Assembly: GCA_030390025.1 (NCBI GenBank)
Contig: CM059431.1
Span: 157,110,001 to 157,174,000, forward strand
Source of the DNA: Squalus acanthias
Lineage: Eukaryota
Length of the DNA: 64,000 nucleotides
Direction: 5' to 3'
Positions 1 to 64,000 of the stretch are shown here, piece after piece. The notes below the pieces were generated by a model. That model worked only from the letters and a program-made list of their open reading frames with translations, was not told the origin of the DNA and made no database searches. The first letter of the stretch is position 1; every line of letters begins with the position of its first letter. Position numbers and translations under genes: made by a program.

Positions 1-3000
1 ACTTGGCAGAGGGATGGGATACGGAGTGGAGCTATAGTAGGGGGTGATGAGCAGCCAAATATAGAGGAAAAAACAATTCAGTTTGGAAGTCAGAGCAAAA
101 TATGTAACGGCACAAGTGAGTATGGCAAGTCTGGCGGGCATTCATTTCAATGCAAGTAGTCTTGCGAGTAAGGCAGTTAAATTGAAGTTGTTGATGAACA
201 CATGGGAGTATGATATTGTTGCTATCACGGAGACAAGGTTGAGGGTGTGCCAGGACTGGCAGCTCATTATTACGGGGTATAGAATCTTCAGGCGAGACAG
301 ATGTGGGTGTAAAAGAGGAGGGGGTGTCGCAATATTAATCAAGGAGTCAATTACTACAGTAAGGAGGGATGATATCATAGCAGGTTCCTCTAATGAGGCC
401 ATATGGGTAGAACTTAAAAATAAAAAGGGGGCAAGCACTTTCCTAGGAGTGCACAATAGGCCCCCAAACATTCAGGGGCGATAGAGGAACAGATATGTAG
501 GCAAATCTCAGAGAAGTGTTGATATAATAAGGTAATAATAGTAGGGGTTTTCAACTTCGCCAATATTAACTGGGACAGTCAGAGTGTGAAAGGCTTAGAG
601 GGTGCGGAATTCTTACAGTGCATCCAGGAGAGCTTTTTGAGCCAGTTTGTCGAAAGTCCTACAAGAGAGGGGGCGGTACTAGAACTAATTCTAAGGAATG
701 CAGCCGGGCAAGTGGTAGAAGTGTCTGTCGGAGAGCATTTTCGTGACAGTGACCGTAATTCGGTGAGATTTAAGGTAGTCATGGAAAAGGACAAAGATGG
801 ACAGGAGATAAAGGTTCTAAATTGGGGGAAGGCCGATTTTAATACAGAACATAGAACATAGAACAGTATAGCACAGTACAGGACCTTCGGCCCTCGATGT
901 TGTGCCGAGCATTGTCCGAAACCAAGATCAAGCTTTCCCACTCCCTAACATTCTGGTGTGCTCAATGTGCTTATCCAATAACCGCTTGAAAGTTCCTAAA
1001 GTGTCCGACTCCACTATCACAGCAGGCAGTCCATTCCACACCCCAACCACTCTCTGAGTAAAGAATCTACCTCGGACATCCCTTCTATATCTCCCCTCAT
1101 GCACCTTATAGTTATGCCCGCTAGTAACAGCTACATCCACCCGAGGAAATAGTCCCTGAACTTGCACTCTATCTATCCCCCTCATCATCTTTTCAACCTC
1201 TATTAAGTCGCCTCTCATCCTCCACCGCTCTAAAGAGAAAAGCCCTAGCTCCCTCAATCTTTCCAAATAAGACCTCCCCCCAAACCAGGCAGCATCTTGG
1301 TAAATCTCCTTTGCACTCTTTCCAATGCTTCCACGTCCTTCCTATCGTGAGGTGACCAGAACTGCACACAATATTCCAAATGTGGTCTCACCAAAGTCCT
1401 GTACAGTTGCAGCATAACCTCACGGTTCTTAAACTCAAACCCCTTGTTAATAAACGCTAAAACACTATAGGCCTTCTTTACTGCTCTATCCACTTGAGTG
1501 GCAACCTTCAGAGATCTGTGGATATGAGCCCCCAGATCCCTCTGTTCCTCCACGTCCCTCAGAACCCTGCCGTTGACCCTGTAATCCTTATTCAAAATTG
1601 GCCTACCAAAATGAATCACCTCGCACTTATCAGGGCTAAATTCCATCTTAAATTTTTCGGCCCAGCTCTGCATCCTATCAATGCCTCTTTGCAGCCTACA
1701 ACAGCCCTCCACCTCATCCACTACACCACCAATCTTGGTGTCATCAGCAAATTTACTGATCCACCCTACAGTCCCCTCCTCCTAGTCATTGATAAAAATC
1801 ACAAACAGCACTGGACCCAGCACCGACCCCCGTGGCACACCGCTGGTAACTGGTCTCCAGTCCGAACATTTTCCATCCACCACCACCCTCTGGCTTCTAT
1901 GAGATAGCCAGTTACTTATCCAATCGGCCAAATTTCCCTCTATCCCACAACTCCTTACTTTCTTCATGAGACGACCATGGGGAACCTTACCAAACGCCTT
2001 ACTAAAATCCATGTATACGACATCAACTGCTCTACCTTCATCTACACACTTAGTTAACTCCTCAAAGAATTCAATCAAATTTGTTAGGCAAGACTTACCC
2101 TTCACGAATCCGTGTTGACTATCCCGGATTAAGTTGCATCTTTCCAAATGGTCATAAATCATATCCCTCAGGACATTTTCCATTATCTTACCAATCACCG
2201 AAGTAAGACTAACCGGCCTATAATTACCAGGGTCATTCCTATTTCCTTTCTTGAAGAAGGAACAACATTCGCCACTCTCCAGTCATCTGCCACAATCCCC
2301 GTGGACAGTGAGGACCCAAGGATCAACGCCAAAGGCTCTGCAATCTCCTCCCTTGCCTCCCAAAGAATCCTCGGATATATCCCATCTGGCCCAGGGGACT
2401 TATCGACCCTCAGGTTCTTCAAAATTGCTAAAACATCTTCCCTCAGAACATCTACCTCATCCAGCCTATCCACCTTTATCACACTCTCATCCTCAAAAAA
2501 TGTTCCCTCTCCTCGGTGAAAAGTATTAATTCATCACCTCTCCTATCTCTTCTGACTCCATGCACAAGTTCCCACTACTGTCCTTGACCGGCCCTACCCT
2601 CACTCTGGTCATTCTTTTATTTCTCACATAAGAGTAAAAAGCCTTGGGGTATTCCTTGATCCGACTCGCCAAGGACTTCTCATGCCCCCTCCTAGCTCTC
2701 CTAAGCTCTTTTTTTAGCTCATTCCTTGCTACCTTGTACCCCTCAATCGACTCAACTGAACCTTGTTTTCTCATCCTTACATACGCTTCATTTTTCCTCT
2801 TGACTAGACATTCAACTAATTTTGTGAACCATGGTTCTCTCATTCGGCCATTTCCTCCCTGCCTGACAGGGACATACCTATCAAGGACACGCAGTAATTG
2901 CTCCATGAAAAAGAACCGCTTTTCGTTTGTGCCTTTCCCTGACAGTTTATGTTCCCATCTTATGCTCCCTTAATTCTTGCCTAATCGCATCATAATTACC

Positions 3001-3812
3001 CCTCCCCCAATTATAAACCCTGCCCTGCCGTATTGCCCTATCCCTCTCCATTGCAATAGTGAAAGTCACCGAATTGTGGTCACTATCTCCAAAGTGCTAT
3101 CCCAAATACAAATCAAACACTTGGCCCGATTCATTACCCAGTACCAAATCCAATGTGGCCCCAGCTCTTGTCGGCCTATCCACATATTGTGTCAGGAAAC
3201 CCTCCTGCACACACTGTGCAAAAACTATCCCATCCGAACTGTTTGACCTATAACGTTTCCAATCAATATTTGGAAAGCTAAAGTCACCCATGACAACTAC
3301 TCTGTGACCTCCACACCTATTCAAATTCTGCTTTGCAATTTCTTCCTCCACATCTCTATTAATATTTGGGGGCCTGTAGAAAACTCCTAACAACGTGACC
3401 GCTCCTTTCCTATTTCTAACTTCAGCCCATATTACCTCAGAAGGCAGATCCCCCTGGAACTGCCTTTCTGCCGCTGTTAAACTATCCTTGATTAACAATG
3501 CTACACTTCCACCTTTCTTACCACCTTCCCTACTCTTACTGAAACATCTATTCCCCGGAACTACCAACAACCATTCCTGTCCCTGTTCTAACCATGTCTC
3601 CGTAATGGCCTCCACATCGTAGTCCCAAGTACCAATCCACGCTCCAAGTTCTCCTACATTATTCCGGATGCTCCTTGCATTGAAGTAGTCACACTTCAAG
3701 CCACCTTCCTGTCTGCCGGTACATTCCTGCGACCTTGATACCCTCTTCAGTACCTCCCTACACTCAACACTGGCTCCTGGACTACAGCCCTTTTTCCCAT
3801 CCCCCTGACAAA

Positions 3813-4739
3813 TTAGTGTAAACCCCCCCGAAGAGCCGTAGCAAATTTCCCTCCCAGGAAATTGGTGCCCCTCTGGTTCAGGTGCAAACCGTCCTTTTTG
3901 AACAGGTCCCACCTTCCCCAGAATGTGCTCCAATTATCCACATAACTGAAACCCTCCCCCCTACACCATCCCTGCAGCCACGTGTTCATCTGCACTCTCT
4001 CCCGGTTCCTCAACTCGCTAGCACGTGAAACCGGCAACAAACCAGAGATTACAACATGGTTTGTACTGGCTCTCAGCTTCCAACCTAGCTCCCTAAATTC
4101 CTGTTTTAAACCCCCGTCCTTTCTCCTTCCTATGTCGTTGGTACCGATGTGTACCACGACTTGTGATTGTTCCCCCTCCCCCTTGAGGATTCTCAAAACA
4201 CGGTCCGAGACGTCACGGACCCTGGCACCCGGGAGGCAACATACCATCCGTGAGTCTCTTTTGCTGCCACAGAACCTCCTATCTGTCCCTCTGACTATTG
4301 AGTCCCCAGTAACTAATGCTCTCCTGCTCTCCCCCCTTCCCTTCTGAGCTACAGTGACGGACTCTGCGCCGGAGATCTGGTCACCATGGCTTACCACTGG
4401 TAGGTCGTCCCCCACAACAGTATCCGAAGCGGTATACTTGTTACTGAGGGGAACGACCACAGAGGATCCCTGCACTGACTGCTTCCTCCTAGCCCCTCTC
4501 AATGTCACCCATCTATCTTCATTCTTTGGAGTAACTACATCCCTGAAGCTTCTATCTATGACCACTTCTGCCTCCCGAATGATCAGAAGTTCATCCAGCT
4601 CCAGCTCCAGTTCCCTAACGCGGTTTTCGAGGAGCTGGAGATGGGTGCACTTCCCACAGGTGTAATCAGCAGGGACACTGATGGCGTCCCTCACCTCAAA
4701 CATTCTGCAGGAGGAATATTTCACTGCCTCCCCTGCCAT
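3813..4739 (-). CDS. CR1 ORF1 protein: N-terminal zinc finger/leucine-zipper + SGNH(GDSL) esterase domain
   Basis: 308 aa open frame; YTCGKC..LENRVRELELELDEL coiled coil; GDSIVRG, HIGTND, DGLHLN esterase blocks, as known for vertebrate CR1 ORF1p. Confidence 0.9.
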   Translation of the reverse strand: MAGEAVKYSSCRMFEVRDAISVPADYTCGKCTHLQLLENRVRELELELDELLIIREAEVVIDRSFRDVVTPKNEDRWVTLRGARRKQSVQGSSVVVPLSNKYTASDTVVGDDLPVVSHGDQISGAESVTVAQKGRGESRRALVTGDSIVRGTDRRFCGSKRDSRMVCCLPGARVRDVSDRVLRILKGEGEQSQVVVHIGTNDIGRRKDGGLKQEFRELGWKLRASTNHVVISGLLPVSRASELRNRERVQMNTWLQGWCRGEGFSYVDNWSTFWGRWDLFKKDGLHLNQRGTNFLGGKFATALRGGLH

Positions 4740-4942
4740 CCCCCCCAGCTAACTTGCGGATTGAACGAGAACAAGAAAGAGCTTTCCTGATATTCACTCA
4801 CCCCATTTAGGTTAGAGGAGGTGGAAGGGTGGGGGACACTACAAGTGTAGTGTCTCGGGTTTAGGAACCGCCCAACTTATATATAGCTAAAAATTAATCA
4901 GTTACCCAGCAACCACTGCGACCCGCACTACAAAAACACTCA

Positions 4943-5150
4943 ACAGGTCCGCCTCCGCCGCTGCTCCCGCGCTGCTCTCGGCCTCGCTGCCACCTCGGGC
5001 TTACCTTTTGTACTCCGCTCTCCTCCGCTCCCTCACAGGTCCGCCGCCTCCGCCGCCGCGTTGCTCTGGGCCTCGCTGCCGCCTCGGGCTTACCTTTTGT
5101 ACTCCGCTCTCCTCCGCTCCCTCACAGGTCCGCCGCCTCCGCCGCCGCGC
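4943..5150 (-). repeat. ~90-bp GC/CpG-rich tandem monomers (about 2.3 copies) at the CR1 5' end
   Basis: acaggtccgcc...gggcttaccttttgtactccgctctcctccgctccctc recurs starting near 4943, 5035 and 5124. Confidence 0.85.
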
Positions 5151-7339
5151 TGATAAGGGAGGATCTTGCCAATGTGGACTGGGATCAGCTACTTGTAGGA
5201 AAATCCATATCAGAGCAGTGTGAGTTATTCAGAAAGAAAATAGAGAGAGTGCAGTTCCAACATGTTCCCGTAAAGGTCAAGGGTGGGAACAACAAGGCCA
5301 AGGGAACCCTGGATGTCAAGGGATATACAAGAATGGATTTTTAAAAGAATGGAGCCGTTTGGCAGATACAAAGGACCAAAAACAGTGGAAGCCCTAGAGG
5401 AGTATGGAATGTGCAGAGGGGTACTCAAGAAATAAATTAGGAGTGCGAAGAGGGGTCAATAAAAAACACTGGTGTGCAAACTAAAGGAATAACCCAAGGT
5501 GTTTTCTAAGTATATTAAGGGCAAGAGGATAACCAGCGAAAGAGTAGGGCCCATTTGAGACAAAAGTGGCAATCTCTGTGCAGAGCCGAAAGATGTAGGT
5601 GAGGTTTTAAAGTAATATTTTGCATCTGTGTTCATTATAGAGAAGGACGAAATAGGCATATAAATCAGGCAGGGGTGTTGTGATATACTTGAACACATTA
5701 TCATTGAGAGGGAGGAGGCACTAGCGGTTTTAGTCGGCTTAAATATGGATAAAACCCCAGGCCGAAACGGGATGTATCCCAGGATGCTGTGTGAGGCAAG
5801 GGAGGAGATTGCAGGGGATCTGACACAAATTTTCAGAATTTCTCAGCCACAGGGGAGGTGCCAGTGGGCTGGAGGTCAGCTAACGTAGTAGCATTATTCA
5901 AGAAGGGTAGTTGGGATAAAGCAGCGAACTGCAGACCAGTGAGCCTAACATCAGTGGTAGGGAAATTATTGGAAACAATTCTGAGTGACAGAATTATTCT
6001 TCACATCGAGAGGCAATAATTAATCAAGTATAGTCAGCACGGCTTTGTCAGGGGGAGATCATGTCAAACCAATTTGATTGAATTTTTCGAGTGGTAACTA
6101 GGTGTGTGGATGAGAGTTATGCAGTTGATGTAGTCTACATGGACTTCAGTAAGGCTTTTGACAAAGTCCCGCATGGGAGACTGGTCAAGAATTAAGAGCC
6201 CATGGGATCCAGGGCAATTTGGTATATTGGATCCAAAATTGGCTTCGTGGCAGGAAGCAGAGGGTGAGGTCGAAGGTTGTTTTTGTGACTGGAGGCCTGT
6301 GTCCAGTGGTGTACCGCAGGGTTCGGTGCTTGGTCCCTTGCTTTTTGTCGTGTACATTAATGATTTAGATATGTATTTAGGAGGTATGATCAGTAAGTTC
6401 GCAGATGACACGAAAATTGCTGGAGTGGTAAATAGCGAGGAGGGAAGCCTTAGGCTACAGGACGATATAGACGGGTTGGTCAGATGAGCAGAACAGTGGC
6501 AAATGGAATTTAACCCTGAAAGGTGTGAGGTGATGCATTTTTGGGAGGACTAAGAAGGCAAGGGTATACATAATGAATGGTAGGACCGTAGGAAGAACAG
6601 AGGATCAGAGGGTCCTTAGTGTGCATATACATAGATCTCTGAAGGCAGGAGGAAATTTAGATAAGGTGCTTTAAAAGGCATATGGGATATTTGCCTTCAT
6701 TAGCCGAGGCATAAAATATAAAAGCAGGAAGGTTATGATGGAACTGTACAAAACGTTAGTTAGACCACAGCTGGAATACTGTGGGCAGTTCTGGTCGCCA
6801 AACTATAGGAAGGACGTGATTGCTTTGGAAAGGGTGCAGAGGAGATTCACCAAAATGTTACTTGGGCCGGAGCGCTTTAGCTGTGAAGAGAGACTGGACA
6901 GGCTGGGGTTGTTTTCCTTAGAGCAGCGAAGGCTGGGGGGGTAACTGATTGAGGTGTGCAAAATTATAAGAGGAATAGATAGGGTATATAGAAAGGAACT
7001 TTTCCCCTTAGAAGCGGGGTCAATAACCAGGTGCCATAGTTTCAACGTAAGTGCCAGGGGGTTTAGTGGGGATTTGTGGAAAACCTTTTTCACGCAGAGG
7101 GTGGTTGGAATCTGGAATTCATTGCCTGAAAGGTTGGTAGAGGCAGGAAGCCAGCCAGGATCTTTGCTGTACGTCATCTCATTCGGAATCAGTCCCTGGG
7201 ACGTGCAGATATATTTCAGCATATTCAGCGTGTCCGCAAATTCCTGCCAGATTAGCTACAGTGCCAGCATGCGTGCTCGGTGCCCTAGAGTACTCCGCCC
7301 GCCCTCTTGTGCCAGACACGGTGCAATGCCATTCCGTGG

Positions 7340-10300
7340 GGTGGGGCTGGGTCCGTGTATTGTCATTGTCTAGTTGGGTAAGTGCAGTATTGGGCAGGGT
7401 GAGTGGGGTGTCGTTGTTGGTCTGGGTGAGTCGGGTGTCAGTGTAGGGCAGGGTCAGTGGGTTGTCGGGTTAGGGTGCATCAGTGGAGGTCGGTTTCGGT
7501 CTAGGTCAGTCGGGTGTCAGTGTAGGGCTGGCTCAGTGGGGTGTCGGTCTTGGGCAATGTCAGTGGGTTGTCGATGTTGGGTCAGTGAGTGTGTCAGTGT
7601 TGGACTATGTCAGTGGGGTGTCGGTGTTGGGCTGGGTCAGCGGCGTTTTGGTGTTGGGCTGTGTGAGTGGGGTGTCCGTGTTGGGCTGAGTGAGTGGTGT
7701 GTCGGTGTTGGGCTGTGTCAGTGAGGGTGTCAGTGTTGGGCTATGTCAGTGGGGTGTCGGTTTTGGGCTGGCTCAGTGGGGTGTCGGACTTGGTCAATGT
7801 CAGTGGGGTGTCGATGTTGGGTCAGTGAGGGTGTCGGTGTTGGGCTATGTCAGTGAGGGTGTCAGTGTTGGTCTGTGTAAGTGGGATGTCTGTGTTGGGT
7901 TCCGTCTGTGGCTTGTAGGTATTGACTGTATCAGTTGCGGTGCCGTTGTTTGGCTGGATCAGTGGGATGTCGGTGTTGGGCTGGGTCAGTGGTGTTTGGG
8001 TGTAGGGCTGTGTCAGTGGTGTTTCGTTTAGGGATGGGTCAGCGTTTTGTCGTTGTATGTCTTTGTCCGTGGGGGTTCGGTGTAGGTCTTGGTCAGTGTG
8101 GTGCCGCTGTCGGGCCAGTGAGGGTTGCAGTTTTGGGCTGGGTCAGTGGGGTGTCGGTGTTTGGCTGGGTGAGTGGGGTGGCAGGTTTGCGCTGGATCCG
8201 TGTGGTGTCGGTGTTGAACTTGGTCAGTGCGATGCCTTTGTTTGTTTGGGTCAGTGGGGTGACGGTGTTGGGCTGGGTCAGTGGTGTTTGGGTGTAGGGC
8301 TGGGTCAGTGGGGTTTCGTTTCGGGATGGGTCAGCGTGTTGTCGTTGTATGTCTGTGTCCGTGGGAGTTCGGTGTAGGTCTTGGTCAGTGGGGTGCCGCT
8401 GTCGGAACAGTGAGGGTTTCAGTGTTGGGCTGGGTCAGAGGGGTGTCGTTTTCTGCTGTTTTAGGTTGGTTTTTGGTGTAGTGCTTGCACAGTGGGGTGA
8501 CGTTGCAGGTCTGGGTAAGTGGGCTGTCGGTCTCTGGGCAAGGTGAGTAGGGTGTCACTATTGTGTCAGAGAGGGTGTCGGTGTTGAATGGGGTCAATGG
8601 TGTGTCGGTGTTGGGCTGGGTCAGTGGGGTGTCGGTGTTGGGCTGGGTCGGGGCGGTGTCGGTGTAGGACTGGGTCAGTGGGGTGTCGGTGTTGTATCAG
8701 TGAGGTTGTCGGTGTTTTGCTGGGACAGTGGGGTGTCAGTGTAGGGCTGTGTCAGTGTGGTTTCGGTGTTGGGCTGTGTCAGTGGGGTGTCGGTGTTGGC
8801 CTGGGCCAGTGGGATGTCGGTGTAGGACTGGGTCAGTGGGGTGTCGGTGTTGTGTCAGTGAGGTTGTCGGTGTTTTGCTGGGACAGTGGAATGTCAGTGT
8901 AGGGCTGTGTCAGTCTGGTATCGGTGTTGGGCTGTGTCAGTGGGGTGTCGGTGTTGTGCTGGGACAGTTGGTTGTCGGTGTAGGTCTGGGTCAGTGTGGT
9001 GTCGGTGTTGGGCTGGGTCAGTGGGGTGTCGGTGTTGGGCTGGGTCAGTGTGGTGTCGGTGTTGTGCTGGAACAGTGGGTTGTCGGTGTAGGGCTGGGAC
9101 AGTGGGGTTTCGGTGTTGTGCTGGGACATTGGGTTGTCGGTGTAGGCCTGGGTGAATGTGGTGTCGGTGTTGGTTATCTCAAGGTGTCGGGGATGGTGTG
9201 GTTCAGTGGGGTGTTGGGCTGGGTCAGTGGGGTGTCGGTGTAGGACTGGGTCAGTGTGTTGTGGGTGTGGGGCTGTGTCAGTGGTGTGTCGGTGTTGTGC
9301 TGGGATAGTGGGTTGTCAGGGTAGGGCAGGGTCAGTGGGGTGTCGGTGTAGGGCTGAGTCAGTGAGTGTGTCGGTGTAGGGCTGGGTCAGTGGGGTGTCT
9401 GTGTAGGTCTGGGTCAGTGAGGGTATCGGTGTAGGTCTGACTCAGTGAGGGTGTCGATGCTGGGCTGGGTCAGTAGGGTGTCGGTGTTGTGCTAGGACAG
9501 TGGGTTGTCGGGGTAGGGCTGGGTCAGTGGGGTGTCGTTGCTGGGCAGGATCAGTGTGGTGTCGGTGTTGGGCTTGGTCAGTATGTTGTCGGTGTAGGGC
9601 TGGGTCAGTGTGCTGTCGGTGTTGAGCTGGGTCCGTTGATTGTCGGTGTAGGGCTGGGTCAGTGGGGTGTCGGTGTTGGGCTGTGTCAGTGGGGTGTCGG
9701 TGTAGGGCTGGGTCAGTGGGGTGTGGGTGGTGGGCTGAGTCAGTGTGGTGTCGGTGTTGAGCTGGGTCCGTTGATTGTCGGTGTAGGGCTGGGTCAGTGG
9801 GGTGTCGGAATTGGGCTGGGTCAGTGTGGTGTCGGTGTTGAGCTGGGTCCGTTGATTGTCGGTGTTGGGCTGTGTCAGTGCGGTGTCGGTGTTGGGCTGG
9901 GTCAGTGGGGTGTCGGTGTTGGGCTGTGTCAGTGGGGTGTCGGTGTTGGGCTGGGTCAGTGATGTGTCGGTGTTGTGCTGGGTCAGTGGGTGTCGGTGTT
10001 GGGCTGGGTCAGTTGGGTGTCGGTGTTGGGCTTGGTCAGTGTGGTGTCGGTGTTGGGCTGGGTCAGTGGGGTGTCGGTGTTGGGCTGGGTCAGTGGGGTG
10101 TCGGTGTTGTGCTGGGTCAGTGTGCTGTCGGTGTTGTGCTGGGTCAGTGTGGTGTCGTTGTTGGGCTGGGTCAGTGAGGTGTCGGTGTTGGGCTTGGTCA
10201 GTGAGGTTTCCGTGTTGGGCTGTGTCAGTGGGGTGTCGGTGTTGGGTCAGTGTGGTGTCTTTGGTGGGCTGGGACTGTGGGTGTCGGTGTTGGGCTTGGT

Positions 10301-11066
10301 CAGTGTGGTGCCGGTGTTGGTCTGGGTCAGTGGGGTTTCGGTGTTGGGCTGCGTTAGTGTAGTGTCGGTGTTGGGCTGGGTCAGTGGGGTGTCGGTGTAG
10401 GGCTGGGTCAGTGTGTTATCGGTGTTGGTCTCGGTCCGTGTGTTGTCGGTGTTGGTCTGGGTCAGTGGGTGTCGGTTTTGTGCTTGGTCAGTGATGTGTC
10501 GGTGTTGTGCTGTGTCAGTGGGGTGTCGGTGTTGGGCGGGTCAGTGGGGTGTCGGTGTTGTGCTGGGTCAGTGTGGTGTCGGTGTTGGGCTGGGTCAGTG
10601 TGGTGTCGGTGTTGGTCTGGGTCATTGGGGTGTCGGTGTTCGGCTGGGTCAGTGGTGTGTCGGTGTTGTTCTGGGTCATTGGGGTGTCGGTATTGGGCTG
10701 GGTCAGTGTGGTGTCGGTGTTGATTTGGGTCTGTGGCTTATCGGTGTAGGACTGCGTCAGTGTCGTGTCGGTGTTGGGTCAGTGGGTTGTCGGTGTTGGT
10801 CTGGGTCAGTGGGTTATCGGGGTAGGACTGCGTCAGTGTCGTGTCGGTGTTGGGTCAGTGGGGTGTCGGTGTTGGTCTGGGTCAGTGGGGTGTCGGTGTA
10901 GGACTGGTTCAGTGGGGTGTCGGTGTTGGGTCAGTGGGGTGTCGGTGTTGGGTCAGTGTGATGTCGGTGTTGGTCTGGATCAGTGGGATGTCGGTGTAGG
11001 ACTGGGTCAGTGGGGTGTCGGTGTTGGGCTGGGTAAGTGGGGCGCCGATGTAGGGCTGGGTCAGTG
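7340..11066. repeat. G/T-rich 27-bp minisatellite, ~3.7 kb
   Basis: Consensus unit GGGTCAGTGGGGTGTCGGTGTTGGGCT, more degenerate at the left end; gives spurious GQWGVGVGL / CRCWAGSVG ORFs. Confidence 0.97.
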
Positions 11067-11252
11067 ATATATCCGAGAATGTGTACAGGAGAAAATATTG
11101 AACTCCTATTTCCCTGAATCCTTTCAAATTTACAAAGATGTTGAGTATTTTTCCGATTTAAACATGGAGATGTACATGATCGTCGAGATTCTGAATGTTA
11201 CTGTTTATTATTCCCGACACAGCCAGATAGTGAACCAAGGTTAGGAAAGGAC

Positions 11253-11367
11253 ATGGGCAGTAGTGATTTCGATTCTCTGACCTACAGTAGTGAACACATT
11301 TTTCTGTTTATTTGCACCATTGAGGAGCCGGCTGGAGTTCCGAAACTGAGATATGTCAGCGATTCAG
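11253..11367 (+). CDS. Tentative first coding exon of the NLR (MGSSDFDSLTY...YVSDS)
   Basis: ATG-started open frame ending CAG|gttaat in phase 1, matching the phase-1 acceptor at 12165. An alternative ATG at ~11164 with donor AAG|gttagg also fits. Confidence 0.4.
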
Positions 11368-11444
11368 GTTAATCCAGCGATGCATATCAAATCTCTTAAA
11401 TTTTACTCAATTACAGATGTGTAAGAAATAATTGCCATAATATT

Positions 11445-12114
11445 GGCCTAGAAATTTCAGTCTGCGGTGTTCCTCCGGAGTATGACGCGGACCTGTCAAA
11501 AGATTAAGAACCTACCTGATGTGCCCCCTCCTTCGTGAATTAGCTCTCTGATGTTGCACACTGGAGGGCAGCGTCATGGCCCACAGATCCCAGGGACGCA
11601 GACTGTGTGGAAGCGTCCCTGGGATAATGTGGGCCTGTGCTGCAAATCAGTAAACAGATTTAGATTTAACATAATTTCAGAAGGGAATCCCATAATCAGA
11701 TTTAATTACTATCACTTTACAGGATTTGAATTTAATCCCTAATAAGCTTCTTTCCACCAATTCCACTAAAGCTTAGTTCTGTTAGTAAAAAAATAATTTT
11801 GCTGATAATAATTATCGACATTGTTAAAAACTCTAATCTTTGCAGAAGCAGAAAAAAAACTAAAGTGATTCAATTAAGCAATCTGTTTTCCGAGATGAAA
11901 ATGGTTAAAACAAGCATAAGGCTCTGTGTCTGCTAACATCAACCGTTACATTTTCGTCCGTAAATGCTGGGAAAATAGCCCAACTCTGCGCCAGCAATTG
12001 ATTTTTCTTTGCTGGTGCAGATGATCTGTCAATGCTTACACTGACAGATCGCAAGTCCGGGACTAAGCGCATGCGCAAGCAAATTTTGCGTATTCTCAGT
12101 GCAAATTCTTGTCC
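11445..12114. mobile_element. Old Harbinger-type MITE
   Basis: Left end att|GGCCTAGAAATTT, degenerate right end gcaaattcttgtcc|gtt; internal ccagggacgca...tgggat block shared with the MITEs at 19757 and 60573. Confidence 0.6.
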
Positions 12115-12164
12115 GTTATTCTTATTGTAATCATTTTTCTTTCTCCTTTATCTCTCGACTATAG

Positions 12165-12331
12165 ACCCTGAGGCTCAACAAAACGAACTTCTGGCAAGTT
12201 TCAGCAACAATGAGCTCCGGAGAATCACAGAATTCTACCGTCAGAGATTGGAAGACGCTATTGAAGAATTTACTGATCCTGTTAGTGTGGCGTTACTGAA
12301 TAAAGATGTAATTGATGGCATAGAATATCAG
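12165..12331 (+). CDS. NLR exon: N-terminal half of CARD-like death-fold domain
   Basis: Pyrimidine tract + tatag acceptor; DPEAQQNELLASFSNNELRRITEFYRQRLEDAIEEFTDPVSVALLNKDVIDGIEYQ; CAG|gtacat donor. Below the ORF-track length cut-off. Confidence 0.8.
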
Positions 12332-13389
12332 GTACATTGGATACCAGCGTTTGGGTTATTTAACGATTTCGAACTGAAACGTAAAATTCAGAATCAAAGG
12401 TTCATTTCAATTTAGCTCTGGGATTTTGCGGTCCACAGAAACGTGTCCTAAGATCGCTTTTCAAGTGTGTTGTATATGTATTTACGCAACCTTCCCTCAT
12501 AACTCTGATATTTGGATTTAACTTGGTCGCCCTTCTCTGTATGACTTCTACGTCTTGGATGTGCCCTCTGTGCTTAAATAATCAGAACTGAATCAGGAAC
12601 CCGATATGTTTCCTGACCTTAATGCAATTTAGCGTCAAATCATACCTAGCGATTTTTGCGAAATAATTTGCATTTTCTTTGCTTTATTGACCGCTTTAAA
12701 GTTTTATGCTATATTTCTTCATGGTGGCAGCTGGATTTTTGGCTTTTGTGCCCCATGCCCATGTTGCATGTTGGCAAGCTGCACACCATTGTGGATGGAC
12801 AATTCATTATGAAAATGCAAGTTTTGGATATGTGGCCCCAGGAGTACAACTCCATCCTGGGTTCCTGCGGTCATCTTGAGCCTATTGGCACTCCATGACT
12901 TTTCAGTCCCTCCACTTCACAAGTTCCAAATTGAATATCTGCTGCATTTTCAATCTGTCCATCTCGCAAACTTGCTCGTTGAATTTCAACTGTCATAATT
13001 CTATTCAACTCAACGTTTTGCCTATGTTCCTCTGTAGTTCCTTGGCTGCCTTATCCATCTGGATTTTAAATCCTAATTTAATATGTTCTTCCAATTTTGA
13101 CTAATTTGAGTTGCACTTCAGAATTCAGGTAGGTTATGCTAAATAGAAATATTAGTGGGAAACAACGATCTTTAGAACGATCCATTCAATCTAACTGCCC
13201 TTAACATCACTCACCTTATGAGTACGATTGATTCCTCTGTTTTACACAATTCCTCGTCCATTCCAAGTTTCACCTAGGTAGACTGTGTAGCCGTTTTTCA
13301 AGTGAATCTCATTGATTGTTTAAAAGAATCATAACTATGTTTTAACATCGGGCTCCTAACGTTCACTTCATCACAAAGGATAATCGGTT

Positions 13390-14735
13390 TATTCAGACTG
13401 AAATTCACCCATTTGAATCCGATCGCCCTGGTTATTTTCGTGTAGTAGCCTCCCAAACGGCCCTAATCAAAGTTACAAATGAATTCCTATGTAAATGTGA
13501 CCGTGGCGATCTATCCTTCTTCATCCTTCTCGACATCTCTGCAGCCTTTGATACGATTGACACACAGCATCCTCCTCCAAAGCCTCTCCTTCGTTGTCCA
13601 GCTGGGTGGGACAGCCGTCACCTGTTTGCATTATTATCCATCCAGTCATAGCCAGATAATCTCCTGCAATGGCGTCTCTTATCGCTACTGCACCGTTACC
13701 TCTGGATTCCCCCAAGTGTCCATCCTTGCCCCCCACCTCTTTCTCATCTACATGCTGTCCCTTGACGACATCTTCCAAAAGCGCAACGTCAGGTTCCACA
13801 TGTATGGTGACGACACTCAGATCTGCATCACCACCACCACTATGACCCCCCCCCCCCCCCACTGCCACTGCTTTGTCACGCTTCTTGTCCAACATCCAGG
13901 ATTAGGTGAGCAGAAACGTTCTCTAATGAAATAATGGGAAAACTGAAGCCATTGCCTTCGTTCCCCGCAACAAAACCCGTTCCCTAGCCACCGAATCCAT
14001 GCCTCTCCCTGGCGACTAACTCAGGCTGAATCAGACCTTTAGCAATCTCGGCGTCCTATTGGACCCTGAGCTGAGCTTCCGACTCCATATCCACACCATC
14101 GCCAAGATCATCTACTTCCACCTCCGTTATATGCCCGTCTCAGCCGATCAGCTACTGAGTCCGACATTCATGCTTTTGTTAACTCCATACTCGAGTATTC
14201 CAATGCTCCAATGGTCGGCATCCCACCTTACACCATCCGGAAAATTCAATTGATCCAAAACTTTTCTGCCGGTATCCTAATTCGCAACAAGGTTCGCTCA
14301 CCCATGTGTAATCTGGCCTACATTGGGTCCACTTCTAACAATGCCTCGAATTTAAAATTCTTATCCCAGTGCTCGAATGCGACCCTTGTGCAGCAACTCC
14401 ACCTCTATGCAAGCTCCTCCAGCACTACAACCGTCCGAAATCTCCGCGTTCCCCTAATTCTGACCTCTTGTACATCAACAATTTCCATCGCCCACCATTA
14501 GCTGCCCAGGCGCTCAGCTATGGAATTCCTCCCCTAAACAACTCCGCCTCTCGACTGCTTGCTCCTCCTTTAACACGCTCCTTAAAATCTATGTTTATGA
14601 CCAAGCTTGTTGCCACCTCTGTTAACAAGTCCTCATGTTACTCGTTTACAAATGTGTATGATAACACTCCTGTGAAGCCCTTTGGAACATTTTGTTATGC
14701 TAAATGCGCAATATAAATACAAGTTGTTGATGTTG
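13390..14735 (+). mobile_element. Degenerate L2 LINE 3' portion
   Basis: LLDISAAFDTIDH and HMYGDDTQ RT remnants; 3' end tataaatacaagttgttg. Confidence 0.85.
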
Positions 14736-14939
14736 GTTATACTCAATTTTTATTTTACCCAAGTTTTCGATTCAGATAATTTGGCAAGTATTTCAATTGA
14801 GACATGCTGGTTCATTTCCGTCTTCACTTCTTGCTAATTTGGCCGGGAGACCACAAGCCCACTGTAGAAGCTGCACCATTGTAATTGTGTTGAAATTAAT
14901 GAACTGAACAGCTGACGGTCTCAATAACAGACTGTTTAA

Positions 14940-15535
14940 CAGCCCATCCGCTGCTGAATCCGCCATCCATGCCTTTGTTACTTCTAGACTTGGCTATGCC
15001 AATGCAATCCTGGCCGGCCTCCAACATTCTACCCGACATAAAATTGTGATCACCCAAAACTCGCCAACCGGTTCACCCATCACCCCTGTCCTCGCTGACC
15101 TACATTGGCCCCCGGTTAAGCAACGCCTCTATTTCAAAATTCTCATCCTTGTTTTCAAATCACTCCATGGCCTCGCCCCTCCCTATCTCTGTTATTTCTT
15201 TCAGCCTATCAACCCCCCAAAATATCTGCGCTCCACTAATCCTGGCCTCTTGAGCATCACTCATTTTAATCGCTGAACCTTTGGTGGCCGTGCCTTCTGT
15301 TGCCTGGGCCCTAAGCTCTGGAATTCCCTGCCTAAACCACTCCGCCACGCTACCTCTCTTTCCTCGTTTAAGACGCTCCTTAAAACCTGACTCTTTGACC
15401 AACCTTTTGGTCACCTGCCCTAATTCCTCCTTATGTGGCTCGGTGTAAATTTTTTTGTCTTTTCATACTCATGTGAAGCGATGTGGGACGTTTTACTACG
15501 TTAAAAGCGTTATATAAATACAAGTTGTTGTTGTT
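14940..15535 (+). mobile_element. L2 LINE 3' fragment
   Basis: HAFVTSRL, ITPVLADLHWPPVKQR..FKILILVFK; tail tataaatacaagttgttgttgtt. Confidence 0.85.
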
Positions 15536-16358
15536 CTTGATGATGGTTATCAGCTCCTCCAGTTACTGTCCATCTGGTGAAGACTGAAATTATTCTAATG
15601 GAGTCGACAACGCAGAAGGAGATCATGTGGTTTATGGTACTTACCTTGGCAATCTGAGAGAGTTATCCACTTTGCGCTGCCCTTTCCCAATATTCTATTC
15701 CCCTTTTTCAAATATTTGTCCACTTCCCATTGAAAAAGTAATACAGATCTGATTGCATCTCTGTCTCTCGTGTGACATTCCATGTCATTATAAGCCTCTG
15801 CATTAAATAAAATAAAGATCGCAATGTCTCCCTTTGCCTTTGAGGTAAAGCTAATACATTAGCAGTTATGTAGTTTTTTTTTGTCATTGTTTTGAATAGT
15901 GGTTCAACGTTACCTTGTTTTTAATCCACTGCTGCCTCTCGTATTGAATAATTTCCTCCTTGAATGTCAGTTCTCTCGATTTTTCATTTACTTGATGCAG
16001 CACTCCGTGGTATATCATATCTACTGCATTACATTTATTGTTTTAATTTTAATCTATCAAATGCTAATAATGTTAAAACATCCTGAAATTCAGTTTCAGA
16101 ATTAGTTAATAATTCGGAAATAACTGCAAATGATGGAAATCTGAAATGGAAAAAAAATGCTTTTTAAATACCTCATGAATTGATGATAACTCAACACGGA
16201 GGGTGTGTCCAGCACCTGCTGATTTGGTAAAGTCAATAACCATAGCATCCCGAATTGGAACAACAGCGCTGGACATATTTGTCTCACAAGTATTAGACAC
16301 AACTTGATACGGTGCACCTCAAGATGTTGGGTTGAATCTTTCTGCATTGTGTTTCCAG

Positions 16359-16530
16359 CGCGTCAGGGAGCTGACGAAAAATAAACAGAGGACCGAAGCT
16401 TCAAAATTCCTTTTCGAAAAAGTGATGTCCATCGGAGCTAAAGCAGGGAGAGCAATGTGTGAAATATTTGTGAACATGCAGAGTACGATACCAAAGCTGA
16501 GGGAAATACTGAAAGAAATGCAAGCAAAAG
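16359..16530 (+). CDS. NLR exon: C-terminal half of CARD-like domain
   Basis: tttccag acceptor; RVRELTKNKQRTEASKFLFEKVMSIGAKAGRAMCEIFVNMQSTIPKLREILKEMQAK; AAG|gtatta donor. Confidence 0.85.
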
Positions 16531-16638
16531 GTATTAGCTGGTTCATTTGCACAACACGTAAATATTAACATATATTTTCCTAAACACCGGGTGTACTATT
16601 CCATTGATGATAAATCTGAATCACACTTTTCTCAATAG

Positions 16639-16704
16639 GTGTCAATTTACAATATGAAGCAACCTGGAGCCAAATAACGTCAAAAGTACCGCGTTATTTA
16701 GAAG
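16639..16704 (+). CDS. NLR linker exon (66 nt)
   Basis: ctcaatag acceptor; GVNLQYEATWSQITSKVPRYLE; AAG|gtacgt donor; phase 1-1. Confidence 0.75.
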
Positions 16705-16814
16705 GTACGTGGTGTTTAAACATTGCATGTACTATTAAACCGCTCTTCAGTTACTATGAAAGAAACAGCGCACAATTATATAGCGCTTTTCATTTCCTCA
16801 ACAGGTCCCAAAAT

Positions 16815-17050
16815 GCTAGATAGATAGTTATAGTTTATAGAAAATATTGATAGATACGTACAAAGATAAATATATACACACCTATATAAGAGAAAATTAT
16901 AGCTAGATAAATGGAAGAATAAATAAAGTGTCAACAGCATAAATAGATAGATAAAGAAAGGAAAGAAATGAAAAAGGAAAGATAGAAATGAAGAAAGAAT
17001 GAAACAAAAAAAAGAAACATCGATAGAGAGATATATGGATAGATATTAGA
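16815..17050. repeat. Degenerate (TAGA)n / (GAAA)n low-complexity tract in NLR intron
   Basis: tagatagatag and agaaaggaaagaaa runs. Confidence 0.75.
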
Positions 17051-17171
17051 CAGCACCATTGCGTTTCATGTTACATGGTCATTATGTTTTATCTTTTGAG
17101 GCATTATGCGCATGCTCATTCAACGTGTAATGATTTTGCCGTCGACTTTATTAGTTTTAATTGATTTGCAG

Positions 17172-18894
17172 AGATTCAAAACAAACATAAAGAAACTCTC
17201 CGCCAACAATGCGACAAGATGAAAGTGAATAGTGGGGAACGGACAAGTATTTTTTCGCTTGATGATCGATACACAAAAGTAATAATCGTTAAAAGCTCTC
17301 TGGAAGGTAAAACTGTAAGAGACGAAATTTGGGAAATAGGTAGAAAGAACGAAAAATTGCAAAAGAAACACCTAACGAATTCGCTGGAGAAAGTTGGAAT
17401 TGATCAATTTTTCAGAAGCAGTTTCGGTCGAACGAGCCTGTCTGGAACATCGGTAGGAACAGGTGAGGCCGGAATCGGTAAAACTACCATGGTGCAGAAG
17501 ATTGTCCATGACTGGGCCGCAGGCGAATTATATCAACAGTTCAACTTTGTCTTTCTTTTCAAATTTCGGAAATTACGAGACGTAAAAGAGAAGACCAGTC
17601 TGAAACAGCTAATACTAAATTAATATCGTTATTTTGGGAAGGACCTTGAGCGCGTGTGGGAAGAACCAGCGAAGATAATGCTTATATTCGATGGGTTAGA
17701 TGAATTTCATGAGGATATCAATTTTAGTGAACAGCAGAGAAACGTGGACCCAGAGCATCAGTGTTTCGATCCCGAGTGTCGGTGTGAAGTCTCTGATATT
17801 GTCCGGTGTCTGGTTCAGGGGAAGTTACTGAAGGGTTGTTCGGTGTTGGTCACGAGCCGACTCAGTGCCCTGGGTTCGCTGAATAAATCCGATGTCAATC
17901 TCTGTGCTGAGATACTCGGTTTCCTTGCAGAAGAAAGAAGAGATTATTGTCGGAGATTTTTCGGGTATGCCAAGATGGCGGACGCCGTTTTCAAATACAT
18001 CGAAGAGAACGACGTCCTGTACACCATGTGTTATATTCCCGTGCACTGCTGGATCACTTGTTCCACGTTGGCCCCGCTCTTTAGAGGTCAAGAGAAAAGA
18101 GAAAGACAACTTCCTGAAACTATCACCGAACTCTTTTCAAATTTCTTGGCCAGCTTGTTAAAAAGAGAAGGTTGTAATATTAAAAACAGATGTGAGCTTT
18201 TACTCAAACTCGCGGAGATGGCCTATGACGGAGTCAGCAAGAAATCCCTGATATTTCATGATGATGATTTCAAACGTCACAACCTGCAACCTTCAAAATT
18301 CACTTCCGGGTTTATGATGCAAATTCTCTGCGAACACAACTCAGCCAGCAGTGCCGTGCACACAGTTACTCATCTCACGCTACAAGAGTTTCTCGCAGCC
18401 CTCTCACTGTTCTTGAAATCAACTCCACAGAAAATGGAACAGCTCCTGAATAAAGCAACCTGGGACAGTGATAAGCGGTTTGAGATATTCTTCCGTTTCC
18501 TGGCTGGTCTTTCCTCTCCATATTCAACTCGAGAGCTAAAAAAGGATTTGGGCTTGTTCGATGAATCAACATGCCGCAAAGTGATAGATTGGTTGCAAGA
18601 GGAGGTTCAGCGAATGATTGAAAAGGGTGAGGGACAGGAGAATAAAACAGAACTTCTGGCCACATTCTACCTACTGTCTGAATCCCGAAATTCACCACTG
18701 ATGAAGAAATTGCTTGGATCTGTAAAGAAGGTTGCATTTTGTGGTTCAGAACTCAGTGCGGTGGATTGCATGGTACTGGCGACGGTCCTGAGGCCTTGTG
18801 ATGTTTTAGAAGAACGAGATCTGACCCAGTGCTCAATACAAGATGAAGGGATCCAGAGACTGACAGGGGTTTTACACAAGTGCAAAATTCTGAG
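17172..18894 (+). CDS. NLR large exon: NACHT, helical domains, first LRRs (in-frame TAA at 17621)
   Basis: Walker A GEAGIGKTT, Walker B MLIFDGLDE, VLVTSR, EILGF, HLTLQEFLAAL, RFLAGLSS; ORFs 17219-17623 and 17654-18898 share a frame; ttgcag acceptor and GAG|gtaatt donor. Confidence 0.95.
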
Positions 18895-19367
18895 GTAATT
18901 TTAAATAAGTTACTGAAATGTACTAACGAATTCCGTGGCATCTACATAAGCAAGGCAGCAATTCCGTGAGAGGTCTTTGCATCGGGTGACATAGGAAAAA
19001 AGAAAGAGATTTAATTTACATAATCGCACATTCAAGACACCGGGATAATTGTAGGGCCTTTATAGGTCACATTACTATCTCCTGGTGGAAAGTGCACCGA
19101 TTTGAGCAGCTTGAACTGCCTGGCATTCGCCCTCAGGCGCTTTACTTCCTCCGAGCACATCAGCTTACAGGCTTCATAGAGTCATAGATTAATAGACTTA
19201 TACAGCACAGAAAGAGGTCCTTCGGCCTATCGTGTCTACGCCGGCCATCAAGCACTATCTATTCTAATCCCATTTTCCAGCACTTGGTCCGTAGCCTTGT
19301 ATGCTATGGTATTTCTATTGTGAGAAGTCGCACAACACCAGGTTATAGTCCAACAGCTTTATTTGAA

Positions 19368-19406
19368 ATCACAAGCTTTCGGAGCGCTGCTCCTTCGTCA
19401 GGTGAA
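19368..19406 (-). ncRNA. Minimal (dimeric-type) hammerhead ribozyme motif of P1
   Basis: Minus strand UCAC-CUGACGA-A-GGAGCAGCGCUCC-GAAA-GCU-U-GUGA: stem I UCAC/GUGA, stem II GGAGC/GCUCC, palindromic AGCU stem III. Confidence 0.8.
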
Positions 19407-19596
19407 GTGAAGAGATGCATATAGGCACAGCATATATAGTCAGAGAACACTGCCAGATGATTACAGTTAATCTTTCTAACTGCCCTTTATCACACCTCGG
19501 CAGAGAGATAATCACGGCAATCAAAGGTGTGGATGGCGTCCCAACAGGTCAGTCAGGAAAACATTACATCAAAGACAATGAGGTGGGGTCACAATG

Positions 19597-19733
19597 GGTC
19601 AAATGTGGCAGATGCTGGGGTCTGTATGGAAAACAAAAACATTTCTTTGCTGGAAATCACAGCAGGTCCGGCCGCATCTGTGTAGAGAGAACAAGCCAAC
19701 GACGACTCGAGTCTGGATGACTCTACGTCAGGC
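19597..19733 (-). mobile_element. Penelope mini-element with degenerate hammerhead, nested in the P1 3' region
   Basis: Minus strand CTGACGTagagtcatccagactcGAGT... followed by cagatgcggccggacctgctg tail; imperfect flanking repeat ggggtcacaatg / ggggttacatg. Confidence 0.6.
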
Positions 19734-19756
19734 GGGGTTACATGTAGCGTGACATT

Positions 19757-20519
19757 GGCCCAGAAATTAAACAGTGAGTGTTCCCGCGGGGGTAACGCTT
19801 CCCCGCGATATCTCACCCCGCGCCTACCTTTTTCCTCCGGGCCCACACGAACATGAGTTTCAAGGCCAGTCCCACATGCAGCTGTGCAGTGTGTGCGTGT
19901 CCCTGAGGCGCAATTAGTTCGTGAGAGCTCTGGGATCACGTGATTCAGTTACAGCCAATGGCAGCACACCATCTTTCATTCATAGTTTTCACAGCAAGAG
20001 CTGTCAAAGCTATGAATCCTACACAACCCCAAAAGAACATCTAAACCTCAATTAAATTTAAAAAAAGCCATCACATTAATAAAATAAGTATAGTTAAATA
20101 AATTAACCACTTTAAACAAAAAATTAAATATTTGAAAAAATTAAAAATCTTTTTAAAAGTTATAAAAATAAACTTACCTTTCTTTAAAGTCTCTAAAAAA
20201 GATAAACCTGTTGAAAAAAATTTAAAATAACACTTAATTAACTACTTACCTTGTTAAAAGGGGGTCCTACGCCTGCTTTCTTTATGTGTAAAATCTTCAA
20301 CACTTACCTGCGCGTTCAAAGCTGCAAAAATAACTGAGTGCACTGCGTGCGCGCAGCCTGTAGCATGCACGCGGTTCACTTAGGAACCGCCCCCTTTTGA
20401 ATTCACGAAGTGCCGGTTTCCTGCGCATTCGCAGTGCATGCAGGAAACCGGCAATTGGAGACCTAAAACGCGAGAGTACACATTGTGTACTCTTGCGTAT
20501 TAGGTCTAATTTTCAGGCC
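19757..20519. mobile_element. PIF/Harbinger-type MITE (763 bp)
   Basis: TIRs GGCCCAGAAATT / AATTTTCAGGCC; 3-bp TSD ATT; its removal restores the Penelope ORF end. Confidence 0.88.
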
Positions 20520-22597
20520 ATTAACCCAAGATCCCGGTTGAGGCCGTCCTCATGGGTGCATAACTTGGCTATCAGTTTCTGCTCGACGATTTTGCGTTGT
20601 CGTGTGTCTCGAAGGCCGCTTTGGAGAACGCATGCCCAAAGATCGGAGGCTGAATGTCCTTGACTGCTGAAGTGTTCCCCGACTGGGAGGGAACACTCCT
20701 GCCTGGCGATTGTTGCACGGTGTCCGTTCATACATTGTTGCATTGTCTGCATGGTCTCGCTGATGTACCATGCTCCGGGGCATCCTTTCCTGCAATGTAT
20801 GAGGTAGACAACGTTGGCCGAGGCACATGAGTAGGTACCATGTACCTGGTGGGTGGTGTCATCAAGTCTGTTGATGGTATCTGTGTTGATGATCTGGCAT
20901 GTCTTGCAGAGGTAGCCGTGGCAGGGTTGTGTGGTGTCGTGATCGCTGTTCTCCTGAAAGCTGGGTAATTTGCTCCGAACGATGGTCTGTTTGAGGTTAG
21001 GTGGCTGTTTGAAGGCGAGTAGTGGAGGGGTGGGGATGGCCTTAGCGAGGTGTTCGTCGTCATCGATGACTTGTTGAAGGCTGTGAAGAAAATAGCGTTG
21101 TTTCTCCGCCCCCGGGAAGTACTGGACGACGTAGGGTACTCTATTGGTTGTGTCCCATGTTTGTCTTCTGAGGAGGTCTATGCGATTTTTCGCTGTGGCC
21201 CGTCGGAACTGTCGATCGACGAGTCGAGCGTCATATCCCATTCTTACGATGGCGTCTTTCAGCGTCTGTAGCTGTCCATCGCGTTCCTCCTCATCTGAGC
21301 AGATCCTGTATATTCGCACGGCTTGTCCATAGGGGATGGCTTCTTTAACGTGGTTAGGGTGGTTGCTGGAGAAGTGCGGCATCGTGAGGTTGTCCGTGGG
21401 CTTGCGGTAGAGTGAAGTGCTGAGGTGTCCGTCTTTGATGGAGATTCGTGTGTCCAAGAATGAAACCGATTCTGAGGAGTAGTCCATGGTGAGTTTGATG
21501 GTGGGATGGAACTTGTTGATGTTATCGTGTAGTCTTTTCAGTGATTCTTCGCCGTGGGTCCATAGGAAGAAAATGTCGTCGATGTATCTGGTGTATAGCA
21601 TTGGTTGGAGGTCCTGTGCAGCGAAGAAGTCTTGTTCGAACTTGTGCATGAAAATGTTGGTGTGTTGGGGTGCGAATTTGGTCCCCATGGCTGTTCCGTG
21701 TGTTTGTGTAAAAAACTGGTTGTCGAATGTGAAGACTTTGTGGTCAAGGATGAAGCAGATGAGTTTTAGGATGGCGTCTGGAGATAGGCTGTTGTTGGTG
21801 TTGAGTACTGAGACTGTCACAACGATGCCGTCATCGTGGGGGATACCTGTGTAGAGTGCCGAGACGTCCATCGTGGCGAGGAGTGTTCCTGGTTCGACTG
21901 GTCCGTGGGTGCTGAGTTTCTGTAGAAAGTCTGTATTGTCGCGACAGAAGCTGGGGGTTCCCTGTACGATGGGTTTCAGGAAGCACTCGACGTATCCAGA
22001 GAGGTTCTCACACAGGGTACCGTTGCCTGATACGATAGGACGTCCGGGTGTGTTGGCATTGTGTATCTTTGGGAGGCAGTAGAATTCTCCCACGCGGGGA
22101 GTACGTGGGATGCGAGAACGTAGGATACTTTGAAGGTCTGGATCCAAGGTCTTGATCTGTCTATTGAGTTGGTGGGTGTGTTCTTTGGTCGGATCTATAG
22201 GTAACTGTCTGTAGTGTTCCTGGTTGTCCAGTTGTCGGTATGCTTCTTTGCAATAGTTCATTCTGTTCTGTATGATGATTGCTCCTCCTTTGTCCGCTGG
22301 TTTGATGACGATGTTACGGTTGGTCTTGAGAGCGTGGATGGCGTTGCGTTGTGCTCGGGTGACATTCTGGAATGTCTTGCGAGTGCGGTTGATGAATCTG
22401 GCGTTGATGCATCTCCTGACAGCTTGAGCATACATGTCAAGCTTAGGGCAGCGACCCTCCGGATGGGTGCAATTTGACTCTTTATTCTTCGGTTGCTGCG
22501 CTGCGGGTCCCTCTGTCTGCTTTTCCGGATCATTGATTGTCTCATTGTGTTCGCTGCTGACATCTTGGGATTCGTGGAAGAATTCCCGGAGCCTCAT
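20513..22597 (-). CDS. Penelope-like reverse transcriptase / GIY-YIG endonuclease (694 aa, last codons displaced by a MITE)
   Basis: IKPADKGG, CLPKIH, TMDVSALYT, GTAMGTKFAP, RYIDDIF, FLDT, YRKPTD; Cys linker; NVVYLIHC...WYISET (usually YIGET); GLN. Removing the MITE gives ...LNRDLGLMSRYM* ending at 19738. Confidence 0.93.
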   Translation of the reverse strand: MRLREFFHESQDVSSEHNETINDPEKQTEGPAAQQPKNKESNCTHPEGRCPKLDMYAQAVRRCINARFINRTRKTFQNVTRAQRNAIHALKTNRNIVIKPADKGGAIIIQNRMNYCKEAYRQLDNQEHYRQLPIDPTKEHTHQLNRQIKTLDPDLQSILRSRIPRTPRVGEFYCLPKIHNANTPGRPIVSGNGTLCENLSGYVECFLKPIVQGTPSFCRDNTDFLQKLSTHGPVEPGTLLATMDVSALYTGIPHDDGIVVTVSVLNTNNSLSPDAILKLICFILDHKVFTFDNQFFTQTHGTAMGTKFAPQHTNIFMHKFEQDFFAAQDLQPMLYTRYIDDIFFLWTHGEESLKRLHDNINKFHPTIKLTMDYSSESVSFLDTRISIKDGHLSTSLYRKPTDNLTMPHFSSNHPNHVKEAIPYGQAVRIYRICSDEEERDGQLQTLKDAIVRMGYDARLVDRQFRRATAKNRIDLLRRQTWDTTNRVPYVVQYFPGAEKQRYFLHSLQQVIDDDEHLAKAIPTPPLLAFKQPPNLKQTIVRSKLPSFQENSDHDTTQPCHGYLCKTCQIINTDTINRLDDTTHQVHGTYSCASANVVYLIHCRKGCPGAWYISETMQTMQQCMNGHRATIARQECSLPVGEHFSSQGHSASDLWACVLQSGLRDTRQRKIVEQKLIAKLCTHEDGLNRDLGLMA

Positions 22598-23132
22598 TCT
22601 CCTGATGAATTCCTTTGCGTCTGCCGCGAGATTGATGGGGCATCATGGTATTTCAAGTGCTCATCTAAATGCGTCTTGAATGTTTTGAGGGTTCCTGCCT
22701 CTAGCACCATTTCAGGCAGTGAGTTCCAGATTCCAACCACCCTCTGGGTGAATTTTTTTTTCCTCAAATGCCGTCTAAACCTCCTGCCCCTTACCTTGAA
22801 ACAATGCCCCCTGTTTATTGACCCCTCTACTAAGGGCAACAGTTCCTTTCTATCTACCCTATCTATGCCCCTCATAATTTTGTACACCTCAATCAGGTCC
22901 CCCCTCAGCCTTCTCTGCTCTAAGGAAAACAACCCCAGCCTGTCCAGTCTCTCTTCATGGCTGAAACGCTCCAGCCCAGGTAACATCCTGGTGAATCTCT
23001 TCTGCACCCTCTCTAATGGAATCACATCCTTCCTATAGCGTGGCGACCAGAACTGCACACAGTATTCCAGCTGTGGCCTAACTAACTTTTTGTACAACTC
23101 CATCATAGCCTCCCTGCTCTTATATTCTATAC

Positions 23133-23266
23133 GATAGCAAAATACTGCGGATGCTGGAAATCCGAAATAACAACAGAAAACGCTGGAAAAACTCAGCAGG
23201 CCAGGCAGCATCCGTGGAGAGAGAAAGAGAGTTAACGTTTCAGGTCGATGACCTTTCATCAGAACA
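23133..23266 (-). mobile_element. 134-bp Penelope mini-element with intact hammerhead core
   Basis: 15-bp TSD TCTTATATTCTATAC (23118-23132 / 23267-23281); minus strand GUU-CUGAUGA-AAGGUCAUCGACCU-GAAACGUU-AAC; nearly identical to the P2 3' end. Confidence 0.88.
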
Positions 23267-24116
23267 TCTTATATTCTATACTTCGGCTAATGAAGGCAAG
23301 TATCCCATATGCCTTCATATTGGCACACCCTCTAGTGACAATAAAGGGAATTGGGTAACTGTATGCATCTTATTAACCGGGGCAAAGGTTATCGAAAGTC
23401 CAAGTGACATATTTTACAAAAAAGAGCCTTTAAATGCCTTAACGCTTACCTTAAAAATGTATTGGCTTTTTAATAGCAGAAAACTGCGACACATAAGCAC
23501 CTGATATTCGTCCCCTGAAAAAAGAAGGGGAGCAAGAAAGGGAGAAAAAGGGAAGTTACTCTGCATGAGGTGATTTTTCATTTTTGTCACAAAATGGAAA
23601 ACGGGCGGGATTGGATTGGGTGAGATGTATAATGGGTAACCAATTCTCTATCACCAGTCTTATATTATCGTACAAAGTCGAAATCGTCTTTTTTGTGTCT
23701 AACAACGATCTGTTACAAGTGGCACTGACGCATTCCTTGGCATTCTTCTAGTGGAAGGATCAATTTCCTGCACATAAATTGAGTACATTCTTGTAAATTT
23801 CAAAAAGCTAACGGCTCATTACGATTTCCAAATAGGGTAACTCAAATCTTTGTTCACCAAGTTCACTTTAAATTTAGTCTGTTACGTCTGTATTTTATGG
23901 GCTGTCTCTAACGAAGACTAACGTTCTTGGGTAGATATCTCAAGCGGAACAATGACAATTAAAGACCATGTGTAATCGCTCCTACCTTACGTGAAATCTT
24001 TCTCTGATATGTATTATCAGTGATGGGCTCCAATGATTAGAATATTCTTTAAGATGCTTTATTTTGTGAACCTCAAGAAATTCGTAAATCAGATGAATCA
24101 ACTATATGAACAACGT

Positions 24117-24282
24117 AATAGAAATTCTGAAATTCGTCTTGCACAACCGAGCAAAATGGACACGATCGCATTGTCCGCCTGTTATACTGTTCAATGAAAC
24201 CGAATATCAGGCTTGGCTTATAAGAGGCGGGCAGTGCAATACCGCCCGCATTACGCAACTGCACGAGAAGAATTTCTATCCT
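24117..24282. mobile_element. Degenerate foldback MITE (family of 47001/50817)
   Basis: gaaattcgtcttgc...gcacgagaagaatttcta ends; aaccgaatatcaggc core. Confidence 0.55.
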
Positions 24283-24364
24283 ATAGTTTTAAACACTGGA
24301 ATGTATTCCCCAACGTCGGAGCTTAAACACATTCCACGTTATGTCTAATGTTATTTGTGTTTAG

Positions 24365-24451
24365 GCTCAATGACAATAAGCTGGAAGATGTGGGAGTGAA
24401 AAGGCTGTCTACAGCATTGATGAAAAATGATTGCAAAATACAAACACTGGA
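24365..24451 (+). CDS. NLR LRR exon (87 nt, RI-type)
   Basis: tttag acceptor; LNDNKLEDVGVKRLSTALMKNDCKIQTL; GA|gtaagt; phase 2-2. Confidence 0.9.
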
Positions 24452-24480
24452 GTAAGTGAAGCTAATTATAATAACTGCAA

Positions 24481-25032
24481 TAAAAACAGAAAATGCTGGA
24501 GATACACAGCAGGTCAGGCAGCATCTGTGGAGAGAGAAACAGAGTTAACGTTTCAGGTCGATGACCCTTCGTCAGAACTGGAAAAAGCTGGAGATGGAAC
24601 AGGTTTTTAAGCAAGTGTAGCGGCAGGGGAAGGGGTAAGGGTGGAAATAATTAAAGGGAAGATCTGTGATAGGATGGAAAGCAGGAGAGATTAAGAGACA
24701 AAGGGGATGATGGACTGTAGATGCTGCCTGACCTGCTCAGTATTTCCAGCTTTTTCTGTCCAGCATCATCCCTTTTGTCTCTTAATCTCTTCTGCCTTTC
24801 TTCCTATCACAGTCCTTCTTTTTTGCACTTTTCTCCCCTCTCCCCTTTCCCTGCCCCTACACTTGCTTAAAAACCTATTCCATCTCCAGCTGTTTCCATT
24901 TCTGACGAAGGGTCATTGACCTGAATCGATAACTCTGTTTCTCTCTCCACAGATGCTGACTGACCTGCTGAGTATTTCCAGCATTTTCTGTTTTTATTTC
25001 AGATTTACAGCATCCACAGTATTTTTCTTTTG
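24481..25032. mobile_element. Inverted-repeat Penelope terminal insertion with two hammerhead motifs
   Basis: 14-bp TSD TATAATAACTGCAA (24467-24480 / 25033-25046); ~230-bp inverted arms; hammerhead at 24544-24579 (-) intact, 24898-24934 (+) mutated. Confidence 0.88.
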
Positions 25033-25104
25033 TATAATAACTGCAAATCTGACGAATATTAAATAGGAATGATGATTCGCAATTTTTAAATGAAAAAGAA
25101 AATA

Positions 25105-25850
25105 CTACTGTTTCCACTTGGAGGAGTTCAAAACCTCGGGCCGCCGACTTGGTAAAGCGGATCATCCTAATTCACCGCTCCTCGCTGAAAAGAGAATTGC
25201 TCTCTGAATACCATAGATAGGCAAGGCTTCCTGTTGAGAGCCAACCTGCCCCTCCTCCTCCCTCTGCATGAATCTTCTCCTATTTTCCCCTGCCTCCGCT
25301 CCTTCTCTCGAAGATACTCGAGCGCGAGGGGGTCTGCAAGTAGAGTCCCCATGACGGTGAGCAAGTGACGTAAATAAGAATGAAAACGTTCTCCACTTGC
25401 CCAAACACTCCCTATACCTTAAGGATATAAGGTATAAGAAATACATTTATAGAGCTGCTGGAGTTGCAGAAAGTTTCTCAGAGCCAGTCAAACTGCAGTA
25501 ACATGTCAGCTGCGAGCTGTTGCTGATGATCCCTTTAAATAACACTGCTGGAGCTTCATTCCTGCCTGTCAACGCTTGCTCAGCTGGCCGTAGATAATAT
25601 ATTCTGATAAGTGGAGTGGCGAAGTTGAAAATGGCAGATCGGGCGGCAAATGAGCGTTGCCCACTATCTGACGTCACCTTATGCATAATCTACATAATTT
25701 ACGCGAGCGCAGACATCGACAACGTTAGCGCCCAGCCAAAAATGGCGGGCGCCGCGGGAGCCGCCTGCAGCGGGCGGAAATACAGCGGTCGCTACTTGTT
25801 CCTGAATCTGGCTGCAACGGGTTGCGCTGAATCTCCGATTTTTTAGCCCC
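25105..25850 (-). mobile_element. 5' fragment of an autonomous Harbinger transposon (TIR, CpG-rich leader, transposase N-terminus)
   Basis: Terminus GGGGCTAAAAAATCGG on minus at 25850; from ATG at 25352: MGTLL...RRRGRLALNRKPCLSMVFREQFSF/SEER*IRMIRFTK...FELLQ, resembling (from memory) the HARBI1-type VFR..F..LS.E....RF.K motif. Confidence 0.65.
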
Positions 25851-26255
25851 TAGTAATTTTTATGATAATGAAGAACTGACATTAATCCATAATATGACAT
25901 CCATAAATATAAAGTTTTTCAGGCACTAAAAGGTGGTTAGCAGTCAATACGCTGTTAAAACCCCTGTTATATCTATTATAACAAGGGTTAGCATTTAATG
26001 TGGTGCTTAAGAGAGATCTTACTGCGGAAAAGCTTAAGTTTTCGTCAGTTCCACTGATTTTACTGATTGCTGGCTATGGGAAGTGGCGGTCCACAGCGCA
26101 GCCACTGTCGGACCTATGAATTACTGACCGCGACTTCAGAATTTCTGCGTTCATCTGTGCACGCGCTGACTCCTGAATTTACTGTCAGTTTCAGAGGAAT
26201 AATGATGGCGAATGCTGACAGTTTGCCGTCATTAGCCACTACAAAATCCGGGCCA
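25851..26255. mobile_element. Right half of an old Harbinger-type MITE
   Basis: Ends aaaatccgggcc; internal gacttcagaatttctgcgttcatctgtgcacgcgctgactcctgaatt hairpin like the other MITEs. Confidence 0.45.
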
Positions 26256-26519
26256 TGAGGGAGAAAGAAGTATACGACATGTCGAAGTGGTGAGATGAAA
26301 ATACATAGAATGGGAGGTGGCTCGTCTGAAGCATAGACGCCAAAATGGAACATTTTACTTTAATTTCAATTTAATTCTGTGCTGTATTGTCAATTTTCAT
26401 TCTCAGAAATGAGCAGATATGCTAATTGATTTGCAGATTCTTCCATTGCTGTTTTCCGTCACAGTATACTTTACCTGTGTGATGCTAATATTAGATTCCG
26501 TGTTTTCGTTTTACCACAG

Positions 26520-26711
26520 CTTAAAAGCTAACAATCTCACAGACGGTTGTATCGAAGAGCTGATATCCGCTATTATTGGAAACCAGTCAGTAATGGAGCT
26601 GGACTTGAGTAACAAAACCGTGGGTAGCAAATGGAGCAATGGCCTAACAGACAGCTCTATTCCCGCATTGCGCCGCCTCATCCAGATGGACCATCATCTG
26701 AGGGAAATCAG
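26520..26711 (+). CDS. NLR LRR exon (192 nt)
   Basis: ccacag acceptor; LKANNLTDGCIEELISAIIGNQSVMELDLSN...NGLTDSSIPALRRLIQMDHHLREI; AG|gttaga. Confidence 0.88.
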
Positions 26712-26794
26712 GTTAGATAAAAATATATATATTAAGTAAAAGTTTTATTTATTAGTGAAATATTCACAAGGAATAACGTAAGTGTTTATTTTTT

Positions 26795-27200
26795 ACAATG
26801 GCTCAGTTGGTATTGCTCCCGCCTTTGCTTCAGAAGGTGGTGACTTCAAGCCTGGAGAGCACATAATCTAGGCTGGCGCTTCAGAGCAGTACTGAGAGAA
26901 TGTTGCACTGTGGAGGTGCTGTGAAACTGCGGCCACATCTGCCCTAGTAGATGCATGTCAAAGTCGAACTAGGGAGTTATTTTGCTGTCCTGGGCAATAT
27001 TTTCCCTAAAAGACATTTTTCAAACTGATTATCTGGTCATTATGTCATTGCTGTTTGTGGGATCGTGCTGTGCGTATGTTGTCTGTTGGTTCCACAATTA
27101 CAACAGTGATTGCACTTCAAAAGAGCTCATTGGCTGTAACGCGTTTTGGGACTCTCTGAGCTCGTGGAAGGCGCTATATAAATGCAGGGTCTGTCTATGT
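26795..27200 (+). mobile_element. tRNA-derived DeuSINE-like element (SacSINE1-like) with L2-type tail
   Basis: A-box TGGCTCAGTTGG, degenerate B-box; gcagtactgagagaatgttgcactgtggaggtgc and tgtcctgggcaatattttccct core; ggcgctatataaatgca tail. Confidence 0.7.
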
Positions 27201-27394
27201 TTATAACTGATAAACAAGATATGAAGCAAAATGGCGCATTCGTTCTGCAGCGAGTTACTCTGTTGCATCTGCAACGACACCATAAACGCGTCCTTTTTTG
27301 GCAGACGTTATGAGATCGCTACATGCAATCGACAGAACAATTCTCACCCTTCCTATCATCTATTTTCATTATTTTTACTTGTGTAATTTTACAG

Positions 27395-27479
27395 ATTGGG
27401 ACGCAATTTCTTCACTTTAGGAGGACAGAAATCTTTGGAGTCGGACCAGGTAACCAGGATCAGATTTAACTTTGACTGA
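27395..27479 (+). CDS. NLR terminal coding exon
   Basis: ttttacag acceptor; LGRNFFTLGGQKSLESDQVTRIRFNFD then TGA. Confidence 0.75.
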
Positions 27480-28699
27480 ATGGCCGTTTCTCAATAAGGT
27501 TGATTTATTTCAATGGCTATATTGCATAACAGCAGCCAAAATTTAGGTGATGCCTTGGAATAACGACACATAAAAGAGAAGTATATTGAATTGTGCAGTG
27601 CCGGGGGATTGACTGCCAGGAACAGGGCGACTGTTCCAACCATCACCATTGAGTAACGCGCCGAGAATTCTGTCAACTGTGGGGCAGGCAAGACGCTAAG
27701 AGAAGGCTTGTCAAAAAATTGAACTATCTGATTTCCAGAAGCACCGTTGGTGATTCCACATCGTGTTACCTTTTTCGTGATAACTATGAACAGGTGACTT
27801 TTCCGGGGACGATCGCTCACAAAGAGCGGAGGAAACGTTGTCCTCAATATGCATATAGATTGGGCTACTCAAACTGGATGCATTACGGTGGAGGTGGATT
27901 TCCTGGAGTGTTTAAGGGATGGTTTCCTAAACCAATATGTTGAGGAACCGACTAGAGGGGAGGCCATCCTGGACTGGGTGTTGTGTAATGAGGAAGGACT
28001 AATCAGCAATCTTGTGGTGCGAGGCCCCTTGGGGAAGAGTGACCATAGTATGGTGGAGTTTTACATTAGGATGGAGAAGGAAACAGTTAATTCAGAGACC
28101 ATGATCCAGAACTTAAATAAGGACAACTTTGAGGGTATGAGGCGTGAATTGGTGAGGTTAGATTGACAAGCGATATTTAAGGGGTTATCAACGGAACGGC
28201 AATGGCGGACATTTAGAGATCGCATGGCTGAACTACAGCAATTGTACATCCCTGTCTGGCGTAAAAATAAAAAAGGGAAGGTGGCTCAACCATGGCTAAC
28301 AAGGGAAATCAGTGATATTATTAAAAGCAAGGAAGTGGCATACAAATTGGCCAGAAGTAGCAACAAACACGGGGACTAGGAGAACATTAAAACTCAGCAG
28401 AGGAGGACGAAGGGTTTGGTTAGAGCAGGGAAGGTAAAATATGAAAGGAAGCTTGCGGAGAACATTAAAACGGACTGCAAAAGCTTCTATAAATATGTAA
28501 AAAGAAAGATGTTAGTAAAAACAAACTTAGGTCCCCTGCAGTCAGAAACAGGGGAATTCATAATGGGGAACAAAGAAATAGTAGATCAATTGAACAAGTA
28601 CTTTGGTTCGGTGTTTACTGTGGAGGACACAAACAACCTTCCGGAAATAAAAGAGATCAAAGGATCTGGTAAGAGGGAGGAGCTGAGGGAAATTCTTAT

Positions 28700-31600
28700 A
28701 CATAGATACATAGATACATAGAAGATAGGAGCAGGAGTAGGCCATCCGGCCCTTCGAGCCTGCTCCGCCATTTAATGAGATCATGGCTGATCCTTCAATT
28801 CAGTATCCCGTCCCCGCCTTCTCTCCGTAACCCTTAACCCCTTTTGCCTGTAGAAATATATCTAATTCCCTCTTAAATATATTTAATGAGCTGGCGTACA
28901 CTGCCCTCTGTGGCAATGAGTTCCACAGGTTCACCACTCTCTGAGTGAAGAAATTCCCCCTCATTTCTGTCCTAAATGGTTTAGCCCTTATCCTTAAATT
29001 ATGTCCTCTAGTTCTGTTCTCACCCGCCAAGGGAAACATTCCTTCTGCATCTAGTCTGTCTAGACCTGTCAGAATTTTATACACTTCTATGAGGTCCCCT
29101 CTCAATCTTCTAAACTCCAGTGTGTACATCCCTAAACTACATAGTCTCTCCTCATAGGTCAATCCCGCCATTCCTGGTATCAGCCTGGTGAATCGCCGCT
29201 GCACCCCCTCCATGGCAAGAACATCTTTCCTCAGATGAGGCGACCAAAACTGTACACAGTACTCGAGGTGTGGTCTCACCAGTGCCCTGTACAGCTGCAG
29301 CAAGGTATCCCTGTTCCTGTATTCCAACCCTTTTGCTATGAAGGCCAGCATACCGTTTGCCTTCTTGACCGCCTGTTGCACCTGCATGCTCGCCTTCAGT
29401 GACTGGTGTACAAGAACACCCAGGTCTCTCTGTACTTCCCCCTCTCCCAATTTATTGCCATTTAAATAATAATTTGCCCTCCCGTTCCTGCACCCAAGGT
29501 GGATAACTTCGCACTTGTCCACATTATAGTGCATCTGCCATTTATCCGCCCAATCACCCAGTCTGTCCAAATCGCTCTGGAGCTTCCTGGTCTCCTCCTC
29601 TGAGCCCACCCCCCCTCCTAGTTTAGTGTCGTCTGCAAATTTGGAAATGCTGCATTCGACTCCCTGATCCAGGTCATTAATATAAATTGTGAACAGCTGG
29701 GGACCCAGGACAGATCCCTGTGGTACCCCACTTGTTACTGCCTGCCATTCAGAAAATGAGCCGTTTATTCCAACTCTCTGTTTTCTATCTGACAGCCAGT
29801 TCTCTATCCACGTCAATACTTTCCCCTTTATCCCATGAGCTTCAATTTTCCATGCTAATCTTTTATGTGGGACCTTATCGAAGGCCTTTTGGAAGTCCAG
29901 GTACACCACATCTACTGGCTCTCCCCCATCTATTTTACCAGTTACTCCCTCAAAAAATTCCAATAGATTAGTCAAGCACGATTTACCCTTTGTAAATCCA
30001 TGTTGACTCTGTCCTATCCTGTCCCCATTTGCTAAGTGCTCGGCTATTTCATCCTTAATGATGGACTCCAGCATTTTGCCCACAACTGATGTAAGGCTTA
30101 CAGGTCTGTAATTACCTGCTTTTTCCCTACCCCCCTTTTTGAATAGTGGGGTAACGTTAGCTACCCTCCAATCCATGGGCACTGTTCCCGAGTCTAATGA
30201 ATTCTGAAAAATCATGCTTAGTGCATCCGCTATCTCTAGGGCCACCTCTTTCAGTACCCTAGGATGCATGTTATCAGGCCCTGGGGATTTGTCCGCCTTC
30301 AATCCCTTTAGCTTCCTTAACACCATATCCTTAGAGATATTGATTTGCGTCAGTTCCTCCTTTGCCAATGTCCCTATTTTTCCCGATATCCCAGGGAGGT
30401 TTTTTGTGTCTTCCTTCGTAAAGACTGACCCAAAGTATGCATTTAGTTGGTCTGCCATTTCCTTATTTCCCATTATATATTCCCCCGTATCTGACTGCAA
30501 TGGACCAACTTTGGTTTTCACCAGTCTTTTCCTCTTGATATACTTATAAAAGCTTTTGGAGTTAGTTTTTATATTTTCCGCCAGCTTGCTTTCGTAAGCT
30601 ATTTTGCCCTTCTTGATTAAGCCCTTTGCCCTCCTTTGCTCTATCTTAAACTGTTCCCAATCTTCCGCTCTGGCGCGTTTTTTGGCTATTTTATACGCCC
30701 TATCTTTGGATTTTATGCTGTCTCTAATTTCCCCTGTTGTCCACGGTTGAGTCACCTTTTTAGATTTCCTTTTATGCCAGATTGGTATAAACAATTTTTG
30801 CAATTTTGTCATTCTATCTTTAAATGCTTGCCATTGTTTATCTACCTCCAGTCCTCCCAGGAACGTTGTCCAATCAGACCTACTCAGTTCCCGTCTAATG
30901 GCATCATAATTCCCCTTGTTTAAATTCAGGACCTGAGTCTCTGAGTCAATTTCTTCGCTCTCCATTTCGAGTGAGAAATCGATCATGTTATGATCGCTCT
31001 GACCCAAGGGTCCCCGTACAACAAGATTACTAATTAGTCCCTTCTCATTGCACAGTACCCAGTCCAATATAGCCTGTTCCCGAGTTGGTTCCTCGACATA
31101 TTGATCCAGATAACCATCCCTTAAACACTCAAGGAATTCCTCCTCCTCATTATTTTTACTGATTAGGCTAGTCCAATCTATATGTAAGTTAAAGTCACCT
31201 ATGATGACAGCTGTGCTCTTATTGCACGCTTCTCTAATTTCCCTCGTGATGCCCTCCCCAACCTCTATTTTACTATTTGGAGGCCTATATACCACTCCTA
31301 TTAATGTTTTTCGCCCCTCGCTATTTCTTAGCTCCACCCATATAGATTCTGTATTAACTGAGTTAATATCCTTCCTTTCAATTGCATTTATCCCCTCTTT
31401 TACCAGCAATGCTACCCCTCCTCCCTTTCTTTTTTGTCGATCCTTCCTAAATACTGAATACCCCTGTATGTTAAGCTCCCAGCCCTGCTCACCCTGCAAC
31501 CATGTTTCCGTAATCCCAATTAGATCATAATTATTAACCTCTATTTCCACAGCTAATTCATCTACCTTGTTCCTGATGCTTCTCGCATTAAGGTATAAAA

Positions 31601-31992
31601 CCCTCAGGCTTTTTTTATGCTCACATTTTTTATGAATTAGTTTGGCCCTTTGTTTTTTGTTCCTCTCCTTTTTACCATTTATTTCTGTCTGCCTTTCACT
31701 TTCCTCTATTTCACTACATGGGTTTCTAGCCCCCTGCCATACTAGTTTAAATGCTCCCGAACTGCTTTATCAAAATTTACCCCGAGAACCTCAGTTCCAT
31801 CTTTGCACAGGTGTAGACCGTCCCTTTTGTATAGGTCACACCTACCACAAAACTGGTCCCAATGCCTCAAAAATTTAAAACCCTCCCTCTTACACCACTG
31901 CTCAAGCCACGTATTTAGCCTAACTATCCTGTTCTCTGTACTCTTACTAGCACGTGGCACTGGTAGTAATCCAGAGATTACTACCTTCGAGG
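28700..31992 (-). mobile_element. Young 5'-truncated CR1 LINE (copy E): ORF1 C-terminus, complete ORF2, (TATCTATG)n tail
   Basis: Tail acatagatacatagatacatag at 28700; ORF1 end ...DGLHL...REHLN* at 31742; ORF2 without stops or frameshifts. Confidence 0.96.
28800..31751 (-). CDS. Intact CR1 ORF2 (APE endonuclease + RT); frame is open from the ORF1 slippery site (984 codons incl. stop)
   Basis: ORF track 28800-31550 starts at GTG; the frame continues 67 codons upstream through [66 protein letters not shown] all intact. Confidence 0.93.
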   Translation of the reverse strand, partial: FKLVWQGARNPCSEIEESERQTEINGKKERNKKQRAKLIHKKCEHKKSLRVLYLNARSIRNKVDELAVEIEVNNYDLIGITETWLQGEQGWELNIQGYSVFRKDRQKRKGGGVALLVKEGINAIERKDINSVNTESIWVELRNSEGRKTLIGVVYRPPNSKIEVGEGITREIREACNKSTAVIIGDFNLHIDWTSLISKNNEEEEFLECLRDGYLDQYVEEPTREQAILDWVLCNEKGLISNLVVRGPLGQSDHNMIDFSLEMESEEIDSETQVLNLNKGNYDAIRRELSRSDWTTFLGGLEVDKQWQAFKDRMTKLQKLFIPIWHKRKSKKVTQPWTTGEIRDSIKSKDRAYKIAKKRARAEDWEQFKIEQRRAKGLIKKGKIAYESKLAENIKTNSKSFYKYIKRKRLVKTKVGPLQSDTGEYIMGNKEMADQLNAYFGSVFTKEDTKNLPGISGKIGTLAKEELTQINISKDMVLRKLKGLKADKSPGPDNMHPRVLKEVALEIADALSMIFQNSLDSGTVPMDWRVANVTPLFKKGGREKAGNYRPVSLTSVVGKMLESIIKDEIAEHLANGDRIGQSQHGFTKGKSCLTNLLEFFEGVTGKIDGGEPVDVVYLDFQKAFDKVPHKRLAWKIEAHGIKGKVLTWIENWLSDRKQRVGINGSFSEWQAVTSGVPQGSVLGPQLFTIYINDLDQGVECSISKFADDTKLGGGVGSEEETRKLQSDLDRLGDWADKWQMHYNVDKCEVIHLGCRNGRANYYLNGNKLGEGEVQRDLGVLVHQSLKASMQVQQAVKKANGMLAFIAKGLEYRNRDTLLQLYRALVRPHLEYCVQFWSPHLRKDVLAMEGVQRRFTRLIPGMAGLTYEERLCSLGMYTLEFRRLRGDLIEVYKILTGLDRLDAEGMFPLAGENRTRGHNLRIRAKPFRTEMRGNFFTQRVVNLWNSLPQRAVYASSLNIFKRELDIFLQAKGVKGYGEKAGTGY

Positions 31993-32566
31993 TATCAGTC
32001 GGGAAAAGGTGTTGGAGAAATTGATGGGACTGAATGCTGATAAATCCCCAGGGCCTGATGGTCTGCATCCCAGAGTATTAAGGAGGTGGCCTTGGAAATA
32101 GTGGATGCATTGACGATCATTTTCCAACATTCCTTAGACTCTGGATCAGTTCCGAAGGAGTGGAGGGTGGCTAATGTAACCCCTCTTTTTAAAAAAGGAG
32201 GGAGGGAGAAAGCAGGGAATTAGAGACCGATCAGCCTGTCATCGGTGGTGGGTAAAATGATGGAATCAATTATTAAAGATGTCATAACAGACCATTTGGA
32301 AAGTGGCGACATGATAGGTCCAAGTCAGCATGGATTTGTGAAAGAGAAATCATGCTTGACAAATCTTCTGGAATTTTTTGAGGATGTTTCCAGTAGGGTG
32401 GACGGGGGGGAACCAGTAGATGTGGTGTATTTGGACTTTCAGAAGGCCTTCGACAAGGTCCCACACAAGAGATTGGTGTGCAAAGATAAAGCACATGGGA
32501 TTGGGGGTAATGTGTTGACGTGGATTGAGAACTGGTTGGCACAAAGGAAACAAAGAGTAGGAGTAA

Positions 32567-33665
32567 CAACAGAAAACGCTGGAAAAACTCAGCAGGCCAG
32601 GCAGCATCCGTGGAGAGAGAAAGAGAGTTAACGTTTCAGGTCGATGACCTTTCGTCAGAACTGTGAAGAGCCGGAAATCAAATAGATTTAAGGCCAGAGT
32701 AAAGCTGGGAAAAGGGGGAGGGGATAAAAGAACAAAGGGGGAGATGAAGAGACATTAAGAGACATTAAGAGATATGCAAGGCTAGAGGTGGTGTTAATGT
32801 GACAGATTAAGGCTGAAAGAAGTGTGAAATCCACTGGCAGAATGAAGGACAGCTGCCAGCTTCTAGGAGGAAAAAAAAGGTGGGGGGGGGCAAATAAAAG
32901 GGTGGAAAAAATAAAATATAAATGTGATTGGAGCTGAGGTTATGATCTAAAATTGTTGAACTCGATATTGAGTCCAGAGGGCTGTAGCGTGCCTAAACGA
33001 AAGATGAGGTGCTGTTCCTCGAGCTTACGCTGCGCTTCCGTGGAACAGTGTAATAGGCCGAGGACGGTGAGGTCAGAGTGGGAGTGAAGCGGTGAATTAA
33101 AGTGACAGGCCACCGGGAGCTCGGGGTCCCCCTTACGGACTGAACGGAGGTGTTCCGCAAAGCGGTCACCCAATCTGCGTTTGGTCTCCCCAATGTAGAG
33201 GAGACCACATCGTGAGCAGCGAATACAGTATACTAAATTGCAGGAAGTACAAGTAAATCGCTTTTTCACCTGGAAGGGGTGTTTGGGGCCGTGGACAGTG
33301 GGAAGAGGGGAGGTGTAAGGGCATGTGTTGCATCTCCTTCGCGTGCATGGGAAGGTGCCGGGCGAAGGGGAAGGGGTGCTGGGGGTGGTAGAGGAGTGGA
33401 CTAGGGTGTCGCGGAGGGAGCGGTCCCTGCGGAATGCTGAAAGGGGAGGTGTGGGGAAGATGTGTTTGGTGGTGGGATCACGCTGGAGGTGGCGGAAATG
33501 GCGGAGGAAGATCCGTTGAATATGGAGGCTGGTGGGTTGAAAGGTGAGGACAAGGGGAACCCTATCGTGGTTCCGGGAGGGAGGGGCAGGGGTGAGGGCA
33601 GAAGTGCGGGAGATAGAACGGACACGGTCGAGGGCCGTGTCGACCACGGTAGAGGGGAATCCCCC
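32567..33665 (-). mobile_element. 5'-truncated Penelope-like element (P2): GIY-YIG domain + hammerhead 3' end
   Basis: 14-bp TSD AAGAGTAGGAGTAA (32553-32566 / 33666-33679); ORF 32940-33647 with NLVYCIRCSRCGLLYIGETKRRLGDRFAEH...GLN; hammerhead AGUU-CUGACGA...GAAACGUU-AACU at ~32626-32663. Confidence 0.93.
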
Positions 33666-35227
33666 AAGAGTAGGAGTAAATGGGTGCTTTTCAGAATATC
33701 AGGCAGTGACCAGCGGGGTACCGCAGGGTTCGGTGCTGGGGCCACAGCTGTTTACATTACATATTAATGATTTGGACGAAGGGATTAATTGTAGTATCTC
33801 CAAATTTGCGGATGACACTAAATTGGGAGGCAGTGTGAACAATGAGGAGGATGCTAGGAGGCTACAGAGTGACTTGGACAGTTTGGGTGAATGGGCAAAT
33901 GTATGGCAGATGAAGTACAATGTGCATAAATGTGAGGTTATCCACTTTGGTGGTAAAAATAGGGAGGCAGACTATTACCTGAATGGTGGCAGATTAGGGA
34001 AAGGGGAGGTGCAACGAGACCTGGGCGTCATGGTACATCAGTCACTGAAGGTGGGAAGGCAAGTGCAGCAGGCAGTCAAGAAAGCAAATGGCATGATGGC
34101 CTTCATAGCAAGGGGATTTGAGTACAGGAGTAGGGAGGTGATGCTACAGTTGTACAGGGCCTTGGTGAGGCCACACCTGGAGTATTGTGTGCAGTTTTGA
34201 TCTCCTAACTTGAGGAAGGACATTCTTGCTATTGAGGGAGTGCAACGAAGGTTCACTAGATTGATTCCTGGGATGGCCAGACTGACATGTCAATAAAGAC
34301 TGGATCAACTGAACTTGTATCCTCTGGAGTTCAGAAGAATGAGGGGGGATCTTATAGAGACGTTTAAAATCCTGTCTGGTTTAGACAAATTAGATGCGGG
34401 CAGAATGTTTCCAATGTTAGGGAAAACTAAAACCAGGGGTCACAGTCTAAGGATAAAGGGGAAGCAATTTAAGACTGAGACGAGGAGCAACTTCTTCACC
34501 CAGAGAGTGGTGAATCTGTGGAATTCTCTACCACAGAAGGTTGTTGAGGCCAGTTCGCTAAATATATTCAAAAGGGAGTTACATATAATACTCACAACTA
34601 GGGGGATCAAGGGCTATGGCGAGAAAGCAGGAATGGGGTACTGAGGTAGCATGTTCAGCCATGAACGCATTAAATGGCGGTGCAGGCTCGAAGGACCGAA
34701 TGGTCTACTCCTGCACCTATGTTCTATGTTTCTATGAAAACAATATGGAATCAGATGGAAGCACTAAATTTGTTATACTCCATCAACGTGATATCCTATG
34801 CTGCTTGCGTTCAATGTATCCGAATAGCAGAACTTTGAGATTGCTAAGGGTTATCAATTGTAAGGGTACATTAAACTCTATAATAAACTAATTACATATT
34901 GTACCTATTCTGGCAACATAATGGACTCACTGCTGTGAATTGCAGCAATCAAGAGCAGGTAGTTGTCAAGTCAGCTTCTGATGTGTGCTAAATTGACAAT
35001 ATCATGTGCAAACAAAGCTGTGGTGAGGTGGGAGTGGGGGGCGCGGGGCTGTGGGGAGCGGTGAGAGGGGTGATGGCTGTGCCCGGCTTCGCGCTCTTTA
35101 TTAACACCTATTGATGACGAACAGGCAAAGTGTAGTAAGGCCTCACGCATTCTAATTTTTCAGTTTAGAGTGTAAAGCATCACTGGGAGTGAGTTAAAAT
35201 GCCGTAATCAAATTTCAGATGTGACTT

Positions 35228-35706
35228 TCAATCGAGGGAAAACCGTCCCATTTGCAACCTCACGTTGCTCTCCAAAGTAATTGAACGTGTTGTCACCTCA
35301 CAAATCCACGCTCTTCTTTCCCTCAACTCCATGTTTTTACATCTCCAATCGGGTTTCCGCTCATGCCACAACACTGGAATGGCCATTATCAAAATCATAG
35401 ATGGCATCCCATGTGACTGTGATTCCATTGCACGAGCCACCCTCATACGTCTAGACGTGTCCACAGCCATTGACATAGTTGACCATAACATCGCCCTCCA
35501 ACGCTTCTTCAGCGTTGTTCAGCTTGATGGGACTTTCCTCGCCTGGTTCCATTCCTATCGAGCTAGTCGAAGCCGGAGAATCACCTGCAATGTATTCTCT
35601 TTGTTTGCCTCGGTGTTATTTTTTTTCTGTTAATATTACTGTTAAACGCCATGCGGCGTATTACTAAGATAAAGGTGCTATATAAATGCAAGTTGTTGCT
35701 GTTGCT
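35228..35706 (+). mobile_element. Internally deleted L2 remnant
   Basis: LSKVIERVV..QSGFR..H.T..A..LDVSTAID RT segment joined to tail gctatataaatgcaagttgttg. Confidence 0.75.
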
Positions 35707-36404
35707 GAAATTCATGTCGTTCAGATGGATGCTAATTATCCCATGGTACCATCCGAATATACTTAGGAGCGTCTGCTGATGTCTCGGCCAACATTCCTCC
35801 CTCAATCGATAATACCACAAAACACATTAAGTGGTCACTCATCACATTACTTCTTGGAATTAATCATAGCGTTGGATCCCAATGCAGAGCCAGCATTAAT
35901 GCTGTCGGAAAATTACTAAACAGATCAGCACGAGCAGCATCGTCCCTAAAACTTGCGTTCAGTGCAGGAACATGTTTATCAGCTTTACCCGAACGCAAGA
36001 GTGAGACTTAATTACTCATGTTGCATTTACATATTTTTCACTTTTCCATAGAATTTTTTATGGTAACCCATTAAATCATGCTGAACTCTTCTCTCACCAC
36101 GCTTTGAATATTTCTTCACCACTGACAGCATGTTATGGCCACAGCTCCCCTTCCCATTAAAATACAGCCTGCTGCTCATGCCCTACAACATTCACAAACT
36201 GTAATCTGTGTACATCCGTTCACAATCTGAAGGCTTTTTTTACTCTTCTACTAACTGCTTGCATTTTTTTTTCATTACAGGCAAACTCTTACAAAGAAAA
36301 CCGACCTACCTTTCTGAAGTTATTCTTCTCTCCCACTTATCATCTGCTGTAGTTAAATAAACATTTCAGAGCTGAACTCTTTAAGAAACAACAACTAACA
36401 AATT

Positions 36405-36660
36405 GTGACAAAAACACAAAATGGTGGAGACACATAGCAGGTCCGATTACATCTGTGGAGAGGGAAACAGAGTTACCGTTTCAGGTCGATGACCTTTCAT
36501 CAGACTGGAAGATGTTAGCGATTAACAGGGGCTGTGTAGGAAAACAACAAAAGGAATGAATACACTGCACAACTAACTGTGATGGGATGTAGGGCAGAAG
36601 TGATTAGATGACAAAAGTGATGCTGGTGCAGGGATAATGAGGTGATACTGATGCAAGGGT
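36405..36660 (-). mobile_element. Old Penelope 3'-end remnant with hammerhead core
   Basis: Minus strand CTGATGAaaggtcatcgacctGAAAcggtaactctg at ~36470-36504. Confidence 0.7.
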
Positions 36661-37044
36661 AGAAACAAAAGTTCCCATTATCAGAGCACGTTCCCTTTGT
36701 CACCGTCCTGCTTCCAACCTCTCTACCTGACAGTGCAGGCTCGTGAACTGCTACAGACTCATACAACAAATTCATAATTGCACTTCTTTAATGGCGTACA
36801 AGAAGCAATGAAACCGATTTTTCACCCAGGAGTTCACCAATGATGACTTCTGACACGGCCTCCATCCTGTTCTACTATTCAATGAATTCCTCTCCCCCAA
36901 TAACGTCAGCATGTGAATTAGAAGGTTGTTGTTTCTCAGGTGTGGACTTCTGATATCATTGTGGTCGGCGACCTATAGGAGTTTGGGTCTGAGACGGTTA
37001 GCTTTGTTACAGGCTTCGATTATTTGTTGATTAATAATCTACCC

Positions 37045-38790
37045 AACGGTATAGCTACTGTTTGGGGGCCTATAAACTATTCCCACCAGTGTTTTCTGTC
37101 CCTTGTTATTTCTTATCTCCACCCATACTGATTCTATTTCCAGATCTTCCGAGCCAAGATCCTTTCTCACTACTGCCCTTATCACATCCTTTATTATCAG
37201 GTTTATACCTCCTTTTCCTTTCTCCCTGTTTTTTTCGAAACATCAAGTAATCTGGAGTATTTAGTTCCCAACTCGGACACCATACAACTACGTCCCTCTC
37301 ATGTCTATGAGATGAAAGCCATTTATCTGTATTTGAGCAACTAATTATTGTAACTTGTTACGAATGCTTCGTACATTCAGATAAAGTGCTTTTAATTTTA
37401 ACTTTTTACCTGGGTTCACCTTATTTGCTGATAAACTATTACTGTTAAAATCAGGCTGTGCCTTCGTTTCACCCTCTGCTTATCTTTTCCCAAATCGCTA
37501 CACTGCTCCATTTTCTACACTTTATTCTTAGATTTCAAAATGTTCCCTTCCCTGACAACTCTGCCTTTAGGTTTAATGCCCCATCTATAGCCCTAGTTAT
37601 TCGATTCGCCAGGACGCTGATTCCAGCCCGGTTTAAGTAAAGCCTGTCCCAACGGAACAGCTCCCTCTTTCCACATTACTGTCGCCAGTGCCCCATGAAT
37701 CAATACCGTTTTTCGCACACAAATCTTTGAGCCAGGCATTTAAATCTGTCATCTGCTTGTCCCAATGCCAATTTGCGCAGGGCTCAGCTAACACTTCGGA
37801 GAGTCTTACCTTTGAGGTTCTGCATTTTAATTTGGAAACTTGCTCTACAAACTGTCTCAGCAGAACCTCATCTCCATTTCAACATATGTCATTGGTTGTT
37901 ACGTGGACCACGGCCATTGGATCTTCCTCCTCCCAATGCAATTTTTTCTTCAGGCGCGAGGAAATATCCTTAACTCAGATAAACAGCCTTCGGAACTCCC
38001 GATCGCGGCTGCAGAGAACAGTATATATCCCACTGACTATACAGTCCCATACCAATACAACATTCCTTTTCACTCTCCCCGCACCCTTGACTGGCTTCCT
38101 AAACCACGGTGACGTGATCAGTTTGGTCATCAACCCTGCAAACTTCGCCCTTATCCGCACAGGCAGCAAGAAAATCGCACGTGTTGGATAAACGCAAAGG
38201 CCGAGGCTCATCCAGCAGCTCCACCAGGCTTCCTCTCACCTGCCTGACTCGCAGTCACACCCTGCTGTTCCAGACCACTAACCAGACCTTTAACACTAGC
38301 TAACCTAACAGGTGTTACTGCCTCCTGTATCAAAGTGTCCAGTTAACTCCTCCTCCCTGATGCCCCGCAGTGTCTGCACCTCGCACTTAAGCTCAACAAT
38401 TCTGAGCTGAAGTACCTCGCGATGCAGACACTTACTCTAGACGTCGTCATTCGGGATTTCAATATTCTCCACAAACTCTCACATGCTGCAGTTGCGGCAC
38501 ACCACCTGCACCACATCTATATACATACATGTTTTCTTTATTTAGTTAAATAAAGTTTATATATTTAATTATCTTAGCTTATAGTTTAATTTTTAACTCA
38601 ATAGTAGATCTATTTTATTTTATAAGCAGATGCAATTAAATACTTACCTGTAGCACAAAGCGCTCCAAATTTTGGAGGCAAAAAGCAACAACTCTATCCC
38701 ACACTGCGCCGAATTCCCACTCTCTCCAAATTCCCAAATTTAATACTCTGTTTGGAAGCATTCTATTTAAGACCACTCTGTGCAGACCAC
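37045..38790 (-). mobile_element. Degenerate CR1 5' portion (copy G): 5' UTR, ORF1, EN start
   Basis: ORF1 start resembling VVCRNCSM near 38515; RNVVLVWDCIVSG (GDS block); EN remnants 37050-37390. Confidence 0.8.
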
Positions 38791-38957
38791 TCTGTGCGTG
38801 AACAGATATGGTTTACTTTTACACACCTTGAAGCCAAAACAAGATTAGAATTACTATCTCAGCCCCCAAAATCACTCGAATTAGCACCTATTCAAGACAA
38901 ACACGCACAGCTGCTGATTGACAGTTAACAGAAGTTTCGAACATATTTCAAGTGCTT

Positions 38958-39288
38958 GAGTTTTATTCGTTCTTGGGATGTGGACGTCACTGGCCAGGCC
39001 AGCATTTATTGGCCATCGCTAATTGCCCTTGAGAAGGTGGTAATGAGCCGCCTTCTTGAAACGCAGCAGTCCGTGTGGTGAAGGTACTCCCACAGTGCTG
39101 TTAGGTAGGGAGTTCAAAGATTTTGACACAGCGACGATGAAGTAGAAGCAAGATATTTCCAAGTCAGGATGGTGTGTAACTTGGAGGGGAACTTGCAGGT
39201 GATGGTGTTCCCATGCTCCTGCTTCCCTTGTCATTCTCGGTGGAAGAGGTCGCGGCTTTGGGAGGTGCTGCCGAAAAGGCCTTGGCGA
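38958..39288 (-). mobile_element. 3' end of the LINE family seen at 43725-46895
   Basis: Matches 46600-46890 (GAWEH..LQVPLQVTHHPDL; caataaatgctggcc). Confidence 0.85.
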
Positions 39289-39289
39289 A

Positions 39290-42200
39290 TTATAGTCATA
39301 GAGTCATAATGGCACAAAAGGAGACCATTCGGCCCATCGAGTCCGTGCCGGCTCTCTGCAGAGCATTCGAGTCATCTCATTCCCCAGCTCTATCCCCGTA
39401 GCCCTGCAAATTTATTTCCCGAAGTGCCTATCCTTGAAAACATTGAGTGTCTCCAATTCCACCACTTCCGTCAGCAGCGAATTGCAGGTCATCAGCACTC
39501 GCTGCGTAAAAAAGTTTTGCCTCACGGCCCCCCTGTATCTCTTGCCCAAAACGTTATATCTGGGCCCCCTCGTCCTTGTACCATCAATTAGTGGGAACAG
39601 CCTTTTCCCGTCTAGCCTATCCAAACCCATCATAATCTTGTACACCTCTATCAAATCACCCCTCAACCTCCTTTGCTTTAATGAAAACAAATGTGAGAAG
39701 TCGCACAACACCAGTTTATAGTCCCACAGCTTTATTTGAAATTACAAGCTTTCGGAGCGCTGCTCCTTCGTCAGGAGAACGGGCAGCGCTCCGAAAGGTT
39801 GTGATTTCAAATAAAACTGTTGGACTATAACCTGGTGTTGTGCGACTTCTCACATTTGTCCACCCCAGTCCAACAACGGCATCTCCACATCATTAATGAA
39901 AACAAATCCAGCTTTTCGAAACTGTCCTTATAGCTAAGATCCCCCATTCCCGAAACCATTCTGGTAAATCTTCCCTGCATCCTCTCAAGGATCTTCACAT
40001 CCTTCCTAAAGTGTGGTGATGAGAACTGGACGCATTACTTCATTTGCGGCGTAACCAGCGCTTTATAAAGGTTCAGCATAACCTCTCTATTTTTGTACTC
40101 AATACCTCCATTTATGAAGCCCAAGATCCCATATGCTTTGCTAACCACTCTCTCAATATGGCCTGCCACATTCAGGGACCTATGGACATTAACTCCCAGG
40201 TCCCTCTGTCCCTGTACAGTCTTTTAAACTGTACCATTAAGTGTATATTGCCTCTCCTTGTTCCTTCTGCCAAAATGCATCACCTCACACTTCTCTGTAT
40301 TTAATTCCATCTGCCACTTGTCTGCCCATCCTGCTAGCCTTTCTGTGTCCTGTAGCAGTCGATTGATAGCATCATCACTGCTTGCCACACCCCCAAGTTT
40401 GGTGTCATCGGCAAATTTAGAAATTCTTCACTGTATTCCAATATCTAGATCACTTATATATATCAAAATACGCAGTAGCCCCAGCACTGGCCCGTGGTTA
40501 AACCCGTCTCTTCCAATCTTCAGTCTGAAAAGCAGTCATTTACCAAAATTCGCTGTTTCTGTCTTTAAGCCAATTCCTTTTCCAAGCTGCCACTGACCCA
40601 CCTATTCCATGAGCCTCACTTTTGTTAACCAGCATTCTATGTGGTACTTTGTCAAACACCTCCCGAAAATCCATGTCGACAACGTCCATTGCATTCCCTA
40701 CATCAATCCTCTTGGTTACTTCATCAAAAAGTTCAATTATACCGGTAAACACGATCTTCCTTTTACAAACCCTTGTTGACCCTCCTTGCTCAGCTTAAAA
40801 CTCTCCAAATGGCAGTTAAGTTTTACCTTGATTATTGTTTCTAAAACTTGACCCACCATTGATGTTAAACTGACCGGCCTGTACTTACTGGCATTGTCCT
40901 TTAGATTTTCTCGAAGAATGGTGTCACATTTGCCACTTTCCAATCCTCAGGCACCTCCCCCGTATGTAGGGAAGATTGTAAAATTATGGCAAGCCCTTCC
41001 CGTATCTTCTCCCCCAATTCCCTTAGCAACCTGGGACGCAAACCATTTGGATCAGGCGACTTGTCCACTCCAAGTATACCCAGACATTATAGTACATCCT
41101 GTCTATCAATGTTCACCCCTTCCATTGCTTCTAAATTTTGCACTTCTACCGATATATTGTCAGCATGCACCTAATTAGTAAACACCGATACAAAGTACTC
41201 ATTGAGTATTCTAGCCTTGCCCTGCGCCTCTAAGCATATATCACCTTGTTTGTTTCTAATAGGCACCACCCCGCCTCTTACTACCCGCTTACTGTATACA
41301 TGCCAGTAGAAGATTGTTGGGTTCCCTTTCATGTTAACCGCCATTCTATTCTCATATTCTCTCTTTGTCCATTTTTTCCCATCTTCACATCACCACTCAA
41401 CTTATTGTATTTGGTTGGTTGTCCCTTGAAGAATTCACCTGACATGCATCATACACCCTCTTTTTTTGTTTCATCATCTTCTCTATCTCCCTCTTCATCC
41501 AATGAGCCCTTGCTTTGGTTCCCTTACCCTTCGCTCTTGTTGGAATGTACCTAGCCTGTGCCTGTAACATGTCCTCCTTAAAGATCACCCATTGTTCCGT
41601 TACAGTTTTTCCTGTCTGTCTTTGGTTCCATTTTACCCTGGTTAGATCCTTTAGCATCCCATTGAAGTTAGCCCTATTACAGTTTGGAAGTTCCACTCTA
41701 GATTGTTCCTTGCTCTTCTCCATTGCTAACATAAAACACATGATACGATGATCACTGTTACCCAAGTGTTCTCCCACAGATACTTGGTCGACCTTGCTCA
41801 CGTCATTCCCTAGCACCAAATCCAGCAATGCCGCATTCCTAGTTAGGCCAAGAACATATTGGTCAAGAAAACTCTCCTGAACACATTTCAGAAATTCCTC
41901 CCCTTCCATTCCCATTATCCTACCATTATCCCAATCGATATTTGGGTAATTAAAGTCCCCTAGTATCACCACTCCATAGCTCTTGCATATCTCTGCGATT
42001 TCCCTGCATATTTGCTTCTCTACATCCCTTTCACTATTTGGAGGCCTATAGAATACCCCCAATAGCGTGATCATACCCTTTATGATCCTCAACTCTAACC
42101 TAATGGATTTTATCCTTGTCCCCTTAGGAACATGCTCCCTTTCCAACGCTACAATGTCTTCCTTAATCAGCACTGTCACATCACCTCCCTTTTTTCCTTC

Positions 42201-43090
42201 CCTGTATTTTCTGAACATTTTGTACCCTTGAATATTAAGTGCCCAGTCCTCACCGTTTCTAAGCCACGTTTCCGTTATTGCCACAACATCATATTGCCAG
42301 GCGGCTAATTGTAGCTCATCAAACTTATTTACCAAACTTTGTGCGTTTACGTACATGCATTCTAAGCCATTTTTGAATTTTTCGTAGTCTTCCTTCGTCT
42401 GCTCCTGCCTAATATGGTACTTCAAACGCCTCTAGTACGATCTTCTCTAGTACGATCCAACACACTCTCTCATTTATGCACCCTTTTCCTCTTTGCTACT
42501 ATTATATGCTGGTGTCCATCCCCCTGCCAAGTTAGTTTACTGCCCCCCAACAGCACTAGCGAACCTCCCCGCGAGAATATTGGTCCCGGCTCTGTTGAGG
42601 TGTTACCCGTCCGGCTTGTACAGGTCCCACCTTCCACAGAAACGGTCCCAATGCCTCAGGAATCTAAAGCCCTCCCTCCTGCATCATCTCTCCAGCCACG
42701 CATTCATCTATTCTATCCTCCTATTCCTGTACTCACTAGCACGTGGCACCGGGAGTAATCCGGAGATTACTACCTTTGAGGTCCTGCTTTTGAATCTCTC
42801 TCCTAGCTCCCTAAACTCTGCCTGCAAGACCTCATCCCTCTTTCTGCCAATGTCGTTGATACCGATATGGACAACGACCTCTGACTGTTCCCCCTCCCCG
42901 TTCAGTGTCCTGAAGCCGCTCAGCGACACCCTTGACCCTGGCAGCAGGGAGGAAACATACCATCCTGGAATCACGTTATGGAGAAACGCCTGTCTGTTCC
43001 CCTAAGTATCGAATCCCCTACCACTATGGCTCTTCCGTTATTTTTCCTCGCAGCGTGACTCTGAGCCACCCGTGGTGCCGTGGACTTGTC
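39290..43090 (-). mobile_element. Degenerate CR1 (copy I): tail, ORF2, ORF1 esterase fragment
   Basis: Tail tatagtcatagagtcata at 39290; EN ORF 41397-42425 (YVNAQSL, ITETW, YRPP, GDFN, SDH); ORF1 HIGINDIG 42708-42974. Confidence 0.9.
39693..39892. mobile_element. 200-bp palindromic Penelope (P1-family) mini-insertion
   Basis: 15-bp TSD TTAATGAAAACAAAT (39678-39692 / 39893-39907); two inverted copies of the P1 3' end meeting at the hammerhead. Confidence 0.88.
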
Positions 43091-43690
43091 AAAAATCATT
43101 GTACTCTCATATTCTCTCTTTGACAATTTTATTTTCATCCTCCTATCCCCTCTCAACTTATTGTATTTAGTCTGGTTCTCCATGGAAGAATTCACCTGAC
43201 ATCCAACATACACCCGCTTTTTTTGTTCCATCATCATCTCTATCTCCCTCATCATCCAAGGAACCCTGCTTTGTTACCCTTACCCTACCCTCTTGTTGGA
43301 ATGTTCCTAGCCTGCACTTGGAACATTTCCTCCTTAAAGATCACACATTGTTCCGTTGCAGTCTTTCCTGTCAGTCTTTGTTTCCATTTTACTCTGGCTA
43401 AATCCTTTCGATCCAGCCGCTCAGTTATATCATTGACCCTGGCACCAGGGATGCAAAATGTCATCCTGGCGTCATGTCTGCGGCCGAAGAAACGCCTGTC
43501 TGCTCCAGTAACTTTCGAATCCCCTACCATTATTGCTCTTCCACGCTTTTTCGTCCCACCCCCCCGCCCCGCCCCCACCCCTCCCCCCGCTGTGCAGCTG
43601 AGCCACCAGTGGTGCCTTGGACTTGTCTCTGGCTGCACTCCCCAGCGGACTCATCACCCCCACCAGTACTCAGAACAGAATTTTGGTTGG
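43090..43690 (-). mobile_element. Scrambled CR1 fragments (ORF2 tether region + ORF1 piece)
   Basis: 43095-43390 is similar to 41345-41655; 43410-43680 encodes RAIMVGDS...FCIPGARV. Confidence 0.7.
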
Positions 43691-43724
43691 AGTTGCTGCA
43701 GTGCATCCAGGGAGTGGTAGTGTC

Positions 43725-46700
43725 ACTGGGCTAGTCAGCCAAAGGCCTTGACTAGCTATTATCAGTAATGGTAGCCACGAAACTATCGGATTGTCGTTAA
43801 AACCAATCTCGTTCACTAATGCCGTTTAGCGAATGAAATCTGCCGTCCTTCCCTGGTCTGGCTTATATATGACTTCAGATCCAGTGTGGATGACTCTTAA
43901 CTGCCTTCTCAAATGGTCTAGCAAGCCACGCATTTGTAATCAACCGCTACAAAGCACCATAACCAGAATCAAAGCCGACTGACCAACCGCCCTCGACCTC
44001 AGCACTGGCTACGGGCACAACAACAGCACGCCCAGCCCAGTGGACCCTGCAAAGTCCTCCTCACCAACATCTGGGGACTTGTGTCAATTTTGGGAGAGCT
44101 GTGACAGACGAGTCAAGCAAGAGCCTGACATAGTCATACTCACAGAATCATTCCTTTAAGCCAATATCCCAAACTGCTCCATCACCATCCCTGGGAATGT
44201 CCCGTCCCATCGGAAGGACAGTTCAAACAGGGGTGGCGGCAGAGTGATTTACATTCGGGAAGGAGTGGCATTGGGTGTTTTCAACATTGACTCCAGACCC
44301 CATGAAATCTCATGGATTCAGGTCAAGCATGGGCAAGGAGTCCTCCTGCTGATTACCACTTGCCACCCTCCCTAAGCAGATGAATCAGTACTCCTCTATG
44401 TTGAAAACCACTTGGAAAAAGTACTGAGCGTAACAAAGGCACAGAATTTACTATGGGTGCGGGACTTCAATGTCCATCAACAAGAGTTGCTCGGTAGAAC
44501 CACTACTCCCGAGCTGGGCCGAGTCCTGAATGACATATCTGCCAGTCTGGGCCTGCGACAGTTGGGGAGACAACCAACACGAGGGGAAAACCTACTTGAA
44601 CTCGTCCTAACCAATCTACCTATTGCAGATGTATCTGTCTATGACAGTAGTGGTAGCAGTGACCACCGCACAGTCATTGTGTTGACGAAGTCCCGTCTTC
44701 ACGCTGAGGGTACCCTCCATCGTGTTATGTGGGACGAACACTTTGCTAAATGGGATAGATTCGGAACTGATCCAGCAGCTCCAAACTGGGCATGCATGAA
44801 GCGCTGATGACCATCAGCAGCAGCAGAATTGTATTCCATCACAATCTGTAACCTCTTGGCCGGTATATCCCTCACTCTCCCATTACCATCAAGCCAGGGG
44901 ACCAACCCTGTTCAATAATGATTGTAGAAGAGCATGCCAGCAGCAGCACCAGGCATACCTTATAATGAGGTGCCAACTTAGGGAAGCTGCAACACAGGAC
45001 TAGATGCTTGCTAAAAAGAGGATGCAGCCTGCTGTAGACAGGGCTAAACGATTCCACAATCAACGGATCAGATCAAAGCTCTACAGTCCTACCACATCCA
45101 GTCGTGAATGGTGTTGGACCATTGAACAACTACGGGGAGGAGGAGACTCCATGAATATCCCCTTCCTCAATGATGGTGGAGCCCAGCACGTGACTGTAAA
45201 AGACAAGGCTGAAGCGTTTGCTACCATCTTCAGCCAGAAGTGCCGAGTGGATCATCTATCTCGGCCTCCTCCTGAGGTCCCCAACATCACAGAAACCAGT
45301 CTTCAGCCAATTCGATTCACCCCAAGTGATATCAAGAAACGGCTTAGCGCACTGGATACAGCAAAGGTACTGGGTCCCGACAACTTCCCGGCTATCATGC
45401 TGAACACATTTGCTCCAGCACCAGCCGCGCCTCTAGCCAAGCTGCTCCAGTACAGCTACAACACAGACATCTACCGACAATGTGGGTAACGGCCCACGTA
45501 TGTCCTGTCCACAAAAAGCAGGACAAGTCCAAAGCGGCCAATTACCGCCCCATCACTCTACTCTCAGCAAAGTGATGAGAGGTGTCATCAACATTTATAT
45601 CAAACGGCACTTACTCACCAACAACCTGCTCACTGTTGCCCAGTTTGGGTTCTGCCAAGACCACTCGGCTCCCGACCTCATTACAGCCTTGGTCCAAACA
45701 TTGAAAAATTAGCTGAATTGAAGAGGTGAGGTGAGAGTGACTGTCGTTGATATCAAGGTAGTATTTGACCAAGTGTGGCATCAAGGAGCCGTAGTAAAAT
45801 TGAAGTCAATGGTAATCGGGGGGAAAAATCTCCAATGGCTGGAATCATAACTAACACAAAGGCAGATGGTTGTGGTGGTTGAATGTCAATCATCACAGCC
45901 CCAGGACATCGCTGCAGGAATTCCTCAGGGCAGAGTCCTAGGCTAAACCATCTTCTGCTGCTTCATCAATGATCTTATTTCCAAATTAAGGTCAGAAAAG
46001 AGGATATTCGTTAATGACTGCACAGTGTTCATCTCCATTCACAACTGGTCAGATATGGAAGCTATCCATGCCCTCAAGCTACAAGACCTGGACCATGTTC
46101 AGGCTTGGGCTGATAAGTGGCAGGTAACATGAGTGCCACAGAAGTGCCAGGAAATGGCTACCTCCAACAAGCTGGAATGTACCCATTGCCCCATTATATT
46201 CAATGGAATTACCATCGAATCATCCCCCACCATCAACATCCTAGGGGTCACCATTGACCAGAAACTTAGCTACACCAGCCTAAAAAATAATGTGGCAACA
46301 AGAGATGTCAGAGGCTAGGTATTCTGCGGCGAGTGCCACACCTCCTGACTCCCCAAAGCCTTTCCACCATCTACAAGGCACAAGCAAAGAGGGTGATGGA
46401 ATACTCTCCACTTGACTGGATGCACGCAACTCCAAAAACCCTCAAGAAGCTCGACACTATCCAGGACAAAACAGCCCACTTGATTGGCAAACCATCCAGC
46501 ACCTTAAACATTCACTCTCTCCACAACCGGCGTACCGTGGCTGCAGTGTGTACCATCTACAAGATGCACTGCAGCAACTCGCCAAGGCTTCTTCGGCAGC
46601 ACCTCCCAAACCTGCGACCTCTTCCACCTAGAAGGACAAGGGCAGTAGGCGCATGGGAGCACAACCAACTCCAAGTTCCCCTCCAAGTCACACACCATCC

Positions 46701-46895
46701 TGACTTGAAAATTTATCGCCGTTCCTTCATCATCGCTAGGTCAGAATCCTGGAAATCCCTACCTAACAGCAGTGTGGGAGTACCATCACTGCACGGACTG
46801 CAGCGGTTCAAGAAGGTGGCTCACCACCACCTTCTCAAGTTCAATTAAGGATGGGCAATAAATGCTGGCCTTGCATGCGACGCCAAGAACGGTGA
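43725..46895 (+). mobile_element. Degenerate near full-length LINE of a separate CR1/L2-group lineage (EN + RT, no ORF1 seen)
   Basis: EN begins KVLLTNIWGL near 44050; DFNVH, SDH, GPD, QFGF, PQG, INDL remnants; 3' end ggatgggcaataaatgctggcc. Confidence 0.85.
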
Positions 46896-47000
46896 AGGAA
46901 AAACAATATCATGGCATTTAATGTGGGATTTCTTGGGTTGTATTCGCTGATTACAGGAAAGCGATATGTCAACTAATACTCTATTGCACAAGTAAGAAAA

Positions 47001-47368
47001 GGAAACTCGTCCTGGGCGGTGGCACAAAACGGACGGTATCGGATCGGCCGCCCCTTATACGCAGCGCCTGATATTCAGTTCTATTGCAGTTAATGGAACT
47101 GAATATCAGGCGCTGCGTATAACGGGCGGCCGATCATATACGCCCGTTTATCGCCACCCGCCGAGACGTATTTCTAGGCCCATTGATCTCGACTTTTTTC
47201 TTGGGCGATGGCGCAAAACGGGCGGTATCGGATCCGCTGCACATTATACGCAGGGCCTGATATTCAATTTCATTGCAGTCAATAGTAAACATCGGGCGCT
47301 GTGTGTGAAGGGCGGCAGATCCGATATGGCCCGTTTTGCACCACAGTCCAAGTCGCATTACTAGGCCC
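47001..47368. mobile_element. Two tandem ~185-bp foldback MITEs
   Basis: Copy 1 (47001-47181) has a perfect 27-bp central stem ttatacgcagcgcctgatattcagttc / gaactgaatatcaggcgctgcgtataa; both copies end ctaggccc. Confidence 0.85.
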
Positions 47369-48799
47369 ATATCGTTCAGCTTTTCACAATCAATTCATCT
47401 TTCAATAGCTATAAAATGCGGTTTTTCTGCTACGGCAGTAATACATCAAATCCCGCTAAAATTCCGCTGTTCCAGTAAATATCACGGTAATTAGAGCGGT
47501 AGCGGTATTTCAACGATACCGAATCGGCCGTCCATTTTAAACTGCACCAGACTTTCGTTTCAGTTGCTTTTAACGGACAAGAAAGACAGGTGCGATGCAC
47601 CACGGGCTGTGCTTTCGCTATGTCCCTTTTTCTCCAAACGCCCAAGACCAAGTTTGCCCCAATGATTTTATTTAATTACTGGATTAGAATAACCTCAGAC
47701 GCTTTTATAATCCTTGCGAGGAATATAAGTATGAACAACATACGAATATTGCAATTGCTGGAAGAGAACAGATCCACATCAAATTAGCTCGCCTCCGACC
47801 GCCCTATTGGTCGCATGATACAAGGCTAATGGAGCAACGTGAATTATCGGTTGAGGAATCGATCCTTTCTTTTCCCCGTGAGGTTTGCAGTTGGCAATAT
47901 GACTGCAGTTTCAAACAGTTTTCCTTCTCACCAGTCATTTTACGGTTACGGAGGTCCAATATTCTCAGTGACTAGATTGTGCGGAGTGTGCAGCAGAGTC
48001 CCTCGATATAAGTGTCTGTGAGACCGTTGTTGCTCAGCCCGCATTACAAAGAGAAAACATGTGATTAGTATAATAAGCAGAGATGAAAATAAAAATATAA
48101 AATACTAATGCTGCCAATCTGAAAGCAAAGCAAAAAATCTTGCAATTCCACAGTCGGTCGTTATGGGTTTTAAGTGATTTATGTGACGGGTTAAATATTG
48201 AAGTAGAACTCGGCATGGACCTGTTGGGCCGAATGGCCTGTTTCTCTGCTGTAGATACTTTGTAACTCAGAACTAAATAGATGTAGTCAAAATCATCCCC
48301 CGTAGAACACGGCCATGGAGAAGGATTTACAGATTTGATGGGACATTTGAGAAGGTAAAATGTTTTCACTGGAGCTGAAATCTTCACCGAAGTACCTGTA
48401 AAATGCGTTTAGGATTACAGCAAAGCACATGGCAATCGTTTGTTGTGACTGGTCAGTAAGATGATGATGATGATTGGGCAGAGATTTCACATAATATTAA
48501 AAACAGTCATTTGAAAAATGTATTTGCACAGATGACTTGAGAAGATTTTCAATGGTACGGTGGTTAGACTGTTTGCTTCTGTAATTGGTCTCACTCACAA
48601 TGAGTTTGAGACACTCTTCCACTCATGCCCCTTTACAAGATGCATGACGATGCTTGAGCGTCTTTTTAACACCTTAGAATGCAAGCGGCGTGGATTAAGA
48701 GTAGATCTAATCGGCTCACCAAGTGGAAGAACCTTTCTCAACGCGCAAGGGGAATGGACCGTGGTTGTAAACGTCTTTCAGCGGCCGCCTGCTGTCCTA

Positions 48800-50585
48800 C
48801 ACAACAACTACAACAAATTGAATTCATACAGCTCCTTTAACGTAGCGAAATGTCCCAGGGCGCTTCACCGCAGCGTTATAAAACATGATTTGACATCGAG
48901 CAACATATTAGGACATGTGACCAAATACTTGGTAATAAAGTAGATCTCAGGGTTTGATTTTCTTTGACCCGTGAAGGCGGGTTTGGAGGCATGTTTGGGG
49001 CTTAAAATTGCGAAAACTGGCGGTTGGGCACAAGTCCGCCTCCATCCCGCCTCCACGCAATTCTCATTAAATCGTGTCTGCTGGTCCCGACTCCGTCCCA
49101 CCTCTTAAATGCGGGATAGGCTGTTAAGGTCCTTAACAAGCAGTAAATTGGCTCTATAATGCCATTTTGAAAGGCCTTTGTGATTTTAACCCTTGTTCTA
49201 CGTGAAGCACGCCTGTTCTGAACCATGGTTGTGAAACCTGGCGGGAGCACATTTGGATATGGGTAGTTGACGCTTGCTGGCTGGCTGACTGGCTATGGGG
49301 ATGCATATATGGATGGATAGAGAGGAGACATATCTGGGAGCGGTGGTGTAAAAATATCTGTGAGCAGACTTAGGGCTGCTCCTTATTTTGCAGGTCCTCT
49401 CACAGCAAAGGCCAGGCAGTCTTTGAAGACCTTCAATGCAGCAGCAATGATGACATCATCAGAGGCGACTTTCAGACTGAAAACACTAAATCGTTCATGG
49501 TGGAACTCAATTGCCCAATTAGGTGAAAATTGCATCAATCTCCCACATCCAATTGCAGTCGGGTGGATAACACGAAAAGTGGGTGACACGACCCCAACCA
49601 GCTCCAGTATCAAAATCCAGCCCTTAGTGTCTGAAAGGAGGAGCGAGAGTTAGAATGTCGAAGCGGTTTCGGGAGGGAATTCCAAAGTTTAGGGCCTAGG
49701 CAGCTGGAGACAGGGCGGTGAAAAACGGGGATACGCATTAGTTGGAGTGCAGAGATCTCGGCGGGTTGTGAGGTTGGAGGAAGTTACAGAGATAAGGAGG
49801 GACAAAGCCATGGAGGGATTTGAAAACAAGCATGAGAATTTTAAAACCAAGGCTTTGCCGGAACGGGAGTCAATGCAGGTGAGAAGCACTGGGCTAATGG
49901 GTGAACTGGTCTTGGTATGAGTTAGCATGTGGGCAGCGGAGTTTAGCATAAGATCAAGTTGATCAAGTGTGATAGCTGGGAGGCCATCCAGGAAAGCATT
50001 GGAATAGTCAAGGCTAGATGTAACAAAGGCGTGCATGAGAGTTTCAGCAGCAGATGAGCTGAGGCAGGGGAAGAGACGGGCGAAGTTACGGAGCTGGATG
50101 TAGACAGTCTTGGCGTTGGAGCGGATATGTGGTCGGAAGATCATTTAGGGCTCAAATACAACACCAAGGTTGCAAACCGTCTTTATCAGCTTCAGACAAT
50201 GGCCAGGGAGTGCGATGGAGTTACTGGCTAGAGAACAAAGTTACTGGTGAGTACCGAAGACAATGGATCATGTATTCCAAATATTTAGTTGTAGTAAGTT
50301 TCTGCTCATCCAGTACTGGATGTAGCACCAGGATTGTGACTCATCAGGGCAAGTGGAGGGATCGAGAGATTAGGTGGTGAGGTAGAGATGTGTATCGTCA
50401 GCGTACATGTGTAACGTGACATTGTGTTTTCAGAAGAGGCTGCCAAGGGAAAGCACGTAGAGGTGAAATAGAAGAGGACCAATGATAGATCATTGGAGGA
50501 CTCCAGAGGTAACGATGTAAGAGTGGAAAGAAACGCCATTGCAACGATTGTTTGACTACGAGTCGAAAGATAACAATGGGACCAG
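48800..50585 (-). mobile_element. L2 3' portion interrupted by MITE 48950-49623
   Basis: Tail acaacaactacaac at 48800; ORF 49689-50144 (HAFVTSSLDYSNA); PPGVLQ-like remnant near 50500. Confidence 0.82.
48950..49623. mobile_element. Harbinger-type MITE (second subfamily)
   Basis: TIRs GGGTTTGATTTT / AAAATCCAGCCC; flanks tca / tta (imperfect 3-bp TSD). Confidence 0.7.
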
Positions 50586-50816
50586 GTGAGGAACGTCTCT
50601 CACCCCAACCTGTAATATCGTTGACGAACAAATATCTATCAATTTCAGTTTTTATTTTTCAATTGACCCAGACTTAACAGCTTTTCGCTGCAGAGTGTTT
50701 CAGATTTCCACGAGGCTTTGTGTGAATAAATGCTTTCTGAAATCACCCCTGAACGACCTAATTCTAATTTTAAGTTTATGCCCTTGTTCTGGACTCCCCC
50801 CTCACAGGAAATATTC

Positions 50817-50998
50817 GGTCAGAAATTCGTTTCGGGCGGCGTCGAAAACGGGCGGTATGGGATCGGCCGCCTGTTATTCGCAGCGGCTGATATTCAGCTC
50901 TATTGTAATCAATGGAACTGAATATCAGGCACGGCGTATAACGGACGGCCGATCCGATAACCCCGTTTTTTACCAACGACCGAGACGAATTTCTAGAC
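50817..50998. mobile_element. Foldback MITE (third copy)
   Basis: ggtcagaaattcgtttcgg ... ccgagacgaatttctagac; same core as 47001. Confidence 0.82.
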
Positions 50999-51015
50999 TA
51001 GTATTTTTCCATCTG

Positions 51016-54000
51016 AGAACATAAGAACTTAAAAAGTAGGAGCACGATTAGGCCATTTCGTCCCTCGAGCCTGCTCCACCATTGAATAAGATCATGACTG
51101 ATCTTCTACCTCATCTCCACTTACCTGAACTATCCCCAATTCCCTTGCTGCCCTTAATATTCAAAAATCTTTGAAACTTTGTCTTGAATATAGTCAACGA
51201 CTGAACCTCCACATCCCTCTGGGGTAGCGAATTTCAAAGGTTCACCACCCTCTGAATAAAGACATTTCTCCTCAGCCCTGTCCTAAATGGCCGACCCCTT
51301 ATTCTGAGTCTGTGACCCCTGGTTCTAGACTCCCCAGCCAGGGGAAACATCCTCCCTACATCTACCCTGTAAAGCCCTGTAAGAATTTTGTATGTTTTAA
51401 TGAGATCACCTCTTGCTCTTCCAACCATCCAGGTGTGGTCTTACCAGGATCCTATATAATTGCAGTAAGACGACTTGGCATTTATACTCAAATCCTCTTG
51501 TAATAAAGGCCAACATATAATTTGCTTTCCTAAATGTTTACTGTACCTGCATGTTAACGTTCAGTGATTCGTGTACAAGGTCGCCCAGGTCCCTCTGAAC
51601 ACTAACATTTCCTAATCTCTCAGCATTTAAAATTACTCTGCCTTTCTATTTTTTCTACCAAAGTGGATAACTTCACATTTCTCCACGTTATATTCCATTT
51701 GCCATAATCTTGCCCACTCACTTAGACTGTCTCTATCCCATTGAAGCCTCCCTTGCATCCTCCTCACAACTTACTTTCCCACCCAGCTTTGTATCATCAG
51801 CAAACTTGGGTATCTTACATTTGGTCTCCTCATCCAAATCATTGATGTAGATTGTGAATAGCTGAGGTGCAAGCAATTATCCTTGCGGTACCCCACTAGT
51901 AACAGTCTGCCAACCCGAAAATGACCCGTTTATCCTACTCTCTGTTTTCTGTCCGTGAACCAATCCTCAATCCATGCAAGTATATTACCTCCAAACCCAT
52001 GCGCCCTAATGTTGTATAATTACTTCTTGTGTGGCACCTTATCGAATGTCTTCTGAAAATCCAAATACAACACATCAACTGGTTCCCCCTTCTCTATTAT
52101 GCTAGTTACAACATCAAAAAAATCTTAACAGATTCTTTAAACCTGATTTCCCTTTCATAAATCCGTGTTGACTCTGCCCAATCCAACTATTATTTTCTAA
52201 GTGCCCTGTCACCACATCCGTAATAATATAAACCAGCATTTCCCCGACTACTGATGTCAGGCTAACTTCTCTGTAGTTCCCCGTTTTCTCTCTCCCTCCG
52301 TTCTTAAATAATGGGTTTACATTTGTTACCTTCCAATCCGCGAGATCCATTCCAGCATCTAGAATTTGGGAAAATGACAACCAATGTATCCACTATCTCT
52401 ACAGCCACCTAGGATGTAGGCCATCAGGTCCAGGGAATTTATTGGCTTTCAGTCCCATTAATTTGTCCAGTAATTTTTTTTACTATTAATAATTTATTTC
52501 AGTTCCTCATTCTCGCTAGACACTTGGTTTTCCACTATTTCAGGGGCGTTTTTTGCGTCTACCTCCGTGGAGACAGACACAAAGTATTTGTTTAATTTTA
52601 CATCCAATTCCTTAATTCAATTTATAATTGCTCCTGTCTCATTCTGTAAGGGACCCACGTTTACTTTTGCTAATCTTTTCCATTTTACATACCTATAGAA
52701 GCTTTTACAGTCTGTTTTTATGCCTCTCGCAAGTTTACTCTCCTATTCTATTGTCCCTTTCTTTATCAATGTCTTGGTCCTCTTTTGCTGAATTCTAAAA
52801 TCCTCCCAATCCTCAGGCTTACAACTCTTTCTGGCAACATTATACGTCTCTTCCTTTGATCTAATACTACCTTTACCTTCTCTTGTTACCAAAGTTGGAC
52901 CAATTTTGTAGTGGGGTTTTGGTGCCTTAAAGGAATGTATATTTGTTGTAAACAATGTATTAAATCTTTAAATGCTTGCCATTGCATTTCTACCCTCATA
53001 CCTTTTAATATAGTTTTCCAATCTACCTGAACCTACTCGTCCCTCATAACTACGTAGTTTGCTTTGTTTAGAATTCGACCCTAGTTTCGATTTAACTAAA
53101 TTGCTTTCAAATTCTATATAAGATTCTATCGTATCATGGTCATTCTTCCCTAAAGGCCCTTTTATTACAAGGTTATTAATTAAAACTTTTCCATTACACA
53201 ATTCTAGATCTAAAATAGCAGGTTCCCTAGATGGTTCCTCAACATACTGATCTAGAAAACTAGCTGGCATATATTCCATGAAATCGTCCTCAACACTATT
53301 ACTCAAAATATGGTTCGCCCAGTATATATGCATAATAAAGTCCCCCATTATCTCTGTATTATCCTTGTTGCATGCACTTCTAATTTCCTGATTTATAGAA
53401 ACATAGAAACTAGGAGCAGGAGTAGGCCATTCGGCCCGTCGAGCCTGCTCCACCATTCAATACGATCATGGCTGATCATCCAAATCCAGTACCCTGTCCC
53501 TGCTTTCTCACACAGAATCCCCATCGAGCCTGCACCGACACATATCCCACCCTATCCCCGTAACCCCACGTATTTAATTTCCCCTAACATATCCCATCCT
53601 ATCCCCGTAACCCCACATATTTAATCCCCCCCTAACACTAAGGGTCAATTTATCATAGCCAAATCAACCTAACTCGCACATTTTTGGACTGTGGGAGGAA
53701 ACCGGAGCACCCGGAGGAAACCCACGCAGACACGGGGAGAATGTGCAAACTCCACACAGACAGTCACCCGAGGCCAGATTCGAACCCGGGTCTCTGGCGC
53801 TTTGAGGCACCAGTGCTAACCACTATGCCACCGTGCTTCCTTACATTACAGCTACTGTTTGGGGGCCCATGCACGACTCCTACCAATGTTTTCTGACCCT
53901 TGCCGTTTGTTAGTGCCACCCAAACTGATTTTTATTCTTGATTTTCGGAGCTAAGATCCTTTTTCTCGACTGTCTTCATCCCACCCATTATTATCAGGGC

Positions 54001-54180
54001 TACCCCTCTTCCTTTTCCATTTTGCCTATCTCTTCTAAATGTTAAGAATCTTGGAATATTTAATTCCCAACCTTGGCAACTGGGCAACTACGTCTCCGTC
54101 ATGGCTATTGGATGAAACCTGTTAATTTCTATCTGCACTATTCATTTATCTATTTTTTGCGAATGCTCCATGCATTCAGA
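51016..54180 (-). mobile_element. Degenerate CR1 (copy J) with internal deletion and SINE insertion
   Basis: Tail agaacataagaa at ~51016; RT/EN fragments 51234-53390 and 53840-54180. Confidence 0.88.
53510..53837 (-). mobile_element. HE1-like V-SINE (tRNA-derived), preceded by a short CR1 3' fragment (53395-53510)
   Basis: Minus strand A-box TGGCATAGTGG, B-box GTTCGAATC, V-domain tctgtgtggagtttgcacattctccccgtgtctgcgtgggtttcctccgggtgctccggtttcctcccaca; internal ~47-bp tandem duplication. Confidence 0.88.
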
Positions 54181-55403
54181 TTAGTCATAGGGTCATAGCT
54201 TCATAGAGTCTGAACGGCACAGAAGGAGGCCATTCGGTCGATCGTGTCCATGCCGGCTCTCTGTAGAGCAATCGAGTCAGTCCCATTCCCCCGCTCTATC
54301 CACGTAGCCCTGCAAGTTTATTTCCCTCAAGTGCCTGTCCAGCCTCCCCTTGAAAACATTGAGTGTCTCCGCTTCCACCACGTCCGTCGGCAGCAATTTC
54401 CAGGTCCTCACCAGTCGCTGCGTAAAAGATATTCTCCCAAATCCCTTGAGACCTTTAGCTTTAAGAAATATATCTAACTCATTCTTGAATATATTTAATG
54501 ACTTGGCCTCAACTGTCTTCTGTGGTAGAGAATTCCACAGGTTCACCAATCTCTGGGTGAAGACATTCTTTCTCATTTCTGTCCTAAATGGCTTACCCCT
54601 TATAATTAGATTATGACCCCTGGTTCTGGACTCTCCGAGCATCGGGAACATTCTTCCTGCATCTAGTTTGTCCAGACCTGTCAGAATTGTATATGTTTCG
54701 ATGAGATTCCCTCTCATTCTTCTATACTCCAGCGAGTATAAGCCCAATCGACCCAATCTCTCCTCATATGTCATTCCTGCCATCCCAGGTATCAGCCTTG
54801 TGAATCTTCGCTGAAATCCTTCCATGGCAAGAACATTCTTCCTCAGATAAGGCGAGCAAAACTGCACAAAGTACTCAAGGTGTGGTCTCACCAAGGCCCT
54901 GTACAAGTGCAGCAGGACATCCCTGTTCCTATACTCAAACACTTTCGCTATGAAGGCCAACATACCATTTGCCTTCTTCACCGCCTGCTGCACCTGCATG
55001 CTTAACTTCAGCGACTGGTGCACAAGGACACCCAGGTCTCGTTGCACTTCCCCTTCTCCCAATCTATTGCCATTCAGAAAATAGTCTGCCACTCTGTTTT
55101 TGACACCAAAGTGGATAACCTCGCATTTATCCACGTTATATTGCATCTGCCACGCTTCTGCCCACTCACCCAAACTGTCCAAATCATCCTGGAGTTTCTC
55201 GGTATCCTCCTCTGAGCACACACGCCCACCCAGCTTTGTGTCATCTGAAAACTTGGAGATATTAAATTTAGTTCCCTTATCAAGATCATTAATGTATATT
55301 GTGAATAGCTGGTGTTCAAGGACCGAACCCTGCGTTACCCCACTAGTCACTGCCTGCCACTCGGAAAAAAGTCCCATAAATTCCTACTCTCTGCTTTCTG
55401 TCC

Positions 55404-57733
55404 GCCAACTGGATTTAGTACTGGGTAATGAACCGGGCCAAGTGTTTGATTTGTATGTGGGAGAGCACTTTGGAGGTAGTGACCACAATTCGGTAACTTT
55501 CACTATTGCAATAGAGAGGGATAGGGCCATACGGCAGGGCAGGGTTTATAATTGGGGGAGGGGTAATTATGATGCGATTAGGCAAGAATTAGGGAGAATA
55601 AGATGGGAACAGAAACTATCAGGGAAAGGCACAAACGAAAAGTGGAGCTTTTTCATGGAGCAATTACTGCGTGTCCTTGATAGGTATGTCCCTGTCAGGC
55701 AGGGAGGAAATGGCCGAGTGAGAGAACCATGGTTCACAAAAGAGGTTGAATGTCTAGTCAAGAGGAAAAAGGAAGCCTATGTAAGGATGAGAAAACAAGA
55801 TTCAGTTGGGTCGATTGAGGGGTACAAGGTAGCAAGGAATGAGCTAAAAAAAGAGCTTAGGAGAGCTAGGAGGGGGCATGAGAAGTCTTTGGCGGGTCGG
55901 ATCAAGAAAAACCCCAAGGCTTTTTACTCTTATGTGAGAAATAAAAGAATGACCAGGGTGAGGGTAGGGCCGGTCAAGGACAGTAGTGGAAACTTGTGCA
56001 TGGAGTCAGAAGAGATAGGAGAGGTGATGAATGAATACTTTTCGTCAGTGTTCACCGAGGAGAGGGGCCATGTTCTTGAGGATGAGAGTGTGATAAAGGT
56101 GGATAGGCTGGAGGTGGTAGATGTTCTGAGGGAAGATGTTTTAGCAATTTTGAAGAACCTGAGGATCGATAAGACCCCTGGGCAAGATGGGATATATCCT
56201 AGGATTCTTTGGGAGGCAAGGGAGGAGATTGCAGAGCCTCTGGCTTTGATCTTTGGGTCCTCACTGTCCACGGGGATGGTGCCAGTGGACTGGAGAGTGG
56301 CGAATGTTGTTCCTCTCTTCAAGAAAGGAAATAGGAATGACCCTGGTAATTATAGGCCGGTTAGTCTTACTTCGGTGGTTGGTAAGATAATGGAAAAGGT
56401 CCTGAGGGATAGGATTTATGACCATTTGGAAAGGGGCAACTTAATCAGGGATAGTCAACACGGATTCGTGAAGGGTAAGTCTTGCCTAACAAATTTGATT
56501 GAATTCTTTGAGGAGGTAACTAAGTGTGTAGATGAAGGTAGAGCAGTTGATGTCGTATACATGGATTTTAGTAAGGCGTTTGATAAGGTTCCCCATGGTC
56601 GTCTCATGAAGAAAGTAAGGAGTTGTGGGATAGAGGGAAATTTGGCCGATTGGATAAGAAACTGGCTATCTCATAGAAGGCAGAGGGTGGTGGTGGATGG
56701 AACATTTTCGGACTGGAGACCAGTTGCCAGCGGTGTGCCACAGGGGTCGGTGCTGGGTCCTCTGCTGTTTGTGATTCTTATCAATGACTTGGAGGAGGGG
56801 ACTGAAGGGTGGATCAGTAAATTTGCTGATGACACCAAGATTGGTGGAGTAGTGGATGAGGTGGAGGGCAGTTGTAGGCTGCAAAGAGACATTGATAGGA
56901 TGCAGAGCTGGGCCGAAAAATGGCAGATGGAATTTAACCCTGATAAGTGCGAGGTGATTCATTTTGGTAGGGCAAATTTGAATAAGGATTACAGGGTCAA
57001 CAGCAGGGTTCTGAGGAACGTGGAGGAGCAGAGGGTTCTGGGGGTTCATATCCACAGATCTCTGAAGGTTGCCACTCAAGTGGATAGAGCAGTAAAGAAG
57101 GCCTATGGTGTTTTGGCGTTTATTAACAGAGGGTTTGAGTTTAAGAACCGTGAGGTTATGCTGCAACTGTACAGGACCTTGGTGAGACCACATTTGGAAT
57201 ATTGTGTGCAGTTCTGGTCACCTCACGATAGGAAGGACGTGGAAGCATTGGAAAGAGTGCAAAGGAGATTTACCAGGATGCTGCCTGGTTTGGGGGGGAG
57301 GTCTTATGAGGAAAGATTGAGGGAGTTGGTGCTTTTCTCTTTAGAGCGGAGGAGGATGAGAGGCGACTTAATAGAGGTTTATAAGATGATGAGGGGGATA
57401 GATAGAGTGGATGTTCAGAGACTATTTCCTCGGGTAGAGGCAGCTGTTACAAGGGGGCATAACTATAAGGTGCATGGGGGGAGATATAGAAGGGATGTCC
57501 GAGGTAGATTCTTTACTCAGAGAGTGGTTGGGGTGTGGAATGGACTGCCTGCTGTGATAGTGGAGTCGGACACTTTAGGAACTTTCAAGCGGTTATTGGA
57601 TAAGCACATGGAGCACACCAGAGTGATAGGGAGTGTGATAGCTTGATCTTGGTCTCGGACAATGCTCGGCACAACATCGAGGGCCGAAGGGCCTGTACTG
57701 TGCTGTACTGTTCTATGTATCTATGTATCTATG
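55404..57733 (+). mobile_element. Young 5'-truncated CR1 (copy L), same subfamily as copy B, RT frame uninterrupted
   Basis: From LDLVLGNEPGQV to the stop at 57646 with no disruption; sequence closely matches the reverse complement of 845-3155; tail ttctatgtatctatgtatctatg. Confidence 0.95.
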
Positions 57734-59140
57734 TAACCAGTTCTCGATCCAAGTCAATACCTTGCCCCCAATCCCATATGCCTTAACTTTACACGCTAAT
57801 CTCTTATGCGGGACCTTATCGAAAGCCTTTTGAAAATCCAAATACTCCACATCTACTGGTTCTCCCTTATGTATTTTCCCAGTTACATCCTCCAAAAATT
57901 CCAGTACATTAGTCAAGCACGATTTACCTTTTGTAAATCCATGTTGGCTTTGTCCGATCCTGTCACTGTTTTTCAAGTGCTCAGCTATTACATCTTTTAT
58001 AATGGACTCTAGCATTGTCCCCACTACCGATGTCAGGCTTACCAGTCTGCAATTTCCCGCTTTCTCTCTACCACCTTTTTTGAATAGTGGGGTAACATTA
58101 GCTACCCTCCAATCCATGGGTACAGTTCCAGATTCCATCGAATGTTGGAAGATGATCAGCAATGCATCTACTATTTCTAGGGTCACTTCCTTAAGTACCC
58201 TAGGATGTAGATTATCAGCCCCTGGGGATTTATCGGCCTTCAATCCCGTCAATTTCCCCAACACCATATCCCTGCAAAAACGGATTTCTTTCTGTTCCTC
58301 CCTTTCATCAGACCCTATGTTCTCCAACATCTCTGGGAGGTTATTTGAGTCCTCCTCTGTGAAGACAGAAGCAAAATATTCATTTAATTGTTCTGCCATG
58401 TCTTTGTTCCCCATTATAACTTCACCCGCTTCTGACTGCAAGGGACCTGCACTTGATTTCACTAATCTTTTTCTCTTCATATATCTGTAAAAGCTCTTAC
58501 AGTAAGTTTTTATGTTCCCTGCAAGCTTACTTTCATCTACTATTTTCCCCTTCTTAATGAATCCCTTTGTCCTCCTTTGTTGAATCCTCAACTGCTCCCA
58601 ATCCTCAGGGAAACCGCTTTTTCTGGCCAATTTATATGCCCTCCCCTTGGATATTATGTTAACCATAATTTCCCTTGTTAGCCACGGTTGAGTCACCCTT
58701 TTTGTTTTATTCTTATGCCACACTGGGATGAACAAATTCTGTAGTTCATCCATGCAGTCTTTGAATGTTTGCCATTGCCTATCCACCGACAACCCTTTGA
58801 GTGACATTCCCCAATCAATCCTACCCAATTCGCGCATCATACAATCGTAGTTTCCTTTATTTAAATTCAGGACCCTAGTCTCTGATTCAACTAATCACTC
58901 TCCATCCTAATGAAGAATTCTATCATATTATGATCACTCTGACCCAAGGGGCCTCGTACAACAAGATTGCTAATGAATCCTTTCTCGTTACAAAATAACC
59001 AGTCTAAGATGGCCTGATCTCTGGTTGGTTCCTCGACATATTGTTCCAGAAATCTATCCCGTAAACATTCTAGGAATTCCTCCTCCACAGTATTTTTACT
59101 AATTTGGTTACCCCAATCTATATGTAAATTAAAGTCACCC

Positions 59141-59267
59141 ATGGCGAGAAAGCAGGAATGGGGTACTGAGGTAGCATGTTCAGCCATGAAAGCATTGAAT
59201 GGCGGTGCAGGCTCGAAGGACCGAATGGTCTACTCCTGTACCTATTTTCTATGTTTCTATGTTTCTA
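59141..59267 (+). mobile_element. ~125-bp CR1 3'-end insertion (copy D subfamily)
   Basis: Nearly identical to 34616-34737; (TTTCTATG)n tail; ATG at both junctions. Confidence 0.88.
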
Positions 59268-60419
59268 TGATGACTGCTGTGCCCTTACTGTATGCTTCTC
59301 TAATTTCCATTTTAATGCCACCCCCGAACTCCGTATTGCTGTTTGGAGGTCTATATTGCACTCTCACTACCTTTTCCTGCCCCTTGTTATTTCTCAGTTC
59401 TACCCATACAGATTCTGCATCATCAGAGCTAATGTCCTTCCTTTCAATTGTGTTAATCCCCTCTTTAACCAGCAATGCTACCCCACGTCCATTTCTTTCT
59501 TGCCTATCTTTCCTAAATATTGAATACCCCTGGATGTTGAGTTCCCAGCTTTGGCCACCCTGGAGCCATGTTTCTGTAATCCCAATCAAATCGTGTTAAT
59601 TTACCTCTATTTGCGCAGCTAATTCATCCACCTTGTTCCGAATGATCCTTGCATTAAGACACAAAGCGTTCAGGCTTGTTTTTTTAACGCTCTCAAACCT
59701 ATATGAATTGTTATTTCCTGTGACCATGATTGATTTAAACCGTTGAGTTCTTTGCCTTCTACTTTTCTTTATCTCCTTCCTGTCTTTTGCTTTTATCCTT
59801 GTTTCCCTTTCCTCTGTCTCCCTGCTCAGGTTCCCAACACCCTGGCACTTTAGTTGAAACCCTCCCCAACAGCACTAGCAAACACTCCCGCTAGGACATC
59901 GGTCCCGGCCCTGCCCAGGTGCAGACCGTCCGATTGTACTGCTCCCACCTCCTCCAGAACCGGTTCCAATATCCAAGGAATTTGAATCTCTTCCCCTTGC
60001 ACCATTCCTCTACCCAAGTATTCATTTGAAATATCCTCCTATTTCTACTCTGACTAGCACGTGGCACTGGTAGCAATCCTGAGATTACTTCCTTTGAGGT
60101 CCTATTTTTTAATTTACCTCCTAACACCCTATATTCTGCTTTTAGGACCTCATCCCGTTTTTTACCTATATCGTTGATGCCTATGTGCACCACGACAACT
60201 GGCTGTTCGACCTTCCCCTCCAAAATGTTCTGTAGCCGCTCCATGACGTCCTTGTCCCTTGCACCAGGGATGCAACACACCATCCTGGAGTCTCATTTGC
60301 GGCCGCAGAAATGCCTATCTATTCCCCTTACAATTGAGTCCCCTATCACTATAGCTCTTCCACACTTTTTCCTCCCAGCTTGTGCAGTAGCAGAGCCACC
60401 CATGGTGCCAGGAACTTTC

Positions 60420-62810
60420 CCTGCAGTTTCAGTTCTCTGCCTTCCTCTCACTATTTGGAGGCCTGTAGAAAACCCCGAATAGCGTGAGCATACCCTTTTT
60501 GCTCCTCAGATCTAACCAAATGGATTCTGTGCTTATCCTCTAAAGAACATCTTCCCTTTCCAACACTACAATGGGCCAGAAAGTCGGCTTTCCGGCTTCC
60601 TGTGGGTGCAAGCATCGCACGCGTACTTACCTACCACGCCTGCAGTTGTGCTTTAGGCCCACGAGGACTTCGGGTCCTGGGCCTCCTCCAGCTGCCGGCG
60701 CGGAGTGCTTGCATATCCCAGGGACGCAGTTAGTTCGAAGCGACCGCTGGGATCACGTGGGCCATGGAGAGCAAATCCTAGCAGGGCATTTTCATTCCTA
60801 GATTTGACATGAAGAATAGTGTTCGGCCCCAAAACCACACTTAAACTTCAAATACATTTCAAAAAAAACATCACATTTTTAAAATAACTATAAGTTACAT
60901 AAATGAACTACTTTAAAAAAAAAATTAAATTGTTGAAAAAATTAATTATACATTTTAACGGTGCTAAAAATAAACTTACCTTTCTTCAACATATCTAAAT
61001 AAGATAAACCTGTTGAAAAAATGTTTAAATTGTAATTAATTAAGCACTTACCTTGTTAAAAACAGGCCTTGCGCCTCCTTTTTAAAAGTGCAGCTTCTCC
61101 ATACTTGCCTTCCTGGAGAAACCTGAAAAAAACCCGAAGTTTGCTGTGTGCGCGCAGCCTCTCCCGCACACGCGTTCGACTTCTGAACCCCACCCTTCTG
61201 GGGAACGGAAGGTCCGATTTCCCGCACATGCGTAGATTATGCAGGAATCCGGCACTTCAGGTGGCCTTACGGGTGAGTACACAGCGCGTATTCACCGGAC
61301 AAGAGCCGAATTTCTGGCCCAACTTTCTTAATCAGCACTGCCACGCCACCTCCCTTTTTTTCTTCCCTATCTTTTCTGAACACCTTCAACCCTTTAATAT
61401 TAATGCCCTGTCCTTATCATTTTTAAGCCACGTTTCCGTTATTGCCACAATATCATTTTACCACACGGCTAATTGTGCTTGTAGCTCACCAATTTTATTC
61501 ACCACACTTTGTGCGTTTATGTACATGCATTCTAAACCCATTTTTGAATTTTGCCTACTCTTTCTTAGTCTGCTACTATCTAATATGGTACTACTTCCGC
61601 CTCCAGCACTACCTTCCCCTCTAGTACTATCCAACACACTTCTTCAGCTTTGACATATTTCTATTTTTCCCTGATGTCAATTTGTCACTGATGCCTTATT
61701 ATCTTGGTTACACTCTCTGTCCCTTCCTGACCCACTCTGCTGATATTTACCCAAAACTCTACTCTGCTCTAAAGCCTTCACATTTCTCTCGCAGCTTTTA
61801 AACTGGCTCTTTCCTCGAACCTCCCACCCCCACCCCTTCATTATTTTAACTCCCTGTCTACTGCACTTGCTATTGGGTTCGCCAGGACTTTGGTCCCAGT
61901 CTGGTTTAAGTGGAGCTCGTCCCAAAGGAACAGCTCCCTCGTTCCCCAGTACTGGTGCCAGTGCCCCATGAAGTGAAACACCTTCCTTCCACACCACTCT
62001 TTATGCCACGCATTTAAAACTCTAATCTGTTTGTCCCTATACCAATTTGCACGTGGCTCGTGTAACAATCTAGAGATATTTTGCTTTGATATTCTGCTTT
62101 TTAATTTGGAGCCTAGCTCCTCAAACTCCCTCAGCAGAACGTCATTCCTAGTTCTACCTATCTTGATTCCTACGTAGACCACGACACCTGGATCCTCCCC
62201 CTCCCACTCCAAGTTCATCTCCAGCCGCGAGGAGACGTCTTTCACCCTGGCACCGGGCAGGCAACACAACCTTTGAAACTCTCGGTCGCGGCTGCGGAGA
62301 ACAGTATCTGTCCCCCTGAATATTCTGTCCCTTACCACAACTACATTCCCTTTCACTCCCCCACTTGAATGGCCTCCTGCACCATGGTGCCACGGTCAGC
62401 TTGCTCATTTTTCCTGCATGCTTTTCCTTCATCCACACATGCAGCAAGAACCTCATACCTGTTGGACAAGGGCAAAGGCTGAGACACCTCCAGCACTTCA
62501 GCTGGGGTCCCCTTCGCTGTCTGAGTTGCACTCACACCCTCCTGTCCCTGACCGCTAAACAGATCTGTATCATTACCTAACCTAAGGGGTGTGACTGCCT
62601 CCTGATTCAAAGTGTCCAGGTAAATCTCCCCATCTCTGAAACCCCACAATGTCCACACCTCAGACTCCAGCTCAAAAACTCTGAGCTGACGTTCCTCAAG
62701 TTGCAGGCACTTACTGCAAACGTGGTTGTCACGGATCACAATGCTCTCCACAAACTCCCACATACTGCAGTTGCGGCACACCACCTGCACTGCCATCCCT
62801 ATATGACCTT
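60420..62810 (-). mobile_element. CR1 5' portion (copy M): ORF1 and EN start, with MITE insertion
   Basis: ORF1 62353-62796 (VVCRNCSMWE..VCSKC) and 61841-62356 (esterase); EN remnants 60420-61540. Confidence 0.88.
60573..61320. mobile_element. PIF/Harbinger-type MITE (748 bp), same family as 19757-20519
   Basis: TIRs GGGCCAGAAAGTCGGCT / AGCCGAATTTCTGGCCC; flanks aat / aac; shares the AT-rich core aaataaacttacctttctt...gataaacctgttgaaaaaa. Confidence 0.88.
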
Positions 62811-63626
62811 GTTTTATTTAATTCAATTTAATTATATGTGTAATTAGAAACCCTGTCAAATCAGGTAATCATGTTAACACCTCAATTAGAGAATCCATTA
62901 ATCTTTTATACTCCATGGAAAACAAGCCTAGTCTTTGTAACCTGTCTTCATAATTTAAACATTTTAGCCCGCTCATCATCATATGCTGTATTCCCGTGAG
63001 TTGAAATGTTCAAGTAGAAAGGCGTCGGTCTCATAAACCGAAGAGTGCAGTTTCGATCATTGTACGTGTAAGCTTTGAGGCTCCAATTTTTAACAAACTA
63101 CTTTTTTCGCGAAGGCTCTTAATAGCCCCATTCCCCTGTCTCCCATCGTCTTCGCTGGAATGTCAAACACCCCATGTAAACAATTAACATTTAACAATTC
63201 TGCTGGAGTAGTTTACCATGGAGTAGCATTTTTTGAGGTCAGTATTCACTACACTTTAAATTTTATTTTCGATTGAGGAGAGAGAACATTGTGTTCCAGA
63301 CGTTCGATGTTACGAAAATAATATATTTTTCGCATATCTTTGCCGCTTCTTCATGATCTCAGTACAATTAATGTTTCCTGATTCATCGATTACCAATCTA
63401 TTGATAATTTCACAAATTACTGACGGTTTGCAATCAATTGAGAGTTCTCGATCTATTAAAGATTCCCAATCCTTTCGCTAATCCCAATCTTCTGAATAAG
63501 ACAACAATTTGTAGGTCCAGGCCTGACGGGGGCCACAGTGGGGTCGCTCTGGCTGCCCGTCCCAGGGTGCAGGGACCAACTGGTGTATGTTTGTGTCCAT
63601 TCCAAACCGGGGGCATCGCAAGATAT

Positions 63627-64000
63627 AATCATAGAATCATAGAAATTTAAAGCACAGAAGGCGGCCATTCGGCCCATCTTGTCCGTGGCGACCGACAAAG
63701 AGCTATCCACCCTAATCCCACGTGATAGGGCTTGGTCCGTAGCCTTGTAGGTTATTGCACTTCAACTGCATGTACTAGTGCTTTTTAAATGTGATGAGGG
63801 TCTCTGGTTCTACCACGTTTTCAGGCAGTGAGACCAACCCACTCCAACCTCTGTGTGGAAACATTTCTCCTCCAATCCACTCGAAACCTGCGACCAATTA
63901 CTTTAAATCTATGACCCCTGGTTATTGACCCTTGTGCTAAGGGAAATAGATCCTTCCTATCCATACTATCTCGGCCCATCATAAATTTATACACCTCAAT
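63627..64000 (-). mobile_element. CR1 3' end (runs off the window)
   Basis: Tail aatcatagaatcatagaa; ggccattcggccc stem; RT C-terminal remnant. Confidence 0.85.

Follow-up and report, generated by a model that had tools for sequence, protein, structure and literature searches.

It has long been an open question how a LINE translates the second ORF of its bicistronic RNA, and most of the work has been on L1 and SART1; unconventional termination/reinitiation has been proposed for human L1, and UAAUG stop-start coupling was shown for Bombyx SART1 (PMC3708506, PMC5009743). The question is raised again by a LINE copy (copy E) in a window of 64,000 nt of Squalus acanthias (GCA_030390025.1, CM059431.1, positions 157,110,001-157,174,000), in which ORF2 lies in the -1 frame relative to ORF1 and is open across the junction without a start of its own. 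An earlier note on this DNA had read the junction as a programmed frameshift site. The comparative evidence assembled here supports that reading, and ORF2 of the ORF1-bearing CR1 LINEs of this genome is probably made by gag-pol-style -1 programmed frameshifting.

A phased heptamer at the ORF1/ORF2 junction

The features of copy E are as follows.

31745..31993, minus strand: end of ORF1 (83 codons), encoding the C-terminal part of its SGNH/GDSL esterase domain; copy E is 5'-truncated
31767..31769, minus strand: TAA in the -1 frame, 5 codons upstream of the heptamer, which opens the ORF2 frame
31745..31751, minus strand: slippery heptamer T_TTA_AAC (U_UUA_AAC) in the ORF1 frame, by direct reading
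31742..31744, minus strand: ORF1 stop codon TAG, abutting the 3' side of the heptamer; TAA in most other subfamilies
31730..31739, minus strand: conserved motif TGGCAGGGGG, starting 5 nt past the heptamer, with G5 at 31734-31730; candidate stimulator
31602..31741, minus strand: purine-rich linker from the putative shift site to the endonuclease, coding in the ORF2 frame by frame comparison, without AUG
28800..31766, minus strand: ORF2 frame, 988 codons and a stop, apurinic-type endonuclease and reverse transcriptase (Pfam)
28698..28799, minus strand: 3' UTR of copy E, with a (TCTATGTA)3 microsatellite as its tail; coordinates approximate

On the minus strand the sequence across the junction is gag cat tta aac tag tat ggc agg ggg. 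ORF1 ends CAT TTA AAC TAG, and the heptamer consists of its final two codons (Leu-Asn) and the wobble T of the codon before them, so that it sits in the ORF1 frame directly ahead of the stop (31751-31745, then TAG at 31744-31742), as had been claimed. A heptamer of the form X_XXY_YYZ occupied the same phase in representatives of five subfamilies. The -1 frame, TTT AAA CTA GTA TGG CAG GGG, was open as described, with a length of 983 codons from TTT and not the 984 given before; counted from the TAA at 31769-31767 there are 988, and the stop is at 28802-28800. Because this frame opens just 5 codons ahead of the heptamer, ORF1 and ORF2 overlap by about 25 nt. The first AUG in the ORF2 frame was indeed found only past the SDH motif, where the first Met is residue 261, right after SDHN. 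Elsewhere in the element, X_XXY_YYZ occurs in frame 7 times in about 1,300 codons; at that rate chance would put about 0.04 into the 8-codon overlap of a single family, conservation not yet counted.

An ATG 2 nt past the ORF1 stop (31740-31738) was considered as the true ORF2 start, put out of frame by a 1-nt change in the G-run of copy E, and was rejected. It lies in the third frame, where it gives only MAGG-stop, and is absent in F2, F4 and F5. The G5 run is identical in E, F4, F5 and most F2 copies, which argues against a 1-nt change in copy E. Stop-start coupling of the UAAUG type was also looked for, and copy E has no ORF2-frame AUG overlapping or abutting the ORF1 stop. Only subfamily Fb has an ORF2-frame AUG close to the site, 5 codons after the heptamer.

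Copy E and its family

Copy E had been described as intact, which holds for ORF2 but not for ORF1. It is truncated within ORF1 at 31993, so that the window has just the final 83 ORF1 codons; this end corresponds to position 1408 of a full-length copy (L015), at about ORF1 codon 232, and by megablast window 31993-30099 matched L015 1408-3301 at 99.8% identity. In complete elements elsewhere in the genome, ORF1 encodes a 315-aa esterase with a Cys-rich N-terminus, a coiled coil and an SGNH esterase domain. PF13472 gave a clear Pfam match to the complete protein (1.4e-11, residues 150-298) and a weak match to the copy E fragment.

The SGNH/GDSL esterase of ORF1 fits an esterase-type CR1 LINE, and in the ORF2 frame Pfam located the apurinic-type endonuclease (residues 60-259, with PF03372/PF14529 matches over 60-262) and reverse transcriptase (PF00078, residues 546-756) that are looked for in the CR1 group. 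The element ends in the (TCTATGTA)3 tail, at about 28722-28698, and not in poly(A); a short microsatellite 3' end is a defining feature of CR1. The CR1 assignment, as against L2 or Rex1, is provisional and rests on the earlier note, the domain layout and the 3' tail.

All 40 scored genomic matches to family E, from 727 first-look candidates, were 100% identical over 301 nt. A 315-aa ORF1 that starts with ATG and ends at the heptamer was kept in 9 of the 30 fetched loci. The identical copies and the retained ORF1 indicate that family E is a young, active family.

Conservation of the heptamer within the genome

Five older junctions in the window had been noted as each mutated differently. Alignment bore this out, position by position and with the single changes described.

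3816..3822, minus strand: decayed junction TTTACAC-TAA, subfamily F4; TTTAAAC-TAA in 10 of 10 genomic relatives
37571..37577, minus strand: decayed junction ATTAAAC, subfamily F3; TTTAAAC in 8 of 10 relatives
42535..42541, minus strand: decayed junction AGTAAAC-TAA with a 1-nt deletion, subfamily F5; TTTAAAC-TAG/TAA in 8 of 10 relatives
59853..59859, minus strand: decayed junction TTTCAAC-TAA, subfamily F2; TTTAAAC in 28 of 30 loci, this copy being one of the 30
61844..61850, minus strand: decayed junction GTTAAAA-TAA, F3-like, by alignment

Junctions were fetched across the genome from at least eight diverged subfamilies, and 120 of the 130 had the exact heptamer with an adjoining TAA or TAG. 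The exact TTTAAAC was found in 30/30 copies of E, 28/30 of F2, 8/10 of F3, 10/10 of F4 and 8/10 of F5, and in 38/40 of a sample drawn with an alligator ORF1 protein as query. These subfamilies share ancestry and are thus not fully independent observations.

A codon comparison showed conservation beyond the encoded amino acids. Five representatives, with 43-78% nucleotide identity over the final 23 ORF1 codons, all encode the Leu as TTA and the Asn as AAC. The codon ahead of the Leu varies (CAT, GGT or GCT, for His, Gly or Ala), yet it ends in T in all five. Among the other degenerate columns of the last 25 codons with an invariant amino acid, a single codon was kept in one of eight, and three other invariant Leu columns used 5, 3 and 3 different codons. 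The earlier note had asked for a check on whether the heptamer is kept at synonymous positions; run on diverged CR1 lineages within this genome, the check was positive. Free use of synonymous Leu or Asn codons, named there as evidence against the frameshift, was seen in no subfamily and only in scattered decayed copies.

Relatives in other species

The best 51 relatives of the ORF1 protein, from sharks, rays and skates, included 34 that end in LN. In another 14 the DGLHL motif of the C-terminus is missing, so that these sequences end short of the ORF1 terminus, and one stops 10 residues past DGLHL. The last two of the 51 follow TTTAAAC in its -1 frame (...FKL..(Q/L)G...), as does a further stingray gene model (...FKL..QG...). 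One alligator protein ends in LN. Ahead of LN, the tail differs between proteins in both sequence and length; it falls outside the Pfam esterase domain, whose last residue is 298 of 315. These protein ends suggest that the heptamer may be conserved at the nucleotide level in other species.

In a scan of metagenomes the esterase LINEs were all distant and of invertebrate type, and their junction differs; in these invertebrate-associated contigs the stop is followed by an ATG within a few bases (TGA-CCATGCATGG). Contigs of bacterial and archaeal genomes gave bacterial SGNH hydrolases only. One contig, from run X10, crosses the site unchanged, with no letters inserted or missing; the RNA origin of the run is a guess, and the contig is weak evidence because contigs drop rare variants. 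Three raw-read runs of the same study yielded 8, 0 and 0 reads, too few to serve as a test.

The linker and the downstream region

In family E the first 100 nt of the linker are 78% purine, and its 47 ORF2-frame codons hold no stop, as compared with 5 and 8 stops in the other frames. The same was found in E, F2, F4 and F5 together, with no stop in 47 ORF2-frame codons past the site and 3-9 in each other frame, so that none of the four has the conserved -1 frame stop which would have spoken against a frameshift. The stop-free ORF2 frame indicates that the linker is coding from the putative shift site onward.

A run of at least 5 G starting no more than 12 nt past the heptamer was present at 103 of 120 junctions, mostly at an offset of 7-10. 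This conserved G-run lies at a distance appropriate to a stimulator, a role for which it is a candidate. No stem-loop or pseudoknot was found 5-9 nt downstream by minimum free energy folding, which does not model pseudoknots: over 75-90 nt past the site in eight subfamilies, the predicted folds were no better than those of dinucleotide shuffles (z -1.20 to +0.60). An Rfam search of the junction region gave no match at E <= 1. A two-tetrad G-quadruplex motif occurs in most copies of the other families and in 0 of 30 copies of the youngest, where the earlier suggestion of a G-quadruplex fails; folding by minimum free energy and with G-quadruplexes allowed gave nothing convincing. No conserved partner emerged when sequences complementary to the G-rich motif were sought; the best complements lie about 0.9-1.0 kb upstream in E and F2 and show no evident homology to each other. 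A TURBS-like UGGGA occurs downstream in some subfamilies and is absent in E.

Alternative explanations

ORF2 protein could be made separately, by termination-reinitiation or by initiation in the linker, with no slippage at the heptamer: a 40S subunit would stay on the RNA past the UAG or UAA and resume nearby in the ORF2 frame, either from a non-AUG codon or, in a subfamily that has one, from an AUG. Mechanisms of this kind are those reported for the LINEs studied so far, human L1 and SART1, neither of which frameshifts (PMC3708506, PMC5009743), and the lack of a stimulatory structure in the shuffle and Rfam comparisons is in line with them, as is the stop-then-ATG arrangement of the distant metagenome elements. 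Linker AUGs also exist. They are found in frame 24 codons before the endonuclease in F2 and 5 codons before it in most copies of F5, besides the AUG of Fb, and these three subfamilies qualify the statement that ORF2 has no start of its own; the position of the F5 AUG is taken by CTG in E and TTG in F4. Database ORF2 models of relatives begin at linker AUGs, although such N-termini are set by gene callers and, except for P0107, are uninformative on the junction. Initiation in the linker may occur in subfamilies with an in-frame AUG there. However, no AUG is conserved, and in the young families E and F4 the frame lacks one up to the endonuclease catalytic core, while the stop-adjacent ATG of E is in the wrong frame. 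Reinitiation also leaves two things unexplained: the ORF2 frame is kept open starting at the heptamer, not at a restart codon, and every subfamily has the same TTA, AAC and preceding wobble T although synonymous sites nearby drift. On balance we consider separate initiation unlikely as the general route to ORF2.

That the site has no role in recoding appears very unlikely. LN or TTTAAAC would then be kept for a C-terminal signal, RNA packaging or recognition by the reverse transcriptase, and its slippery look would be coincidental; in its favour, every relative whose sequence extends to the ORF1 C-terminus has LN there, and no frameshift stimulator was found. A constraint on the protein, however, fixes neither codon choice nor the wobble base of a variable preceding codon, and the tail ahead of LN is variable and outside the folded domain. 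The motif, moreover, falls within the very 8 codons at which the ORF2 frame opens, in the correct phase and ahead of a startless ORF2.

Slippage of transcription or reverse transcription on flanking G-runs, which would fuse the frames in some RNAs or copies, fits subfamily Fc, where 7-13 G of differing number between copies abut the heptamer and 3 of 20 sampled copies run from ORF1 to ORF2 in one frame (GGG TTT AAA CTA...), as do three database models (stingray P0033 and P0107, ENA record P0049), but it is hardly credible as the general explanation, since family E has no homopolymer upstream (CGG GAG CAT), the downstream G5 run sits behind the ORF1 stop and is unable to fuse the frames, the run X10 contig (weak evidence, of guessed RNA origin) has no length change at the site, and the conservation of the heptamer is left unexplained.

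A model for ORF2 expression

Under the -1 frameshift that we favour, ribosomes translating ORF1 would arrive at U_UUA_AAC, where tRNA-Leu would pair with UUA and tRNA-Asn with AAC. Most would proceed to the adjoining UAG or UAA and free the ORF1 protein; a minority would move one base back to UUU_AAA and read CUA as the next codon. The product predicted, like Gag-Pol, is a transframe protein of about 1,300 aa (esterase-linker-endonuclease-RT), with the junction ...REHLN-LVWQGARN... in family E. The shift would set a low ORF2:ORF1 ratio and would dispense with an ORF2 start codon. Our guess is that the adjoining stop and the G-run 7-10 nt downstream would jointly give a low but sufficient rate. 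The anatomy of the site, its conservation at synonymous positions, the ORF2 frame open from the site onward and the lack of an AUG in two young families were observed; slippage, its efficiency and the fusion protein as the active form are what we infer.

It is possible, though doubtful, that U_UUA_AAC, the adjoining stop and the G-run form a fixed cassette that predates the split of sharks and rays, and possibly goes back to a common ancestor with crocodilians, and that the active enzyme is the ORF1-ORF2 fusion. Such a cassette would work without a classical stem-loop or pseudoknot, so that the G-run and the adjoining stop would be a new kind of natural -1 stimulator; the G-run would form a G-quadruplex, bind a protein or contact the ribosome.

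Relation to known systems

U_UUA_AAC is a -1 frameshift site of coronaviruses, most arteriviruses and sobemoviruses, and equine arteritis virus uses G_UUA_AAC. The CR1 junction has in common with these the heptamer, its phase, a short frame overlap and a startless, polymerase-encoding downstream frame. In the viruses a pseudoknot or stem-loop follows at 5-7 nt, whereas none was detectable in CR1, a nuclear LINE and not an RNA virus, which has instead an adjoining zero-frame stop and a G-run 7-10 nt downstream. A zero-frame stop immediately 3' of the shift site is shared with luteoviruses and dianthoviruses (e.g. G_GGU_UUU_UAG), which use an adjacent bulged stem-loop together with long-distance pairing; in CR1 no conserved partner of the G-motif was found. 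The human L1 spacer is 63 nt. CR1 shares with L1 and SART1 a bicistronic RNA and a rare ORF2 product dependent on ORF1 translation, but L1 has its spacer and SART1 an overlapping AUG, whereas family E has no AUG and a phased slippery heptamer.

In animal LTR elements pol is in the -1 frame in 28 of 51, many with heptamers (PMC5009743). The predicted CR1 strategy resembles gag-pol of retroviruses and LTR retrotransposons in pairing an abundant zero-frame structural or accessory protein with a rare -1 enzyme fusion; it differs in that non-LTR elements have no Gag homologue, ORF1 of CR1 is an esterase and no protease would separate the fusion. Among LINEs, Dictyostelium TRE5-A and TRE3-A are said to need a -1 frameshift for ORF2 (PMC5911963). 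They too are of the APE type, with overlapping ORFs, ORF2 in the -1 frame and a frameshift inferred from sequence, but belong to another clade with another ORF1 type, and the passage of PMC5911963 on these elements states neither a canonical heptamer nor conservation of one.

A literature search, in which subscription journals were only partly covered, gave no prior report of this CR1 frameshift site and nothing on how ORF2 of CR1-group elements is made. The canonical slippery site, in phase and conserved down to codon choice, provides a concrete hypothesis that can be tested by reporter. If it is true, the junction would be a natural -1 frameshift site without obvious RNA structure, an esterase-EN-RT fusion protein is predicted, and annotation would improve, because gene predictors now split or mis-fuse the CR1 ORFs. 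In most vertebrates the retrotransposons are said to be dominated by CR1-group elements (PMC13343379), and CR1 would then be a vertebrate LINE with the retroviral Gag-Pol strategy.

Junction and reading frames of copy E

The junction between ORF1, which encodes an esterase, and ORF2, which encodes an endonuclease and a reverse transcriptase, was read directly from the minus strand of copy E, a CR1 LINE, as GAG CAT TTA AAC TAG TAT GGC AGG GGG CTA GAA ACC. In the -1 frame the same bases read TTT AAA CTA GTA TGG CAG GGG. The features of the junction and of ORF2 are as follows.

Features of copy E
31751-31745, minus strand: heptamer T_TTA_AAC, in the ORF1 frame, ending Leu-Asn-stop
31744-31742, minus strand: ORF1 stop TAG, read directly
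TAA 31769-31767 to stop 28802-28800, minus strand: ORF2 open frame of 988 codons, by translation
ORF2 residues 60-262, minus strand: apurinic-type endonuclease (Pfam)
ORF2 residues 546-756, minus strand: reverse transcriptase (Pfam)

The earliest Met in ORF2 is residue 261, directly past the SDH motif. Sequence reading, translation and Pfam thus confirmed what the earlier note had described: the heptamer site, an ORF2 in the -1 frame and the absence of an AUG before SDH. Its description of copy E as intact was wrong; megablast against a full-length genomic copy placed the 5' end at 31993, within ORF1 near codon 232. The 3' end is a (TCTATGTA)3 tail near 28698. An ATG two bases past the ORF1 stop lies in the third frame and encodes MAGG-stop only. 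ORF1 of a full-length family E copy (L015:712-1659) carries two more in-frame slippery-type heptamers, G_GGT_TTT at nt 806 and A_AAT_TTT at nt 911; the latter is 27 nt upstream of the heptamer at the junction, and the -1 frame from it meets a stop directly.

Copy E lies in a nest of LINE insertions.

Features adjoining copy E
32943-33698, minus strand: open frame of 252 codons in which a GIY-YIG nuclease motif scores slightly below the Pfam cut-off (PF01541, E 1.9e-4)
31970-32631 and 33541-34644, plus strand: other CR1-type reverse transcriptase fragments (PF00078 on 33541-34200)

The GIY-YIG frame has the look of a Penelope-like retroelement fragment, and the plus-strand fragments lie, on the opposite strand, immediately upstream of the point where copy E is truncated. 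Counterparts 90-93% identical to the window's F3 and F5 copies (two subfamilies of older, decayed CR1 elements) were confined to the same contig and to distances of a few Mb (C7:154.9-159.4 Mb), all other relatives of these copies being about 80% (F3) or 92% (F5) identical. This confinement suggests a local segmental duplication of the window region.

Conservation of the heptamer within the genome

Family E is a young family. When a 301-nt junction probe from copy E was searched against the window's own genome (3.7 Gb), all 40 scored matches, out of 727 first-look candidates, were 100% identical, and the identical junction was present in 30/30 fetched family E loci. A 315-aa, ATG-started ORF1 ending at the heptamer site was intact in nine of these 30. 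The N-terminus of its product, ORF1p, is Cys-rich, and Pfam recognises an SGNH/GDSL esterase domain across residues 150-298 (PF13472, 1.4e-11); since the domain model ends at residue 298 of 315, the last 17 residues fall outside it.

Five decayed junctions of the window were then used as genome probes, and relatives of each were fetched. The exact heptamer was recovered in the majority form of every subfamily probed (F2-F5). Older copies that had been described as each mutated differently have, subfamily by subfamily, genomic relatives in which TTTAAAC is mostly intact.

Majority junctions of four older subfamilies
F2: GGT TTA AAC TAA; exact TTTAAAC in 28/30, one of the 30 being the window's own copy
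F3: GCT TTA AAC TAA; exact TTTAAAC in 8/10
F4: GGT TTA AAC TAA; exact TTTAAAC in 10/10
F5: GGT TTA AAC TAG; exact TTTAAAC in 8/10

A sample independent of the window copies was obtained by searching an alligator ORF1 protein against the Squalus acanthias genome. Of 147 listed places, 40 that matched through the last residue were chosen (the first 20 qualifying, plus 20 spaced down the list), and 151 nt were fetched around each. T_TTA_AAC followed by TAA or TAG was present in 38 and TTTGAAC in two; the sample added further subfamilies, Fa, Fb, Fc and Fd, with different flanks. Because the last-residue criterion could favour Leu-Asn ends, 20 places with a match short of the end were also fetched. 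All 20 were Fc/F5-like: 16 had TTTAAAC, two G_TTA_AAC and two were otherwise changed. Among the 16, the heptamer was in the ORF1 frame with a stop behind it in 10, was read through in the ORF2 frame in three and was in the other frame in three, a scatter that arises because a run of 7-13 G abutting the heptamer in this subfamily varies in length. Over the first 130 loci, 120 had the exact heptamer followed by TAA or TAG.

The abutting G-run (GGGGGGGGTTTAAAC) is a feature of Fc (L233-L252; compare window 42535-42560) and varies in length from copy to copy. As a hotspot of length variation it has left some copies with ORF1 and ORF2 already fused: the two are joined in one frame in 3/20 of these sampled copies, while the opposite shift occurs in 3/20.

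Codon-level constraint and the open linker

Conservation at synonymous positions, a check proposed in the earlier note, was assessed within this genome over the last 25 ORF1 codons of five subfamily representatives. Although pairwise nucleotide identity was only 43-78% over the 23 codons preceding Leu-Asn, Leu was TTA and Asn AAC in all five, and the preceding codon, whether His (CAT), Gly (GGT) or Ala (GCT), ended in T in every representative. Eight other amino-acid columns are invariant and degenerate; a single codon was retained in only one (His CAC), and the three other invariant Leu columns used five, three and three different codons. This pattern is as expected if selection acts on the seven bases themselves and not only on the protein. 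The evidence is strong but not overwhelming, given the small sample and the relatedness of the subfamilies.

A conserved -1 stop past the junction, named beforehand as evidence against frameshifting, was not found: the ORF2 frame contains no stop over 47 codons past the heptamer in E, F2, F4 or F5. Stops in the remaining two frames number, in that order, 5 and 8, 4 and 3, 3 and 3, and 6 and 9. The old F3 representative has one ORF2-frame stop in 21 codons, and F3 copies carry many indels in a poly-G tract. In the five representatives the start of the open -1 frame lies 5, 5, 1, 37 and 5 codons before TTT, and entry into ORF2 must therefore fall in a narrow window that includes the heptamer.

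From this entry window to the endonuclease core there is no AUG in E or F4. Elsewhere an ORF2-frame AUG does occur in the linker between heptamer and endonuclease, 24 codons before the endonuclease in F2 and five codons before it in most F5 copies. In Fb, one lies five codons past the heptamer (TAA ATATTGGGGGC ATG GGA; L194-L196, L216, L222, L231), and this subfamily could express ORF2 by either frameshifting or reinitiation.

ORF1 ends in other species

The comparison across species used protein sequences. With the 315-aa ORF1p as query, 105 proteins were found, 51 top and 54 weaker matches. A Leu-Asn C-terminus was present in 34 of the top 51, the named members of which are sharks, rays and skates. 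Among the remaining 17, 14 lack the C-terminal DGLHL motif, and hence stop short of the ORF1 end, and one ends 10 residues past it; the last two continue as ...GFKLNLQGAG... and ...DFKLDRLGGG..., as the -1 frame of TTTAAAC-TA would give. A third gene model of this type, from a stingray, was found among longer proteins (...GGFKLDVQGAG...). The residue before Leu-Asn was G, T, A, D, S, C or Y, for all of which NNT codons are possible, in 34 of 35 Leu-Asn-ending proteins; in the other it was E, which would mean G/A_UUA_AAC. An alignment (A2) in which L314 and N315 are invariant in 30 rows restates these counts, its rows having been chosen as reaching the C-terminus. Among the 54 weaker matches only an alligator protein ends in Leu-Asn, and cyprinid-type relatives end differently.

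Several database proteins with unrelated names contain CR1 ORF1 or ORF2 pieces (P0013, P0107, P0050/P0051, P0092, P0117), the names including a Pseudomonas aeruginosa SGNH hydrolase, ray hydroxyacid oxidase 2 and transmembrane protein 204 isoforms and a Carnobacterium 'hypothetical protein'. They look like contamination or chimeric gene models.

A scan of genome contigs for relatives gave bacterial hydrolases, and a metagenome scan only distant esterase LINEs (22-36% identity), many on contigs of invertebrate-associated samples. In distant esterase-ORF1 LINEs (L092-L166), the ORF1 TGA is followed by an ATG within 2-5 bases (e.g. TGA CCATGCATGG). This stop-then-start junction differs from the shark-type heptamer, a hint that esterase-type LINEs may not all express ORF2 by one strategy.

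Between 61 and 78% of sampled junction words were present in public runs of seven coded organisms. A 200-nt contig from run X10 over 31690-31889 had four differences, none of them in 31742-31751, and no inserted or missing letters; three raw-read runs gave just 8, 0 and 0 reads at the junction.

Sequence context downstream of the heptamer

The 75-90 nt past the heptamer folded no better than shuffled controls in any of eight subfamilies (z -1.20 to +0.60), and an Rfam search of the region gave no match. The region is 78% purine. The G-rich tract reported in the earlier note was borne out: 103/120 junctions have a run of at least five G whose start lies no more than 12 nt from the heptamer, usually 7-10 nt away. 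This run belongs to the motif T(G/T)GCAGGGGG in E, F2, F4 and F5. A two-tetrad G-quadruplex motif occurred within 45 nt in most junctions of F2 (20/27), F3 (7/7), F4 (10/10), F5 (8/8) and the alligator-query sample (26/38), but in none of family E (0/30). Engineered constructs are known in which an RNA G-quadruplex stimulates -1 frameshifting (PMC3919603). Given its absence from family E, a quadruplex is not an obligatory part of the site. The other constant feature is the zero-frame stop directly behind the heptamer. Some plant viruses likewise have a zero-frame stop directly behind the shift site. The downstream context of the CR1 heptamer is unusual.

Expression of ORF2

Frameshifting on X_XXY_YYZ sequences is well established for retroviruses, LTR elements and many RNA viruses. 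Among LINEs, ORF2 of Dictyostelium TRE5-A and TRE3-A is stated to require a -1 frameshift (PMC5911963), and the sections consulted of a 2016 frameshifting review mention, among non-LTR elements, only HeT-A, TART and mammalian LINEs (PMC5009743). No published report of the CR1 heptamer site was found in the full texts searched.

The simplest reading of the junction, conservation, frame and protein evidence is -1 frameshifting at the heptamer, which we consider probable; codon-level conservation, the open ORF2 frame and the Leu-Asn ends are comparative evidence in its favour. Reinitiation past the ORF1 stop, or initiation inside the linker, is the mode of other LINEs and would fit both the absent structure and the scattered linker AUGs, but it leaves unexplained the codon-level conservation and a frame that is open from the heptamer, and we regard it as unlikely. 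A non-recoding reason for the TTTAAAC motif is more doubtful still, and polymerase slippage on the flanking G-runs is very improbable.

Under -1 frameshifting, tandem slippage on U_UUA_AAC would give ORF1p as the main product and an ORF1-ORF2 fusion as a minor one. Since related CR1/L2 subgroups with a single ORF and N-terminal accessory domains exist (PMC4120745), such a fused architecture is not implausible.
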